A stretch of 64,000 nt of DNA from an uncultured cyanobacterium (GCA_963703315.1 OY969811.1:2144001-2208000); one strand, 5' to 3'. Counted from the first letter of the stretch, positions 1 to 64,000 are shown. The notes: a model not told the origin generated them from the sequence alone. Program-made: numbers and translations.

Positions 1-150
1 GCGCAATGCGCCCTTTTTTATTTATAGCAGCGATTGTATTCCCGCCTTCGGCGGGAATACAATCGCTGCTATAAGATAACCTTCTATTAATGTTCGTGGG
101 TTATGATTAATATTTTTGCAAACATACCAGTTTGAGAAAGTGAATAAAGA

Positions 151-2526
151 ATGCGATCGCTTGCTGCACTCATCAAAAACGCCTTACTTGACCTAGGTAT
201 TAAAGTAAATGTCACGCTCAGGCAAAAGCATCAAGAATTACATATTTTATTGGAGTCTACTTATTTTGGCGATCGCCAATTGTTAGTGGAGGCGATCGCT
301 AAATGTTGTCATGATTTTGATTATCGTGATATCAAAACAGCACGAATTTATGCATTTTGGTTTGGGCAGCCCTTACCGCAATGGATCGAAAAAATTGAAT
401 TTGCCGTTGATGAGGTTGCCATAGATTTTGCGCAAAAAGAACCTCAATCTGAGAATTTAGCTGTCAATAAGGAAAGCACAATTTGCGATCGCTTCATTGT
501 CTGTGGATTGGGGAGCCTCGGACAGCATTCTGTATTTAACTTAAAAAAGTTTGCCTATCGAGAATATGAAGTCAAAATTTGTGCGATCGACAAGGTACAG
601 CCAGAGATTATGGAGTTTGATAATTTTTCAGAACTTCTGGATCAAGCAATTATTTTGGGAGATTGTCGTCGTTCAGAAGTTTTGATTAAGGCAGGAATTG
701 ATAATTGTCGGGCGATCCTACTAGTTACTAGCAATGAGAATGTGAATATCGAAACTGCGATCGCTGCCCGTCGCCTCAATCCTAACGTGCATATTGTCGT
801 GCGATCTTCCCGCCAAAATCTCAACCAATTACTAAAAGAGCAACTAGGAAACTTTGTCGCCCTCGATCCTGTCGATCTGCCTGCGGCAGCCTTTGCTGTA
901 GCAGGATTAGGTGAAGGCACATTAGGATTGTTTCAACTAGGCGATCGCAAATTACGAGTAGTGGAATGCACAGTGGAAGCAGATAGCTATCGATTTTTGC
1001 GAACTCCCGCCTATCTACTCCACAAAAAGCATTCTCGCCTACTGAGTATTGCTGATCCCAACTCCGATCGCCTTTTCTTTCAATGGCAACCTGATCTGCT
1101 GATTGAAGTTGGAGAGAAAATAGCCTTTATTGAATATGTTGAGAATGATTTTACAGCGACTAGCCGCTATTCTCCCCTACCAGAACATCCTATTGATGAT
1201 CATCCTTCCGCATTTCAAAGACTGGCTCAACTAGTACAGCAAATTACAGGTTCAGGATTTTGGAAGTCTAAATGGCATCAGCTTAGCTCTTGGTTTCAAG
1301 CAGTGCGATCGCGCCGACTTGTTCTCTGGGGCATTATTACCGCAATTATCCTTTGGGGAATTAGCTCTATCATTTTATTCCTGAATGTGCCGAACCTTTC
1401 ATGGCAAAAGGCTATTTCCACAAGTATGATCTTGCTACTAGGCGGATTTGGTGATGTATTTGGTGGACTGGGTGAAGATCAAGTTCCTTTATGGGTAATG
1501 ATATTTTGCCTATTGGTTACTTTGATTAGCCTATTGTTTGTATTGGGAGTTTTGGGACTAATCGCTGACAGCATTCTCAGTGCTAAGTTTGAATTTTTTA
1601 AGCGATCGCTACCCTTGCCCACTCGCGATCATATTGTCCTGATTGGATTTGGCAGACTCGGACAGAGAATTGCCGATCTACTATTTAAGTTGCAACTTCC
1701 ATTTGTAATCGTCAGCGAAAATCCCCATGACTGTGATCTGGCGGACAAAGTACCTTGGGTCACTGGCAATATTATTGAAGAATTATCGAAGACTAATCTG
1801 GCTAGAGCGAAGAGTGTTCTTTCTGTTACCGATGATCAGATGCTGAATCTCGAAGCCGCCTTGCTAGCCCGTGATGCTGCCCAAAAGATTAATCGCCAGA
1901 TGAATCTCGCGATCCGTACCTACGATCGCTACTTTAGCGAAAATCTAGCCGAACTTCTCCCCAGTTCTCAATCATTGTGCGCCTATGCCCTGTCGGCTGA
2001 AGCCTTTGCAGGAGCAGCTTTTGGCGAAAATATGTTGAGTCTATTTCGCCTCAATCAACGCACGGTCTTAGTCGCTGAATATGTCATTGCTGAGAACGAT
2101 ACTTTAATTGGGAAAAATCTTTCGCAAATTGCCTATGGTTATACCGTTGTGCCAGTGTATTTAAAAACGGCACAACCAAAAGCTGATGGACATAGTGAGT
2201 TCTATATGCCATCCGATGATGAGGTGATGAAGGTAGGCGATCGCCTGACGATTTTAGCTTCCATTTCAGGACTACGGCGCATTGAGTTGGGCAATCTGCA
2301 TTCACCCAAACGTTGGCAATTACGCGCTAAGCCGCCTCTAAACTCTAGTGTGTTACTTGATGCTGGCAACAAGCTTAAAAATATTTCAGGTTGCGATCTC
2401 GAACTTGCCCGCCGATTTATGCAAAGTCTCCCTGCGGCGATCGAGCTTCCTATGTATGACCCGCAAGCCTATCGCTTAGGACAAGCTCTAATGAGACTCC
2501 TGCCAATCAAGATTTATCCTTTATAG
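151..2526 (+). CDS. TrkA-N/RCK domain potassium channel protein
   Basis: Two NAD-binding RCK motifs (FIVCGLGSLG, IVLIGFGRLG), a central 2-TM/pore-like segment (LLLGGFGD) and a TrkA-C-like C-terminal part. Confidence 0.85.
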   Translation: MRSLAALIKNALLDLGIKVNVTLRQKHQELHILLESTYFGDRQLLVEAIAKCCHDFDYRDIKTARIYAFWFGQPLPQWIEKIEFAVDEVAIDFAQKEPQSENLAVNKESTICDRFIVCGLGSLGQHSVFNLKKFAYREYEVKICAIDKVQPEIMEFDNFSELLDQAIILGDCRRSEVLIKAGIDNCRAILLVTSNENVNIETAIAARRLNPNVHIVVRSSRQNLNQLLKEQLGNFVALDPVDLPAAAFAVAGLGEGTLGLFQLGDRKLRVVECTVEADSYRFLRTPAYLLHKKHSRLLSIADPNSDRLFFQWQPDLLIEVGEKIAFIEYVENDFTATSRYSPLPEHPIDDHPSAFQRLAQLVQQITGSGFWKSKWHQLSSWFQAVRSRRLVLWGIITAIILWGISSIILFLNVPNLSWQKAISTSMILLLGGFGDVFGGLGEDQVPLWVMIFCLLVTLISLLFVLGVLGLIADSILSAKFEFFKRSLPLPTRDHIVLIGFGRLGQRIADLLFKLQLPFVIVSENPHDCDLADKVPWVTGNIIEELSKTNLARAKSVLSVTDDQMLNLEAALLARDAAQKINRQMNLAIRTYDRYFSENLAELLPSSQSLCAYALSAEAFAGAAFGENMLSLFRLNQRTVLVAEYVIAENDTLIGKNLSQIAYGYTVVPVYLKTAQPKADGHSEFYMPSDDEVMKVGDRLTILASISGLRRIELGNLHSPKRWQLRAKPPLNSSVLLDAGNKLKNISGCDLELARRFMQSLPAAIELPMYDPQAYRLGQALMRLLPIKIYPL

Positions 2527-2543
2527 CTGATCGCCTTTTGCAA

Positions 2544-2626
2544 AACAACGAGTGACGGCGCTTCGCGTCGTCACTCGTTGTTATAACGAAAAGAGAGTCG
2601 CGCCGCGACTCTCTTTTCGTTATAAC
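2544..2626. terminator. Two adjacent long hairpins between convergent genes; probable bidirectional terminator or REP-like elements
   Basis: AACAACGAGTGACGGCGC-TTC-GCGTCGTCACTCGTTGTT and ACGAAAAGAGAGTCGCG-C-CGCGACTCTCTTTTCGT. Confidence 0.6.
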
Positions 2627-5600
2627 CAACTACCAATGAGGACAAAGGAAGACCAGAAGTAGGGATGTTTGATATTTGTGAGAAGGCTATTTGGGGGTAG
2701 AGAAACTACTGGCAGATTGGGAATACCAATAATTTTGTTATTCTTAATCTCTACTTCACCTTTTAAAATTGCCAATTGAGCCTTTTGTAAGGCGATCGCT
2801 TTACTCGGTGCATCTTTAAAACGACTATAAAAACTCAGCATTAAAGGAACAGTACCCGCATCACTAACTTGCCAAAGAGAAGCTAAAACACTATTAGCAC
2901 CTGAATTTACAGCTAGTCCTCCAAGACCAAGATTATTACCCACTGCGGTTTGACAAGCACTCAATGTTAACATTTCCACATTGAGGTTAAGAGCGGGAAT
3001 TTGTTTAATATTGATGCGTTCATTGTAAAGTTGAATGAATGTACTATCAGCTTTGCTACTTACAAACTGGGCATGAGTTGCAAAATGGATAATTCCATAC
3101 TTCTTTTTCTGTCTCTGCAATTTGATGTTCTCAACTGTAAAAGCTTCATTCAAAAAAGCATCACCACTGAGTAAAGCTGGTTTTTGCATATTGCCAACGA
3201 GATTTTGGATCTCAGTACCTACCGCAGGTAATGCTGCAAATCCTTGCACAGCATCAGTTAACCCCATCGCTAATACTTGATTATTTGTGCGATCGCGGTT
3301 TTCTAGCTGCACTAACTGAAAACTAGGTACACTAGCGATCGCATATCTCTCAATTAGAAACTGTTTACCATCATGGAGTACTCCCACTGGAATCACCCGC
3401 AAATCTCCATCCATGACAAAAACGAGAGTGCTAATTTTTTGAGATTGGAGTACTGTATCAATCGGTTTAATGAGCCAATTGTAGAGTTTTTGAGCCTCAT
3501 CAAGATAGTCATCACTCTTTTGATCGAGTAGATTAGCTCGAAATTCAGCTATGACTGGAATGAGAATGTCTTTGGGACTATTGGCAACCTTTTTATGAAT
3601 GATTTTTCCATCTGGAAATACAACGGATATCTCTAGCCGATCGCCTTGCATGACAGGATAAACTAGTGCAGTCTGACTGCCTGTGAGTTTGGAAATCCTA
3701 GCTAATTGGGGTGCTGGTGCTTGGTCTAAAGGTGTTAAAGTTCTCTCTGTAAAAGCTTCTAGTTCAGAAATATAACGAGATTCAATTCTAGAAATTATCT
3801 CTAGTTCTTGATTACAATTAACAGTACAGCTTGGCAGTGGAGGTATTGGCTTAGTACAGTTAGTAATACATTCTATCGTGGGCGTGGGTGTTGGCGTTGG
3901 CGTTGGCGTTGGCGTTGGTGTCGGTGTTGTCGCTACATATTCAAAAGCACCGATATCGCGAATACCATTAGCAGCCGTACCAATTTGGTCGGTTGTGGTT
4001 GGAGTTGCTCCCCCTGCGGTGCTACTAGCATTAATGGCAATGCTTCCAGTCGTAAGGGCAAAGGTCTGAGTAGCACCGCCATTATTCGCAAGAGTAGTAT
4101 TAATCACCGTATTAGCTGCACCAGTTGGCACAATGGGAGTTCCCCCCGTAAATGAACCACTAATTCCATTTGATCCATTCGTGCCAATAATATTTGCGCC
4201 TGTAAAGTTGAAAGTACCGAAATTTGAAATTTCTTGTCCAGTTGATGCAGTGTTCCCAATTACAATGCTATTGGAAATCGTAGCATTGCTACTAGCTAAG
4301 TTGAGAATAGCACCACCAAAATTTGTTGCCGAATTGCCAAATAAGGTGCTGTTAGCCATTGTCCATGTTCCATTACTGCCATAAATAGCGCCTCCATTAT
4401 TTGCTGCATTGCTAGCAAAAGTACTGTTGGAAATCGCAGACGATGCTGTATTGTTAGCGATCGCACCGCCACTGTTAGTTGCTGAATTCCCAGAAAAAGT
4501 GCTGCTAGAGATGGTTGCGGTTCCATTATCGTTAGCAAATGCACCGCCAATATTTAGTGATGAATTCCCAGAGAAAGTACTGTTGCTGATTGTGGCTGTA
4601 CCCGTCTGATTGGCGATCGCACCACCACTATTGGTTGCCGAATTTCCAGAAAAAGTGCTATTGGCGATCGCCGCATTGATATTATTGATGTAAATAGCGC
4701 CGCCATTTGTTGCCGAGTTGTTAGAGAAAGTACTATTGGCGATCGTGAGTGTTCCATTAGATGTGTTAATAGCACCGCCCCGAAAGCTTGCCGAATTATT
4801 AGAGAAAGTGCTGTTGGTAATGGTGACCACACCACTGCTTGATATAGCACCACCGCTACTTAGTGAAGAATTTCCAGAGAAATTGCTGTTGTTGATATTG
4901 ATGACTGAGCCTGTATTCAGCAATATGCCCCCACCATTATTTGAATCAGAATATCCATTAGCCACAGTCAAATTATTCATATTGACAACGCTGTTTGTGA
5001 CATTCCCAATGTTAAAAATTTGAAAAGCATTGTTGCCGCTAACTGTTGTATTTGCTGCCCCTACACCATTCAGGGTGAGATTTTTATTGATAGTAATTGT
5101 TGAGCCTAACGTATAGGTTGCTGCTGCCAGATTAACCGTTCCACCAATCGCTACAGCATCTAAACCGTTCTGCACCTTCCCCCCAGCACCAACATTCACA
5201 GTCGTCGCAGTCCCTGACAATACACCTCCAGTAAAGAGAATAATCGGCGCATTAAGATTAGTTGTCGGTGCTGTCAGTGTCAAATTACTTGGCAAAAAAT
5301 TGCCACTCGCATCGATCGCCGCATTAACTGTTATCGAATTTGTGGCAGTCAAATTGACATTAGTAGAATAGAGCGCAGCCACAATCGTTGAGCTATCGAT
5401 GGTGCTATCACCCGTACTGTTATCCCCAAACATATCAATCGAACCCGTTCCACCACTTCCCACGACTGTTAAATCCGTCGGATCAAGTAGCCAAGTTCCA
5501 AAAGTACCTTGCAGAGCCGAAGTATTTACGGATGCAGTATTGCCAATAGAGAGATTAATTTTGCCAGAAGTCTCAACTAAGCCCCCATTACCACTCAGAG

Positions 5601-6705
5601 AGCCACCCTTTGCGGAGATCGTACCATCGAAAGCAGTCGTACCATCCGACCAGACAATGACTTTACCGCCATTACCCGTCGTCAAAGCATCAGCATAAAT
5701 AGAGCTGTTAGCATTAACCGTCGTAAATATAGACGTAGGCGTAGTGCCAGTACCTTGATAGTCTCCACCAATCAAAACTGTGCCGCCGCCATTAGTTCCA
5801 GACGCATTAATATTGGCATTGACTAAACTGACATCATTTCCCAAAACTTGGACATTACCACCGTTATTACCTGAAGTATCCAAGTTTCCCGAAGCGATCG
5901 CGGTTCCTGCGGACTTACCCGTAAGTAAACTCGGTAAATTTACCCCCTGTAACACTGGCGCATTCCCCAGAGCTTGTTGATCCGCGATCGGTAATTCCAG
6001 ACTAAGGACATTGCCCTCATTGGTGATTTTGATAAATTTGTTGTCAGGTGTGGCGGCGATCGTGATTTTGCCTGACGATGCAGCGATCGTGCCTGTGTTT
6101 ACAACCATGCCCCCAACGAGAGTGACACTTTTGCCAGTATTGACACTCAGATTTCCCTGATTCAGGATTACACCAGATGTTGAGCCGAAACTTGGCAAAG
6201 TGCTAGTAAAACCATAGCCATTAATATTTCCAGTCAATTGACTAATATCATTAACATTGCTGTTGATACCAAACCAGCCATTTCCTACTTGAATCCCTGT
6301 TGCTGTCGTTGCCGAGAAATTGGCTGGTACATTTAAACTTGCATTAGCTCCAAAGATGATTCCCGCAGGGTTCAGAATAAACAGATTAGAATTTCCCCCT
6401 GTCACTTGGATTAATCCATTGATTACAGAAGCTTCCCCTCCAGTAACACGAGTTAAAATATTCTGAACGCTGGGATTGCTCAGAAAGTTAGCAATTTCTC
6501 CTGCTGATAGTCCTAGTTTTTGCAAGCTATGGAATAAGTTTGTACCTGCTTGAGTCCCACCAGAAATATTGTATTGATTCCCTATTTGATTAACATTTGT
6601 ATTTAGTCCATCATTGGCAGGCGTAATGTTTTGAGCAACGACACTATTCGCTGAAATCAATGTAAATGATGCAAGAATAAACCTGAGAGAATGCTTTACA
6701 ATCAT
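2620..6705 (-). CDS. Filamentous haemagglutinin N-terminal (TPS) protein with Pmp-like GGAI/FxxN repeats and a C-terminal CHAT domain
   Basis: Signal peptide; NLFHS and NPAGIIFG TPS motifs; repeated FSxNSAxxGGAI; PT linker; CHAT motifs HFATHA, LSACQTA, HPYFWSSFVLIG. Confidence 0.9.
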   Translation of the reverse strand: MIVKHSLRFILASFTLISANSVVAQNITPANDGLNTNVNQIGNQYNISGGTQAGTNLFHSLQKLGLSAGEIANFLSNPSVQNILTRVTGGEASVINGLIQVTGGNSNLFILNPAGIIFGANASLNVPANFSATTATGIQVGNGWFGINSNVNDISQLTGNINGYGFTSTLPSFGSTSGVILNQGNLSVNTGKSVTLVGGMVVNTGTIAASSGKITIAATPDNKFIKITNEGNVLSLELPIADQQALGNAPVLQGVNLPSLLTGKSAGTAIASGNLDTSGNNGGNVQVLGNDVSLVNANINASGTNGGGTVLIGGDYQGTGTTPTSIFTTVNANSSIYADALTTGNGGKVIVWSDGTTAFDGTISAKGGSLSGNGGLVETSGKINLSIGNTASVNTSALQGTFGTWLLDPTDLTVVGSGGTGSIDMFGDNSTGDSTIDSSTIVAALYSTNVNLTATNSITVNAAIDASGNFLPSNLTLTAPTTNLNAPIILFTGGVLSGTATTVNVGAGGKVQNGLDAVAIGGTVNLAAATYTLGSTITINKNLTLNGVGAANTTVSGNNAFQIFNIGNVTNSVVNMNNLTVANGYSDSNNGGGILLNTGSVININNSNFSGNSSLSSGGAISSSGVVTITNSTFSNNSASFRGGAINTSNGTLTIANSTFSNNSATNGGAIYINNINAAIANSTFSGNSATNSGGAIANQTGTATISNSTFSGNSSLNIGGAFANDNGTATISSSTFSGNSATNSGGAIANNTASSAISNSTFASNAANNGGAIYGSNGTWTMANSTLFGNSATNFGGAILNLASSNATISNSIVIGNTASTGQEISNFGTFNFTGANIIGTNGSNGISGSFTGGTPIVPTGAANTVINTTLANNGGATQTFALTTGSIAINASSTAGGATPTTTDQIGTAANGIRDIGAFEYVATTPTPTPTPTPTPTPTPTIECITNCTKPIPPLPSCTVNCNQELEIISRIESRYISELEAFTERTLTPLDQAPAPQLARISKLTGSQTALVYPVMQGDRLEISVVFPDGKIIHKKVANSPKDILIPVIAEFRANLLDQKSDDYLDEAQKLYNWLIKPIDTVLQSQKISTLVFVMDGDLRVIPVGVLHDGKQFLIERYAIASVPSFQLVQLENRDRTNNQVLAMGLTDAVQGFAALPAVGTEIQNLVGNMQKPALLSGDAFLNEAFTVENIKLQRQKKKYGIIHFATHAQFVSSKADSTFIQLYNERINIKQIPALNLNVEMLTLSACQTAVGNNLGLGGLAVNSGANSVLASLWQVSDAGTVPLMLSFYSRFKDAPSKAIALQKAQLAILKGEVEIKNNKIIGIPNLPVVSLPPNSLLTNIKHPYFWSSFVLIGSWL

Positions 6706-6779
6706 TGGTTTTTGCAGGATAAATTTCAGTTATAACTACCGCCATTTGCATCAGGATACTATAGCGGTAGCCAGTTAAG

Positions 6780-6876
6780 TATAGCTGTCGCGATTTGTAC
6801 TAGGACAAATGAAGGGCAAGGTGTGGCGCTTCGCGCCGCATCTTGCTCGATCCTAATAAAACTGGCGACAGCTATA
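6780..6876. mobile_element. TA-flanked MITE-like element with a central GCTTCGC hairpin
   Basis: TA|TAGCTGTCGC ... GCGACAGCTA|TA. Confidence 0.6.
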
Positions 6877-6991
6877 TTAATTTTCAATCAACTTTTATAG
6901 TCATCAATACTCTGTCAAGTTATCTTAAAGATTAGAGTATGTTGCTTGGCAGTATAACTCTAAGTGTCAATTTATTGAGGTTTTACAAATT

Positions 6992-8476
6992 TTGATTACA
7001 GCTACACCGTCAAGCTTTGTCACCTCTGATTTTCCCGCCATCTGCGGTAACGAAGAAGTAATTCAACTTGCTGTCCAAGAAGATGCCCCTGTCTTTCTAG
7101 ATCATCAGAATCTCTGCCTCGAAGAGATTACTTCTGCTTTTGCTTGTGCTTTGCATATGCATCAACCTACGATTCCCGCAGGAGCAAATGGAGCGCTAAT
7201 TTGTAACCTTCAGAATATGTTTGAACATCAAGGTGAAGGTGATAATCATAACGCTTCTGTATTTGCGTGGTGCTATAGCCGTATGGGTGACTTCATTCCG
7301 CAGCTAGTTGCACAGGGGAGCAATCCTCGGATTATGTTGGACTATTCGGGCAATTTGCTTTGGGGCTTGCAGCAGATGCAACGCCATGACATTTTGGATA
7401 ATCTCAAACGGATTACCTGCGATCGCCAATATCAGCCCTATGTCGAATGGCTAGGAACAATGTGGAGTCATGCCGTGATTCCATCTACTCCCATTCCTGA
7501 TATTAAGTTACATATTCAAGCATGGCAAAGTCATTTTGCTTCGATATTTGGAATTGATGCCCTCAAGCGCGTTAAAGGTTTTTCACCCCCTGAGATGCAT
7601 CTTCCCAATCATCCTGATACCCTCTATGAATATATCAAAGCGCTCAAAGAATGTGGTTATCGTTGGCTGATGGTGCAGGAGCATTCTGTAGAATGTCTAG
7701 ATGGTTCAGGATTAACTCAAGATCAGAAATATATACCAAATCGTTTAGTGGCAAGGAATTCTCAGGGTGAATCCATTAGTATCACAGCGCTGATTAAAAC
7801 TCAAGGCTCTGATACCAAACTTGTTGCCCAGATGCAGCCTTACCATGAGGCAAAGGGTCGTGGCAGACAGATGCTTGGTAATATCTCTGTACCTTCGCTA
7901 GTTACCCAAATTGCCGATGGAGAGAATGGCGGTGTAATGATGAATGAATTCCCCCGTGATTATCCTTTAGTTTGGGATCAGCTTAAAAATAATGGTCGTG
8001 GCACTTCAGGAGTGGTCGGGCTAAATGGAACTGAGTATTTAGAACTAATTGAAGCGGCAGGTGTCAGTCCGCTCGATTATCCTGAAGTTCAGGCAGTGCA
8101 ACAACACAAAGTGTGGAATAAGATTGATCAAATGGGCGATCGCCAAAATCTCAATCCTGCTGCTGTAGAACAGGCAATTAAGGAACTCAAAGCGAATGAC
8201 CATCAATTTCACATGGATGGAGCGTCATGGACAAATAGTATGAGTTGGGTCAATGGTTATGAAAATGTATTAGAACCAATGAACCAACTCAGTGCCAAGT
8301 TCCATGAAAAATATGATGCGTTGGTAGCGCAAGATCCTGCGACTACTAAGCGATCGGACTATCAGCAAGCCTTGCTTTACAATCTCCTCGTCCAAACTAG
8401 TTGCTTCCGTTATTGGGGACAGGGAACTTGGACAGACTATGCCCGCGAACTCTATCGGCGCGGTGAAGCTTTGTAG
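6992..8476 (+). CDS. Glycoside hydrolase family 57 protein
   Basis: LHMHQP motif, GFSPPEM nucleophile region and DGENGG; TTG start. Confidence 0.8.
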   Translation: MITATPSSFVTSDFPAICGNEEVIQLAVQEDAPVFLDHQNLCLEEITSAFACALHMHQPTIPAGANGALICNLQNMFEHQGEGDNHNASVFAWCYSRMGDFIPQLVAQGSNPRIMLDYSGNLLWGLQQMQRHDILDNLKRITCDRQYQPYVEWLGTMWSHAVIPSTPIPDIKLHIQAWQSHFASIFGIDALKRVKGFSPPEMHLPNHPDTLYEYIKALKECGYRWLMVQEHSVECLDGSGLTQDQKYIPNRLVARNSQGESISITALIKTQGSDTKLVAQMQPYHEAKGRGRQMLGNISVPSLVTQIADGENGGVMMNEFPRDYPLVWDQLKNNGRGTSGVVGLNGTEYLELIEAAGVSPLDYPEVQAVQQHKVWNKIDQMGDRQNLNPAAVEQAIKELKANDHQFHMDGASWTNSMSWVNGYENVLEPMNQLSAKFHEKYDALVAQDPATTKRSDYQQALLYNLLVQTSCFRYWGQGTWTDYARELYRRGEAL

Positions 8477-8682
8477 TTCTCTTTGTAATCCAAAGTCGGC
8501 ATTTAGTGCCGACTACTAGGTGAACTGGTTTCTGTAGTTTTGCAGTCTTAAGATATTTTTTCTTAGACTATTTTGTTTTTTCAGAATTTCCTGTCTGTGG
8601 AGTTAATAGCCTTTTATTTTTATAACTGATGACATATCCTAGAATCATATAAATCATATAACTGATGTATAGAAAAGTGTAA

Positions 8683-9060
8683 ATGAATAAAAGAAAAGAT
8701 GCCAGATCCTTGCTACTCATTTCAGTGTGCCACTATATATATGGTGGTATGTTTCTAGTGCTTTGTATGGCAATCGTTTTATTGAATTTAGATGGCATAA
8801 AAAGCATGATTGATGCAATACCCAAAACAACGACAGTATTAATTTTCTTGGGTATTTTATTAATTATTCTTTTAACTTTCTCTATTTGTTTAATCACATC
8901 AGGCTATTTCATATACAAAAGAAAACGCTATCAATTTAGTTGGAATGTTGCACAGATGTTGATCGCCGTTTTCCCTTGGGGGACAATATTAGGATTTTTT
9001 ACTCTTTATGTCCTATCAAAGGAATCTACAAAGTCTTTGTATGAAATAAAGAGACAATAG
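8683..9060 (+). CDS. Hypothetical membrane protein
   Basis: 125-aa ORF with about 3 hydrophobic segments and an FPWGTILG motif. Confidence 0.6.
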   Translation: MNKRKDARSLLLISVCHYIYGGMFLVLCMAIVLLNLDGIKSMIDAIPKTTTVLIFLGILLIILLTFSICLITSGYFIYKRKRYQFSWNVAQMLIAVFPWGTILGFFTLYVLSKESTKSLYEIKRQ

Positions 9061-9104
9061 AACATTAATCTTGGCAAAATTTCCCTAGAATCCTATGCGA
9101 TCGC

Positions 9105-9201
9105 GGCACTGGTCATTTAGTGAGGGATAAGTGCTGAAATGCACATTTCATGCCGACAAAAAGACGTAAACACGTCGATCAAGATTTAGCTGACCAGTGC
9201 T
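9105..9201. mobile_element. Miniature non-autonomous element or remnant with the same ends as the IS1-family element at 33461-34527
   Basis: Starts GGCACTGGTCATT and ends GATTTAGCTGACCAGTGC(T), matching the IS ends GGCACTGGTCATT and GATTTAACTGACCAGTGCC. Confidence 0.75.
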
Positions 9202-9299
9202 GATTTGCCAATTGATGCAATTTGTGAAAATGTTGCGTCAAATGTCGAACAGGCGATCGCTTGTTCTGCCAAATCAGGGCTTACGCAAAAGAACGAAAT

Positions 9300-9372
9300 G
9301 TAGGGGCTTAGCATTTGTGCCACAATCTAAAAAAACACCACAGAAATCTCGATCCACAAATGCTAAGCCCTC
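9300..9372. repeat. GTAG-type REP-like inverted repeat pair
   Basis: GTAGGGGCTTAGCATTTGTG ... CACAAATGCTAAGCCCT. Confidence 0.55.
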
Positions 9373-9445
9373 TGTGCTTATCCCTGAGTTGCAAGGTTTG
9401 GGGTAGACAAAGCGCTAATATCTTCACAGATGACAAGGTATATCT

Positions 9446-9862
9446 ATGAGCCGTTATCCTAAACGCGATCGCCTGATTGAAAAGCCAGAACAAATATCGC
9501 GTGACTCGACGCAAGAGCGCATTGAGATGTTTTTTTGCTTAATGCCAGTTTTCGGGCTGATCCCCTCGGCGATCGCTTTGGTGCGTCAGAGAAGTAGTCG
9601 TAAAGTACGCGATGTTAGCCAAGTGGCGATCGCTTTGATGATTACTTGGGCGATCGCCTATAGCTCGATGGGCAGTACAGATGGTGTGCAAGTTACTACC
9701 GAATTACTTAAAGCATCCTTAAGTTCAGGCTACTTTGCTGTTTGTATGTATTTGATGTATCGGTTATACCGCCATCAGGCGATCGCTTTGCCTTGGTTGA
9801 GTAGCATTTTAGAAAGTAAAGAATCGCGATCGGCAAAACGTGATCAAAAGCCTGATAATTAA
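9446..9862 (+). CDS. Hypothetical membrane protein
   Basis: 138-aa ORF with about 3 TM segments. Confidence 0.65.
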   Translation: MSRYPKRDRLIEKPEQISRDSTQERIEMFFCLMPVFGLIPSAIALVRQRSSRKVRDVSQVAIALMITWAIAYSSMGSTDGVQVTTELLKASLSSGYFAVCMYLMYRLYRHQAIALPWLSSILESKESRSAKRDQKPDN

Positions 9863-9943
9863 AACCTGTTTACACAAATCGATGATTAGTAATGCTTGGC
9901 ATTGTTAATCATCGCCAGACTTAAATTTCAGGAGGATAATTTT

Positions 9944-10369
9944 ATGGCTTTACAAAATGGTAGACGTGCGGCTGGAGGTTTTATCAAAGACTTTCAGGCT
10001 TTTATCTTAAAAGGCAATGTGATCGATCTCGCGGTTGCGGTCATCATTGGTGGTGCATTCGGTAAAATTGTCACTTCTTTAATTGAGGACATCATCACGC
10101 CTGTATTGCTAAATCCTGCACTTAAAGCTGCCAATGTTGAGGATCTAGCCAAGCTCCAATTTAATGGTGTCAAGTACGGTGTGTTTCTTGCCGCCGTAAT
10201 TAATTTTCTAGTGATCGCCTTTGTGATCTTCTTGATTATTCGTTCCTTTGAAGCGGCAAAGCGCAAAGAAAAGCGTGAAGAAGAGGCAACCCCTGAGGTT
10301 AAGCCCGATCCTCAAGAACGCTTGACTCTAGCGGTTGAACGCTTAGCCGAAGTGATGGAATCCAAATAG
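9944..10369 (+). CDS. mscL: Large-conductance mechanosensitive channel
   Basis: FxxFILKGNVIDLAVAVIIGGAFGKIVTSL signature; ATG at 9944 preceded by GGAGG. Confidence 0.97.
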   Translation: MALQNGRRAAGGFIKDFQAFILKGNVIDLAVAVIIGGAFGKIVTSLIEDIITPVLLNPALKAANVEDLAKLQFNGVKYGVFLAAVINFLVIAFVIFLIIRSFEAAKRKEKREEEATPEVKPDPQERLTLAVERLAEVMESK

Positions 10370-10506
10370 AATATATGGGGGTGCTTAGGGACTAAAGAAC
10401 CGATTTTTAGAAGCGCGGCTTCGCCGTACTTCTAAAAATAAGTCGCAAAAACCTTAGCACCCATATTATTTGATTGAGAAAGATACCTCTAGACTGCTTG
10501 CAAATC

Positions 10507-11529
10507 ATGCCATTTAGACAATTCACTAATAAATTTCATCGCGCTGTATTGATATCTCTTACGACTTTAGGAATTGCTATTGGTCTCAATGCTTGCGTTA
10601 GTCCTAATAATAATCAAAAACCTGAAGAAGCGAAATCACCTGTTCCAATTTTTTTGTTTATGCAAGCTTCTCCTGATGGTAAGACGATTGAGGGAATTGT
10701 CCCGTCAGATCTAGTGGAACAATTTGGTAGCTTAGATCGGGTCATTCAATCGATCCCTGTGGGGAGTAAGTTTTCCTTGATCCAGTTTGGTAAGCCTCTG
10801 GGGATGTTTCAGGTGAGTGCAGTGCGAGGTTCCGATGCTTTTGGGGCGATCGCTAGTTTTAAAGTGCAAGCGCCTACGGAAGGTGATAAGAATCAAACCG
10901 TGAAACCCTTAGATCCTGCGGTATTGCGTCAGCCTAATTTAACGATTGTGGCAAGTGATCGCATTAATACGGCGACCAGCGATCGCACTTACTTTTTTAA
11001 CTGTCCTAGCAAAATTCAGCCCCTTGTGTTGGAAAAGTCCCGCAATTTATTTCTAAAATTAGGGGCAAATCAAGCGGCAACTTCCCAAGTGGCGATCGCC
11101 TCAGTAGTTTGTGCCGATATTGATGGTGATCAGCAGCCTGAGATCATTGCAGGTTTACGCCTTGACAATTCCCTCCGTCCCACAGGTATTCCCGATCCCC
11201 AAGCATGGAAAGAGTTTTTGTCACGTCCTGCGATCGAGCGTCAGGAGTACAGTATGTTAGTCATGTTGCGAAAATCTGGTAATGATTGGATTTCAGAACC
11301 AATTTTGACCCATACGCGAGCGCTTTCTTATATCAATGATAGTGTCAGTAGTTATGCGCTCTTTGGTATTCAAGAAGTTAGCGGCGATCGCTATCCCGAA
11401 ATCATTGTCCAAGAAATTGGCTTAAATTCCCTTGATGTGCGCGTTTTTACGCCTAATGTGGACGCACAGGGCAAATGGCAATGGCGGAGTTATTACCAAA
11501 ATCAGCGATCGCTAAATATTGTGCAGTAA
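10507..11529 (+). CDS. Hypothetical lipoprotein
   Basis: Signal peptide with lipobox LNAC; FG-GAP-like motif ADIDGDQQPEI. Confidence 0.65.
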   Translation: MPFRQFTNKFHRAVLISLTTLGIAIGLNACVSPNNNQKPEEAKSPVPIFLFMQASPDGKTIEGIVPSDLVEQFGSLDRVIQSIPVGSKFSLIQFGKPLGMFQVSAVRGSDAFGAIASFKVQAPTEGDKNQTVKPLDPAVLRQPNLTIVASDRINTATSDRTYFFNCPSKIQPLVLEKSRNLFLKLGANQAATSQVAIASVVCADIDGDQQPEIIAGLRLDNSLRPTGIPDPQAWKEFLSRPAIERQEYSMLVMLRKSGNDWISEPILTHTRALSYINDSVSSYALFGIQEVSGDRYPEIIVQEIGLNSLDVRVFTPNVDAQGKWQWRSYYQNQRSLNIVQ

Positions 11530-11672
11530 TAGTTAGGGCTTACGCAAATTAACCAAGAACTCAAGTTCTTGGCTCAAAGCTAAAGTCAGCTAAAGCAGAC
11601 TAACCAGTTCTTCAGATCAACCCCTTTCAACGGGTTTAAGCTTTCAGCCCGTAATTTATTACAGGGCTATTG

Positions 11673-13562
11673 CTACTGAGCATGGAAATGATTATAAATA
11701 TGTTGAGCTAACTTTTTGCCGATACCTTCTGTTTCAGCAATTTGCTCGACCGTTGCTTGACGAATATATTCAACGGAATGGAACTTCTCCAGTAACACCT
11801 TTTGGCGATGATGTCCTAGTCCCGTAATTTGATCGAGGTGCGATCGCTGCATTCGTTGGCTCCGTTTTTGACGATGAAAAGTAATTGCGAAACGGTGAGC
11901 CTCATCGCGCAAACGCCGTAAAAGTTGGACACCTACTCGTTCAGGATCACCACTAACTAATGGCTCTGACTGTTCAGGCAAAAAGATTTCCTCACGTTTT
12001 TTAGCAAGGCTAATCACCGTCAGGCGATCGCGCAATCCTAATTTATCAATAATTTTCATCACCGATGAAAGCTGTCCCTTACCTCCATCAATCATCACCA
12101 GATCAGGAAAATCATCCGTACTTTTGTTTGCAACTCCTTCAGCTAGAGAAGACTCAGATTCAAAGATGGAGTGCTTTCTAAATCTTCTGGCAATCACTTC
12201 CGCAAGGCTGGCGAAATCATCGGAGTGACCCGTCTGGATATCGGGATTACGGATTTTATAATGACGATAATGTTGCTTAGCAGGAAGTCCATCGATAAAG
12301 ACAACTTGACTCGCCACCGCATCGGAACCTTGAATATGCGAGATATCGTAGCCTTCAATGCGATGCGGGAGACTATCAAGATTAAGGATTTCGGCGAGGT
12401 CTTCCAATCCTTGTAAATTGCGATCGCTTTGTTTTTGGATGCGGGCTAACTCATACTGAGCATTGCGCTCCACCATTTCAATTAACTCCGCTTTGACCTG
12501 TCTTTGGGGCGTGGAAATGACCACCTTACGTCCCTTGCGATCGCTGAGCCATGCTTGCAAAATTTCTACTTCAGGAAGTTCCAATTGAGTATGGACTTCA
12601 TTAGGAATTTCTACAGGATCACAGTTTTGATAATGAGACTCTAAAGTACGCTGCAAAATTGCCTCTGGGACATCGCTCTGACTATCCGCCACAAAGGCTA
12701 ATCTGCCCACTAAACGTCCTGCCCGAATTTGGAATAGCTGAATACAGGTATGCTGCTCATCGTAAGCAAGGGCGATCGCATCACGGGAAACCGTATCATC
12801 GGGTAAAGATACTTTTTGATTACTCCCCAGATTTTGTAAAACTTGAATGCGATCGCGTAAATCGGCAGCCTTCTCAAATTCCAAATTCTCCGCAGCAAGT
12901 TCCATTTTCTCCGTAAAAGTCTCGATCAATTCACTAGATCTTCCCTGAAAAATCATGGCAACCCGCAGCATGATTTTGCGATATTCCTCTGGTGAAATTA
13001 GCTCCTGACATACCCCTGGACATAAACCCATATCGTAATTTAGACAGGGACGATCTTTAAACATCGGCATCGGTCTTTGGCGGAGAGGAAAGGCTCGCTT
13101 GATAATTCCCAAAGTTCGCTTGAGATTGAATACATCCACATAGGGACCATAATATTTATCTTTTGTGCCGCCCATTTTGCGTTTGCGGGTGATAAAGATA
13201 CGTGGATACTCCTCTGACCAAGTAATGCAAACATAGGGATATTTTTTATCATCCTTCAGTAAAACATTGTAGTAGGGTTGATATTGCTTGATTAGATTAG
13301 CTTCTAGGGCAAGAGCTTCCGCTTCTGAATCCGTGACAATAAACTCAATTTCATGGACTAACTGCACCATCATCGCAATGCGTGGCGATAAATCCTGACT
13401 ATTACGAAAGTACGATCGCACCCGATTGCGTAAGGCTTTCGATTTGCCGATATAAATTACACCATCGTGGCGATCGCGCATAAAGTAGACCCCTGCTTCC
13501 AGAGGAATTTCTTTCAATCGCACCTGTAATTTTTCGGAGTTTTGCAGTAGAGGCTCAGTCAT
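11673..13562 (-). CDS. uvrC: Excinuclease ABC subunit C
   Basis: GIY-YIG N-terminus ([22 protein letters not shown]), [24 protein letters not shown] and a C-terminal HhH. Confidence 0.98.
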
Positions 13563-13575
13563 AAATCAATTTTAT

Positions 13576-13749
13576 ACCAAAACTAAAAATGGCTATACCA
13601 TTTTTAGTTTTAAAAACCCTTACTGGGATTGGATTTTATAGCTATAAAGAGAGTGGCGGCGCGAAGCGCCGCCACTCTCTTTTGGTTTTTGTTTTTGTCC
13701 TAACATAACTGACTACAGCTATAATTCACAAAAATGTGACAACACTTTT
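13576..13749. repeat. Dispersed ~100-bp double-hairpin repeat interrupted by a TA-flanked MITE (13639-13721)
   Basis: Matches the uninterrupted copy at 42606-42702 and an inverted copy at about 16544-16613. Confidence 0.7.
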
Positions 13750-14157
13750 TCAATTACTATTCGGTGGTAACAGATAAAATGGGTAAACCATACTGCGGGT
13801 GTCATGGCTATCCTTAATTTGATACAAAATTTTCATATCTAGTCGCCCCTTAATCGGATCAGGCTCTGCATAAACCCCTATCACTTTAATCCTCGGCTCC
13901 CATCGATTTAACGCCTCTTCAACATAGATTCTAGCTAGCAAAATCGTTTGTGGATTCATCGGCGCAAAGGTCAAATCTGATAAGCGACTACCAAAATTAG
14001 GTCGATATACCCGCTCCCCTAATTTAGTATTTAAAATCGTGGCAATCGACTCCTCCAAATTGCGATCGCCGCTATCGGTTTTTAGTTCACCTTGGACATT
14101 AATGCGTAAGGGAAAAGAAATACCTCTACCCAGATAATCACGGTCTAAGTTGCTCAT
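13750..14157 (-). CDS. GPW/gp25 family baseplate protein (Afp9-like) of a contractile injection system
   Basis: LGRGISFP, GERVYRPNFGS, WEPRI and MVYPFYL motifs; CIS context. Confidence 0.92.
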   Translation of the reverse strand: MSNLDRDYLGRGISFPLRINVQGELKTDSGDRNLEESIATILNTKLGERVYRPNFGSRLSDLTFAPMNPQTILLARIYVEEALNRWEPRIKVIGVYAEPDPIKGRLDMKILYQIKDSHDTRSMVYPFYLLPPNSN

Positions 14158-14546
14158 GGAATTTGTTCCGTTACTTGTCCAGCAAAGTTAATCGAAATCA
14201 CACCTCCCCACATACACATACATTTTGAGGAATTGTTAAGCGCAGGAAAATTGTTAATCATTACAGTTGGAGAACCAGGAAACCAAGGCGCTACAGTTAC
14301 AGGGATACAAGGCATCGGTGTTAATACTCCCAAAGCCGCCGCAGTAGCCGCCGCAACCATTGGGTTAGAAGGCGTATTACACATCCCGAAGGGGGGGATA
14401 TTAGCGATCGGCGCAAAGTCCATAATTGATGCAGCAGGTAGTCCACTTGACAGTACAGGCAGACCTTTAGGGATGACAATTAGTGAGCTTGGGGCTATGC
14501 CAAAACTACATTGCAGCAATGCTCCTGTAACCACTTGTTGTCCCAT
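14154..14546 (-). CDS. DUF4280 PAAR-like spike tip protein
   Basis: GALLQCSFG, NIPPFGMC, PCIP and CMCMWGGVISI motifs; downstream of VgrG. Confidence 0.9.
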   Translation of the reverse strand: MGQQVVTGALLQCSFGIAPSSLIVIPKGLPVLSSGLPAASIMDFAPIANIPPFGMCNTPSNPMVAAATAAALGVLTPMPCIPVTVAPWFPGSPTVMINNFPALNNSSKCMCMWGGVISINFAGQVTEQIP

Positions 14547-14590
14547 ACTTTACCTCCTACAGATTGAGTGGCAGCGCTTCGCTTTGCCAC

Positions 14591-16519
14591 TCAATTTATC
14601 ATAACCGTAGCACCTTTAATACCTACAGAGGCGGCTCCATTAATACTCACAGATGCACCTGAACTGGCACTTAACGACCCACCTGCACTAGCACTTACTG
14701 AGCCACTAGATTGTACACTTACTGAACCACCTTGGATGCTTACTGTTCCACTGGTTTTTAATGTAATCCCACTGGGAGTAATTTCTACACTACTGCCACC
14801 TACAGTAAGAGTGATCTTTTGCGCTCCAGTGAGAGCGATTTCACCACCATCCACACTAATTTTACTAGCTGTACCAGTATTTCCAGACTTCACTATGATA
14901 TCGCCAGTGGAAGTTAAACTAATGCTTTTATCATTATCATCAGCACGAAATTTATGTTTGCCAGTAGTTTCTAATTCGGCAAATTTCTCGCTATCATTCA
15001 TGCGTAAATTATGTCCATCAATAGTATTGAGATAAACTCCCTTTTTAGTATCTTTATCTTCTTCTACAAACTGTAATTTATGTCCAACACGAGTTTTAAA
15101 CGTGCGTAAGCGGACTTTCCCATCAACTATAGTATTGGCTACAGTTTCGGGCGGTGCATCAGTTCCATTCCATACACCACCAATCACGTAAGGACGATGA
15201 ATATCGCCATGCTCAAACGCAACTAAAACTTCATCATTTACTTCTGGCAAACAATCAAAACCCCTAGTTATACCAGCACCTACACTGACGACTCTTGCCC
15301 AGTTACTCTCATGCTCTTCCGTCAATGTAGGAAATTTAACTCTGACTCTTCCCCATCCTTTCGGATCTTTATTGTTACTCACGATTCCTACTAGCATCGT
15401 TTGCCCTGGTTGAAGGTGAGTTTTAGATGACAATATAGAGAATAAGTTGCCTCCACGCAAACCGCGCACGCTGAATTGTGTATTATAGGTTCTCTCTCGG
15501 AAGAGATGATGGGTTTCCGTAACATAATAACTACCACTGTAGTTCCCAATATCAGCTAAATTCACCACCTTTCCTGGTCTGATATTGGGATTTCCTTCCC
15601 CTTTAGCATCAGCATTAACAAATTCACCACCTAGTTCATTACATAGCGACTGAGCTATTTTCTGAGCTTCGTTAGTACTAAAAACTGGCTGATCAACCAC
15701 GATCATTTTGGGCTGACTACTAAATTTAGTACTTGCGGCTTTGCCTGTACCACTTTCAGTTTCAGTAAGAACTGTTCCTGTTGATGCTGTAGAAACAATG
15801 GGAATCTTTTGTTGATAATCCCATCCCCTTACTTCAACAGAGCTAACCTGTTCAGCACTCGTAACCCGCACGCGAAAACTATGAATATCTTCCAACCATT
15901 TGAGAGTTAAGGCTTCATCTTGACTAGACTCACGAAAGTTTAACTTCCCATCTTGGACATATAGCTCAAAACCCATACGCGCTGCTCGTTCTCGCAGAAA
16001 TTCCATGTTAGTTTGATTTTCTTGAAAAACATATTCATGGACAATCGTAGTTGCAGTAACAGTTCCAGCAGTAATTCCCACTTCACCAATCAACTGGCGA
16101 ACAACATCGCTATCGGTAACATTTTGGAAAGAGCGATTATAGCGACCTCGGTGTAGTCGATGAGAGATATCATAACCACGAATAATAATGGGAGCCTGCG
16201 ACTTTTCGTTTAGTTCAGTTTCGATCGCTGTGACTTCACCTTCTAATAAATATCCTGTAACTTCTTCAGAAAAGTCTGCATCTTCAGTCGTGCTAGATGT
16301 AAATCCGATTTTTATCTTGTTACCGATCGCAAATTTACTTTGATGCTTCCAAGCGGTGTCTGCGTTACCTGAAAAGTAGTCGTTACTAATAATTATGGTA
16401 AACATTCCTGCTTGATGCAGACTTTCTTCGACGGATATTTGTAAAATATCATTGAGTAAATCGGCGGCGGCAGCAGTTCCATCAATTTCGAGTAATGGGG
16501 TAGATATATACTTTGGCAT
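14591..16519 (-). CDS. vgrG: VgrG-related spike protein (Afp8-like)
   Basis: gp27-like N-terminus; gp5 OB-fold (DPKGWGRVRVKFP, WARV, LPEVNDEVLVAFEHGD); beta-helix tail. Confidence 0.93.
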   Translation of the reverse strand: MPKYISTPLLEIDGTAAAADLLNDILQISVEESLHQAGMFTIIISNDYFSGNADTAWKHQSKFAIGNKIKIGFTSSTTEDADFSEEVTGYLLEGEVTAIETELNEKSQAPIIIRGYDISHRLHRGRYNRSFQNVTDSDVVRQLIGEVGITAGTVTATTIVHEYVFQENQTNMEFLRERAARMGFELYVQDGKLNFRESSQDEALTLKWLEDIHSFRVRVTSAEQVSSVEVRGWDYQQKIPIVSTASTGTVLTETESGTGKAASTKFSSQPKMIVVDQPVFSTNEAQKIAQSLCNELGGEFVNADAKGEGNPNIRPGKVVNLADIGNYSGSYYVTETHHLFRERTYNTQFSVRGLRGGNLFSILSSKTHLQPGQTMLVGIVSNNKDPKGWGRVRVKFPTLTEEHESNWARVVSVGAGITRGFDCLPEVNDEVLVAFEHGDIHRPYVIGGVWNGTDAPPETVANTIVDGKVRLRTFKTRVGHKLQFVEEDKDTKKGVYLNTIDGHNLRMNDSEKFAELETTGKHKFRADDNDKSISLTSTGDIIVKSGNTGTASKISVDGGEIALTGAQKITLTVGGSSVEITPSGITLKTSGTVSIQGGSVSVQSSGSVSASAGGSLSASSGASVSINGAASVGIKGATVMIN

Positions 16520-16632
16520 AGTCGGCTTTAGTTAGTTTTAGAAGTTTTGTGAATTAAAAACCAAACCCAGTAGGGGTTTGAGATTCCAAAAATGGCGTTG
16601 CTATTTTTGGAATCGTTACTACTTTCTACTTG

Positions 16633-17079
16633 TCACAGTTGAGTACTATCGACTTCCTCTAAAGACATATTGACCACTGCGCGGACAGGTGTGCCATCAG
16701 CGAGAAACATAGTTAGTTTATAGCTAACTTGCTTGACAAAGCATTTGAGATATTGGGTTTGTCCCCATGCAAATACATATACTGGTGGTCTTTCGAGTTG
16801 TCCCGTAAAGTCGGTGGCTTTGATGATTGGATCAATTAATGTTAAAACACTGGTTCCTGCTTCGTAGGTATCAAAAACTAAATTGCTTAAGGAAAGGCTA
16901 ACTGGTTCAGGATAAGCAAAGGTAACTTTGGGTAAGCCTGATGCTGTGCGTGCGCCTGCGGAGCGATTAAGGCTAACCGATCGCTGAAATTGTAGTTCAG
17001 TAGGATTGAACTGAAAGTTGATGGCGGCGGCTCCTGCATCGGTGGTGGTGAGCATCGCTTTTACAAGTTGACCTGTCAT
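16633..17079 (-). CDS. CIS tube-initiator protein (Afp7-like, no LysM evident)
   Basis: FQFNPTEL, RPPVYVFAWG and FLADGTPVRA motifs. Confidence 0.88.
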   Translation of the reverse strand: MTGQLVKAMLTTTDAGAAAINFQFNPTELQFQRSVSLNRSAGARTASGLPKVTFAYPEPVSLSLSNLVFDTYEAGTSVLTLIDPIIKATDFTGQLERPPVYVFAWGQTQYLKCFVKQVSYKLTMFLADGTPVRAVVNMSLEEVDSTQL

Positions 17080-17139
17080 AGTTTTAAATCCTAAAAATTT
17101 ATGGTTTGCCTTAATGGTTTATTTCAACGAATGCGACAA

Positions 17140-20100
17140 CTACCAAGGTAATCGCCCTTGATAGTGAGATCCCTGTCGCTCTTTTTCTATCTCTAAGCGT
17201 TGTTTCAGTAAAACATATATTTCTTGGGCTAAGGATTCAAGGTTTTTAGAGAAATTCTCTTCATCTTCATTTTCCTGCTCTTGTCTTGGTTGAACAGAGA
17301 CCGTTGCTTCTGGCAAATCACTATTTTGTGAATTACCATTTTCCGAACTGCGTTGGATTGCATTAGATATTGAATTGGATTTAGTCTGCACTACTTGATT
17401 AGGATTCCCTTTTTGTAAACCTGTTGGAGTTAAGTATAAGTCTTGATCATTATCACTATTTACATTGTTATTCACGTAACTAGGATCAGGCGATCGCTGA
17501 ATAGTTGTAGTACTGCTAGGTAAACTTGTGGATGAGGTTGAAGTAGAACTTGCTAAAGAACTGCGATCGCTAGAGTTTGTTTGTTGCTTATTTAAAGAGT
17601 TTGTGGAGGAATTACTAGAACTTGTAGGTGGTGGAAGATTAGCAAGAAGTTCTGAAATGTTTGACCATCCCATTGAGCCAGTTTCATTAAGATCAGAATT
17701 CTGCTCATGTTTAGTCTGAATTGTTGTAGGCAAGTTGTTGGACAGACTATTTGGACTAAGCTGATTGGAGCTAGACTTTGATAGCAATCGTTGTGAATTC
17801 GTGATAGGTGATTTAGAGGTTGTCAGTGATGAGAAATTACCTAAATATTCTGTTTGACCAAGATTTTGAATGACTGTGGGTAGTTTTAGCTCTTGGTCAT
17901 TACTGGTATCTGTCATCATCTGAATAATTTTTTGATCCTCATTGTCTGCTGTAGAAATTTTTTGAATCTGTTGAGTGATATCAACCTTTGCAACACTTTT
18001 ATTATAGTCAGTCTCAGATATTTTATCTGTCGAGATATTGCTCTCTGTGACAGGGCTATCTACAGCAATTTTAGTATTAATTAAATTATCATCTCTTTGG
18101 ATTTGTTGAGGATAATCGCTTTCTGTAACAGGATCATCTGAGTTACTTGAAGAAGTTGGAAGACTTTGAACTACTGATATATCTTGAGAAGTTTCGGAAT
18201 TAGAAAAATCATCTTTCCTTTGAATTTGTTGAGCTTGAATACTGTCTAAACTTTTTGAAGAAACCCTATCAGTAGAAGTTTCAGGATTTGGTGCTGCTGA
18301 ACTAGGAGTATCTAAAACTGAGTTGTCTAAAGAAATTTTAGGACTAGTTAAATTAGGGGATTTTTGAATCTTTTGAGTAGTATCTTCTTTTGTAACAGAG
18401 CTATCTGAAAAAGTTTTAGAATTATTTGTTTGGTTTCGTTGGGTGTAATCACTTCCTGAAATACCAGCATTATCAGAAATTGGTTCAGGACTATGAACTA
18501 ATAATGTCTCTTTAGAAATTTCTTGAGTTGATGTGTAATCACTTTCTAAAACAGGACTATCAACAAGAGATTCAGGACTAGTTAAATCAGAAGATCTTTG
18601 AATTTGTCGAGTAACATTGCTTTCTGAAATACTGCTATTAGCAAAATTTGTAGGGCTTGATATTGCTAAAGGATCACTCTCTAAAATAGGATTATCTACC
18701 GAAATTTCAGGATTGGTTAAATCAAATGCTCTTTGAACTTGTTGAGGGCGATCGCTTTCTGCAATATAAGCATCTAAAGTTTCGTTACTTGGAGATACTG
18801 AAGTAACAGTTTCTAAGTTATTGCTACCTAAATTAATTTCAGGAGTGATTAAGTCAGAAGTTCTCTGAATCTGTTGAGGGCGATCGCTTTCTGAAACAGT
18901 ATTATCAGAAGTGGTTTCAATACTCTGAACTAGTGAGGTATCCTTAGAGATTACAGGACTAGTAAAATCAGAAATTTTCTGGATTGATATGTCATCACTT
19001 TTTAAAACAGGACTATCAACAAGAGATTTAGCACTAGTTAAATCAGAGGATCTTTGGATTTTTTGAGTAACATCAGTTTCTGAAATACTGTTGTCAGCAA
19101 AATTTGTAGGACTTGGTATTACTGAAGTATCACTCTCTAAAATAGGATTATCTACCGAAATTTCAGGATTGGTTAAATTAAATGCTCTTTGAACTTGTTG
19201 AGGGCGATCGCTTTCTGCAATATAAGCATCTAAAGTTTCGTTACTTGGAGATACTGAAGTAACAGTTTCTAAGTTATTGCTACCTAAATTAATTTCAGGA
19301 GTGATTAAGTCAGAAGTTCTCTGAATCTTCTGTTGAGAGTGATCGCTTTCTGTAGCAGTGGTATCAGTGGAAGTTTTAAAAGTTAGGTTTGTCGAAGGAT
19401 TAATTTCTTCAACAGGACGAACCACAGAAATTTCAGGGTTAATTAAATTAGACGCTCTTTGAATTTTCTGAGCGCGATCTCTTTCAGAAATTTGGCTATC
19501 AACCAAAATCTTAGAACTAACCACATCAGAAGATTTCTGAATCTGTTCCCTTTGATCGCTTTTTAAAATATTGTTATCAGAGGAAGCTTCAGAACTTTGA
19601 ACTACTGATTTATTGCTATCTACAACAGAAATATCTACAGGAATATTAGGAAAGTCTAAATTAGAGCTTCTTTGAATCTGTTGGGGAAAACCGCTTTCTG
19701 AAATATGACTATCTGAAATATTTTCAGAACTTTGGACTGTTGAAATAGCAGTATCTGAAGCTAATATTTTTCTAGAAATTGTAGAGCTAATAACATCAGC
19801 ATTTCTTTGTATTTGCTGAGTTTGATTAACTTCTGGAACAATGCTATCTAAAGTCTCGTTACTTTGGGATAATGAATTAATAGTTTCTAAGTCATTACTA
19901 CCTAAAGTGATTTCAGGATTGCTTAAATCATCATTTCTCTGAATTTGGGGAGAGCGATCTCTTTCTGAAATGCCTCTCTTAGATAAGGTTTCAGAACTTT
20001 GAACTACTGATGTATCTCTAGAGTTTTCAGGACTATTGATGTCAGAGTCTCTTTGAATTTGTTGAGGTTGATTAACTTCTACGGCGGCACTATCTGTAAA

Positions 20101-23100
20101 ACTGGTAAAACTTGGAATTGGGGTAAGATTACTATCATCTTGTAAGATATTGATATTTAAGGAAGGCACATCTGATAGTTTTGGGATATCCTGAGTGAGA
20201 TTATTTTCTAAAATAGAATTATCTGAAGAACTTATGGGAATTCCTAAATCGGAGCTTCGCTGAACTCCTGAGAGAAGATATTCTCTTGGCGACGCAATAC
20301 TATCTATAGATGGCTTAGAACTAGTTAAGTCAGCAGTTTTTTGAATCGGTTGAGATTGAGTGTCTTGTGAAACAGTAATATCTGAAATAGGGCTATTCAA
20401 ATCAGAAATTATTGGTATTGACTGAGGGCGATCGCTTTCTGGAATATAAGCATCTAAAGTTTCGTTGCTTTGAGGTATTGAAGTGATATTTTCTAAGTCA
20501 TTACTATTGAAAGTAATTTCAGGAGTAATTAAGTCAGAAGCCCTCTGAATCTGTTGAAAGCGATCGTTTTTTGTAACAGCATTACCAGAAACAGTTTCAG
20601 GATTTTGGATTACTGAAGTATTGCTTTCTAAAATAGAACTATTTAGATTAATCTCAGGAGTGTTTAAATTAGAAGTTCTTTGAATTTGCTGAGGGCTATC
20701 ACTTTCTGTAACAGCATTACCAGAAAACATTTCAGGACTGTCAATAACTACTGGAGTACTGCTCTCTGAGATAGTGCTTTTTAGATTAATATCAGGAGTA
20801 ACTAAATCAGAATTTCTTTGAATTTGTTGAGGGTGATCGCTTTCTGCAACAACATCCGAGAATATCTCAGGACTTTGAAATAATGAAGTATCTGTAGAAC
20901 TTTCGGAATTAGAAAAATCATAGTCTCTCTGAATTTGTTGAGATTGATTGCTTTCTAGAAAACTTTTATTAGAAAAAGTTTCAGAACTTTGGACTACTGA
21001 ACTATCACTCTCTAAAATAGAACTATCTACAGGAATTTCAGAACTGGTTATATCATCGTTTCTTTGAACCTGCTGGAGATGACCACTTTCTAAAATAGTA
21101 TTAGTATTATTAGAGAAACTTTTAGAACCTTGAATTACTGATGGATCTCTAGAAGTTTGAGAACTAGTGAAATCCAAATTTCTTTGGATCTGTTGAGGGC
21201 GATCGCTTTCTGAAGGTTGACTATCAACCAAAATCGCAGGACTAGGTAAATCAGAAGAGTTCTGAATCTGTTGAATTTGATCACTTTCTAAAACATTTCG
21301 ATCAGAAAAAGCCTCAGAACTTTGAACTACTGATTCATTGCTATCTGCAACAGAACTACGAGAATCAGAAGATCTTTGAATGTGCTGAGAGGTATTTTCT
21401 TCTGTAACAAGGCTATCTGATGAAATTTCGGGACTAGTAAAATCAGAGGATTTTTGAATCTTTTGAGAGAGAGAGTTTTCTGAAGCAGCCTTATCAGTAA
21501 AGTTTTGAGAACTTTGTACTACTGATGTATCTTTAGAACTTACAAGATTGGCTAAATCTGAATTTCTTTGAATTGCTTGGGGTTGATCGCTTTCTAAAAC
21601 ATCATTATCAGCGAAGTTTTGAGAAATTTCTGGAGTGAGACTACTATCCTTGTGCAAGATATTGCTATCTAGGGGAGATCCATCTAGTTTTCTTTGAATA
21701 TCCTGAATGCGATCGCTTGCTAGAGAATTTTTGTTGATAGAAGTACTGGAGTTAACAGAATCATAGTCTTTTTGAATGTACTGAGTAGTACCTCCCTCTA
21801 CAATAGAACCATCTGATAAAGTTTCTGGACTAGGTAGATCAGATGCTAATTGAATTTGTTGAGTGTTACTACCCTCTAAAATAGAACTATCAGAAAAAAT
21901 CTCAGGACTTTGAAACAATGAAATATCTGTAGAACTTTCAGAATCAGAAAAATCAGCAACCCTCTGAATTCGTTGTGTGTTATTGCTTTCTGGGCAATTT
22001 CTATCAAAGGGATTTTCAGGATTGTGTATATCTGAAATGAGATCACTTTCTACAGGAATGTCTACAAAATTTTCTGAACTAATTAAATTAGTATTCCTTT
22101 GAATTGGCAGAGTTAAATCATTTTGTAAAGCAGCATTATCTCCAGAGGATAAATCAGGCATCCTTTGGATTTTTGATTTATCTTCTCTCGCTGAAACACT
22201 GTTATCAGAAAAATTGATAGGATTTGAGGATTCTAAATTATTATTCCCTAAAATAGGACAATCTAAAGAAATATTAGGAGTATTTAAGTCAGAAGCTCTT
22301 TGAATATGCTGAAAGCTCTCCTTTGCTTCTAAAACAGGACTATCTAGAGTATTTTCAGAACTTTGGGCTATTGAAATATCATTATCTGAAACTGATGTAT
22401 CTCTATGAATTTCAGGGTTAGCAAAAGTTGAGGTTTCTTGAACTGGTTGAGGGCGATCGCTTTCTATAACCCTATTATCAGAAACAGTTTCAGTATTTGG
22501 AACTAGTGAAGTATTGCTCTCTGAAGTAGAACTATTTGGATTGATTTCAAAAGTAAGGAAGTCAGAAGTTCTTTGAATGATTTGAGGGGGTTCTCCTTCT
22601 AGGATAGTATTACTAGAAATAGTTTCAGTATTTGAAGCTGGTAAAGTATTTTTGTCTGAAACAGAGTTGCTTAGATTTATTTCAGAACTTTTTTGGATTT
22701 GTTGATGGCAATCACTTTCTAGAGTATTTTCATCAAAGAATTTTTTAGGATTTTGAACTACTGGTGTATTTTTAGAAGCTTCAGGATTAATTAAATCAGA
22801 GATTTTTTGGATTTGTTGAAAGTCATTACTTCCTAAAATAGGGCTATCTGAAAAAGTTTCAAGATTTGAGGAGACCGATCTATCTAAAGAAATTTCAGGA
22901 TTTGTTGAATCAGAGCTTTTTTGAATTTGTGGATTGTGATCGATTTCTGAAGCAACGTTGTTGTCAGAGAAAGCCTCATGATTTTGAATTATTGACGTAT
23001 CTCTAGTAGTTTCAGGGGTAGCAAAATCAGGATTTCTTTGAACTTGCTGAAAGGCATTACTTTCTAAAACAGGGCTATCAGATAAAGTTTCAAGATTTGA

Positions 23101-23955
23101 GGAGACTGACCTATCTACAGAAATTTTAGGATCTGTCAAATCATCGGTTCTTTGAATTTTTTGTTGAGGGTGATCACTTCCTAAAGTAGCGTTCTCAGAG
23201 AAAATTTCATGATTTTGAATTACTGGTGTATTTCTGGTGGTTTCAGGGTTAGCAAAATCTGAAGTTCTTTGAATTTGTTGAGGGCGATCGCTTTCTGAAA
23301 TAGTGTTATAAGTTAAACTTTCAGGACTTTGAATTACTGATATATTTTTTGTAGTTTCAGGAATGATCAAATCAGATGTTCTTTGAATTTGTTGATCGCT
23401 ATCTAAGTTAGAGCTAGATGCAATTGGCGAATCATCAGATTCCTGAATAGATAAATTTTCGGATATATTAGCTGGTACATCTGATGTCAAATCATTTACT
23501 AGGGAAGGATTTGTAAGAGATTCTTGACTAGGTAATTCTAGAGAATTATTAATTTGTGGATTGTCTAGAACTTGCCGTTGAATTGATATAGATTGAGGAG
23601 GAGTATCTAGCGATCGCTGTAACTGTGAATTTGGTTGAGAAGATAGCTGCTGAGATTGAATATTAGGTTGACTTGATGCTTGCGGTATAGGTTCTAGATC
23701 GGATGAAGATTGAATCGGCTGATTGAAAAAAGGCAAGCTATCAAAGGAGTTATGCAAAGATCCTAAATCGCCACCAAATTCAATACTATCAGGATCGACT
23801 AACGAGATTGCCCCTAACGGATAAATAAATTTAGGTTGTAGAAATGACTGTCCCAGAGGCTGTGGTACAAGCAAAGGGGTGTAATTACCTAATGGAATTT
23901 CATCAGGTATACCATCGTTACTAGCATCAAAAGGAATTGCGGTATTTTCAGCCAT
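17140..23955 (-). CDS. Giant low-complexity CIS-associated protein with IQR repeats
   Basis: 2271-aa open frame rich in S/D/Q/N; about 45-50 [I/V]Q[R/K] motifs counted by eye; non-repetitive C-terminus LAQEIYVLLKQRLEIEKERQG; lies between tube and Afp7-like genes. Confidence 0.85.
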   Translation of the reverse strand: MAENTAIPFDASNDGIPDEIPLGNYTPLLVPQPLGQSFLQPKFIYPLGAISLVDPDSIEFGGDLGSLHNSFDSLPFFNQPIQSSSDLEPIPQASSQPNIQSQQLSSQPNSQLQRSLDTPPQSISIQRQVLDNPQINNSLELPSQESLTNPSLVNDLTSDVPANISENLSIQESDDSPIASSSNLDSDQQIQRTSDLIIPETTKNISVIQSPESLTYNTISESDRPQQIQRTSDFANPETTRNTPVIQNHEIFSENATLGSDHPQQKIQRTDDLTDPKISVDRSVSSNLETLSDSPVLESNAFQQVQRNPDFATPETTRDTSIIQNHEAFSDNNVASEIDHNPQIQKSSDSTNPEISLDRSVSSNLETFSDSPILGSNDFQQIQKISDLINPEASKNTPVVQNPKKFFDENTLESDCHQQIQKSSEINLSNSVSDKNTLPASNTETISSNTILEGEPPQIIQRTSDFLTFEINPNSSTSESNTSLVPNTETVSDNRVIESDRPQPVQETSTFANPEIHRDTSVSDNDISIAQSSENTLDSPVLEAKESFQHIQRASDLNTPNISLDCPILGNNNLESSNPINFSDNSVSAREDKSKIQRMPDLSSGDNAALQNDLTLPIQRNTNLISSENFVDIPVESDLISDIHNPENPFDRNCPESNNTQRIQRVADFSDSESSTDISLFQSPEIFSDSSILEGSNTQQIQLASDLPSPETLSDGSIVEGGTTQYIQKDYDSVNSSTSINKNSLASDRIQDIQRKLDGSPLDSNILHKDSSLTPEISQNFADNDVLESDQPQAIQRNSDLANLVSSKDTSVVQSSQNFTDKAASENSLSQKIQKSSDFTSPEISSDSLVTEENTSQHIQRSSDSRSSVADSNESVVQSSEAFSDRNVLESDQIQQIQNSSDLPSPAILVDSQPSESDRPQQIQRNLDFTSSQTSRDPSVIQGSKSFSNNTNTILESGHLQQVQRNDDITSSEIPVDSSILESDSSVVQSSETFSNKSFLESNQSQQIQRDYDFSNSESSTDTSLFQSPEIFSDVVAESDHPQQIQRNSDLVTPDINLKSTISESSTPVVIDSPEMFSGNAVTESDSPQQIQRTSNLNTPEINLNSSILESNTSVIQNPETVSGNAVTKNDRFQQIQRASDLITPEITFNSNDLENITSIPQSNETLDAYIPESDRPQSIPIISDLNSPISDITVSQDTQSQPIQKTADLTSSKPSIDSIASPREYLLSGVQRSSDLGIPISSSDNSILENNLTQDIPKLSDVPSLNINILQDDSNLTPIPSFTSFTDSAAVEVNQPQQIQRDSDINSPENSRDTSVVQSSETLSKRGISERDRSPQIQRNDDLSNPEITLGSNDLETINSLSQSNETLDSIVPEVNQTQQIQRNADVISSTISRKILASDTAISTVQSSENISDSHISESGFPQQIQRSSNLDFPNIPVDISVVDSNKSVVQSSEASSDNNILKSDQREQIQKSSDVVSSKILVDSQISERDRAQKIQRASNLINPEISVVRPVEEINPSTNLTFKTSTDTTATESDHSQQKIQRTSDLITPEINLGSNNLETVTSVSPSNETLDAYIAESDRPQQVQRAFNLTNPEISVDNPILESDTSVIPSPTNFADNSISETDVTQKIQRSSDLTSAKSLVDSPVLKSDDISIQKISDFTSPVISKDTSLVQSIETTSDNTVSESDRPQQIQRTSDLITPEINLGSNNLETVTSVSPSNETLDAYIAESDRPQQVQRAFDLTNPEISVDNPILESDPLAISSPTNFANSSISESNVTRQIQRSSDLTSPESLVDSPVLESDYTSTQEISKETLLVHSPEPISDNAGISGSDYTQRNQTNNSKTFSDSSVTKEDTTQKIQKSPNLTSPKISLDNSVLDTPSSAAPNPETSTDRVSSKSLDSIQAQQIQRKDDFSNSETSQDISVVQSLPTSSSNSDDPVTESDYPQQIQRDDNLINTKIAVDSPVTESNISTDKISETDYNKSVAKVDITQQIQKISTADNEDQKIIQMMTDTSNDQELKLPTVIQNLGQTEYLGNFSSLTTSKSPITNSQRLLSKSSSNQLSPNSLSNNLPTTIQTKHEQNSDLNETGSMGWSNISELLANLPPPTSSSNSSTNSLNKQQTNSSDRSSLASSTSTSSTSLPSSTTTIQRSPDPSYVNNNVNSDNDQDLYLTPTGLQKGNPNQVVQTKSNSISNAIQRSSENGNSQNSDLPEATVSVQPRQEQENEDEENFSKNLESLAQEIYVLLKQRLEIEKERQGSHYQGRLPW

Positions 23956-23958
23956 GTT

Positions 23959-24465
23959 TTAAGAACTAGGGAAAGAACCATTATTTGCATCTCGCGCTAC
24001 CACAGAAGCAACACCACCACCCGTTGTCGCTACCGTCAAGCCTTCAATCGCTAAAGTTAACTCTTCGATCGCCACAGCATTACCATCAGCTTGTAAGGAT
24101 GGCGCTTGCCAACTGACAGGAATTGCACCAATCAAAGTCCAGCATTGTCTAGTTTCACCCGCTTGATTAAATAGCAAAATCCGAATATTCCGTCGTCGCG
24201 ATGTAGTTGCTGTAAACCAACTCCAAAAGCTGAGGTCATCAGTTACGCCACGTTTAAGCTTTACCTCCGAAAAAGATGCATGACCTAAGAGAATCTTCTG
24301 TTGGTTATTATTACCACCCTCAAAATAGGTTTCGTAGTTTACTTTGGCACTCAACCCAGCACATTCTGTAAAACAAGCCACAATCGTTGAATCAGGAGTC
24401 ATTTCCACATAGAAGTGATTAGTGGTGACGTAGGACTCAGCCCTAGCAAATCCGCTACTGGTCAT
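23959..24465 (-). CDS. Phage T4 gp19-like tail tube protein (Afp1/5-like)
   Basis: FTECAGL, EGGNN, LKRGVT, W..GAIPVSW and AIEELTL motifs. Confidence 0.93.
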   Translation of the reverse strand: MTSSGFARAESYVTTNHFYVEMTPDSTIVACFTECAGLSAKVNYETYFEGGNNNQQKILLGHASFSEVKLKRGVTDDLSFWSWFTATTSRRRNIRILLFNQAGETRQCWTLIGAIPVSWQAPSLQADGNAVAIEELTLAIEGLTVATTGGGVASVVARDANNGSFPSS

Positions 24466-24638
24466 AACCTACCCTCATAATTTCTGCCAGTGCGTTCTTT
24501 TTGCTGTCGCAGATCATCGGCAAGCAATTCATAGACCCGATCGCTAAGTAATCTCATCTGTAAAGGTTCCTGAAGAATTTTGGCAGCAAACTTGGCTAGT
24601 TCTGCCTTTGCCTTTAGTTCATCAGAATGCTTTACCAT
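24462..24638 (-). CDS. Small 58-aa CIS-associated protein (not in the ORF track)
   Basis: Translates as MVKHSDELKAKAELAKFAAKILQEPLQMRLLSDRVYELLADDLRQQKERTGRNYEGRL; stop overlaps the tube ATG (ATGA); resembles the giant protein's C-terminus. Confidence 0.75.
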   Translation of the reverse strand: MVKHSDELKAKAELAKFAAKILQEPLQMRLLSDRVYELLADDLRQQKERTGRNYEGRL

Positions 24639-24657
24639 CGGGATTTTACTGAATTTT

Positions 24658-24687
24658 GTATATTTACACGTATATTCACACGTATAT
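24658..24687. promoter_or_regulatory. 12-bp tandem direct repeats upstream of the CIS operon; possible operator
   Basis: GTATATTTACAC-GTATATTCACAC-GTATAT about 20 bp upstream of the first ATG. Confidence 0.3.
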
Positions 24688-24738
24688 CTATTCTATCGTA
24701 ATACCAAAATTTTGTTATGCGCGGTTTCTCTTGATTTG

Positions 24739-24842
24739 TAAGTAGCTAGGCATAAGTAAACTTAAAACCTAGAAGCTTGTGCCGCCCGCTACGCGGGCGG
24801 CACAAGCTCTGGTTTTGGTTTTTAACTATGCTGAGCTACTTA
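24739..24842. mobile_element. TA-flanked MITE-like element with a central GC hairpin
   Basis: TA|AGTAGCTAGGCATA ... TATGCTGAGCTACT|TA; central hairpin AGCTTGTGCCGCCCGC-TAC-GCGGGCGGCACAAGCT. Confidence 0.6.
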
Positions 24843-24871
24843 ACGAAATGACGTGCGTCATTTCGTTAAGA

Positions 24872-27268
24872 CTATTTGATCGGGAACTTCAAAGGAATTA
24901 ATCCCGTTTGTTTCAATAAATTCTGGGCTTCCTCGGTTCTCATGATTGCCACAAAACGCTCAGCGATCGGTACGCGCCGATTGTCGCGGGTATAGACGAC
25001 GGAAATCGGATAGGCAAGGGGATAGGTTTGATTAATAAAAGCTGTGTAGTTTTGGATATAGCTACCTTTTTCATTACAGAGATCGATATCAGGGGCGATC
25101 GCCTTTCCTGTTTTAAAAACTAACGGTGGGACAAATGATTTGTAATCATCGGCAAGAGTCAAGGGATAAACTGAGCATTGTCCAAAAACTTGACTGATGG
25201 AGCCGAAGGAAATACTACCAATATTGCGATCTTCAAAATCTTGAATTACTTGTCGTAAGGAATCAAAAACTGATAAGGATGAGATTCCATTACTGCCTTC
25301 CTGTTGCAATTGTCGAAAAGCAGCGATCGCCGCTTCATCCTTGAGAACTCGATTTTCAAAGATTTTGATGGACTCACTATCTAGAGGTATATAGAGCTTG
25401 ACAGGTAAATTAGGTCCCCCTAACTGTCGCCAATTGATAATTTCGCCTGTGTAGAGTTGGCGCAATTGGGCAAAGGTAAGTCTGCCTTGGAGGGCTGTCG
25501 GTAAGCTGTTATTACGTTGGGCATAACTAAAAGCCACAAATACCGTTAAGCCATCGTAGGCAATATCTTGAGTAATGAAATTGCCACCTCGATTATTAAT
25601 TACGCTAGAGATGGCAAAGTCGGCTTGGTTGGATTGCAACTGGGAGATCGTTGACTGATCATTGCTGATAGGTTGATAGCTAAGCTGAAGTTTTGGTTGA
25701 CGTTTTTGTAGTTCATCTTCAAGGGTTGCACCTTTAGCAATCAAATTATTTTGGAGAAGTGTGTAATTCCAAGTGCCATTCTTCTCTGATGTATAGGTAA
25801 ACTTACCTTCGGGAATATCCGATATTTGGTTAATGCAGCAGGGGAAGTTCAAATTAGCCGCTTTGGGCGGTTGGGTTAACCAGAAATATAACAAGAAAGC
25901 TAGTAAAACTAAGAGAATGACTGCAATAGCGATCGCAATTACTTTCTTGGTGATCCAACTCCACCAAGTTTTTTTCTGTTCAAATCCTACTGCTTTTTGA
26001 TCAACGAATTCAATAATTGCTTCACGATCAATATGGATACGGAGTAAAGCTCGACGGGCTACTTCGGCACTACTATAACTAGTCTCACCAAACCCAATCA
26101 AGTTCTGAATAAACTTTCGCAAACCAGCATTAGTTTGGATTCCCCAATGGTTAATTTCGTGGGGATTTAGACAAGTCCGATTTTCTAAATCAATCACACC
26201 ACCTTGTAATAGATAGAACGCGATATAGCCCAAATCTTCAAGATCGCGATTGATGGAATACGTTGGCGCTTGGGTGTCTGGTGTATAAAATCGATCTTCC
26301 CAAAGTGCCATATCACTAAGATAAATCGTAAATCCTTGGAAATTCGATCTAATGGCAATGCTATAAAAAGTCAAGTTGCCGTGAGGTAAGCCTGATGTAA
26401 CTACACCAGAGCGTAGTCTGTACTTTTGAGAGTGCAAGGATTCAAGAGTCTGTAAAGCTTGATTGAGAAATGACTTGACTTGCCAGCTATTCATCGCTCC
26501 ATTAATTGCGAGATAGTCAGCTAAAGCGATCGCCTGATCACTTTGAGGAAGAATTACATAACATCGTTCTTCGCGACTATCAGCGATCGCCTCAATTGGC
26601 GTTACTAACCGTGAGTCTTGGACTCTACCATCCGATAGTTTTAGCTCTGCGGAAGCTTCAAAATTGCGTTGACAAGCTCTAGTTTCCTGTTCATTAAAAT
26701 ATTTTTTAGGAATGACATATTCCTTCAGTAAAAACGATTCTCCATCCGATAGGTTAGTGGCGTTATAAAGTCTGCCACTGCCACGAATACCAATGTAATT
26801 ATCTACTTGATAAACTCCTTTTCTTCCACGCAACTTTACTTCAGAAGGTAAACTGGCTGGGAACTGACATTTTTTACAATATTTATTATTGGGATCGTCG
26901 ATAACGGTTTCATGGGGATATTCACACCGAAAAGGGTTGGATTCTTGACATTTATAACGCAAAAATTGCGGCTTAATTTGCCAGATCGTCCCCACTCGCG
27001 ACTCAATGGCAATTTCTTTTAAAACCTCCTTAGTCTCTAGCTTTTCAGGAAGACCAATACCTTTAAAGGAAGTAATTGAAGGAGGCTCAATCCCTAAGTC
27101 ATCCCGCAAAAATGGAATCAGAAACCGTAAAGGTGCAGGAACGTTTTTGTTTAAAAATTCAACAAAACGATTACCAATGAGACCATCGATCGCTCCAAGA
27201 AACTGACTCCAAACTTCGGTAATGCGTTTCCATAGTTTTTGCCAGACATTCGGAGCTTTACTTGCCAT
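24872..27268 (-). CDS. Membrane protein: Cys-rich prefix + Ser/Thr kinase-like domain + TM + PstS/PBP-like substrate-binding domain
   Basis: YCKKCQFP; GxRGSGRLY, LLKEY and LPHGNL (degenerate catalytic loop); a TM; IAYDGL, QLRQLYTGEIINW and YPLAYPI PBP motifs. Confidence 0.8.
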   Translation of the reverse strand: MASKAPNVWQKLWKRITEVWSQFLGAIDGLIGNRFVEFLNKNVPAPLRFLIPFLRDDLGIEPPSITSFKGIGLPEKLETKEVLKEIAIESRVGTIWQIKPQFLRYKCQESNPFRCEYPHETVIDDPNNKYCKKCQFPASLPSEVKLRGRKGVYQVDNYIGIRGSGRLYNATNLSDGESFLLKEYVIPKKYFNEQETRACQRNFEASAELKLSDGRVQDSRLVTPIEAIADSREERCYVILPQSDQAIALADYLAINGAMNSWQVKSFLNQALQTLESLHSQKYRLRSGVVTSGLPHGNLTFYSIAIRSNFQGFTIYLSDMALWEDRFYTPDTQAPTYSINRDLEDLGYIAFYLLQGGVIDLENRTCLNPHEINHWGIQTNAGLRKFIQNLIGFGETSYSSAEVARRALLRIHIDREAIIEFVDQKAVGFEQKKTWWSWITKKVIAIAIAVILLVLLAFLLYFWLTQPPKAANLNFPCCINQISDIPEGKFTYTSEKNGTWNYTLLQNNLIAKGATLEDELQKRQPKLQLSYQPISNDQSTISQLQSNQADFAISSVINNRGGNFITQDIAYDGLTVFVAFSYAQRNNSLPTALQGRLTFAQLRQLYTGEIINWRQLGGPNLPVKLYIPLDSESIKIFENRVLKDEAAIAAFRQLQQEGSNGISSLSVFDSLRQVIQDFEDRNIGSISFGSISQVFGQCSVYPLTLADDYKSFVPPLVFKTGKAIAPDIDLCNEKGSYIQNYTAFINQTYPLAYPISVVYTRDNRRVPIAERFVAIMRTEEAQNLLKQTGLIPLKFPIK

Positions 27269-27337
27269 AAATTGCTTGCCTTATTCCCTGTTGCTATAGA
27301 CTATTATCACTAATGTTACAATGTTTGGGATAAGATT

Positions 27338-27362
27338 TGTAAAATAACTGTTTCAGCCATAT
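27338..27362 (-). repeat. Spacer repeat, copy 1 (partial; decayed antitoxin-like gene start)
   Basis: Minus strand ATGGCTGAAACAGTTATTTTACAA. Confidence 0.6.
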
Positions 27363-27417
27363 TCTTCTCAACAATAAATCATAAAATCAGCGATCGCCTT
27401 ACTATTTGATACTTCTG

Positions 27418-27718
27418 CTAGAGGTGAAGTATTAACTTATCGTATTCTGCATGGGAGTCTATCCAAAACCAGATAACTGTATCTTTATCCAATTGTCCGA
27501 CAGCACGATAGTTTTTGCTAATACGCACTGAATAGATTGGTAGTTCTGAATGTATTTTTTTAAATCGTAAGCTGGGATGACTTGGATCTTCTTTAAAATG
27601 AATTATTCCATTGAATTTCATCTTCGAGTTCTTCTAAAATTATCATGGCGATCGCGTCTTGTTGCTCGACAGATAATGTTTTTAGTTTGGTAATTGTGCG
27701 ATCGAGTAACTCTGTCAT
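27418..27718 (-). pseudogene. Internally deleted antitoxin + RelE/ParE-like toxin pair
   Basis: An antitoxin-like 5' part (MTELLDRTITKLKTLSVEQQDAIAMIILEELEDEIQWNNSF*, 27718-27593) abuts a toxin 3' part (KEDPSHPSLRFKK..YSVRISKNYRAVG..WFWIDSHAEYD) that lacks its N-terminus. Confidence 0.7.
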
Positions 27719-27767
27719 GGTTTCTATGTTCTTTAGTGAGAGTTAGTTATTACTGTATTTTAACTTT

Positions 27768-27827
27768 TATCGCTAAGCATTGGTACAATCCTTCTGGTAT
27801 TTGCAAAACAACTGCTTCAACCATATT
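27768..27827 (-). repeat. Spacer repeat, copy 2
   Basis: Minus strand ATGGTTGAAGCAGTTGTTTTGCAAATACCAGAAGGATTGTACCAATGCTTAGCGAT. Confidence 0.8.
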
Positions 27828-27876
27828 GTTAATAGAATCGCTAAATTTTTATATCTAGCGATCACACGAAAACATA

Positions 27877-28950
27877 TTAATCCTGTTCTGATGAAGGTAA
27901 TCGCTGACGTGCCGATGCGATCGCTTGTTGGAGTTTTGCTTGAAGCAATTCTTTGGGTGGTAATACGGTGAGATATTCGGCGACATGGATACCGCTTTTG
28001 TCTAGTTCAAGTAATTCAATTTGTTCTTGTTTTTTACCTGCACATAAAATGATGCCCAATGGTGATTGTTCATCACTCTCTTGGTCATATTTGGCAAGCC
28101 AACGTAAATAAAGTTCCATTTGGCTTTTGTATTCATGGCGAAAGTTACCTAGTTTGAGGTCGATCGCTACTAGTCGTTTGAGTTTGCGGTTATAGAACAG
28201 CAGATCAATATAAAAGTCATCGTTATCGATTTGGATGCGTTTTTGTCGTGCGATAAAGGTGAATCCTGCACCAAGTTCTAATAAAAATTTCTCGATGTCC
28301 CGTAAGATAGCATCTTCGAGGTCTTTTTCGAGATAGCGATCGCTTATATCTAAAAAGTCTAGGATATAGGGATCTTTAAGCAGTAAATCAGGGGATATTT
28401 GCTTGTTTTGGCGAAGTTGTTCTAAATCGTGGCGAATAGTTTCTTCGGGCTTGCGTGAAATTGCAGTGCGCTCGAAAAGCATGGAGTTGATGCGTTCTTG
28501 CAGTTGGCGAGATGACCAGCCCTCTAAGCAGCAGATTTCGATGTAGAAGTTTCGTTTTAGTGGATCATCAAAGTACATGAGGGTCTTGATGTGTGTCCAG
28601 CTTAATTGTCTCCGCAGTGCAGAGACAATTTGCTCGTCAGGGAAAGTCTCTGCAAAATGAAGGCAATGTCTGAGTTGTTTTTCGCTCCAGCCTTTGCCGT
28701 AAGTTTGTGTAAGTTTTTGAGATAGGGTTGCAATAATTTGTTTGCCATATTCGGCACGTTGACCTTGCAGTATTTCGGTTTGAATGCGATCGCCGACTTG
28801 CCAATAGAGTAGAGTAATTTCGGCATTGATGGCAACGGCAGCGCGTTGTTTGGCGGCATCAATAAGCTGACGAATTTCGCTAAAGAGTGTTTGCGGTGTT
28901 TCTTGGATATTTGGAGTAATTTGTGGCGGGTTGCGATCAGCTTCGTTCAT
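27877..28950 (-). CDS. YhcG/DUF1016 family PD-(D/E)XK nuclease-like protein
   Basis: LLYWQVG, AEYG, LSWTH, KDPYILDFL, FLLELGAGF, IDLLFY and DLKLG motifs. Confidence 0.93.
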   Translation of the reverse strand: MNEADRNPPQITPNIQETPQTLFSEIRQLIDAAKQRAAVAINAEITLLYWQVGDRIQTEILQGQRAEYGKQIIATLSQKLTQTYGKGWSEKQLRHCLHFAETFPDEQIVSALRRQLSWTHIKTLMYFDDPLKRNFYIEICCLEGWSSRQLQERINSMLFERTAISRKPEETIRHDLEQLRQNKQISPDLLLKDPYILDFLDISDRYLEKDLEDAILRDIEKFLLELGAGFTFIARQKRIQIDNDDFYIDLLFYNRKLKRLVAIDLKLGNFRHEYKSQMELYLRWLAKYDQESDEQSPLGIILCAGKKQEQIELLELDKSGIHVAEYLTVLPPKELLQAKLQQAIASARQRLPSSEQD

Positions 28951-28982
28951 AGGATTTCTCTATTTTGAGAATAAGTATTAAG

Positions 28983-29042
28983 GCGATCGCTAAGCGTTGG
29001 TATAAATGCTTCTAGTATTTATAAAACAACGGTTTCAGCCAT
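28983..29042 (-). repeat. Spacer repeat, copy 3 (ends in a perfect HIP1)
   Basis: Minus strand ATGGCTGAAACCGTTGTTTTATAAATACTAGAAGCATTTATACCAACGCTTAGCGATCGC. Confidence 0.8.
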
Positions 29043-29063
29043 TTTTTGTAAATAGCATTGAAT

Positions 29064-29402
29064 TTAATTTCCGCTAATTTCTACTAATGATTCACCTGTA
29101 GCCAGAATTTCTAATGCTCTAGGTAAAGTAGCAGTTAGAATCTCTTTTAATTGGGCATTGGAAGTATTGCCAAACGTCAACCAAATAATTTGCGGTGGCG
29201 ATCCGAGCCGTTCAACTAGATCGACAAAATCACTATCTTTGGTCATGAAAATAATTTGCTGAGCTTTACCTGCTTCAAATATTTCTGGATCTTCTGCATC
29301 TCTTAAACCCAGATCTCGTAAAGCGAAGGCGCTTATGTTAAAGGTTCTAGAGATCCAAGGGGCGATCGCTGGTGATAAATGGGCATCAATCCAGATTGTC
29401 AT
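29064..29402 (-). CDS. DUF5615 family PIN-like toxin
   Basis: IWIDAHLSP, LRDAEDPEIF and TKDSDF motifs; ATGA overlap with the DUF433 gene. Confidence 0.9.
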   Translation of the reverse strand: MTIWIDAHLSPAIAPWISRTFNISAFALRDLGLRDAEDPEIFEAGKAQQIIFMTKDSDFVDLVERLGSPPQIIWLTFGNTSNAQLKEILTATLPRALEILATGESLVEISGN

Positions 29403-29623
29403 GCGACTAATACGGGATGATTGAGTTTACGCGATGCATAGGCTAGTGCTGCTTTTAGGTCATCTCTTTCTAGATCGGGCATTTCTTCTAAAATCTCTTC
29501 GGCACTTAGTCCAGCTACAAACAAATCGAGAACATCTGAGACGCGAATTCTCATGCCACGAATGCAGGGACGACCGCCACATTGTCTGGGGTTGATAGTG
29601 ATTCTTCTAAGTAGTTCTGGCAT
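29399..29623 (-). CDS. DUF433 antitoxin
   Basis: RITINPRQCGGRPCIRGMRIRV signature. Confidence 0.93.
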   Translation of the reverse strand: MPELLRRITINPRQCGGRPCIRGMRIRVSDVLDLFVAGLSAEEILEEMPDLERDDLKAALAYASRKLNHPVLVA

Positions 29624-29676
29624 TTGAGTAGTTTCCTAACACTTTTCTCTAGTATAAATGGGTTGTATGGTAGTGC

Positions 29677-29735
29677 ATCGCTAGGCGTTGGTACAATGCT
29701 TCTGGTATTTGCAAAACAACTGTTTCAGCCATATT
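29677..29735 (-). repeat. Spacer repeat, copy 4
   Basis: Minus strand ATGGCTGAAACAGTTGTTTTGCAAATACCAGAAGCATTGTACCAACGCCTAGCGAT (MAETVVLQIPEALYQRLA). Confidence 0.8.
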
Positions 29736-29811
29736 TTTTCAATAGGTTAAATCATCTTTATTTTATAGTCTATAATCCTAGATGATGTTGATTTTGAGGC
29801 TGAGTACTAAT

Positions 29812-30018
29812 ATGGCTGTAGCTAAAAAAGTTAGTCAAGAAAAAACAAGTAGTACTAGTAAGAAATCTGCTGGTGTTAAAAATTCTTCTCGGAAAAAGAA
29901 CTTAAGCCGTAAAGAGAAGTTGGAGTTGATTAGAAAAGCTAATCAGCTTCTGGAAAATGTTTGGGATAAGATTTACGATTCTCACCATCAGACTACGGAT
30001 GCCAAAATTAACCTTTGA
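29812..30018 (+). CDS. Small basic protein, putative antitoxin of the downstream PIN toxin
   Basis: Overlaps the PIN gene start; 68 aa from the ATG at 29812. Confidence 0.6.
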   Translation: MAVAKKVSQEKTSSTSKKSAGVKNSSRKKNLSRKEKLELIRKANQLLENVWDKIYDSHHQTTDAKINL

Positions 30019-30442
30019 CACCAATATTTTTATCACGCATAAGCGGATCAAACTTCCTGAAAGTTTCTATATGTCGGTGGTTGTACTTCAGGAATTAGTT
30101 GCTGGGGCGGATGATGATGCAACTGTAAAAAAGCTTTTGAACATCAAAAAGTTTTACGAAAAGGTTGATAGGTTGCTTGTTCCTAATGCTGAGGATTGGT
30201 GGCTTGCGGGTAAGGTGATTAATTCTTTGCAGCGTGGGCTAAAGTCTGAGAGGGGTGGGCTTGCGCCTAAAATGACTGCGGATCAAAAGCATCGAATTAG
30301 TCATGATGTTTTGATTGCTCGGACAGCAAAACGGGCTGGGGTAACTGTAATTACGGACAATATCAAGGATTTCGAGGCAATTCAGAAGTTTTGTAATGTG
30401 CGTTTGATGAGTAGTGGTGAGTATTTTGAGAATAAGTATTAG
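29999..30442 (+). CDS. PIN-domain (VapC-like) toxin
   Basis: FDTNIFI, VVLQEL, HDVLIA and TDNIKDF acidic residues. Confidence 0.88.
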   Translation: MPKLTFDTNIFITHKRIKLPESFYMSVVVLQELVAGADDDATVKKLLNIKKFYEKVDRLLVPNAEDWWLAGKVINSLQRGLKSERGGLAPKMTADQKHRISHDVLIARTAKRAGVTVITDNIKDFEAIQKFCNVRLMSSGEYFENKY

Positions 30443-30513
30443 GGAACTTAGAAGGCGGTCACTACTAGGTGTTGGTAGAATATTTCTGACATTTAAAACA
30501 TTTCTTAGCTAAA

Positions 30514-30852
30514 ATGATAATTAGTAAACAGCAAAATAAAAAAATGCAAAAACAAGGTTACTTATACGCTGTGATTGGTGAATCTTATATTGTTACTAAC
30601 AAACAATCTCTTAAAAAGACATGCGCGATCAAATCTGAGCATCAATATTTAATTGGACGTTATTTAGAAATAGAAGGATGTGTTGCCATTGTTTTGTCGA
30701 ATGAGTCTTTTAGCTTAGCCACTAATTTTGGTGAAGTGGCAAATATTCGTCCATCTACGGGAGATATATTTTCTGATGTGGATGGGAATACATTTACTGT
30801 GATTGGTGTTCAAGAGGATGGTATAGAGCCATTTGTAACCATCGAATATTAG
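30514..30852 (+). CDS. Hypothetical protein
   Basis: 112-aa ORF (may start at the second Met), AT-rich, upstream of the TPR-HNH gene. Confidence 0.5.
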   Translation: MIISKQQNKKMQKQGYLYAVIGESYIVTNKQSLKKTCAIKSEHQYLIGRYLEIEGCVAIVLSNESFSLATNFGEVANIRPSTGDIFSDVDGNTFTVIGVQEDGIEPFVTIEY

Positions 30853-30887
30853 AGAATAAGAAATTTTGGCAAGCTTATAACTGAGAA

Positions 30888-32588
30888 ATGAATATGCAAG
30901 ACTTGAATCAAAATAAAATTGATAATTATTTATATGAGGCTGAAAGTTTATATAACATCGTAGGTACAGAAAGACAGGCTATAGAAATATATTCTAAAGT
31001 TCTAAAAATTGCTCCTAAAAATTTGCAAGCACTCTACTCTAGAGCAGAGCTTTATAATCTTTTAGGAGATTACGACAAAGCTCTTGCCGATTTAAACTTT
31101 GCAAATAACATTAACCCTGATGATTTTGCTGTTCTTATTCTTAGATGTAAAGTTTATCTTGCTTTGTCAGAATATGTTAAAGCTCTTGCCGACTTAGACT
31201 TAGCTAATGATAATAAGCCCAAAAGCTTTGGTGATTTTCACTTTGATCTTCCTAAGGACTTCGGCATTGCTTTCCTTAGAGCCAGATCTAATTATTATAT
31301 TGGAAACTATCAGCTTGCTGTAGATGATTCAGAATATGGCATCCGTCTTCTCGAAGAATTTCTTGAAAGAACAAAAAGCGAAATCTCGTTAGAGCAACAT
31401 TTAGATCGACAACATACCTATATCAATTCTTATATAATTAGAGGACACGCATATGTTGCAGTTGAAGAATACGATAAAGCCCTTCGTGATTATAGCTATG
31501 CCATTAATATTATTAATCGATCTATTGAACAAGAAAACTATAAACCTTCAAAAGTTGATGTGAATGACGAAGTTGAGTTTGTTCGTTTGAATCGAGGTAA
31601 ATGGCAAAACGAACGTTATCATTTATTTGCTGATAGATGTGAAGTCTATATTGAGTTAGGTAACCTAGAGAAGGCTCTTGAAGACTGTAATTTAGCAAGA
31701 CTTTTTGCTTGGAATCCTATTAGTTATAGCCAGAGTGAACTTAAAGAAACTCCTCTTGAAGAACTTCGTTGGGATTTAACTCCACATGCTTATTTTGGAC
31801 GTATTCAATTCGGTCTTGGAAATTATAAAGAAGCTATTAATGGATATAATTTCTTAGATATAATTGATCAATGCAAAGAAGCAACTAAAAAAAATAATCC
31901 GAAATCAATACATTCATCACACGAGTGGAATGATTGGGCTATTGCTCTTTCATTTGAGCAAAGGGGATTATCTTATTCTTATTTAGAAGACTTTGAACTA
32001 GCAATTAATGATTTATCAAAAGCTGCAAGTCTTTACCATCAATGTAATGCAATTAATGATTGTGAAAGAATAGTAGCAGTTATTAAATCTATCAATGAAG
32101 TTAAGTTATTGTCTAATAAGTTGGCTTCTGAGGGATTTTATAATGAAGCTAACGAAGAAATATCTAGAGAAAGAGCAACTACTTCTATTTTAAGGAGGAG
32201 GGGACAGCCTAAATTTCGACAAGATTTGTTAGAAGCTTATGATTATTGTTGTGCAATTACAGGCTGTAGTTCTGTGGATGCTCTAGAAGCTGCTCACATC
32301 ATATTTTATAACGAAACCCAAAACAATAAGCCCACAAATGGATTGCTTTTGAGGGCTGATATACATACACTCTTTGATTGTGATCTAATAGCAATCGATC
32401 CAGACACAATGACGGTATGTGTTGCTCCCAATTTGTTGAAAGACTATGGAGAATTTAATAATAAATCTCTACGACTACCTAAAAATAAAAAGTTGGCTCC
32501 TAATATAGAAGCTTTAAAAAGTAGATATGAAAAATATCAAAATCAGACTAGATTTCTAAAGTCAGCATGGATAAAGATAACAACTTAA
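30888..32588 (+). CDS. TPR-repeat protein with a C-terminal HNH endonuclease
   Basis: Multiple TPRs; RRGQPKFRQDLL..CAITGC..LEAAHI..NGLLLRADIHTLFD. Confidence 0.88.
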   Translation: MNMQDLNQNKIDNYLYEAESLYNIVGTERQAIEIYSKVLKIAPKNLQALYSRAELYNLLGDYDKALADLNFANNINPDDFAVLILRCKVYLALSEYVKALADLDLANDNKPKSFGDFHFDLPKDFGIAFLRARSNYYIGNYQLAVDDSEYGIRLLEEFLERTKSEISLEQHLDRQHTYINSYIIRGHAYVAVEEYDKALRDYSYAINIINRSIEQENYKPSKVDVNDEVEFVRLNRGKWQNERYHLFADRCEVYIELGNLEKALEDCNLARLFAWNPISYSQSELKETPLEELRWDLTPHAYFGRIQFGLGNYKEAINGYNFLDIIDQCKEATKKNNPKSIHSSHEWNDWAIALSFEQRGLSYSYLEDFELAINDLSKAASLYHQCNAINDCERIVAVIKSINEVKLLSNKLASEGFYNEANEEISRERATTSILRRRGQPKFRQDLLEAYDYCCAITGCSSVDALEAAHIIFYNETQNNKPTNGLLLRADIHTLFDCDLIAIDPDTMTVCVAPNLLKDYGEFNNKSLRLPKNKKLAPNIEALKSRYEKYQNQTRFLKSAWIKITT

Positions 32589-32590
32589 CT

Positions 32591-32926
32591 ATGAATACAA
32601 AATTAGTAGAATCATTAGCTCAAGTCATCGAATCACTTGCACCAGATGAATATGCCCTATTGCAAGAAAAACTAAAATCTCGCGCAATCCAGAAAACCAT
32701 CGGCGTATGTGGAGGTCATGCAAGAATCCGCAATACCCGCATTCCCGTTTGGACAATCATCTCATTCCAACAACAAGGAGCCGATACCCCAGAACTTTTA
32801 CGCAACTTCCCATTATTAACCATAGACGACTTGAGTAACGCCCGATTTTATTACACTGCACATCAAGAGGAAATTGATCGCGCGATCGCCTCTCACCAAT
32901 ACGAACAAGAGGAAGCGATCGCCTAA
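32591..32926 (+). CDS. DUF433 protein, copy 1
   Basis: GVCGGHARIRNTRIPVW. Confidence 0.88.
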   Translation: MNTKLVESLAQVIESLAPDEYALLQEKLKSRAIQKTIGVCGGHARIRNTRIPVWTIISFQQQGADTPELLRNFPLLTIDDLSNARFYYTAHQEEIDRAIASHQYEQEEAIA

Positions 32927-33082
32927 TTCGTATCCAAAAGCAAAATCAACCCAAGTCAAACACACCAGCATTTGTAATTCGTGAATACTAAGGGATATTA
33001 TGCGATCGCACTTGATGATGACAAAAGGCGATCGGCTAAAATTAATCATGACATATCAATCTGAGAGCATAGATTCAAAACT

Positions 33083-33418
33083 ATGAATATAAAACTAGTA
33101 GAATCCTTAGCCCAAGTCATCGAATCCCTTGCACCAGATGAATATGCTCTATTGCAAGAAAAACTAAAATCTCGCACAATCCAGAAAACCATCGGCGTAT
33201 GTGGAGGTCATGCAAGAATTCGCAATACCCGCATTCCCGTTTGGACAATCATCTCATTCCAACAACAAGGAGCCGATACCCCAGAACTTTTACGCAACTT
33301 CCCATCATTAACCATAGACAACTTGAGTAACGCCCGATTTTATTACACTGCACATCAAGAGGAAATTGATCGCGCGATCGCCTCTCACCAATACGAACAA
33401 GAGGAAGCGATCGCCTAA
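33083..33418 (+). CDS. DUF433 protein, copy 2 (tandem duplicate)
   Basis: Nearly identical to 32591-32926. Confidence 0.88.
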   Translation: MNIKLVESLAQVIESLAPDEYALLQEKLKSRTIQKTIGVCGGHARIRNTRIPVWTIISFQQQGADTPELLRNFPSLTIDNLSNARFYYTAHQEEIDRAIASHQYEQEEAIA

Positions 33419-33460
33419 TTCGTATCCAAAAGCAAAATCAACCCAAGTCAAACACACCAG

Positions 33461-34527
33461 GGCACTGGTCATTGAATTAGTGGTATGAGAAAATAGAGGC
33501 AGAGGAAAGGAGAAAGCTATGGAATGCCCCCACTGCCAGAGCCAAAAGATCATCAAAAATGGCAAACATCACCACCAAGATGGCAAAGCTATCCAGAACT
33601 ATTTGTGTAAAGGATGCGGCAAGAGATTTAGTGAAAGGACAGGAACGCCAATGTCAAGGCTGAGAACACCAGCGAGTGTCGTATCCTTAGCGCTAAAGAT
33701 GAGGAGTGAAGGGATGGGAATCAGAGCCAGTGGGAGAGTCCTCGAAAAATCCCATGTCAGCATCATGAGATGGGAGCAAAAATTGGCAACCCAGTCACAG
33801 CAATGGAGTCCAGATGCCCCAGCAGGAGGAGATATAACAGTCGAGGGAGATGAGGTTTACACTCGCGTAGGCGAGAACCTTCCCCCCCTCAAAGTCAAAA
33901 GGATGGACAGTGACATTCATTGAGCGTAAGAGTCGCTATTGGATTGAGGCAAGGGTAGGACTCAAAACCACTGAATTATTTACTAAAGCAACCAAAACAG
34001 CATGGCAATGGGCAAAGGCAAGTCAATACATCCGATGGTTTACCGATGGCGAAAGACGCTATGCCCAACAACTATGGCAAATGGCAAGTGTGCGCCTCAA
34101 ATCCACTGAAGTAAGTCGTGAGTATGGACATCGCAAGGTATGGCGACATGGCTTAGAAGTTGCGATCAAAATTAAAAGTTCACAGGGAAATCGTCGGGTC
34201 GAATGGCTCAAACCTGAGCATCCCTATACGGCTATTAGCAACAAGTGTGACATTCATGCCAATCACAATGAAGCTAACAACACTGCTTTGAGAAGGAGAT
34301 GTAGTGCCTATCGTCGCAGACAAAACCTATATGCGAAGAATACCGAAGGATTACAACGAGCAGTCACTGTGCAAAGATTAGTTCACAACTGGGTGAGACC
34401 TCATGTGGGCTTAGGGAAGAATAAGACTCCAGTTATGGCGATCGGGCTATATCATCGACCGCTTTCCATGCTGGAGTTGCTTTCACTACGAGGCTTTCAC
34501 TCCCTCACGATTTAACTGACCAGTGCC
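33461..34527 (+). mobile_element. IS1-family insertion sequence
   Basis: Terminal IRs GGCACTGGTCA / TGACCAGTGCC; 8-bp target duplication CACACCAG (33453-33460 and 34528-34535); the empty site is visible in the duplicate at about 32961. Confidence 0.93.
33519..34515 (+). CDS. IS1-family transposase in two frames (frameshift at a C7 run, 33882-33888)
   Basis: ORF1 has a zinc finger (CPHC..YLCKGC), an HTH and GDEVYT; ORF2 has FTDG and ANHNEANNTALRRR; losing one C joins them as ENLPPSKSKGWTVTF. Confidence 0.85.
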
Positions 34528-34722
34528 CACACCAGCATTTGTAATTCGTGAATACTAAGGGATATTATGCGATCGCACTTGATGATGACAAAAGGCGATC
34601 GCTTTGCTCTCAGGGCTAAACTTTACCTCAACGCCATGAGAGCTAGGTTTTCTCTTTTTCAGAAAATGGCTGTCCCTTCCACGTAACAACAGTAATAAAA
34701 TGGATAAAAATCTGATAATCCT

Positions 34723-35340
34723 ATGAAACAGACAAAATTACCAAAATCTAAAAAGAAAAGCTTCTCTAGCTTCGATCTTGCCTCTGCTTATAAACAGCTA
34801 GGTATCAAAACCTTAACGCATTGGAACTTACCAGACATAGCGATCGCCCCTAGTGAATTTTTTATCGAAAGATTAGACCGCTTGCATCGCAACTTCGATC
34901 TACGGAGTTATGAAGAATCCAAAAAGCTTCTAATCGATGCCTTTTGTGAAGAAGCAATGGATAGCAGCGACAAGCTGAAAATATGGAAAGGAGGAAAAAT
35001 AGAAAGTGATATTTTAGTTGGCAATGCCGATTATCTAATTGCTCCTAGACAGGACTATTTAGATACCCCATTCCTCTGTATTGTTGAAGCCAAACGTGAT
35101 GACTTTGAGCAAGGTCTAGCACAGTGTCTAGTAGAAATGCAAGCCTGTCAATGGGAAAATCGGCAAGCGGAAAAAGAGATTGACGTGTTAGGAATTGTTA
35201 CCAACGGACAGGGATGGATATTTTATAAACTAGCGATCGCAGGAGAAGTCTATGAAACAGGAATGTATACTGCCGATGATACGGCTAAGACATTAGGGGC
35301 TTTGCATTCAGTCTTTCAAGAGTGTGAAAGCAATTTGTAA
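34723..35340 (+). CDS. Cyanobacterial PD-(D/E)XK-like protein (type I RE HsdR-N-like)
   Basis: ADYLI..IVEAKRDDFEQGLAQ..GIVTNGQGW. Confidence 0.65.
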   Translation: MKQTKLPKSKKKSFSSFDLASAYKQLGIKTLTHWNLPDIAIAPSEFFIERLDRLHRNFDLRSYEESKKLLIDAFCEEAMDSSDKLKIWKGGKIESDILVGNADYLIAPRQDYLDTPFLCIVEAKRDDFEQGLAQCLVEMQACQWENRQAEKEIDVLGIVTNGQGWIFYKLAIAGEVYETGMYTADDTAKTLGALHSVFQECESNL

Positions 35341-35404
35341 ATCATGGGCGATCGCCTTTTATAGAGATGATTAGTGCGATCACTTTTTGAGATATTGATT
35401 CAGC

Positions 35405-35761
35405 CTACAGTTCTAAATACCTAACTAAAATCTGTTGTATTTCTTCCAATTGATTCGATTCTATTTGCCCAAGACATTGAATCAATCTACGTTTATCAAA
35501 AGTCATAGGATCGACACAGACAACAAAACTATCACTGCTAAGTCCATTCGCAACAGAAGGAACCAAAGGCACAATTACTGGCAGTAGACGATCGCTAGGA
35601 TTAGCAGAAGTAATTGGTAACACAGTTACCTTACTACGCTGATTAAAAGCAGTTCCAGAAACAATCACCGCAGGACGAGTTTTACGAATTTCTGTCCCAA
35701 TGGAAGGATCGAAACTAACTAACCAGATACTTCCCAATCGATAATTGCTGCTTGCTGCCAT
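35405..35761 (-). CDS. mazF: PemK/MazF family toxin
   Basis: GSIWLVSFDPSIGTEIRKTRPAVIVS and VLPITS. Confidence 0.92.
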   Translation of the reverse strand: MAASSNYRLGSIWLVSFDPSIGTEIRKTRPAVIVSGTAFNQRSKVTVLPITSANPSDRLLPVIVPLVPSVANGLSSDSFVVCVDPMTFDKRRLIQCLGQIESNQLEEIQQILVRYLEL

Positions 35762-35937
35762 GCTGCATCCTCATCATTTGTCAATTCATCCAACAACAAA
35801 CAAGCCTCAACCATTGCCTGCTTTTCCTGTTGTTTCCGCCATGTTTGCAGTAACCCCTCAATGAGCCGACTGCGATTTTCTACGCGATCATCAACGTAGT
35901 GGACTAACTCATCTGGAAGAGAAATAGATACTTTCAT
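35719..35937 (-). CDS. RHH/CopG-type antitoxin
   Basis: MKVSISLPDEL..NRSRLI; overlaps mazF. Confidence 0.85.
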   Translation of the reverse strand: MKVSISLPDELVHYVDDRVENRSRLIEGLLQTWRKQQEKQAMVEACLLLDELTNDEDAAWQQAAIIDWEVSG

Positions 35938-36144
35938 AGCTATTTTATACTACTCATAATACTACCTACGGTAGCATGAATATCGAATAGCGATCACCTG
36001 TTGTAGAGATTATTGGTGCGATCGCCTATCCCTCTCTAACTCAACTTCTGACTTTTGAGGCAGTTATTTTTATATACATAGCTCTGTTAGCGATCGCGCT
36101 TAATGATGACAAAAGGCGAGCGCTTCCAGAGGAGTAAAGCTTAT

Positions 36145-36230
36145 ATGCGATCTCCACAAACCTATAAAATCATGAAGGAATTGCGCGATCGCCTGATTAA
36201 GACATATAGAGATCGGTTAATAGCGATCCA
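36145..36230 (+). pseudogene. Possible 5' fragment of a nucleotidyltransferase (MNT) antitoxin
   Basis: IMKELRDRLIKTYRDRLIAI resembles MNT N-termini and breaks off at a HIP1-like AGCGATCC before any GS motif. Confidence 0.35.
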
Positions 36231-36336
36231 CGTAACATCAGTTATCAATTACAGATGTGTGTATATGATAAGTTTTAGGATGTTGTAAACATACTTATCC
36301 AAGTCACATTTCTCCACTTCACTACCCATCAAAACT

Positions 36337-36546
36337 ATGGCAAAAGAACAAGTTGCCCGCCTCTATCGAGCCGCCCAAGCCGATTCTTTTCTTAAAGCTA
36401 GACTAAATCAAGCACCTGATCTAGAAACTTTTGTGAAGCTAGCTCAGGCTGAGGGATATGACTTCACCCTCGAAGAATGGAAGCAAATCACCAATTTTGA
36501 GGTCGAAGAATTAAAGTGTCATCTTTCAGAAATTCCAGGTATTTAA
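36337..36546 (+). CDS. Nif11-like leader peptide family protein
   Basis: MAKEQV..LKARL..FVKLAQAEGYDFTLEE. Confidence 0.85.
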   Translation: MAKEQVARLYRAAQADSFLKARLNQAPDLETFVKLAQAEGYDFTLEEWKQITNFEVEELKCHLSEIPGI

Positions 36547-36578
36547 CTAAGAGGGGCGCAAAGCGCCCCTCTTAGTTA
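36544..36578. terminator. Hairpin between convergent genes
   Basis: TAACTAAGAGGGGCGC-AAA-GCGCCCCTCTTAGTTA. Confidence 0.6.
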
Positions 36579-36581
36579 TGG

Positions 36582-38312
36582 TTATGGCTTAACTGGCTTT
36601 GGTTTCAAGCGCTCGATCGCGATCGCCTTATTAATAACAGCCTGAGTTTGACTCGGATTCAGCTTGAGGGCTTGATCAAAGGCAACTAGCGCATCGGCAT
36701 TACTATTGAGTGCCAATAATGCTAGTCCGCGCCCTGTCCAATAGTCGGCATTTTTGACATCGATCGCGATCGCTCGGCTATAGGCGACTGCCGCTTCAGC
36801 ATTGCGTTCAATGGACATCAGCGCCAAGCCAAGATTAAACCACGCCGTGTCTGACTTAGGATTAATCCCGATCGCCTGTTGACTAGCGGCGATCGACTCA
36901 TTAAACCGATTGAGTCGCCATAGCAAAGCCGATTTATTCGTCCAAATGTCAGCAAGAAAGATTTGACTACCAATGTTCGCATCACCTTGAATTGCCTTGT
37001 CATAAGCTTTGAGAGCTTCCTCGGTACGTCCCAATGAGGCAAGAATGCGCCCATGATTGAACCATGCGCTTGATGAATTTTGATTGAGGGCGATCGCTTG
37101 ATTTGTCGATGACAGTGCTAAATCAAACCGCCCCAACGCCCAAAGGGTGGCAGCGCGATTGCCCCAAAAACTTGCTTGATTTGGCTTGAGGGTGATCGCC
37201 CGATTTGCCGAGGCAAGAGCTTCTTCGTACTTACCCAAACCAGTGAGCGCATTTGCCCTCTGATCCCAAGCCCAAGCCGCCCCAAGATAGTCCCATTGCT
37301 GATCCCCTTCTTGAAGAGCCGAGTTACAGGCGGTTAAAGCTTCTTTATACTGACGCAATTGATTTAGAGCCGCACAGGAATTAGCCAGCGCAAGGGAATA
37401 TTTCTCCTTTGCCTTCAGCGCCCATTCCTGTGAAGACAAAGCTTCGGCATAGCGCCCTAATCGCCATAAAATCATCCCCTGCTCCGCCCAAGCCTGAGCA
37501 TTAGTCGGTTCGATCGCCACCGCTTTATCGTAGGCAAATAGGGCTTCATCAAAGCGTTGTAACTGGTTCTGGACTTTGCCCTTAGTTTTCCAAGCGATCG
37601 CTGGAGTCGCATTGCCCCAGTTAGCATTGACCTTGATCGCGCGATCGCAGTCTTGGATCGCATCGGCAGCACGGTCAAGAGCGACAAAAATATCACAGCG
37701 TTCGGTCAGGGCAAGGGAATAATTGGGATTGGAGCGAATTGCTAAACCTAGAGATTCCAATGCCTCAGCAAGTTTACCTTCCCGCTTTAGCAAGGCTCCT
37801 TGGATATACCACACCATCGCAGGAGAAGCATCAGCCCAATTTTTATCAAGGCGTAGGGCTAATTCACAGGATGCGATCGCATCTTCATAACGGGCTAACT
37901 CCATTAACGCACCACAACGTTTTGCCAAAGCGCCTGAATTTTCTGGTTGCAATTTAATAAAGCGATCATAGGACACGACTGCTTCGGTATACATCGCTAA
38001 ACCGACCATCGCATCCCCCCGTTCGAGCCAAGCGATCGGCTCATTAGTATTGAGCGTAATCGCCTGATTGCAAGCCTCAACTGCTTCTTTGTATTTGCGC
38101 GATTTCACCAGCGAACTACAAAGCGATGCCCAATAGTCAAAATCCTGTAACTTGTCCTGCGCGATCGCCACTGGTGTGACCCATAGAGCGATAAATATAG
38201 AGGCGATCGGCAAATTTAGCAGCACGATCATTACTAACCAAAATCGCTTACCTTGTTTGACTGACTGACTGAAAGAACGCAAAATTGTTAACACTCCCAA
38301 TTTCTCAACCAC
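36582..38312 (-). CDS. TPR repeat protein with an N-terminal membrane/signal segment
   Basis: Many tandem TPRs (AW..RG..L..LGRY.EA...D.AI). Confidence 0.9.
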   Translation of the reverse strand: MVEKLGVLTILRSFSQSVKQGKRFWLVMIVLLNLPIASIFIALWVTPVAIAQDKLQDFDYWASLCSSLVKSRKYKEAVEACNQAITLNTNEPIAWLERGDAMVGLAMYTEAVVSYDRFIKLQPENSGALAKRCGALMELARYEDAIASCELALRLDKNWADASPAMVWYIQGALLKREGKLAEALESLGLAIRSNPNYSLALTERCDIFVALDRAADAIQDCDRAIKVNANWGNATPAIAWKTKGKVQNQLQRFDEALFAYDKAVAIEPTNAQAWAEQGMILWRLGRYAEALSSQEWALKAKEKYSLALANSCAALNQLRQYKEALTACNSALQEGDQQWDYLGAAWAWDQRANALTGLGKYEEALASANRAITLKPNQASFWGNRAATLWALGRFDLALSSTNQAIALNQNSSSAWFNHGRILASLGRTEEALKAYDKAIQGDANIGSQIFLADIWTNKSALLWRLNRFNESIAASQQAIGINPKSDTAWFNLGLALMSIERNAEAAVAYSRAIAIDVKNADYWTGRGLALLALNSNADALVAFDQALKLNPSQTQAVINKAIAIERLKPKPVKP

Positions 38313-38429
38313 AGGTTTTGATCTATCCTGTCAAACTCGATAAATTTAATCTGACTAACCTGACATTAAATTTATCATCTTATTTTCGATAGATGTCACT
38401 AGGCAATTTGACTTTATAACAGGTATGCC

Positions 38430-39089
38430 ATGTCCAGACTACTATTTGCTAGCTTTTTTGCAACTATGGCGATCGCTTTGCCTGCTTGGGCTGATCCGAG
38501 TAGCGATCGACTCCAAGCTCTTAATCGTCAACGACTGATCGAAACTAATCGCTGTCAAGGCTGTAACTTACAAAATACAGACCTGAATGGACTAAAACTG
38601 ATTGGGGCAGACTTAACTAAAGCCAATTTGCAAGGGGCAAACCTGCGAAGTACCGATCTCAGGGGCGCAAATTTACAAGAGGCAAATCTCCTCTATGCCG
38701 ATCTTAGTTATGCTGATTTAAGACTTACCAATTTTGGTAAGGCAAATCTGCAAGGTGCAAATCTAAGCAATACCCATTTACTAGAGGCATCCTTTCGCCA
38801 GAGCAACCTCCAAGAAGCTAACCTGACTGATACCTACGCTGATGGCAATGTCGATGTGTTTACCTCCGTCCGTCAATTTGTCGATCTAGAAGGGGCGAAT
38901 CTACTCAAAGCCAATCTCACCAATGCCAAGTTAGGTTTTGCCAATCTCGCAAGTGCCAATCTCAGCGAAGTAAATTTAGTTGATGCCTATCTCGAAAATG
39001 CTTCATTAATCGACGCAAATTTAACAAATGTAAGGTTATGTAACACGACTCTGCAAGATGGCTCCGTAAATAATCAAAATTGCCGTTAG
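38430..39089 (+). CDS. Pentapeptide repeat protein
   Basis: Signal peptide; CQGCNL; A(D/N)Lxx repeats. Confidence 0.93.
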   Translation: MSRLLFASFFATMAIALPAWADPSSDRLQALNRQRLIETNRCQGCNLQNTDLNGLKLIGADLTKANLQGANLRSTDLRGANLQEANLLYADLSYADLRLTNFGKANLQGANLSNTHLLEASFRQSNLQEANLTDTYADGNVDVFTSVRQFVDLEGANLLKANLTNAKLGFANLASANLSEVNLVDAYLENASLIDANLTNVRLCNTTLQDGSVNNQNCR

Positions 39090-39137
39090 GAAAGCAATGA
39101 ACTAGGATTGCTGTAGAAGTTAAATAAGATCAAATTA

Positions 39138-40331
39138 ATGGCGAAGCTGCGCGAAATTACTGTTTCCACTCAATTGAAAGAACGTTTAGCTCAGGGTCAT
39201 CCTTGGATTTATCGCGATCGCCTACCAAGAGAAGCACGTTTTGAGACGGGGGAATGGGTGCGCGTGAAGTGTGGCGGCTGGACGGGGTTTGGTTTATGGG
39301 ATAACAAAGGACCGATCGCCATTCGCATATTTTCGCAGCGACAGTTACCCGATCCGCGTTGGTTAAAAGCGCGAGTACAGGCTGCGTGGGAACTGAGATC
39401 GCCTTTACGTGAACAGAACTGCACCGCCTATCGTTGGCTCTTTGGTGAAGGTGATGGCTTAGCAGGGATTACCGTTGATCTGTATGGGGAATATGCGGTG
39501 GTGCAGACCTATATGGAAGGCGCAAGTGTTCTCCTTGATTGGTTAGTGAATGCTTTGCTAGCTGTTGCGCCTTTACAGGGGATTTTATGGCGGACAAAGC
39601 ATCTAGAAGGTGCAGAAAATGAGAATCCTTCAGAAAGTAAAACTCAGTTGCTATGGGGTAAAGATCCGAAGGGGGACATTACGGTAAAGGAACATGGACT
39701 ATTGTTTCAGGTCAATTTGCAAACGGGACAAAAAACTGGCTTATTTCTCGACCATCGCGAAAACCGTCGCTTTGTGGGTGAACTTAGCCAAGATAAAACC
39801 GTCCTGAATTGTTTTTCCTACACGGGCGCATTTTCTCTCTATGCCCTGCGGGGCGGCGCGAGTCACGTTACCAATGTCGATATTAGCAAACATTTAGCGG
39901 CAGTGGCAGATGCAAATGTGCGTTTGAATGATTTTGACAGCGATCGCCATACCTTTGTAACTGCTGATTGCTTTGATGTGCTACATCGCTACGCACAGGA
40001 GCAACAAACCTTTGATATGGTGATCCTCGATCCGCCCACTTTTGCCAAGAGCAAGCAAAACCGCTTTGCCGCGATCCGTGCTTACACCAAGCTAAATGCG
40101 ATCGCCCTCAAATGTGTCGCGCCCAATGGTCTGTTAGTTTCCGCCAGTTGCACCAGCCAAGTCAGTCCTGAAGCCTTTAAAGAAATGCTTGCCACTGCTG
40201 CCGAATCTAGCGATCGCCGTATCCAAATTCTCCATGAAGCAGGACAACCCCTCGATCATCCTGTCCCTGCGGCTTTTGCTGAAGGTCGCTATTTAAAGTT
40301 TGTAGTCGGTAAAGTTAATCAGATTTTTTAA
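39138..40331 (+). CDS. RlmI-like class I SAM-dependent rRNA methyltransferase
   Basis: PUA-like GHPWIY; EGDGL, GQKTGLFLDHR, FSYTGAFS, DPPTFAK and SASC motifs. Confidence 0.9.
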   Translation: MAKLREITVSTQLKERLAQGHPWIYRDRLPREARFETGEWVRVKCGGWTGFGLWDNKGPIAIRIFSQRQLPDPRWLKARVQAAWELRSPLREQNCTAYRWLFGEGDGLAGITVDLYGEYAVVQTYMEGASVLLDWLVNALLAVAPLQGILWRTKHLEGAENENPSESKTQLLWGKDPKGDITVKEHGLLFQVNLQTGQKTGLFLDHRENRRFVGELSQDKTVLNCFSYTGAFSLYALRGGASHVTNVDISKHLAAVADANVRLNDFDSDRHTFVTADCFDVLHRYAQEQQTFDMVILDPPTFAKSKQNRFAAIRAYTKLNAIALKCVAPNGLLVSASCTSQVSPEAFKEMLATAAESSDRRIQILHEAGQPLDHPVPAAFAEGRYLKFVVGKVNQIF

Positions 40332-40334
40332 TAG

Positions 40335-40403
40335 AGAATGGCGGCGCAAAGCGCCGCCATTCTAACAGTCAAATAAAGCGCTTTGCGCTTTATTTGACTG
40401 TTA
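40335..40403. terminator. Two hairpins between convergent genes
   Basis: AGAATGGCGGCGC-AAA-GCGCCGCCATTCT and AACAGTCAAATAAAGCGC-TTT-GCGCTTTATTTGACTGTT. Confidence 0.6.
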
Positions 40404-41073
40404 GAAGCGCTTGATCGATAGTTTGATAACAAGCTTCGATGGAAGCTCCATTTTGCATTTGTTCGGCAAGAGCAATTAAAACGGAACGGCGATCGCTGAG
40501 TAAATTTTTGGCGTTTAACAATGCCCAACGCTCTTGGGTCATGGGATTAGGTAAATTTGCGATCGCTTGACGTAAGCGCTGAATATCATCTAGACCACCT
40601 TCCGTTGCTCCTGCACACATCATTTGCTCAGCAGCGATACCTGCCATATACACTGTGCAGAAGCGATCCAAGAGATTTACCGAACTAACATCTTCGCTCA
40701 CCTCAATTTCCACGCCGCCTTCGATGCCGTTAAAACTCTCACTAGCTAATACTTCTCCTAAGGACTGACCGACAATTCCCGCGATCGCATAGTTGATTAC
40801 CTTGAATCCTAAGATATGAGCAGCGAGAAAATGTCCTGCTTCGTGATAGGAGACACGCTCACGGTATTGCGGATCTCTTGCCCTCAGCCATGCTTGGAAA
40901 TATGCCCCAAATTTGCCTTGATACACGCCTACATCAATGCCCCATACACTGAGTAAGCTAACTGTGATCGCCACAGGCACAATCGGTGATAAACCCACCA
41001 TTGTGCCAACCAGAGACATCATTGTGATTGTAAAAATAGCGATCGCGAGGAAATCAGTAGCAGTAACATTCAT
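40390..41073 (-). CDS. M41-like Zn metalloprotease (no AAA domain)
   Basis: HEAGH, MAGIAAE and GGLDD motifs; N-terminal TMs. Confidence 0.8.
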   Translation of the reverse strand: MNVTATDFLAIAIFTITMMSLVGTMVGLSPIVPVAITVSLLSVWGIDVGVYQGKFGAYFQAWLRARDPQYRERVSYHEAGHFLAAHILGFKVINYAIAGIVGQSLGEVLASESFNGIEGGVEIEVSEDVSSVNLLDRFCTVYMAGIAAEQMMCAGATEGGLDDIQRLRQAIANLPNPMTQERWALLNAKNLLSDRRSVLIALAEQMQNGASIEACYQTIDQALLTVK

Positions 41074-41126
41074 GGCAAGATTTCAATCTATGACTCAGCA
41101 TTCCCGTGAAACGAGGTTACTTACTA

Positions 41127-42074
41127 TTATGGCTTTTTGATAAAAGAACTACTACTATTCTGAGCTTTGTAGAAAGTGGTAAGGCTTTCTTCATCACCAA
41201 CAAAGCGCCAATGCCAAGGCTCATACATTACACCTTGAGGATTATTTGGCGGAAATGACATTTCAAATCCATACTTAGCCGCATTATTTTGTAACCATTG
41301 AAAGGCAGCAGTTTGCTCAAAACTAGTCGAAAGATTAGCACTAGGTACAGATGCGTCACCGATGTCCATCGCATAGCCTGTGTGATGCTCGCTATGTCCA
41401 GGAGGCGCACTCACCTTAGCGCGTTGGGCTGGCGTTTGATTGCGTTGCTTGCTGATTTCAAAGAAAAGTTGTTGTTGCTCAGAGATCGTCCGAAATCCTG
41501 AAATCACCACAAAATCAACACCATCAGCTTTGGCGGCGGCTTCCATACTCAGGTAACTTTTCGCGGCTGTATCCCGTAGCTTAATTTCATAGCCATCACT
41601 AGCCCTACCAATCGTAGTTAATTGATTAGTAGCCGCCTCTTTATAGGGATAATGACCAAAGAGCGCAGGAGGACTATCGGTTGCTGCCTTAGGAAGGACT
41701 GCGGGATTCTTGCTTGGGACTTTATTGGTAGGTGATGGAGTTGTGCTTATAAAGGGTGCAACGGTAGGACTAGCGGAAGGTTTTACTTGGGGTTCTGGTG
41801 CAGATTGAGGGCTTTCGGCAGTGGTCATACTTGCCTGTGGTTGATTTGTCGCATTAGCATTAAGAGAAAACCAAATGCGAGTACTGACGATGGGAGACAA
41901 AAAGGCTAGGACAGCTAAACCATATCCCCACCAAGGAACTGCTTGTAGCGATCGCGCAATTGGATTGGATTGGACTTGCTTTTGGGGCGATCGCTGGGGA
42001 TCGCTGACCCTCTGGGCGATGGGGATATCGTTTTGGGTAGTCATAGGTGTATAAACCTTTGAAGTTTTAAGCAC
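41127..42074 (-). CDS. M15B D-alanyl-D-alanine carboxypeptidase (VanY-like)
   Basis: SGFR, SAPPGHSEHHTGYAMD and EPWHWRF motifs. Confidence 0.92.
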   Translation of the reverse strand: MLKTSKVYTPMTTQNDIPIAQRVSDPQRSPQKQVQSNPIARSLQAVPWWGYGLAVLAFLSPIVSTRIWFSLNANATNQPQASMTTAESPQSAPEPQVKPSASPTVAPFISTTPSPTNKVPSKNPAVLPKAATDSPPALFGHYPYKEAATNQLTTIGRASDGYEIKLRDTAAKSYLSMEAAAKADGVDFVVISGFRTISEQQQLFFEISKQRNQTPAQRAKVSAPPGHSEHHTGYAMDIGDASVPSANLSTSFEQTAAFQWLQNNAAKYGFEMSFPPNNPQGVMYEPWHWRFVGDEESLTTFYKAQNSSSSFIKKP

Positions 42075-42199
42075 GATTAATAAGCACAGTTAAATATATA
42101 GCAATAAATCTGGAAATTAGAATTCGCACAAAGTGGGAATTTTTGATTGACTGAATTAAAACCCAGAGAAATTTTTGAAAGCGCCGCTTCGCGGCGCTT

Positions 42200-42589
42200 T
42201 CAAAAATTTCTCTGTACTACTTCTAAAAGATTGCCATCGGGATCGTTTAAAAATAAGATTTTTTGTCCCCAAGGCATCACATTAGGTGGTGAAATTATAT
42301 CTACGGAAATATTAGCTTGTCGATCGCATATTTCTTGATAAACCTGATCCAGATTATTCACAGTCATCGAGAGTAAGAAAGGATGACCACTGATAGTCTG
42401 CTCACCGCGATCGCCAAATAATTTAGGTAACCAACTGCGATCGTATAGCCCAATTTTCAGCTTGCCGCTATAGCCCTCCGCACTATCAGGTTTGGCTGGT
42501 TTGTCAAACTGAAAGCCTAACACCTCACGATAAAAAATAAGCGATCGCGCTACATCAGCAACAAATAGAGCAATATAATCAATTTCCAT
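42200..42589 (-). CDS. VOC/glyoxalase family protein
   Basis: YIALFVADVARSLIFY, MPWG and DPDGNLLEV motifs. Confidence 0.9.
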   Translation of the reverse strand: MEIDYIALFVADVARSLIFYREVLGFQFDKPAKPDSAEGYSGKLKIGLYDRSWLPKLFGDRGEQTISGHPFLLSMTVNNLDQVYQEICDRQANISVDIISPPNVMPWGQKILFLNDPDGNLLEVVQRNF

Positions 42590-42605
42590 CTCATCTAGCT
42601 CCTAT

Positions 42606-42702
42606 AAAAACTAAAAATGGCGTTGCCATTTTTAGTTTTGAAAACCCTTACTGGATTTGGTTTTTAATTCACAAAAGTGTGCCACCACTTTTGTGAATTG
42701 GT
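42606..42702. repeat. Dispersed ~100-bp double-hairpin repeat (empty copy)
   Basis: AAAACTAAAAATGGC-GTT-GCCATTTTTAGTTTT..AACCCTTACTGG..AATTCACAAAAGTG..CACTTTTGTGAATT. Confidence 0.7.
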
Positions 42703-42706
42703 ACAG

Positions 42707-44200
42707 TTATGGATTTTCCTGCAAAATTGCTTCAGGGCGATCGCTTGTTAATTCATTTTTCAATCCATTTATCTCAACAGATGATGACTCCGCTAAAACT
42801 GCTGTTTGAGGAGGATTAAACTTGCCATTTTTCTCGTCAGGTAGCCATTTTAGAAATGGTAATGGTAATAGACTGCTGAGGTTCGCAATGACGATCAAAA
42901 TCCAGAGATTATCAAAATTAGATTCAGTCACACCGAGAAAATGGGTGAGTACAGCCCCTAATTGGAATGAACATAGGGCGGAGATATTAATCACTGACAT
43001 CAAAAGTGCAAATAAAGTTGCTTCGATACCTTCAGGACAGAGCCTTGCTGCCAAAACTAAAATAGGCATAAACGCAATTCTGCCAGCAACGGTCAAAATC
43101 AAGCTATCGCCAAGACTAAACCAGCGATCGTCAATGCCTAACGTTCTATTAGCATGAGTGACTAACAATAAACTAGTTAGTCCCAAAACAGTGGAAATAA
43201 TCGTTGTCCAAAAGAAAATTGTGCGGGTTGGCACACCTTTAAAAAAGCGTTGGAATAGCCACACTCCCAGAAGTCCTGCCCAACTCGCAAAAAATTTAAT
43301 TGTTCCTAAAAATTCTGGATTAAATTTCAGTTCATTGGTAGTGAAATAGAAAAAAGCGGTATCCGAACTGGGTGTTGCTTGCCAAATAAACAAGAAAAGT
43401 GTCGGTAGCCAAATTGCTTTATTGGTAAAGGCTTGACGCAACTGCCCAAAGTTGAACTTCAGCGACATCCATAGTTGCGAATTTCTCGATAAAGGTTTAG
43501 AAGTTACCGACTCTTGATTAGTTGTGGCATTAGTTGCTGCTGTGTCAGGAGCCACAATATGTACGTTAGACATTGGTGGATCAGCGATCGCAAAGGCAGC
43601 AATCCCCACTAGTAATGGTAGAAAGGCTGTAATCTCAAATACGAACTTCGCGCCAAAATGCTCCAATAAATAGCCACTCAAATATGCCGAGATAATTGCG
43701 CCAATTGATGAGGCAATCCAGCTAAAGGACTGCAAAGATCCTGCATCTCCCTCTGGTTCTAGTCTTGCGCGTTGGACAATTAGGGCATCCGTAATCGCAT
43801 CAGAAAAAGCTAGAGATAGTCCACCCAACGCAATCATCGCGATCGCCCAAAAGGGAGTAGTAACCCATATTCCCAAGCTCAACCAAGCAAAAATCCCTAA
43901 AACACTGGACAGCAACAGGTAAGGGCGACGACGATAGCCAAATATCGGCAATCCATCCGAAATCAGACCATAAAGGGGTTTAATCGTCCAAGGTAGCATG
44001 GTAATACCGACCATTGAAGCCACTTCCGCAGGACTTAATCCCAAATCATCTTTGAGGAAAAAACTCACGGCAAGCTGCGAGATCGCCATTGCCCCTTGTA
44101 CGAAATAAATAGTAGCGATCGCTGCCAACTCAAGGTCAAACGAGCGCCCCCGTAAACTTTTGAGCCAGTCTGATTGGATTAGCACTATAGGATTGCCCAA
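42707..44200 (-). CDS. Folate/biopterin (BT1) family MFS transporter
   Basis: LPWTIKPLYGLISD..FGYRRRPY, WQATPS and CPEGIEATLFALLM motifs. Confidence 0.93.
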   Translation of the reverse strand: MGNPIVLIQSDWLKSLRGRSFDLELAAIATIYFVQGAMAISQLAVSFFLKDDLGLSPAEVASMVGITMLPWTIKPLYGLISDGLPIFGYRRRPYLLLSSVLGIFAWLSLGIWVTTPFWAIAMIALGGLSLAFSDAITDALIVQRARLEPEGDAGSLQSFSWIASSIGAIISAYLSGYLLEHFGAKFVFEITAFLPLLVGIAAFAIADPPMSNVHIVAPDTAATNATTNQESVTSKPLSRNSQLWMSLKFNFGQLRQAFTNKAIWLPTLFLFIWQATPSSDTAFFYFTTNELKFNPEFLGTIKFFASWAGLLGVWLFQRFFKGVPTRTIFFWTTIISTVLGLTSLLLVTHANRTLGIDDRWFSLGDSLILTVAGRIAFMPILVLAARLCPEGIEATLFALLMSVINISALCSFQLGAVLTHFLGVTESNFDNLWILIVIANLSSLLPLPFLKWLPDEKNGKFNPPQTAVLAESSSVEINGLKNELTSDRPEAILQENP

Positions 44201-44298
44201 ATATTAAGAAATTTTAATCTCAGTATATTTTAGCCTTTATCGAAAAAATCATCAGAGCCACAATAAAGTTTTTAGGGCTTACACAAGAGTTAGTATCT

Positions 44299-44329
44299 AA
44301 TCGCCTATTCCATCAAATCAAACAGCGAT
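44299..44329 (+). repeat. Paired-HIP1 repeat block A
   Basis: AATCGCCTATTCCATCAAATCAAACAGCGAT. Confidence 0.65.
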
Positions 44330-44381
44330 AATTAAACACTATTTCTGATTATAATCAATATAAAAATTGTGGGCAAAATGT

Positions 44382-44969
44382 ATGATTGCTACTATTGCAT
44401 CGCCTAGCCTATCACCTACAGAATATCTAGAGTGGGAAGTAACACAAGAAGATAGATATGAGTATGAATATGGAGAGGTTATCGAGGTAATAGGGGGGAA
44501 GCTTGAAAACAATGAAATTGCTCTTAATTTAATTGTACTGATCCGAAGTCATTTACGTGATAAAGGTTGTCGTATCCTTGGTGGTGATGCGAAACTCATG
44601 ACCATTCCGAGCAATGTTTATTACTTTCCTGATGTGGTTGTTAGTTGCGATTCTCGCGATCGCTATGCTAGAGAGTTTTTACAATATCCTTGTTTAATTG
44701 CGGAAGTCTTGTCCCCTGCTACAGAAAGTCGCGATCGCGGGATTAAGTTACGCAACTATCTCAAGATCGCTTCATTACAAGAATATATGCTCATCAATTC
44801 AGATTCTCCAAGTATTGAGTTCTATCGTCGTAGCGATCGTACAGAGGTTTGGGAATATCTAACAATCAATAGTTCAGATTTAACCGTTAACGATCCTGAA
44901 GTTCAACTAACTAGCATAGATTTTAATCTTCCGCTATCACTCATCTATGAAAATGTTGATTTTGAGTAG
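44382..44969 (+). CDS. Uma2 family endonuclease
   Basis: YEYEYGEV, FPDVVVSCD and AEVLSPATESRDRGIK motifs. Confidence 0.92.
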   Translation: MIATIASPSLSPTEYLEWEVTQEDRYEYEYGEVIEVIGGKLENNEIALNLIVLIRSHLRDKGCRILGGDAKLMTIPSNVYYFPDVVVSCDSRDRYAREFLQYPCLIAEVLSPATESRDRGIKLRNYLKIASLQEYMLINSDSPSIEFYRRSDRTEVWEYLTINSSDLTVNDPEVQLTSIDFNLPLSLIYENVDFE

Positions 44970-44972
44970 TCC

Positions 44973-45010
44973 TAATCGCCTATTTATCCACATCAAACAG
45001 CGATCACCCT
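44973..45010 (+). repeat. Paired-HIP1 repeat block B
   Basis: TAATCGCCTATTTATCCACATCAAACAGCGATCACCCT. Confidence 0.75.
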
Positions 45011-45053
45011 AGAGTTAGATATACTGAAGTTAATTTACTATTTACTCCTGCCT

Positions 45054-45398
45054 ATGAAATTACCAAATGGCGATCGCCCAGAAATTTCTATGCAAAAGAT
45101 CTTAGGGTATTGCTTAAACATCAATCATGATAAGGGTAAAGACAAGGCGAGAGTATTTCAATCTAGGCTGGGTATTACATTCAAAATACCGATCGCTTGG
45201 TTGAATTAATTCAAGTTGCGGCAGTTGAAGGTGAAGTTGTACAGGAAAGTAATACGAAATTTGGTAAGGAATATAAAGTGGATTGGGAAATCCCTAATAC
45301 TGGAGGTGTTGAGCTTCGGACTATTTGGGAAGTTAGTATAGAGTCTGGTTATCCACGATTGATTATTGATTAGTGCTTTTTTGAAGAGAGAGAAATAA
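45054..45398 (+). pseudogene. Frameshifted DUF6883-like gene, partner of DUF4926
   Basis: MKLPNGDR..GYCLN.NH.KGKDKARVF; frameshift near 45179; duplicated ATTGATT near 45358-45371; the natural stop overlaps the next ATG. Confidence 0.75.
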
Positions 45399-45658
45399 TG
45401 AAAACTCCACAGTTACTTGATACGATCGCTATTCTAAAACCAATTTCCGTAGATAGACTTTCGCTAATGGAATCAGAGTATGATTTTAATTCGGCTTTGC
45501 CAGTGGGATTGGTTGGTACGATTGTGGATATTCATCAGGATAATCAAGGGGTTGATTATTTGGTGGAGTTTGCGGATTCTGATGGGTGTGAGTTTGCGAT
45601 CGCCTATTTGAAGGCTAATGAATTTCTTACTTTGCAGTATGAGCTTGCTGCGGCTTAG
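45398..45658 (+). CDS. DUF4926 domain protein
   Basis: LLDTIAIL, GLVGTIV and YLVEFADSDG motifs. Confidence 0.85.
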   Translation: MKTPQLLDTIAILKPISVDRLSLMESEYDFNSALPVGLVGTIVDIHQDNQGVDYLVEFADSDGCEFAIAYLKANEFLTLQYELAAA

Positions 45659-45663
45659 AGTTG

Positions 45664-45770
45664 TCGCACCTCAACACCACAGACCCGATCGCCTATTTCC
45701 CACATCAAACAGCGATCTCCCCCTCACACCCCAAAAAACAGATCGCCTTTCCCTCACACCAAACAGCGAT
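45664..45770 (+). repeat. Paired-HIP1 repeat block C
   Basis: CCCGATCGCCTATTTCCCACATCAAACAGCGATC... units; about 75 bp nearly identical to block D. Confidence 0.85.
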
Positions 45771-45772
45771 TT

Positions 45773-46030
45773 CTAGTAGTGAAAGCGGCAGGCGAGAATT
45801 CTGATTTTATCGTCTAGAACTTCATAAACTAGACGATGTTCTTGATCGATACGGCGTGACCAGCAGCCAGATAGATCGTGTTTTAGAGCTTCGGGTTGTC
45901 CTGTTCCTTCAAATGGATTACGTTGGACTTCACGAATTAGTTTGATAATTTTTAAAGCTTTTTTACGATCGCTTTCAATCCACCAAGCTAAGTCTTCAAA
46001 AGCATCTGGATCAAATTCCAAGTTTTTCAC
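45773..46030 (-). CDS. yoeB: Txe/YoeB family toxin
   Basis: AFEDLAWW, PFEGTGQPEALKHDLSGCWSRRIDQEHRLVY and CRFHY; probable GTG start at 46030. Confidence 0.93.
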   Translation of the reverse strand: MKNLEFDPDAFEDLAWWIESDRKKALKIIKLIREVQRNPFEGTGQPEALKHDLSGCWSRRIDQEHRLVYEVLDDKIRILACRFHY

Positions 46031-46226
46031 AGGCTGCTTCCAAAGAGATTCCATCTTGACGTTTTCTAGCTTTAAGCAGTCTGTTTTTCATGGCTGGACT
46101 ACTAAGCAAATAGGCGGTTTCTCTTTCTGCCATTAGTTCTTGCCAAAAGGCAACGGGGACAACTACAGAAATTGTTTGCCCTTCTGAATCACAGATGTAT
46201 TGTAATGCGTTAGTCATAGCAGCCAA
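46011..46226 (-). CDS. YefM-like antitoxin
   Basis: ETAYLLSSPAMKNRLL; overlaps yoeB. Confidence 0.85.
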   Translation of the reverse strand: MAAMTNALQYICDSEGQTISVVVPVAFWQELMAERETAYLLSSPAMKNRLLKARKRQDGISLEAACEKLGI

Positions 46227-46257
46227 TATAACTTACTAGATTAACCATAATTATAAC

Positions 46258-46375
46258 TGATCGCCCCTTAACCACCCATCAACGCGATCGCCTATTTCTC
46301 CACATCAAACAGCGATCGCCCCCTCACACCCCAAAAAACAGATCGCCTTTCCCTCACACCAAACAGCGATCGCCC
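46258..46375 (+). repeat. Paired-HIP1 repeat block D
   Basis: Same units and orientation as block C. Confidence 0.85.
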
Positions 46376-46385
46376 ATATTGGTGA

Positions 46386-46601
46386 TTAACTAGAAACTGC
46401 TGCTAATTGAGCAAATAATGGCTTGTCTTTGGGAAGTGTGCTGACTTGAAAGATAGAAAAGCCAATTACTTGACCATTAGTGTTTACTCGCTCCATTAGG
46501 TCGTCGTTTTCAGTTTCTCGCATATAGCCCAATTCATCTGAGAAGCGAACTTCTAGAAAGTCAGCTTCTGGATCGAACCAAATCTTTACAAATTGCGCCA
46601 T
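46386..46601 (-). CDS. DUF2283 domain protein
   Basis: KIWFDPEADFLEVRF..GQVIGFSI. Confidence 0.85.
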   Translation of the reverse strand: MAQFVKIWFDPEADFLEVRFSDELGYMRETENDDLMERVNTNGQVIGFSIFQVSTLPKDKPLFAQLAAVSS

Positions 46602-46897
46602 AGTTCTAATCCTTGTTTTAGTTTGTCTGTAAAATAAGCTGTAATTATAAAGGCATCGTCAGAGTTATCTTTTATTACAACACATAACCATTTTGCCCCA
46701 ACTATTGTTTGTTCGTAAAAACGATAGTACAAGTACACTTGACTATCTGATCTTGATTGTCTTACAACTTCAGGGGTTTGCAGCACTATTTCTAGTTGAA
46801 ATCTCATATCTACCATTTCTGGATGATCAAGAATGTGTTGTAAGCGTTCTTCTGTTAGCCTAATTTGGCGATTTTGGTAGTCGGTAAGTATTTCCAT
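46586..46897 (-). CDS. Putative RelE/BECR-fold nuclease toxin paired with DUF2283
   Basis: IRLTEERLQHILDHPEM, YLYYR and FIITAY motifs. Confidence 0.75.
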   Translation of the reverse strand: MEILTDYQNRQIRLTEERLQHILDHPEMVDMRFQLEIVLQTPEVVRQSRSDSQVYLYYRFYEQTIVGAKWLCVVIKDNSDDAFIITAYFTDKLKQGLELWRNL

Positions 46898-46977
46898 TAT
46901 CTAAGTTAAAAATTAGGCTGCTTCGGTAAATTTAGCGTCTTTAGCGATCGCAAAATCATCAAATTTCACAAAAATAT

Positions 46978-47098
46978 AGCGATCGCCCTTCACCCCCACA
47001 AACCCGATCGCCTATTTCTCCATATCAAACAGCGATCGCCCCTCATCACCCACAAAACCCGATCGCATAAATCTCCACACCAAAAAGCGATCGCCCCA
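46978..47098 (+). repeat. Paired-HIP1 repeat block E
   Basis: Alternating GCGATCGCCCCTCATCACCCACAAA / CCCGATCGCCTATTTCTCCA units. Confidence 0.85.
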
Positions 47099-47194
47099 AA
47101 AAACTAAAAGTGGTTGTAAAATTTGGATATCTGACAACGATTGTGAATTGCCGATTAAAATGCTTATGGTTTATAGTGTGTATGGTGTGTTGAG

Positions 47195-47473
47195 ATGAGT
47201 ACCACTTTCGAGTGGGATGAGCAAAAAGAGGCTGATAATAAGGCAAAGCATGGCTTAGATTTTGAAACTGCTCAATATGCTTTTTTCGATCCAGACCGTT
47301 TGATTGTCCATGATTCGGAACATAGTGAAGTGGAGGAACGTTGGTTTTGTATCGGTAAAGTAGATGATCTTGTATTGACAGTGCGTTTTACTTATCGAGA
47401 TGGAGTGATTCGGATATTTGGGGCTGCTCAATGGCGTAAATGGAGGAAATTTTATGAACAACACAATTCCTGA
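47195..47473 (+). CDS. BrnT family toxin
   Basis: FEWDEQK..NKAKHGLDF..EERWFCIG..IRIFGA. Confidence 0.92.
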   Translation: MSTTFEWDEQKEADNKAKHGLDFETAQYAFFDPDRLIVHDSEHSEVEERWFCIGKVDDLVLTVRFTYRDGVIRIFGAAQWRKWRKFYEQHNS

Positions 47474-47687
47474 TCCTGCTGAACCAATTGGAAATGTCAC
47501 TATTGTTAAAGATTTTTTGCCACCAGTGAATCAGTTAATTCCGAGGCAAAAGACGGTAACGATTACGATGGAATTCACTCAAGAAAGTATTGAGTTCTTT
47601 AAGCGTGAGGCTAAACGCCGTAATTCTTCATATCAAGAAATGATTTCCAATCTTGTGGATGCTTATGCAAAACAGAGTAAGGTATGA
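47454..47687 (+). CDS. BrnA/CopG-like antitoxin
   Basis: DFLPP..TVTITM..SIEFFK..SYQEMI; overlaps brnT. Confidence 0.85.
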   Translation: MNNTIPDPAEPIGNVTIVKDFLPPVNQLIPRQKTVTITMEFTQESIEFFKREAKRRNSSYQEMISNLVDAYAKQSKV

Positions 47688-47698
47688 ATAATTGATTC

Positions 47699-47868
47699 TG
47701 ATCGCCCCCACAACACCCAACACCCGATCGCCCATTCCCTCAAATCAAACAGCGATCACCCCACACCACCCACAAACCCGATCGCCTATTCTCCCAAATC
47801 AAACAGCGATCGCACCCTCATCACCCACAAACCCCGATCGCCCATTTCCACATCAAACAGGGATCGCA
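47699..47868 (+). repeat. Paired-HIP1 repeat block F
   Basis: About three ~50-bp units. Confidence 0.85.
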
Positions 47869-47932
47869 TTGCTAATTTATATTGACGATTACGTTAGAAT
47901 TAATGCAAAACAAGTAGTAGAGCCGTAATGTT

Positions 47933-48142
47933 ATGCAAATAAAAGAACTCACTACCGAACAGTTTCGTTTACTAGTTCGTGAAGTTGTAATTGAAGTGCT
48001 AGAAGAATATATCGATCTAGATGAAGGTAAGAAGTTAAAAGCATCGGTTGTGGAACGCTTATTACGACAACAACATCAACCAACTATTATTCCTGCGGCT
48101 CAAGCTATGCAATCATTGGGGCTTAATTGGGATGAGTTATAG
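47933..48142 (+). CDS. Putative antitoxin
   Basis: MQIKELTTEQF..DLDEG; overlaps a downstream RelE. Confidence 0.75.
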   Translation: MQIKELTTEQFRLLVREVVIEVLEEYIDLDEGKKLKASVVERLLRQQHQPTIIPAAQAMQSLGLNWDEL

Positions 48143-48392
48143 TATTGACTTTACTTCTGAGGCGATCGCTGATCTTGCAAAAATCGACCGCACTAATCAA
48201 ATACGGATAGCTCGTAAAATCAAGTGGTTGGGCGAAAATTTTGAACAAATTACGCCTCTATCACTTTCTGGCAATTTATCAAGCTTTTTTAAGCTGCGTG
48301 TTGGAGATTATCGAGTTCTTTACGAGATCGCGCAATCACAAAAAAGTCTCACTATTCATCAGATCGGACATCGCAGAGAAATTTATGATTAG
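48132..48392 (+). CDS. RelE/ParE family toxin
   Basis: YSIDFT..A..DL, KLRVGDYRVLY and IGHRREIY motifs. Confidence 0.92.
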   Translation: MSYSIDFTSEAIADLAKIDRTNQIRIARKIKWLGENFEQITPLSLSGNLSSFFKLRVGDYRVLYEIAQSQKSLTIHQIGHRREIYD

Positions 48393-48397
48393 ATGAA

Positions 48398-48514
48398 TGA
48401 TCGCCTATTTCCTCAACATCAAACAGCGATCGCCCCTCACTACCCACAAACCCGATCGCCTATCTCCACATAAAACAGCGATCGCCCATTTCCTCAACCA
48501 AAACAGCGATCGCC
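48398..48514 (+). repeat. Paired-HIP1 repeat block G
   Basis: Same units, between two convergent RelE modules. Confidence 0.85.
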
Positions 48515-48517
48515 ATA

Positions 48518-48853
48518 TCAGTATTCGTCATCTTCTAAATCGATTTCTAGATCTGAAATCAAATCTTGTGTAACAGCATAGACATCTCGCTTATCACCTT
48601 CCTTACGCCTTCCTACACCCACGATAACTACCACTACTCGATCTTGTTCGATTCGATAAATAATCCGATAACGCTGTCCGACAGACCGAATACTACGATA
48701 ACCCAATAGTTCTTCAGATAAAGCCTTACCTTGTTTTTCTGGTTCATCCTTGAGCTTCTCAATCCTTTTCAAGATCACGCTTTGTTCGCGCCGATCCTTG
48801 ATTGCAGTAAACAGTTTCTGCGCTTGAACAGAAAAAATAATTCTATATTCCAT
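48518..48853 (-). CDS. RelE/ParE family toxin
   Basis: YRIIFS, GKAL..L.GYRSIR..RYRIIY and VGRRK..DVY motifs. Confidence 0.9.
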   Translation of the reverse strand: MEYRIIFSVQAQKLFTAIKDRREQSVILKRIEKLKDEPEKQGKALSEELLGYRSIRSVGQRYRIIYRIEQDRVVVVIVGVGRRKEGDKRDVYAVTQDLISDLEIDLEDDEY

Positions 48854-48860
48854 AGCAGTA

Positions 48861-49121
48861 TTAGAAACCCAACTCTAATTTCAAGGCTTCTAAACTAATT
48901 GTTTGTCCTAAATCTGCTTGTCGAATACCTTCTCTCAAATCTGCCATAAACTCGCGATCACTTAAAATCTCCATTGTTTCAACCAAGGAAGCAAACTGTT
49001 GCATACTCAAAGCAACAATTACAGGTTTACCGTCTTGCGTGATAATCGCTGGATCTTTGAGGTTCTTAGATAGCGCTGGTAATTGTTGCTGAGCTTCAGC
49101 AACAGTCAAATAATTAAGCAT
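48861..49121 (-). CDS. Phd/YefM family antitoxin
   Basis: TVAEAQQQL, IITQDGKPV and ETMEILSD motifs. Confidence 0.9.
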   Translation of the reverse strand: MLNYLTVAEAQQQLPALSKNLKDPAIITQDGKPVIVALSMQQFASLVETMEILSDREFMADLREGIRQADLGQTISLEALKLELGF

Positions 49122-49191
49122 AATGTTTTTTGAGTGACTATTGTTATTTTAGTCAATTTCAAGTTATTTAAGATTGTACGATATCCAGTCA

Positions 49192-49425
49192 AGCGATCGC
49201 CCCTCATCACCCAAACCCCGATCGCCTAAATCTCAACATCAAACTGCGATCGCCCCTCATCACCCAAAACGCCCGATCGCCTATTCCCCAACAAACAGCG
49301 ATCGCTCCTCAACACCCAAAACCCGATCGCCTATTCTCTGCAAATCAACCAGCGATCGCACCCTCATCACCCATAAAACCCGATCGCCTATTCCCCACAT
49401 CAAACAGCGATCGCCCCTCACCAAA
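49192..49425 (+). repeat. Paired-HIP1 repeat block H
   Basis: Four to five ~50-bp units. Confidence 0.85.
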
Positions 49426-49479
49426 CCTAAAAATTATTTGATAAAATCAGGTGTTAGTGTCAAAGAGGAAATATTTGCT

Positions 49480-49857
49480 ATGAAAAGGGATATGAATCTA
49501 ATTCGTAAACTTCTTTTGCAGTTGGAAGAAGCGCCAGCAGAAGTATATGTATCAAATTTAGAAGTGGCTGGATATTCGGATGAAGAAATTGCTTACAATG
49601 CTTACCTGATGATTGATGGCGGATTGGCAGAAGGCAGACAGTCTAAACAAACTAATCAAATGGGAGATAGTTGCCCTGTAGCTGTGACCTTGACTAATTT
49701 AACTTGGGAAGGGCATGAGTTTTTTGACTCAATTAGAAATGATTCTATCTGGAAGAATACACTAGGCTATATCAAGGAAAAAGGTGGGAATGTTCCATTT
49801 AACTTAATACCGCCAATCGCAGCGCTTTTTGTCAAGCAACATTTTGGGTTGTCATAA
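49480..49857 (+). CDS. DUF2513 domain protein
   Basis: MKRDMNLIRKLLL..LTWEGHEFFDSIR..IW; the ORF-track extension upstream is translated repeat DNA. Confidence 0.88.
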   Translation: MKRDMNLIRKLLLQLEEAPAEVYVSNLEVAGYSDEEIAYNAYLMIDGGLAEGRQSKQTNQMGDSCPVAVTLTNLTWEGHEFFDSIRNDSIWKNTLGYIKEKGGNVPFNLIPPIAALFVKQHFGLS

Positions 49858-49924
49858 GCTTAGAACAGGGAGTTATTGTTTGTAATTGTTGTTAGTGAGT
49901 TATCTGATTTAAAGGGGGTATCAA

Positions 49925-52900
49925 GTGGGGAAATCTAACTGGCGATCGTTTGAAGAGGCTCGTGCTTTTGTACATCAACTTCAACTAAAAAATGTAGCAG
50001 AGTGGAAGGCTTGGGCGAAAACTGAAGCAAAACCATCAGATATCCCTTGTAATCCCTATGGAGTCTATAAAGACAACGGCTGGATTAGTTATGGTGACTG
50101 GCTTGGCACTGGTGTAGTTGCATCTCAAAATTATACGTATTTATCATTTGCAGAAGCTCGTGATCTTGTCCATAAATTGCAGTTAAGAAATCAACAAGAA
50201 TGGAGAGATTGGGTCAAGACTGATGCTAAACCTGAATGTATGCCTGCCAATCCTTATGGTACTTATAAAGACAAAGGATGGCAAGGTTGGGGGGATTGGC
50301 TCGGCACTGGTAGACTTGCAAATCGGAATCGCACTTATCTTCCTTTTACAGAAGCTCGTATTTTTGCTCATCAACTTAGGTTAAATACTACTGAAGAATG
50401 GAAATTGTGGACAAAGACTGATGCTAAACCTGATAATGTACCTGCTGATCCTGCACGTGTATACAAAAGCAAGGGGTGGCAAGGTTGGGGGGATTGGCTC
50501 GGCACTGGTAGGCTTGCTAACCAGAATCGCATTTATCTTCCTTTTGTGGAGGCTCGTGCATTTGCTCATCAACTTAAGTTAAAGACTGCTGAGGAATGGA
50601 AAGTCTGGGCAAAAACTGACACTAAGCCTAATAACATACCTGCTAACCCTGCACTTGTATACAAAGACAATGGATGGATAGGTTGGGGGGATTGGCTTAA
50701 TACTGGAAGAATTGCCAACCAAAATCGCATTCTTCTCCCTTTCCAAGAAGCTCGTGCATATGTTCACAAATTAAACTTAAAAAGTAGGGAAGAATGGAAA
50801 TCTTGGGCAAGGAGTAAAGATAGACCTAGCAATATTCCTGCTGATCCATATAAAGCCTATGAAAAGGAAGGATGGTTAGGGTGGGGGGATTGGTCTGGCA
50901 TTATAAGCCGATGGAAGCCCAATGCTATCTTGAGTTTTCTATATAGTCTCAAGCCTATTTTATTTGGTTTGGAATCTGCTGAACTTTACGCCATCATGAG
51001 GCAAAACGGTATGATTGCTTCTATTGGCAATAAAAGAAATAATCCCGAAATCTTCAAAAGCATTAAAGATTTATGCTCTACCAAAGATCTCGAATCTGAA
51101 TGCAATAAATTAATTTCTCAGATTGAAGATTTAAGAAATAACGGAAGTGGTGAATCTGATGATGCGGAGTTTGAAGATTTTTTCAAAGATGACGACTTAA
51201 ATAGTAGCGAAGAAATAGATACTAATTTAGTCCCTGCTGAAATTGAAAATACTGATACTGAACTACCTCAACTAAAATCCTTTGACTCATTAAAAGCAGT
51301 TGACTTACTTGTAGAAGCAGGAATCACCTCAGATCATGAAACTATCGAATTTTTAATCTGCAATCGCGTTAGCGCCCTATGGCAAGCCTGCCTAAACAAC
51401 GACCCTACCTTTGACCTAGACCGACTTCGCAACGAAACAGGCGGCACATACTTTCAGACGATCCGCGATCGCTTCCTCAGTCAACACGATGGCGCAGCAA
51501 ACCTCACCATACCCAACGGCTATAACTTCCCATATCCACCCAACCTGATGCAACGCCTCACCGCCTATCGCATCCTCACAGAAAGAAGGATCGGTAACTG
51601 GTCAGGAGTTGGCGCAGGGAAAACCATATCCGCCATCTTTGCCAGTCGCGTCATTAACGCCAAATTCACAATCATCATCGCCTTTAACAGCACCATCGAA
51701 GGATGGGCAAAAGCGATCGCCCAAGTCTATCCCGACAGCATCATTTACCAAAAAGAACGCGGTGAAATCAGCGTAGATCGCAACCACCATAACTATCTCA
51801 TTCTCAACTTCGAGAAATTCCAACAACCCTACTCCGCCGAACTTGTCGGCAACATCCTCACCAATCACCAGATCGATTTTGTCGTCATCGATGAAATCCA
51901 AAACGTCAAACAACGCGATCCCAATCCCAACAAAGAAAGCAAACGCCGCAAAACCCTTAACTCCCTACTCTCCGAAGCATCCCGCCAAAACCCTGAACTC
52001 TGCGTCTTAGGCATGAGCGCCACACCCGTCATCAACAACCTCTACGAAGCCAAAGCACTGCTCGAAATGACAAGGGGCGAAAAATTTGACGAATTGAAAA
52101 CCTTCAGCACGATCGCCAATGCCCTCGCCATGCATGAAAAACTGATGCTTCATGGCATCCGCTATCGTCCCAATTACAAGATTGCGATCGCCGAAAGCTT
52201 TCCCGAAATCTCAGGCGAACATCTGCGACCTCAACTCATCGCCGCCATCAAAACTAGCCCCCTCGCTGTCGAGCAAATCCTCCTCTCAGCCAAAATCGAC
52301 ACCATCATCGCCCATCTCAAAACAGGAACCCTCATATATACCCACTATCGCGAAGGCATGGTCGAACCACTCCACAAAGCGATCGCCGCCGCAGGTTACA
52401 AGGTGGGCTTATTCACAGGCGTAGAAGACACCAAGGAACGGGATTCCGCCAAACAGGAATTTATCGCCAGAAAAATCGACATTCTCATCGGCACGGCTCC
52501 CATTGGTACAGGCGTTGATGGACTGCAATATGTTTGCGATCGCCTGATTATCGCCAGCCTTCCTTGGACTCATGCCGAATACGAGCAACTAGTCGGGCGC
52601 ATCTATCGCCAAAAATCATCATTTGCCAAAGTAGAAGTAATTATTCCCCAAGTCATCCTCGATCATCAGGGCGATATCTGGTCATGGGATCGTCAATACC
52701 GATGGAGTCGCATTCAATGGAAAAAATCCCTCGCTGACACGGCGATCGATGGCGTAATTCCTAAAGGCGAACTCGCCTCGGAAAAAGTCGTCCTCCAAAA
52801 AGCAGGAGAAGCGCTGCAAACATGGATCGATCGCGTCGAAAGTGGCGATATCTATGAAATCAACCGTGAAGAATTGCGCGTCCCCTTACCCGAAGCGATC

Positions 52901-53494
52901 GCTAAAATCCTGCAACGCCGCTTTGGTGACTTCTCGGCGATGAACAACCGCTTCAATAATTCCTACAGCCATACCACAGGCGATCGCCTCAAAGCAAACC
53001 CCGAAGAATGGTATCAATACCACCACCTCTATCGCGCCGCCCGTGAATCATGGAAAGAAATCCCCTACGAAAAAATTGCCGAAAAGCTCCAAAACTACAC
53101 CAATCTCCAGATCGGGGACTTCGGTTGCGGAGAAGCCAAACTAGCCGAATTACTTCCCAATCATCAAGTCCATTCCTTCGACCACATCGCCATCAACGCA
53201 AAAGTACAAGCCTGTGATATCGCCCATACACCTCTCCCAGATGCCACCCTCGATGTCGCCATCTTTTCCCTATCCCTCATGGGCTTAAACTATGCCGAAT
53301 ATCTCCAAGAAGCCCATCGCACCCTCAAAGGTGGCGGCAGTCTCCTCATCGCCGAAACCATCAGCCGATGGACAGACAAAAAGCAAGAACTTCTAGATTT
53401 ACTAACGAGTTTAGGATTCACTGTTGTTAAAGTGCAAACAGGCGATCGCTTCCTTTACATCAATGCCACTAAGCCACTGATCACCTTACTTTGA
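49925..53494 (+). CDS. Fusion: five ~66-aa Trp-rich integrase-type repeats + SF2 helicase + Rrp8-like SAM methyltransferase
   Basis: Repeats F.EAR.F.H.L.L....W..W....KP..IP.NP..VYK..GW.GWGDWLGTG; GVGAGKT, DEIQ, SATP, GVDGLQ, QLVGRIYR; DFGCGEAKL, CDIAHTPL, AIFSLSLMG. Confidence 0.85.
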   Translation: MGKSNWRSFEEARAFVHQLQLKNVAEWKAWAKTEAKPSDIPCNPYGVYKDNGWISYGDWLGTGVVASQNYTYLSFAEARDLVHKLQLRNQQEWRDWVKTDAKPECMPANPYGTYKDKGWQGWGDWLGTGRLANRNRTYLPFTEARIFAHQLRLNTTEEWKLWTKTDAKPDNVPADPARVYKSKGWQGWGDWLGTGRLANQNRIYLPFVEARAFAHQLKLKTAEEWKVWAKTDTKPNNIPANPALVYKDNGWIGWGDWLNTGRIANQNRILLPFQEARAYVHKLNLKSREEWKSWARSKDRPSNIPADPYKAYEKEGWLGWGDWSGIISRWKPNAILSFLYSLKPILFGLESAELYAIMRQNGMIASIGNKRNNPEIFKSIKDLCSTKDLESECNKLISQIEDLRNNGSGESDDAEFEDFFKDDDLNSSEEIDTNLVPAEIENTDTELPQLKSFDSLKAVDLLVEAGITSDHETIEFLICNRVSALWQACLNNDPTFDLDRLRNETGGTYFQTIRDRFLSQHDGAANLTIPNGYNFPYPPNLMQRLTAYRILTERRIGNWSGVGAGKTISAIFASRVINAKFTIIIAFNSTIEGWAKAIAQVYPDSIIYQKERGEISVDRNHHNYLILNFEKFQQPYSAELVGNILTNHQIDFVVIDEIQNVKQRDPNPNKESKRRKTLNSLLSEASRQNPELCVLGMSATPVINNLYEAKALLEMTRGEKFDELKTFSTIANALAMHEKLMLHGIRYRPNYKIAIAESFPEISGEHLRPQLIAAIKTSPLAVEQILLSAKIDTIIAHLKTGTLIYTHYREGMVEPLHKAIAAAGYKVGLFTGVEDTKERDSAKQEFIARKIDILIGTAPIGTGVDGLQYVCDRLIIASLPWTHAEYEQLVGRIYRQKSSFAKVEVIIPQVILDHQGDIWSWDRQYRWSRIQWKKSLADTAIDGVIPKGELASEKVVLQKAGEALQTWIDRVESGDIYEINREELRVPLPEAIAKILQRRFGDFSAMNNRFNNSYSHTTGDRLKANPEEWYQYHHLYRAARESWKEIPYEKIAEKLQNYTNLQIGDFGCGEAKLAELLPNHQVHSFDHIAINAKVQACDIAHTPLPDATLDVAIFSLSLMGLNYAEYLQEAHRTLKGGGSLLIAETISRWTDKKQELLDLLTSLGFTVVKVQTGDRFLYINATKPLITLL

Positions 53495-53535
53495 TTATGC
53501 TAGGCTAAAAATAATTTGCATTCAGGAATGAAGAG

Positions 53536-53796
53536 ATGTCAACCAATAGCCCAACTGTATTTGCAGAAGAATTAGCCAATGAGCTAGACAAAATCCCTGA
53601 GCAGTATTGGTCAAACCTTTTGCAGATTATTCGTTTATTTCGTGAAAGCGTTACGCCAGAATCAGAAAACCATTCTCAAGATCCTGCAATTGTCGAGGCG
53701 ATCGAAGATTTAGGGCTTGTCCATGCCATGCTAGAAGTCAAAGACGAAAAGCCTCTTAGTCTCCAAGAAGCACTTGCCGAAATGGAAAGAGCATGA
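53536..53796 (+). CDS. Putative antitoxin
   Basis: EAIEDLGLVHAM..LSLQEAL; ATGA overlap with RelE. Confidence 0.75.
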   Translation: MSTNSPTVFAEELANELDKIPEQYWSNLLQIIRLFRESVTPESENHSQDPAIVEAIEDLGLVHAMLEVKDEKPLSLQEALAEMERA

Positions 53797-54062
53797 ATGT
53801 TAATTATCTTCCCAGCTTTCTTAAAGAACTTAAAGATCTCAGAAGTACACCTTACTTCAAACCCATAAACACACTTGTATTTGAGGAGATTCCTAAACTT
53901 GCTGGGTTGGCAGATATCAAAAATGTCAAAAAGCTACAGGGGTATGAAAATGCGTATCGAATCAAAGTAGGAGATTATCGAATTGGAGTGATCTTTGAAG
54001 ACGAAACCGTTACATTTTGTAGAGTATTGCATCGCAAAGAAATTTATCGCTATTTCCCATAA
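53793..54062 (+). CDS. RelE/ParE family toxin
   Basis: SFLKELKDL, KKLQG..YRIKVGDYRIG and HRKEIYRYFP motifs. Confidence 0.92.
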   Translation: MNVNYLPSFLKELKDLRSTPYFKPINTLVFEEIPKLAGLADIKNVKKLQGYENAYRIKVGDYRIGVIFEDETVTFCRVLHRKEIYRYFP

Positions 54063-54140
54063 ACTAACTCTCCCACCACAGATTCCCAAGAAATTGGCTG
54101 CTCCCCTAATCTTTCTGACTCAGCGATCATCTCTAGAGCA

Positions 54141-54608
54141 TTAGAGAACTAAGCTTGCCATTTTTAGTAGAAGTTCTGCATCCAATAAAAAGACTGTTTG
54201 TAGATCTGCAAATTTTTTGATCGATACCTGCATGATATGACTGGCAATACCCAAGGTGTCGCGATCGCGGTATTCGGCTGGTATTGGCTGGAGACTCTGT
54301 ACAGGTACATCTTCTACATTAGGTAAATTGGCGATCGTAATTCCGTATAAACTATTTTTCCCTGCGAAAATAACTAGGAAACCTTTGGCTAGATTTGTCT
54401 CTTGACCATAAATTTTTTTATATAGGTCAATGACTAAAACTTCGCGATCTTCATAGGTGGTTATTCCCAATAACTTATCGCCACTACGATGAATTTGCGG
54501 TAAAGGAATAATCCGTACGACACTATCGATTCCCATTGCCAAATTTAGATCTCCCATTGAGAAGATTAAAAATTTGAGAGTTTCTTGTTTTTTCTTATTG
54601 CTGAGCAT
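54141..54608 (-). CDS. cheW: CheW-like protein
   Basis: KFLIFSMGD..GI..Y..EVLVIDL; follows cheA. Confidence 0.8.
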   Translation of the reverse strand: MLSNKKKQETLKFLIFSMGDLNLAMGIDSVVRIIPLPQIHRSGDKLLGITTYEDREVLVIDLYKKIYGQETNLAKGFLVIFAGKNSLYGITIANLPNVEDVPVQSLQPIPAEYRDRDTLGIASHIMQVSIKKFADLQTVFLLDAELLLKMASLVL

Positions 54609-54650
54609 GGTAATTAATTATATGTTCGTATAAGCGTTGCGAAGCAACGC

Positions 54651-57600
54651 TTATACGAGTAAATCTTGAATTGTTTTGATTAAATCTTGCTCCAGATAAG
54701 GCTTGGTAATATATCCTGAAGCGCCAAGCACTTGAGCAACACCGCGATGCTTTTGTCCACCGCGTGACGTGACCATCACAATCGGAAGAGCCTTGTGACG
54801 CAGATCTTTGCGACAGGCTGCTAAAAATTCAAATCCATTCATATTGGGCATTTCCACATCGCATAACACAGCTTGAATTTCAGGCGATCGCGCAAGTTTA
54901 TCGATCGCCTCTCGTCCGTCGGAGGCTTGGACTATTTGATAGCCAAATTTTTCTAAGGTGAGATAGAGGGCTTGACGGGTGGTGAGCGAATCATCAACGA
55001 TCAGAATAGTTGGTCTCTGAAGAGATTTGACTTCTAATACTGTTGGCTTAGAGGGGACATGAGCTTTATCCGTAACTGGTGATTTAATCGAAGACTGAGG
55101 CATAGAGATCAAGGCGGCGCTATCAATCACGGGAACAAGTGTGCCATCGCCCAAAATAGTACAACCATATAAATAGGGTGGTGGAGCGATCGCTTTCCCA
55201 AAGGGTTTCACAGCTAACTCTTGTTCATTGAGAACGCGATCAATAGGTAGGGCGACTATTTCACTACCATCAGAGAATAACAACATCGTGGTTTGATTTT
55301 CTTCAGTAAAGGATTCTGTACTAAATATATCTAACGATTGTTTGGGTAATGGATAGCCATCAGCAAATATGGATATGGGATATAGCGGAATTAACCGATC
55401 TTCAAAACGATAAAATTCTTTGCCTTGAATAATTTGAATTTCACTAGAATCAACGGTGACAATGCCAAGTAAGGTATCGATCGCGATCGCTAATAATCGC
55501 TCTTGAATGCTGAAAATCATCAGCTTGGCAATACTGAGAGTAAGCGGTAATTTAATCGTAAATACCGTACCCTGACCTAGTACTGATTTAATGTCGATGG
55601 AACCCTTAAGACTGCGAACTTGCTCTTGGACAGTGGACAGCCCCATGCCTCTTCCTGATAGCTCAGAGACAGTTTCGGCTGTCGAGAAACTAGGTGCAAA
55701 TAGAAATTGATAAACCTCCTCATTAGTAATTTGATCGGCTTGTTCAGGTTCCAATAAACCAACGGCGATCGCCTTTTCTTTGACCTTCTCAACGTTAATC
55801 CCATGACCATCATCTTTGATTTCGATATAGGTTTGGTTACCACGATAGTAAGCTCGAATCTCAATGGAAGCAATTACAGGCTTACCGCGCTCCAGACGAT
55901 CCTGTGTTGAATCCGTACCATGATCGAAGGCATTTCGCACCAGATGCACAAAGGGATCGTAGAGCTTTTCTAGTACCGATTTGTCAACTAAGGTGCTTGT
56001 ACCTAATAGTTTGAGATTGACCTGTTTATTGTATTTATTGGATAGTTCGCGCACCATGCGGGGCAAACTGCTAAGAATGTCACTTAGAGGTAACATCCGC
56101 GACCACAAGAGGTCATACCTGACTTGTTTGAGAATTTGATGTTTGCGGCGTTGAGTTTGTTGGGTTTGCTGCATCAGCACGGTCATATCCCGCATTCCTT
56201 CATCGATTTGAGCGATTTCTTCGAGAGATTCTTGGATGACGTTATACAGATGGTTATAGGAATCCATTTGTAATGGATCGAAATCTGCAAGTAGATTTGC
56301 TGAGGTCGATAGGTTAGTAGATAGATTAGATAGAAATGAGCTAATCTCTGGCGCTCTAACTTGCGATCGCTGCGCTTTGTCCAGCCAAGTTTGCAGACTC
56401 TTGGAGAGTTTTTCAAAACCTTTGAATTGTTTTTGGAGGCGTTCTATCTTAGCTTGAAGCTGCTGATTTTGGAGAATTGAAGCATTTTCTTGAGTTACCA
56501 GTTCACTAGAAAAATTATTCAATCTTTCTAATCTAGGTAAATCAACTTTTACGGTTTCAGAAATATAGGGAGCTATATTTTCTGCGGTTTTGGTTGGTGT
56601 TTTAGTTACAGATTTACTGGTGGGATTTAATAAATTCTGATTGGTCTTTTGATCAGGACTTAATAATTGCTTTGGCTGAATTTGGCTAGGCTGAATTTGG
56701 CTAGGCTGAATTTCGCTAGGCTCGACCGATGATATCTCCGCTACAGTATGTTCTAAAGTATTATCCACATCAAAATCAACTGAACCAAATATTGAATCTA
56801 AACTATGAAAATCTTCAAAGACATTAGATTTTAGATGATCATTCTCATTGCCTGAATGGTCGGCAAAAATCTCAAATTCTTGATCGATTTGATCGTCTAA
56901 GGTATCAAGATTTAAAGAACCAGTAACTTTGTTTTCTGGAGTATCTAATGTTAGTTCTGAATTACTTACTGAAGAAGTATGATCAAAATCGGCAAAATTA
57001 TCTGGTGAAGATTTTGTCAATACATCTAAATCTTTATAGTCACTATCAAGATTTTCTAAAGTTGAATCTGTGAATGCTTTATCTGTACTTAATTCTGATT
57101 CTAGATTTGATTCTAGATTGGAGAAATTTAGATCACCTATTTCTAATTCTAAAGACTGAAACCAATCATCAGGTTCTTCAAAATCTAACTGGAAAGGCTC
57201 TTCAGTCAAAGTTGTCGCGATCGCCTCACTTTGAAATTGATTAGCTTGAGCGAGGTTAAGTAACTCTGGACTAGGTTGACCACCTTGAGCGCGATCGCCT
57301 GCTAACACTTGCTCACGAGCCGCTTCAAAATTTGCTACGGCAACCTTGCCTACTAAAATTGGATTGTCGGGACAATTCTCAAGGGCTTGCAAAGTTGCTT
57401 GGGCGATCGCCTTGAAGCCTGACAAATTTAATAATTCACCAATACCGCTAAATACTTCTATTTGCGCTCTGATTTCTCCCGTTACAGGTACGCCTTCAGG
57501 ATGAGCAAGGACATTTTGTAAGCGCGAAATTCCTTGCTGGACATCGCCTTCAAATACGACTTGGACAATATCGACCCCCAACTCCGCCGCCGTTGGTAAT

Positions 57601-58025
57601 TCCACATCTTCATCAGTATCACCCAAATATAGCTTTAAGACTTCAAAGACTGGTTCTGCTTCGGCGATCGCTGATGCTGCTTCGTAATGTCCTGATTGCA
57701 GTTGATCCATTAAGGGCAATCGCAAACAGTCGTAAGCCTGAAACAGCAAGCCTTCCACATCAGAGTCAATCTCTCCTTCAAAGCGATAGAGGGATCTAAA
57801 CACATCTTCTAATTGATGGGCGATCGTTTTGATACCATCGAGATTGAGACTAGCGGAACCACCCTTAATGGAATGGGCAGCTCGCATAATTGCGTGAATA
57901 TTCGCAGTGCTGCGATCTTCTCGCAACGACAGCAAGCCAGTTTCGATAATTTGCAAAAACTCAGGAGCTTCTTGCTTAAAAAACTGATATGCCTGATCTT
58001 GAATTTCGGTTTCGGTACTGTACAT
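54651..58025 (-). CDS. cheA: CheA-like hybrid kinase (Hpt-HATPase-CheW-REC)
   Basis: RAAHSIKG, HLVRNAFDHG, DDGHGI, SGRGMGL and a C-terminal receiver (VDDS, CDVEMP). Confidence 0.95.
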   Translation of the reverse strand: MYSTETEIQDQAYQFFKQEAPEFLQIIETGLLSLREDRSTANIHAIMRAAHSIKGGSASLNLDGIKTIAHQLEDVFRSLYRFEGEIDSDVEGLLFQAYDCLRLPLMDQLQSGHYEAASAIAEAEPVFEVLKLYLGDTDEDVELPTAAELGVDIVQVVFEGDVQQGISRLQNVLAHPEGVPVTGEIRAQIEVFSGIGELLNLSGFKAIAQATLQALENCPDNPILVGKVAVANFEAAREQVLAGDRAQGGQPSPELLNLAQANQFQSEAIATTLTEEPFQLDFEEPDDWFQSLELEIGDLNFSNLESNLESELSTDKAFTDSTLENLDSDYKDLDVLTKSSPDNFADFDHTSSVSNSELTLDTPENKVTGSLNLDTLDDQIDQEFEIFADHSGNENDHLKSNVFEDFHSLDSIFGSVDFDVDNTLEHTVAEISSVEPSEIQPSQIQPSQIQPKQLLSPDQKTNQNLLNPTSKSVTKTPTKTAENIAPYISETVKVDLPRLERLNNFSSELVTQENASILQNQQLQAKIERLQKQFKGFEKLSKSLQTWLDKAQRSQVRAPEISSFLSNLSTNLSTSANLLADFDPLQMDSYNHLYNVIQESLEEIAQIDEGMRDMTVLMQQTQQTQRRKHQILKQVRYDLLWSRMLPLSDILSSLPRMVRELSNKYNKQVNLKLLGTSTLVDKSVLEKLYDPFVHLVRNAFDHGTDSTQDRLERGKPVIASIEIRAYYRGNQTYIEIKDDGHGINVEKVKEKAIAVGLLEPEQADQITNEEVYQFLFAPSFSTAETVSELSGRGMGLSTVQEQVRSLKGSIDIKSVLGQGTVFTIKLPLTLSIAKLMIFSIQERLLAIAIDTLLGIVTVDSSEIQIIQGKEFYRFEDRLIPLYPISIFADGYPLPKQSLDIFSTESFTEENQTTMLLFSDGSEIVALPIDRVLNEQELAVKPFGKAIAPPPYLYGCTILGDGTLVPVIDSAALISMPQSSIKSPVTDKAHVPSKPTVLEVKSLQRPTILIVDDSLTTRQALYLTLEKFGYQIVQASDGREAIDKLARSPEIQAVLCDVEMPNMNGFEFLAACRKDLRHKALPIVMVTSRGGQKHRGVAQVLGASGYITKPYLEQDLIKTIQDLLV

Positions 58026-58040
58026 GGCGGCGCTCCTGTT

Positions 58041-60638
58041 CTAGTTGACTTTAAACTGAGATACGCTGACTTGCAACTCTTGGGCAACTTGAAGCAGTTC
58101 ATTAAAGGCGGCATTCAGACTTTCAGCATAGCTAGAGCTAGATGTGGCGATCGCGGCAACATTTTGGATTCTTTGGCTCACATCATTGGAAGTTTGGGAT
58201 TGCAGAACTGCCGCTTGGGAGATTTCGCGCACTAGTTGGTTAACTTGCTGACTGGATGCGGAAATATCCGTAAGTTTCTGACGAGTTTCTTCTACTAGTT
58301 GCGAACCACTGTTAACTTGTTTGGTTCCGACTGCCATTGCCTTTACTAAGTCATTAACCTGTGACTGAATCTCTTCGATCAACTGACGGATTTCCGTAGT
58401 CGCTTTTGCGGAACGCTGTGCCAAAGCGCGTACTTCGTTGGCAACTACCCCAAAGCCCTCACCTTCTTCCCCTGCTCTTGCCGCTTCAATCGAGGCATTC
58501 AGTGCCAACATATTCGTTTGGTTGGCAAAACCGCTAATTAATTTAACGACTTTAGAGATTTTTTGAGAAGCTTCTCCTAACTGTTGGACTTTCTCAGCAG
58601 TTTCCGACACTGTTTCTCGAATTGCGGTAAAACCTTCAACGGTAATATTCATCGCCGCATCACCTTCGAGCAGAGCTTTGTTCGCTGATTCTACTTGTGC
58701 TTCCGCCTGTACTGCCCGCAGTTCTACCCCCGCAATTAGTTCGGTTAAGTTATGAATGCGTTCGAGAGCTTCGGTGATCGCCTGTACCTGCTCAGTCGCT
58801 GCGCTTGATACATTTTGAATAGTTTGCTCGTTTTGAGAGACGGTTTGAGACACCGACTGAGAAGCAGTTTGGACTTCTAGTACCAATTTTCTGAGGTTTC
58901 TGATGGTCGAGTTATAGGAATCGGCGATCGTGCCAATCTCATCTTCAGTGACATTAGCGCGAATGGTTAAGTCGCCACGACTGATCGGGTCAACTTCAAT
59001 CAGCAGTTCGAGCGCCCGTTTTTGCAGAAATTCTTTCGCTTGACGTTGTTCTTGAATCCGCGACTCAGACTCAACTTGAATCACTTCCTGTCTGGCTTCA
59101 GCAATGCGCTCAGCCTCTAATTGCTTTTCTGCAATTAGCACTTCTAACTGCTCAGCCATGTTATTTAGCTCTTGCGATAAAGTGCCAATTTCATCGCCGC
59201 GATCGCTATCAGTTAGTCGCTCACTGATTTCCCCACGCCCCACCTTTTGGGTAAACCCCGACAAACGGCGTAATGGACTGGCAAAGGAACCTGCAATAAT
59301 TATGCCGATCGCGCTAGCAATCACAATCGAGATTCCTGCGATCGCATAACCAATATTTGATAGTCCTGACAATAGCTCTTGGATTTCAGAAAGTGGACGA
59401 CCCACATAGGCAATTCCCACAGGCTTTGTATTCAGATCGATGAGTTTCCGATGATCGTAGAGAGGCGCGTAGAAGGCGAGGTAGTTTACACCTGTGATGT
59501 TAGCATCGCCAACATATTCTTGTCCTTGCTGAAGTACGGCATTCGATACTTCACTGGAAGCGCGAGTCCCGATCGCCCGAGTATTATCGATACTTTTCGT
59601 GTTCGGATTAACGTAAGGAACATTGGTGGTAACTCGCCAATCCTGAGCAAAAATCGTTGCGGTGGGCATATTGTATCGTTTAGAAAATTTATCAACGATG
59701 CCATAGTTGCGATTGAGTAAAGCACCTACTATCGCCGTACCCACAACCCGTCCTTTAATTTTGATCGGATATACTGCCATACTGACCAGTCCCGATTTGC
59801 CCTGATCGATTTCATAGGTTCCCGATGGTGCTGGTTGCTTAGCCGCACTCAGTCCCTGAGTTGCTTGAGGACGGATACCAATATCTGCGGTTTTTTCTAG
59901 TCCTAAGGTTTGCAAATCTGAGGATTTTAGTAACTCGATGCCATACATTGGCTTACCTGTGGCGATCGCATTTTTGATAATCGGTAAATTCGCCAAGTCT
60001 GCCCCCGCAGGCAAAACACTCGGTTTATAGTTTTGAGGAACTAATTCTGCTTGATTTTTAGGCGCAAGCAGAGGAAACTTCGTCAAATCATCGTCCAGCA
60101 GCAGAATATTACCTTCAATGTTGCGTCCAAGATTATCGGTGACTAACTTCACATTCTTAATTGATTCTGGATCGCGACCTTCGCTACTAACTTGCAACAA
60201 TGGCTGTAGTATGGAGCGTTTTGCGGCTAGTTCTGTCGGATCACTTAAATTTAAGTTAGCATCTTCAATGGCTTTCGCGATCGCCTCAGCATCTTGCTTA
60301 CTTTCAGAATTTGTCCACATCACATATTCCGACACAAAGAAGGAGCCTTTTTCCTGTACCGAAGTTCGTAACTCTTTGAGAGCAGCTTGTTCTGAAGATC
60401 TAACTAGAGTCTGGGTGACGATGATCACTGGCAATCCTGAAGCCAATAACAGCACAATCGACAACTTCCAGCGTACACCCAAGTTATTCCAAGCTTGGAC
60501 TGGCAATTTCCAAAATGGAACTTTAGGATGCTCTTGAGCTATGGCTACGTCTCGTGATCTAATTTGGGTAACCGATCTTACTAGATTTGGTTCTGCACTA
60601 TCAGATGGTGGAATCTCTGGCTTATCTTTCAGTAACAT
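58041..60638 (-). CDS. Methyl-accepting chemotaxis protein (Cache + HAMP)
   Basis: Two TMs; [37 protein letters not shown]. Confidence 0.95.
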   Translation of the reverse strand: MLLKDKPEIPPSDSAEPNLVRSVTQIRSRDVAIAQEHPKVPFWKLPVQAWNNLGVRWKLSIVLLLASGLPVIIVTQTLVRSSEQAALKELRTSVQEKGSFFVSEYVMWTNSESKQDAEAIAKAIEDANLNLSDPTELAAKRSILQPLLQVSSEGRDPESIKNVKLVTDNLGRNIEGNILLLDDDLTKFPLLAPKNQAELVPQNYKPSVLPAGADLANLPIIKNAIATGKPMYGIELLKSSDLQTLGLEKTADIGIRPQATQGLSAAKQPAPSGTYEIDQGKSGLVSMAVYPIKIKGRVVGTAIVGALLNRNYGIVDKFSKRYNMPTATIFAQDWRVTTNVPYVNPNTKSIDNTRAIGTRASSEVSNAVLQQGQEYVGDANITGVNYLAFYAPLYDHRKLIDLNTKPVGIAYVGRPLSEIQELLSGLSNIGYAIAGISIVIASAIGIIIAGSFASPLRRLSGFTQKVGRGEISERLTDSDRGDEIGTLSQELNNMAEQLEVLIAEKQLEAERIAEARQEVIQVESESRIQEQRQAKEFLQKRALELLIEVDPISRGDLTIRANVTEDEIGTIADSYNSTIRNLRKLVLEVQTASQSVSQTVSQNEQTIQNVSSAATEQVQAITEALERIHNLTELIAGVELRAVQAEAQVESANKALLEGDAAMNITVEGFTAIRETVSETAEKVQQLGEASQKISKVVKLISGFANQTNMLALNASIEAARAGEEGEGFGVVANEVRALAQRSAKATTEIRQLIEEIQSQVNDLVKAMAVGTKQVNSGSQLVEETRQKLTDISASSQQVNQLVREISQAAVLQSQTSNDVSQRIQNVAAIATSSSSYAESLNAAFNELLQVAQELQVSVSQFKVN

Positions 60639-60668
60639 AATGCTTTCTCAATGGCGATGTGTTAAGTT

Positions 60669-60704
60669 CCCCTCTTCTGAGGGAGAGGGGCTAGGGGTGA
60701 GGGC
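60669..60704. repeat. Common cyanobacterial CCCCTCT..GGGAGAGGGG..GGGGTGAGGG repeat
   Basis: CCCCTCTTCTGAGGGAGAGGGGCTAGGGGTGAGGG between the two MCP genes. Confidence 0.6.
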
Positions 60705-63083
60705 TTAAGCAACTTTAAACTGAGCTACGCTTACTTGTAAGTCTTGAGCAACTTGCAACAGTTCAGAGAACGATCGCGCCACATCTTCAGACTGTTTAGA
60801 AGTGTCTTCAGCGATCGCCGCAATATCTTGCATTGCCTCACCGACGCGATCAGAGGTTTGAGTTTGCAGATCGGCAGCGATCGCAATTTCTTGCACAATC
60901 GTGTTAACTTGCTTACTAACCATCGCAATCTGAGTTAACTTTTCGCGAGCATTCTGCACCAGCTTTGTCCCTGTGACCACCTGCTCTGTCCCAGTTTCCA
61001 TCGCAGCAACTACTTCATTAGTTTGGGTCTGAATCTCTTCCACAAGCTGTTCAATTTCTGCGGTTGAGGTGGCGGACTGTTCCGCAAGGTCACGGACTTC
61101 TTCGGCAACCACACTAAAACCACGTCCTTCTTCACCCGCACGGGCGGCTTCAATGGCGGCATTGAGAGCGAGCAAGTTAGTTTGAGCAGCGAAGTTACTA
61201 ATCAAGTTGACGATCCGCGAAATCTTTTGCGAAGTCTCGCCCAGACGCTTGACCTTCTTGGCTGTTTCCGACACAGTTTCCCGAATCTCCGAAATCCCCA
61301 AAACTGTGCGGTTCATTGCCTCATCTCCTTCTTGGAGAACAGACACCGCTACTTGCATTCCATTTTCTGCTTGTTTCGCTTTGGTTCCTACACCTCGACT
61401 CGACTCAGCCATGCCTTTAATTTCCTGTAGCGCCGAGTTGATTGATTCTGATTGTTTGAGTGCTTCATTAGATACCGATCGCACCGAGAGTTCGTTACTG
61501 GTTGCCGTAGTCGTAACTGACTGTGAAGCTCCTTGTACTTCTAATACCAGCTTCCGTAAGTTGCGAATAATCGCATTATAGGAGTCGGCGATCGTCCCAA
61601 CTTCATCGGCAGTGACGTTAGCGCGAATCGTCAAATCACCGCGACTTACAGGATCAACTTCGATTAATAGCTCCAAAGCTCGACGTTGCAAAAATTCTTT
61701 TTCTTGTCTTTGTTGATCGGCACTAGCATCGGCATCAGCACGGGCTTCTTGACGGGCTAGCTCCAATCTTTCTGCTTCTAGTTGTTGTTCCGCAATCAGA
61801 GCTTCGAGTTGAGCAGCCATTTGATTAATGTTTTCTCCCAAAACCGCAAACTCATCTTCACCATCAACAACTAAGCGAGTTTGCAGTTCTCCCTGACCGA
61901 TTTTGCTAACCGCCGTCGCTGCGTCTTTAATCGGTTTGGTAGCTCGACTAGCCACAGTCGCCGCCAAGAAACCCACAATTAAAGCGGTAATTCCCGTTCC
62001 TGTGGCGAGGGTAAATAGCAAATCCCGTTGAGGCTTAAAAGCAAATTCGGTATCGATCGCAATGATTAGTCCCAAGTTCAGATTAGGCATATTGCGATAG
62101 GTGGGCAATGGCACATAGTTCAATAGCTGCTCTTTCTTATTGAAACGATCGACATCAACTACGACACCTGCTGTTTTATTGGCGATCGCTGATGCTAGTT
62201 GGGGGAAATCCTCTTTAGATTGCCGATCTACTTGCAAATTTTCCTTAGCCAGAAACATCTTTCCTGTCGCATCGATTAAATGATATTCATCCTCCTCATT
62301 AACGCTTCCTTGAATAATATCGACAAGGTTCTCAATGGGCATTCTTGTACGCACAACCCCAATCAACTTATTTGAGCCAGCTTCTTTAACGGGTGCAGAG
62401 ATAAAGAAGTTAACGGTTTTATTGACAGTTGATCGTCCAGGTTGACTGATAAAGGGTTTTCCTGTGGCTAGAGGGGTTTTGAAAAAATCACGTTCTTTGA
62501 TGCTAGAGGCGGGATCTTGGGTAATTGTGGAACGGATTGGCGTAGTCCCATCCAACTCGGCAAAAGCAATTAGGGTATATACTCCATAGGTTCTAGCATA
62601 TTCATTCAATACAGTTTCTCGCTCAGTTTGCGTCATTACCGTCTGTACTTTGCGATTAGCTAAAATTGGATGTCCTGCTAATACCTGAATATCACCATAG
62701 CGCTCATACATAAAGCGGTTGATCTTATCGGCGATCGCACTCGTTTTTTGCTGTTGCGTGTCGCGAATCCGTTCATCAAGCGATCGGCTGGCGAAGTAAT
62801 AGGCAGCACCACCGATCGCCACAACGGGAACTGTACTGAGTAACACTGCCAAAAAGATGGCTTTAGTACCAAGACTGAGCGATCGCCACCTTTGGCTTTT
62901 CGGTTTATTGGCAGTAATCGATGAATTGATATCATCTGGGGATAGATCATCAAGACCAAGCAATTTACGCTCTAATTCTTGTTCTATTTGCTCTTGTTCT
63001 ACCTGCTGACTAGTAAATGCCTCAACTGCTTTCCCATTTGCGGCTTTAGCATCGCCTTGGGATTCATTTTTTTGCGTTAGCAT
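60705..63083 (-). CDS. Methyl-accepting chemotaxis protein (dCache + HAMP)
   Basis: ERYGDIQ periplasmic region; [31 protein letters not shown]. Confidence 0.95.
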
Positions 63084-63158
63084 TGTCTTTTTTACTCCCA
63101 GTTATTAAAAAACATCAAATATCAAATATTAAAGATAGAAAATAAAACTCATTAAAAT

Positions 63159-63683
63159 CTATTGAACATTTTGGACGAGCGCATTACCATCAAGCACTAA
63201 AAGCGCTTCGTTTCTAGCATTTAGCCAGTAGCCAGCACAAACCTCAGCCAAGATAGCATTCCTAAAAGCAAGTGCAGAAGATTGGATTTGGGTAGCATCA
63301 CATCTCACCATCTGTCCCAGATGATGCACAGCAAAGCCAACAATCATTTCCTGACTGCGTAGAAATAGAATGTGATAACTATCTTGAAATTTACTAAAAC
63401 TATGGTCTTGAGCATAGAGGGGGGTATAGCCTAAAAGATTTGCCAGATCAACGATCCAAACGACATCACCCCGCCAGTTATAAATGCCCATAACACTAGG
63501 AGCCAAACCCGCGATCGCCGTTATTTGTGACAACCGCACTTTGACGATTTCCAGTAACTGATGTGTTGGCAATAGAGCTTTTTGCTGCGATTCAAGCGAA
63601 AAGGTGAGGAACAGATCATTAGTTGACTGGTTGGCATCTAACCGAGACAATTTTTGCTGATTACCAACCGTCTGATTTGTCAT
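63159..63683 (-). CDS. cheW: CheW-like protein
   Basis: VMGIYNWRGDVVWIVDL. Confidence 0.9.
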   Translation of the reverse strand: MTNQTVGNQQKLSRLDANQSTNDLFLTFSLESQQKALLPTHQLLEIVKVRLSQITAIAGLAPSVMGIYNWRGDVVWIVDLANLLGYTPLYAQDHSFSKFQDSYHILFLRSQEMIVGFAVHHLGQMVRCDATQIQSSALAFRNAILAEVCAGYWLNARNEALLVLDGNALVQNVQ

Positions 63684-63717
63684 AGTGATTATCCTCCCAA
63701 ATCCCTTGTTTTGATCT

Positions 63718-64000
63718 TTAATCTTTCACGAGCAGTTTCAATGTCCGCACCAGTTCAGCCGTATCCACAGGTTTAGTAAGATAAGCTGAGGCTCCTTGTT
63801 TCAAACCCCAGAATTTATCCATTTCACCACTCTTTGTCGAACAAAGCACAATCGGAATATCCTTAGTTTCAGGCTTATCTTTCAGATCTCGACACAACTC
63901 AAAACCACTTTCATTAGGCAAAACTACATCCAAGACAATGGCGTTAGGTTTCTGCTGTTTGATTTTGGCTCTCGCCTCCTCACCATTAGTGGCTAAAACC
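63718..64000 (-). CDS. CheY/PilH-like response regulator (5' end outside the window)
   Basis: The frame extends to the window edge: VLATNGEEA..KPNAIVLDVVLP..GFELCR..STK..YLTKP. Confidence 0.9.
   Translation of the reverse strand, partial: VLATNGEEARAKIKQQKPNAIVLDVVLPNESGFELCRDLKDKPETKDIPIVLCSTKSGEMDKFWGLKQGASAYLTKPVDTAELVRTLKLLVKD

Follow-up and report, generated by a model that had tools for sequence, protein, structure and literature searches.

Toxin-antitoxin modules bracketed by HIP1-cored tandem repeats: a candidate gene-cassette system in Pseudanabaena

An array of small gene modules between repeat blocks

The window analyzed here is a 64,000-nucleotide stretch from an uncultured cyanobacterium (GCA_963703315.1 OY969811.1:2144001-2208000), which we compared with its Pseudanabaena congeners. 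Between a BT1 transporter gene and cheW lies a run of small gene modules set among eight repeat blocks, A to H. Checking the whole window, we located all eight blocks where the initial annotation had placed them, every one on the plus strand. The features are as follows.

42707..44200 (-), BT1 transporter, a core gene; left flank
44299..44330 (+), block A, one a monomer, at the array's left edge
44382..44969 (+), module 1, Uma2 putative endonuclease (Pfam PF05685, 1e-30)
44974..45007 (+), block B, a single a monomer, 5 nt past the Uma2 stop
45054..45658 (+), module 2, frameshifted DUF6883 (45054-45373) and DUF4926 (45398-45658)
45663..45770 (+), block C
45773..46217 (-), module 3, YoeB toxin (45773-46054) with an antitoxin-position gene upstream (46011-46217; Phd-like as a lead)
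46258..46373 (+), block D, monomers b-a-b-a
46386..46897 (-), module 4, DUF2283 (46386-46601) and DUF4258-like gene (46586-46897)
46979..47094 (+), block E
47195..47687 (+), module 5, BrnT (47195-47473) with an antitoxin-position gene (47454-47687)
47699..47867 (+), block F, six monomers
47933..48392 (+), module 6, antitoxin-position gene (47933-48142) and RelE/ParE toxin (48132-48392)
48398..48513 (+), block G
48518..49121 (-), module 7, RelE/ParE toxin (48518-48853) and Phd/YefM antitoxin (48861-49121)
49193..49425 (+), block H, nine monomers; longest and last block
49480..49857 (+), tail, DUF2513, with no block after it
49925..53494 (+), tail, SNF2-type helicase and methyltransferase, 1189 aa, with N-terminal tandem repeats
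53536..54062 (+), tail, RelB-like/RelE pair
54141..54608 (-), cheW; right flank

Blocks and modules had been described as strictly alternating, and they do alternate for seven modules; the supposed eighth, DUF2513, belongs instead to an unbracketed tail that continues through the helicase-methyltransferase and RelBE genes to cheW. Pfam bears out the Uma2, split DUF6883, DUF4926, YoeB, DUF2283, BrnT, two ParE/RelE, Phd/YefM, and DUF2513 assignments, but the partners that had been called YefM, “nuclease,” BrnA, and “antitoxin” gave no Pfam match at E≤0.001. Predictions from the ESM Atlas, taken as leads only, suggest that the antitoxin-position partner of YoeB is Phd-like (0.92) and the DUF2283 partner DUF4258-like (0.96).

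The blocks are built of alternating monomers of ~27 nt, each consisting of a G-free spacer and a core of HIP1, a common cyanobacterial palindrome long unexplained. The ~50-bp unit of the initial annotation is indeed repeated, but it is a dimer: the basic unit is the monomer, of which there are two types, a (period ~27.6) and b (~26.4), whose alternation is kept in 699 of 714 steps. Nor are HIP1 cores paired in every block: A and B each consist of one monomer, whose first core is degenerate, and neither contains a perfect HIP1. The last 71 nt of block C (45700-45770) match block D at 46300-46370 with one mismatch, and these copies flank the YoeB module. Contigs of a public run that may be the source sample differ from the window at 0 to 1 positions in each of the eight pieces listed, and they span blocks A, B, F, and G; the array there is thus no assembly artifact.

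We considered whether the blocks are mainly regulatory spacers, that is, terminators or insulators between toxin-antitoxin (TA) operons, with recombination as a side effect. Block ends in the window often lie 3 to 13 nt from stop codons, and the PeSL elements of phages join regulation and shuffling in the available part of their description (PMC2839356). However, the blocks keep to one strand while the window genes point both ways, and the predicted folding of monomers on either strand is no better than that of shuffled spacers (bottom-strand values for real versus shuffled sequences are -5.23 versus -5.25 kcal/mol for a and -4.31 versus -4.46 kcal/mol for b). An Rfam search returned no match for the repeat (E≤1). 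We regard a mainly regulatory role as highly improbable. The same folding controls rule out an attC-like bottom-strand hairpin, which had looked suggestive by eye, as does missing covariation: the left arm commonly carries an AA variant, for which no compensating change is seen. A CRISPR array is likewise ruled out, as the monomers stand head-to-tail, the blocks are set apart by whole genes, and Rfam gave no match.

Distribution of the repeat and a shared module pool

A profile built from the window gave 77 matches in the genome at ≥16 bits and 1 in each of two decoys in which every CGATCG site was kept in place. A generic monomer scan was unspecific (204 matches versus 136 to 144 in decoys), and we therefore counted only clustered or profile-scored monomers. 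The genome holds 29 multi-monomer blocks at 13 places. A small gene pair adjoins 23 of the 28 intergenic blocks, against a background of 302/3017 (odds ratio, 41); thus the profile scan that the initial annotation had called for places the blocks at the borders of small gene pairs rather than throughout ordinary intergenic DNA. Genes outside the window came from a hexamer-scored ORF caller, which may miss or mis-start genes. In the genome, 17 of 22 ParE and 4 of 9 BrnT genes lie >800 nt from any block. HIP1 itself occurs at 8189 sites with a mean spacing of 557 nt, about the length of a module. No clear GC skew was seen in the genome. The repeat is present in 47 of 48 genomes of the genus Pseudanabaena and almost absent outside it; one Pseudanabaena plasmid record carries blocks, and one exact pattern searched in viral contigs found no match. 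We found no earlier description of the system in the literature searched.

Several window modules recur among these genomes: module 2 in 9 copies from 9 genomes (window genome included), module 3 in 10 from 10, module 4 in 4 from 4 (97% identity), module 5 in 4 from 4, module 6 in 7 from 7, and module 7 in 6 from 6. The Uma2 family is also found between blocks in two congener arrays (L057 and L175). With module families defined as BLAST clusters and repeat types set by hand, all 164 pooled modules kept the same orientation relative to the repeat and none the opposite. Shared DNA segments compared with no family labels agreed in orientation in 784 of 784 cases, pairs that are not independent, as some loci may be one genome reached twice. 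Of these segments, 770 were shared within a repeat type and 14 across types, while within-type pairs make up 54% of all segment pairs; the repeat variants thus hold largely separate module pools.

Module order, by contrast with orientation, is not fixed across congeners, as the cassette hypothesis had anticipated: 112 of 118 adjacencies are distinct, and the 6 repeats are indistinguishable from shuffled arrays (8.9 ± 2.6). At one locus shared by two species (L039 and L041), 6 and 10 bracketed modules have one in common. Window modules are 91 to 97% identical to congener copies, versus 74 to 84% for BT1 of the same species, and fourfold-site divergence from the window genome is 0.23 in arrays, 0.53 in control genes, and 0.51 in left-flank genes. 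That the same pairs are reshuffled across species while facing one way points to integron-like gene swapping. These comparisons show that the arrays draw on a common pool, with random order, fixed polarity, exchange between species, and boundaries at the core.

These data also bear on a second alternative, in which the blocks constitute a minisatellite that targets HIP1, propagates itself, and rides along with mobile TA genes, the modules moving by other means and the monomers mutating fast by slippage. The monomers are indeed hypervariable: their likeness is 0.77 to 0.78, no higher within a block than between genomes, and monomer comparison revealed no concerted evolution inside one genome. 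Spacers are ~78% alike and stay at ~1% G, as slippage or conversion would maintain, and SDR5, as described in the available portions of the literature, is a repeat of 21 nt that has inserted into HIP1 in Nostocaceae. Yet the blocks are not dispersed, and a minisatellite gives no account of the unanimous orientation, the type-specific pools, the single module per interval, or the boundaries at the core. We consider this reading improbable, and it is strongly disfavored.

Module boundaries, anchor genes, and candidate recombinases

Homology between module copies stops at the block core. For 53 pairs whose modules share ≥97% identity, identity is 96% over the neighboring 20 unique nt but only 81% in the first monomer, against a background of ~77%. 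An a monomer precedes 133 of 157 modules, and the type of monomer that follows is specific to the module (140/159, versus 109 in shuffles); this specificity, with the a/b alternation, indicates that the match extends beyond the 8-bp core. No fixed site travels with a module. A general target-site duplication is unsupported, block sequence being duplicated around a module in only 2 of 193 adjacent pairs at ≥65 nt. HIP1 sites at orthologous places of the window genome do not coincide with left junctions, several of which are truncated module remnants.

Right flanks of arrays recur among genomes, whereas left flanks differ in almost every array. Multi-monomer blocks lie beyond the 3' end of chlH at 14 of 20 loci (2 cut by contig ends) and at none of 20 chlH loci from four other genera. 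In all 20 comparisons, divergence is lower in the 3' third of chlH than in the 5' third (30 of 77 for controls), with a 3'/5' ratio of 0.73 in the genus and 0.94 to 1.09 in four other genera. These gradients show that chlH, which closes many arrays, carries a recombination footprint. The acnB signal is weak (16/20, with multi-monomer blocks at 4/20 loci). In the window genome, idh has arrays on both sides. The window array has no recognized core anchor. Aligning the BT1-to-cheW locus across strains, as the initial annotation had suggested, gave no information, since arrays are missing from all 20 congener BT1 loci; the gene upstream of BT1 differs among species, and an empty-site comparison failed. 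Among orthologous loci, it is chlH and others that are informative.

Array tails encode Shedu, RloAB, GmrSD, NACHT, and restriction-modification systems and many genes of no known function. The helicase-methyltransferase family stands after the last array block in several congeners, and a near-copy of the RelB-like/RelE pair occurs in the chlH array tail of the window genome and in those of several congeners.

The reported absence of an integron integrase from the window extends to the genome, which is complete: the best TIGR02249 match scored 32 bits against a cutoff of 265, an absence that is not decisive for CALINs. The reported lack of an attC consensus also held in 44200-50000 on both strands. 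attC sites are paired RYYYAAC and GTTRRRY boxes, and a search for such pairs by this consensus found no complementary pair 35 to 135 nt apart on either strand of that interval; GTT is absent from the top strand of every block. The genome contains no serine resolvase, and no recombinase family was found among 157 proteins from or beside arrays, save one unlinked enzyme added deliberately. A single Y1 transposase match lies at 349 kb, far from the arrays, and seven IS110 copies are unlinked to them. Beside an array at 4.3677 Mb, an apparent phage integrase turned out to be a TetR regulator. REP/BIME elements with RAYT or IS200/IS605 were rejected given the unlinked sole Y1 and the lack of a selected fold. 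Contigs of the window-matching run, which drop rare variants, contained no excised circle or joint; joints in runs X2 to X4 were left out, being block-to-block with short sides from other organisms. Both comEC and dprA are present in the genome.

A model for cassette exchange and its relation to known systems

The proposal that these modules are gene cassettes is supported by the non-dispersed blocks, the shuffled order, and the homology that ends at the core. We think it probable that cassettes are exchanged by host homologous recombination, likely after transformation, with blocks and anchor genes as arms. The genus would then possess a cassette system without an integrase, in which blocks act as polar homology linkers and a cassette is the DNA from the last core of one block to the first core of the next. 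DNA of other Pseudanabaena would enter by natural transformation; a block would pair with any in-register block belonging to its own variant, and/or an anchor gene with its orthologue, which would serve as the long second arm. Single cassettes would be gained or lost, and right-hand segments (last block, large defense gene, tail, and anchor 3' end) might be replaced whole. Recombination in flanking core genes is described for integrase-less hotspots in the available text of PMC5635113. Abundant methylated HIP1 cores may raise uptake or crossover at blocks; in PCC 7002, HIP1 in 250-bp arms raised transformation 7-fold, and 83-fold if methylated (bioRxiv 10.1101/2024.09.10.611283). TA pairs may predominate because they withstand the deletion to which direct repeats would otherwise lead, and may also act in phage defense. 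Counting against homologous recombination, short blocks with spacers only ~78% alike are poor RecA substrates, and the model leaves unexplained the window array without a core anchor and the varying left flanks. The rarity of block duplications around modules, the weak acnB signal, the lack of joints or circles in the matching contigs, and the ParE and BrnT genes remote from blocks also weigh against it. The fall in identity at the core is also more abrupt than one would expect of ordinary homologous crossovers; a core-directed event, or monomers that turn over very fast, would fit it.

That sharp drop instead favors an enzyme acting in trans that cuts or recombines HIP1 cores in the context of monomer ends (a|b, b|a), moving cassettes as circles; candidates are a conserved double-domain tyrosine recombinase of ~510 aa, found in many genomes of the genus, or a methylation-directed nicking/repair activity. 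Conservation that peaks around the two junction types and decays toward monomer middles is in keeping with such an enzyme, as is the prevalence of a monomers before modules. The accessible part of PMC4390886 cites reports that site-specific recombination takes place at HIP1 in PCC 7002 and that SDR5 inserts precisely into HIP1. We nonetheless judge this explanation unlikely: no recombinase lies beside any array, the 507-aa recombinase is far from every array, and recombinases of similar size are also present in members of the family without the repeat. Blocks range from 1 to over 20 monomers (median, 119 nt), modules bring no fixed site along, the chlH gradient requires homologous recombination anyway, and an EMSA cited in the accessible part of PMC13756078 gave no HIP1-binding complex. 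A bolder idea, which we put forward tentatively, is that HIP1 itself is the crossover point of a new class of cassette system. Methylated cores, with variant-specific G-free spacers as address codes, might direct insertion, excision, and cross-species exchange; cassettes might be born by capture of a gene pair between two HIP1 sites, with orthogonal codes keeping parallel pools.

Sites of pdif type measure ~28 bp and are single XerC/XerD sites. The pdif (dif) modules of Acinetobacter, in the accounts available, are likewise shuffled accessory modules, TA pairs included, between short sites, but the Pseudanabaena joints are tandem direct monomers on HIP1 without Xer arms. Integrons and CALINs, such as the TA cassettes of the Vibrio superintegron, also place one- or two-gene cassettes between co-oriented repeats and share a TA/defense-rich content, shuffled order, and a common pool, as far as the available text of PMC8618304 describes them. 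The Pseudanabaena arrays differ in lacking IntI, attC core boxes, and a selected hairpin; their joints, tandem repeats that vary in length, do not accompany the cassette, their genes face both ways, and several repeat variants have pools of their own.

PeSL shuffling in T4-type phages (Arbiol et al. 2010, PMC2839356, in the portion available) similarly uses intergenic repeats of ~100 bp as recombination points without a dedicated integrase, inserting, deleting, and swapping genes between elements. A repeated intergenic element that borders variable genes is present in Pseudanabaena too; the monomers have no selected fold of the terminator stem-loop type. PeSLs belong to phages rather than a bacterial chromosome and combine a promoter and stem-loop rather than HIP1-cored tandem monomers; the cargo here is TA pairs, and mini-circles are demonstrated for PeSLs only. 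Horizontal transfer hotspots with recombining core genes (Oliveira et al. 2017, PMC5635113, available part) resemble the arrays in lacking an integrase, in the lower divergence of the adjacent core gene, and in a link to transformation. In Pseudanabaena, however, a core gene recurs on one side only, the same left flank being almost never found across genomes, and internal blocks add arms through which single modules would be exchanged and reordered. SDR5 (Elhai et al. 2008, known through portions of citing papers), a ~21-nt unit between HIP1 halves, is reported to be dispersed and confined to Nostocaceae; set beside it by description, the Pseudanabaena repeat is instead tandem, alternating, and brackets gene modules.

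These arrays are an integron-like stockpile of TA and defense genes, kept without an integron by a genus widespread in fresh water. Their tails offer a ready list of candidate anti-phage genes, and the repeat is a genus marker and possibly a tool for short-arm integration. The arrays tie HIP1 to a visible evolutionary job, and if HIP1 is itself the crossover point, they would give it a concrete function and reveal a route to cassette genesis.

Repeat blocks in the window and in the genome

The eight repeat blocks of the initial annotation were recovered at the positions it had given, all on the + strand. Of its eight bracketed modules, seven stand; the eighth, DUF2513, opens a tail without a closing block, which continues with a helicase-methyltransferase of 1189 aa and a RelBE pair and ends before cheW. 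The names the annotation had given to four partner genes have no Pfam support; the ESM Atlas offered only weak leads (Phd-like, DUF4258-like).

Features of the window
42607-42703: dispersed, multi-copy, MITE-like element between a glyoxalase gene and BT1, its contig depth very high and its loose ends numerous in each of four runs
44299-49425, + strand: repeat blocks A to H
49925-53494: helicase-methyltransferase, a candidate defense gene, with about five N-terminal repeats of ~66 aa

Relatives of the helicase-methyltransferase come after the last array block in several congeners, and it has a weak likeness to DISARM DrmD, scoring under the cut-off.

Blocks are built head-to-tail from two HIP1-cored monomer types, a and b, whose alternation is kept in 699 of 714 steps. 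Monomer a has a period of ~27.6 nt and ends in ATCAAACA followed by a perfect GCGATCGC (358/543 cases), whereas monomer b spans ~26.4 nt and is followed by CCGATCGC (335/482). The spacers between cores hold ~1% G on the block strand, and monomers within a block are no more alike than monomers from different genomes. Because HIP1 is very abundant in this genome (8189 sites in 4.57 Mb), we used decoys that hold every CGATCG in place; a profile search at 16 bits or more returned 77 genome matches versus one in each of two such decoys. An Rfam search of the repeat gave no match, and no selected hairpin was found in the monomers. In one congener, tandem monomers fill a block of ~1.5 kb (L063:14668-16188), and a single block at locus L197 has 24 monomers.

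Multi-monomer blocks number 29 at 13 places in this genome, 28 of them intergenic. At each place they lie on one strand, ~500-700 nt apart, with small gene pairs in between, and spacer variants differ from place to place. The suspected enrichment at module borders was borne out: 23 of the 28 intergenic blocks adjoin a tight pair of small genes, a setting shared by 302 of the 3017 remaining intergenic regions (odds ratio 41; p about 1e-18). The reverse association is weaker, with only 5/9 BrnT and 5/22 ParE genes within 800 nt of a block. At about 974-976 kb, a GmrSD-like gene is flanked by a 50-nt direct repeat (L082:2139-4186); since this repeat reads on the opposite strand as a G-free spacer with an HIP1-type core on either side, it looks like a further variant of the block repeat. 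A similar monomer occurs at 2738365. The chlH array of this genome starts at a degenerate core inside a truncated gene, PIN-like as judged by eye, and this start is a deletion joint (L024:4419-4599).

Cassette behavior of the modules

We compared 51 repeat-bearing regions from 16 congeners after clustering their genes. A pool of 28 recurring modules supplies the arrays of the window's repeat variant, and orientation relative to the repeat was fixed in all 164 pooled instances. A label-free comparison likewise found 784/784 shared segments co-oriented; of these, 770 are shared by arrays of one repeat type and 14 by arrays of different types. Module order, as the initial annotation had expected, is not fixed: 112 of 118 adjacencies are distinct, and the 6 repeated ones compare with 8.9 +/- 2.6 in shuffles. 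One locus in two species (L039 and L041) has 6 and 10 bracketed modules with 1 in common. For six modules of the window, identity to congener copies is 91-97%, versus only 74-84% for BT1, and fourfold-site divergence is 0.23 inside arrays versus 0.53 in control genes.

Cargo pairs include BrnT, RelE/ParE, YoeB, MazF, HicAB, PIN, HEPN-nucleotidyltransferase, DUF433/DUF5615 and DUF6883/DUF4926; RloAB, Shedu, GmrSD, NACHT and restriction genes lie inside arrays or after them. Immediately past last blocks we observed Shedu SduA (L084:3222-4409), RloAB (L038:3830-5864), GmrSD with HEPN (L028:14478-16345) and NACHT (L035:2811-4832), and many of the neighboring genes belong to no family and are candidate defense genes.

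Exchange boundaries, anchors and mechanism

Alignments of module copies reach the bounding core and stop there. In 53 module pairs at least 97% identical, the 20 unique bases beside the core are 96% identical and the first monomer 81%, with a monomer background of 76-77%; a first-monomer excess that is small but significant was seen by permutation (0.795 versus 0.773; 0.781 versus 0.765). The monomer type following a module is module-specific (140/159, versus 109 in shuffles). A cassette thus carries no fixed site along, and register is nevertheless kept. On the two sides of the YoeB module, blocks C and D have in common a 71-nt sequence whose end coincides exactly with the core, but such duplication is rare (2/193 adjacent pairs with a shared stretch of at least 65 nt).

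On their right-hand side, arrays repeatedly border the same genes (chlH, rnc, acnB, idh, gltB, rbcL and the helicase-methyltransferase); the left-hand neighbors are almost always different, and several arrays have a module remnant as their left end. At 20 chlH loci, taken from 45 genomes by chlH position and size of the carrying contig, the region past the chlH 3' end held multi-monomer blocks in 14, a single monomer in 1 and none in 3, and was cut off in 2. Contents differ at all of them, while synteny is often preserved on the 5' side. In 20/20 comparisons with this genome, the third of chlH that faces the array was less diverged than the opposite third; other long genes showed this in 30/77. 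The 3'/5' divergence ratio is 0.73 among 20 genus sequences, where the gradient is steady, and 0.94-1.09 in four other genera, with blocks at 0/20 of their loci. Such a gradient is the footprint expected if recombination uses chlH as a long homology arm. The effect at acnB is weak (16/20), with blocks at 4/20 loci. Of 41 genus genomes searched, only 33 have monomeric idh, which is located within arrays or next to them (L028:11936-14167); a gene of core metabolism may thus itself travel with the arrays.

The window array, which sits between BT1 and cheW, lacks a chlH-type anchor. The proposed strain comparison at BT1 was run and found an array at 0/20 congener BT1 loci, some of them incomplete. 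The RelBE pair in the tail nearly duplicates the one at this genome's chlH array, so the window array is probably a relocated piece of a chlH-type island.

The likeliest reading, which we consider reasonably probable, is that exchange proceeds by transformation and host homologous recombination. Foreign DNA would enter by transformation (comEC and dprA are present), and host recombination would exchange modules, with blocks as short polar arms, anchors as long arms, and methylated HIP1 aiding exchange; from established TA biology, TA pairs would be held by addiction. According to Kamoku and Nielsen, one homologous HIP1 in 250-bp arms gave a 7-fold gain, and 83-fold when methylated (bioRxiv 10.1101/2024.09.10.611283). 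Rodriguez-Cruz et al. propose HIP1 as an uptake signal (PMC13756078), and Oliveira et al. describe hotspots that lack an integrase and whose flanking core genes recombine (PMC5635113). An enzyme directed to the core is an unlikely agent of the exchange, kept under consideration because the sharp identity boundary and the short, divergent blocks count against homologous recombination, which also leaves the left ends unaccounted for. A search for IntI was negative and no attC boxes occur in 44200-50000 of the window, in agreement with the initial annotation, and no serine resolvase was found. Only one true tyrosine recombinase is present, a XerC-like protein of 507 aa encoded at 1.754 Mb, with two integrase-family domains (L075:6115-7638); proteins of similar size occur in many genus genomes and also in family members without the repeat. 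Neither the one Y1 transposase nor any of seven IS110 copies adjoins an array. The IS110 copies (347858, 2426747, 2715419, 2716594, 3075588, 3076766 and 3869206) score equally and include two back-to-back pairs. Contigs matching the window in one run contained no excised circle or rearranged joint.

Range and relation to known systems

One exact pattern detected the repeat in 47/48 genus genomes, and its reversed control gave no match. In a class-wide draw, the exact pattern occurred in 33/33 congeners, 3/13 other family members and 9/354 other genomes, these nine with one match apiece; an exact-pattern search of viral contigs gave no match. For one window module, the nearest relatives with a name belong to Pseudanabaena, and Dolichospermum copies of that module are 80% identical and lack blocks. 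A cyanobacterial MAG carries window module 6 (antitoxin-position gene and RelE/ParE; 84% identical as protein), flanked by blocks of another variant and oriented to them as in the window (L107:361-1032). On Pseudanabaena plasmid NZ_AP017566.1, HigBA and MazF modules lie in an array of three blocks (L234:5511-13149) that adjoins monomeric idh.

The arrays work like an integron array and like PeSL shuffling in T4 phages (PMC2839356). They are nevertheless not integrons (PMC8618304), pdif modules, REP/RAYT or CRISPR. Our literature search, with subscription journals mostly outside its coverage, found no description of such a cassette system; an earlier mention is possible in Elhai et al. 2008 (SDR5), Akiyama 1998 and Robinson 1997, which we know through citing passages in PMC4390886 and PMC5861425. 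The HIP1-block arrays are a real, genus-wide cassette system and a new form of repeat-mediated module shuffling, and there is a fair chance that they represent a new class of system built on HIP1.
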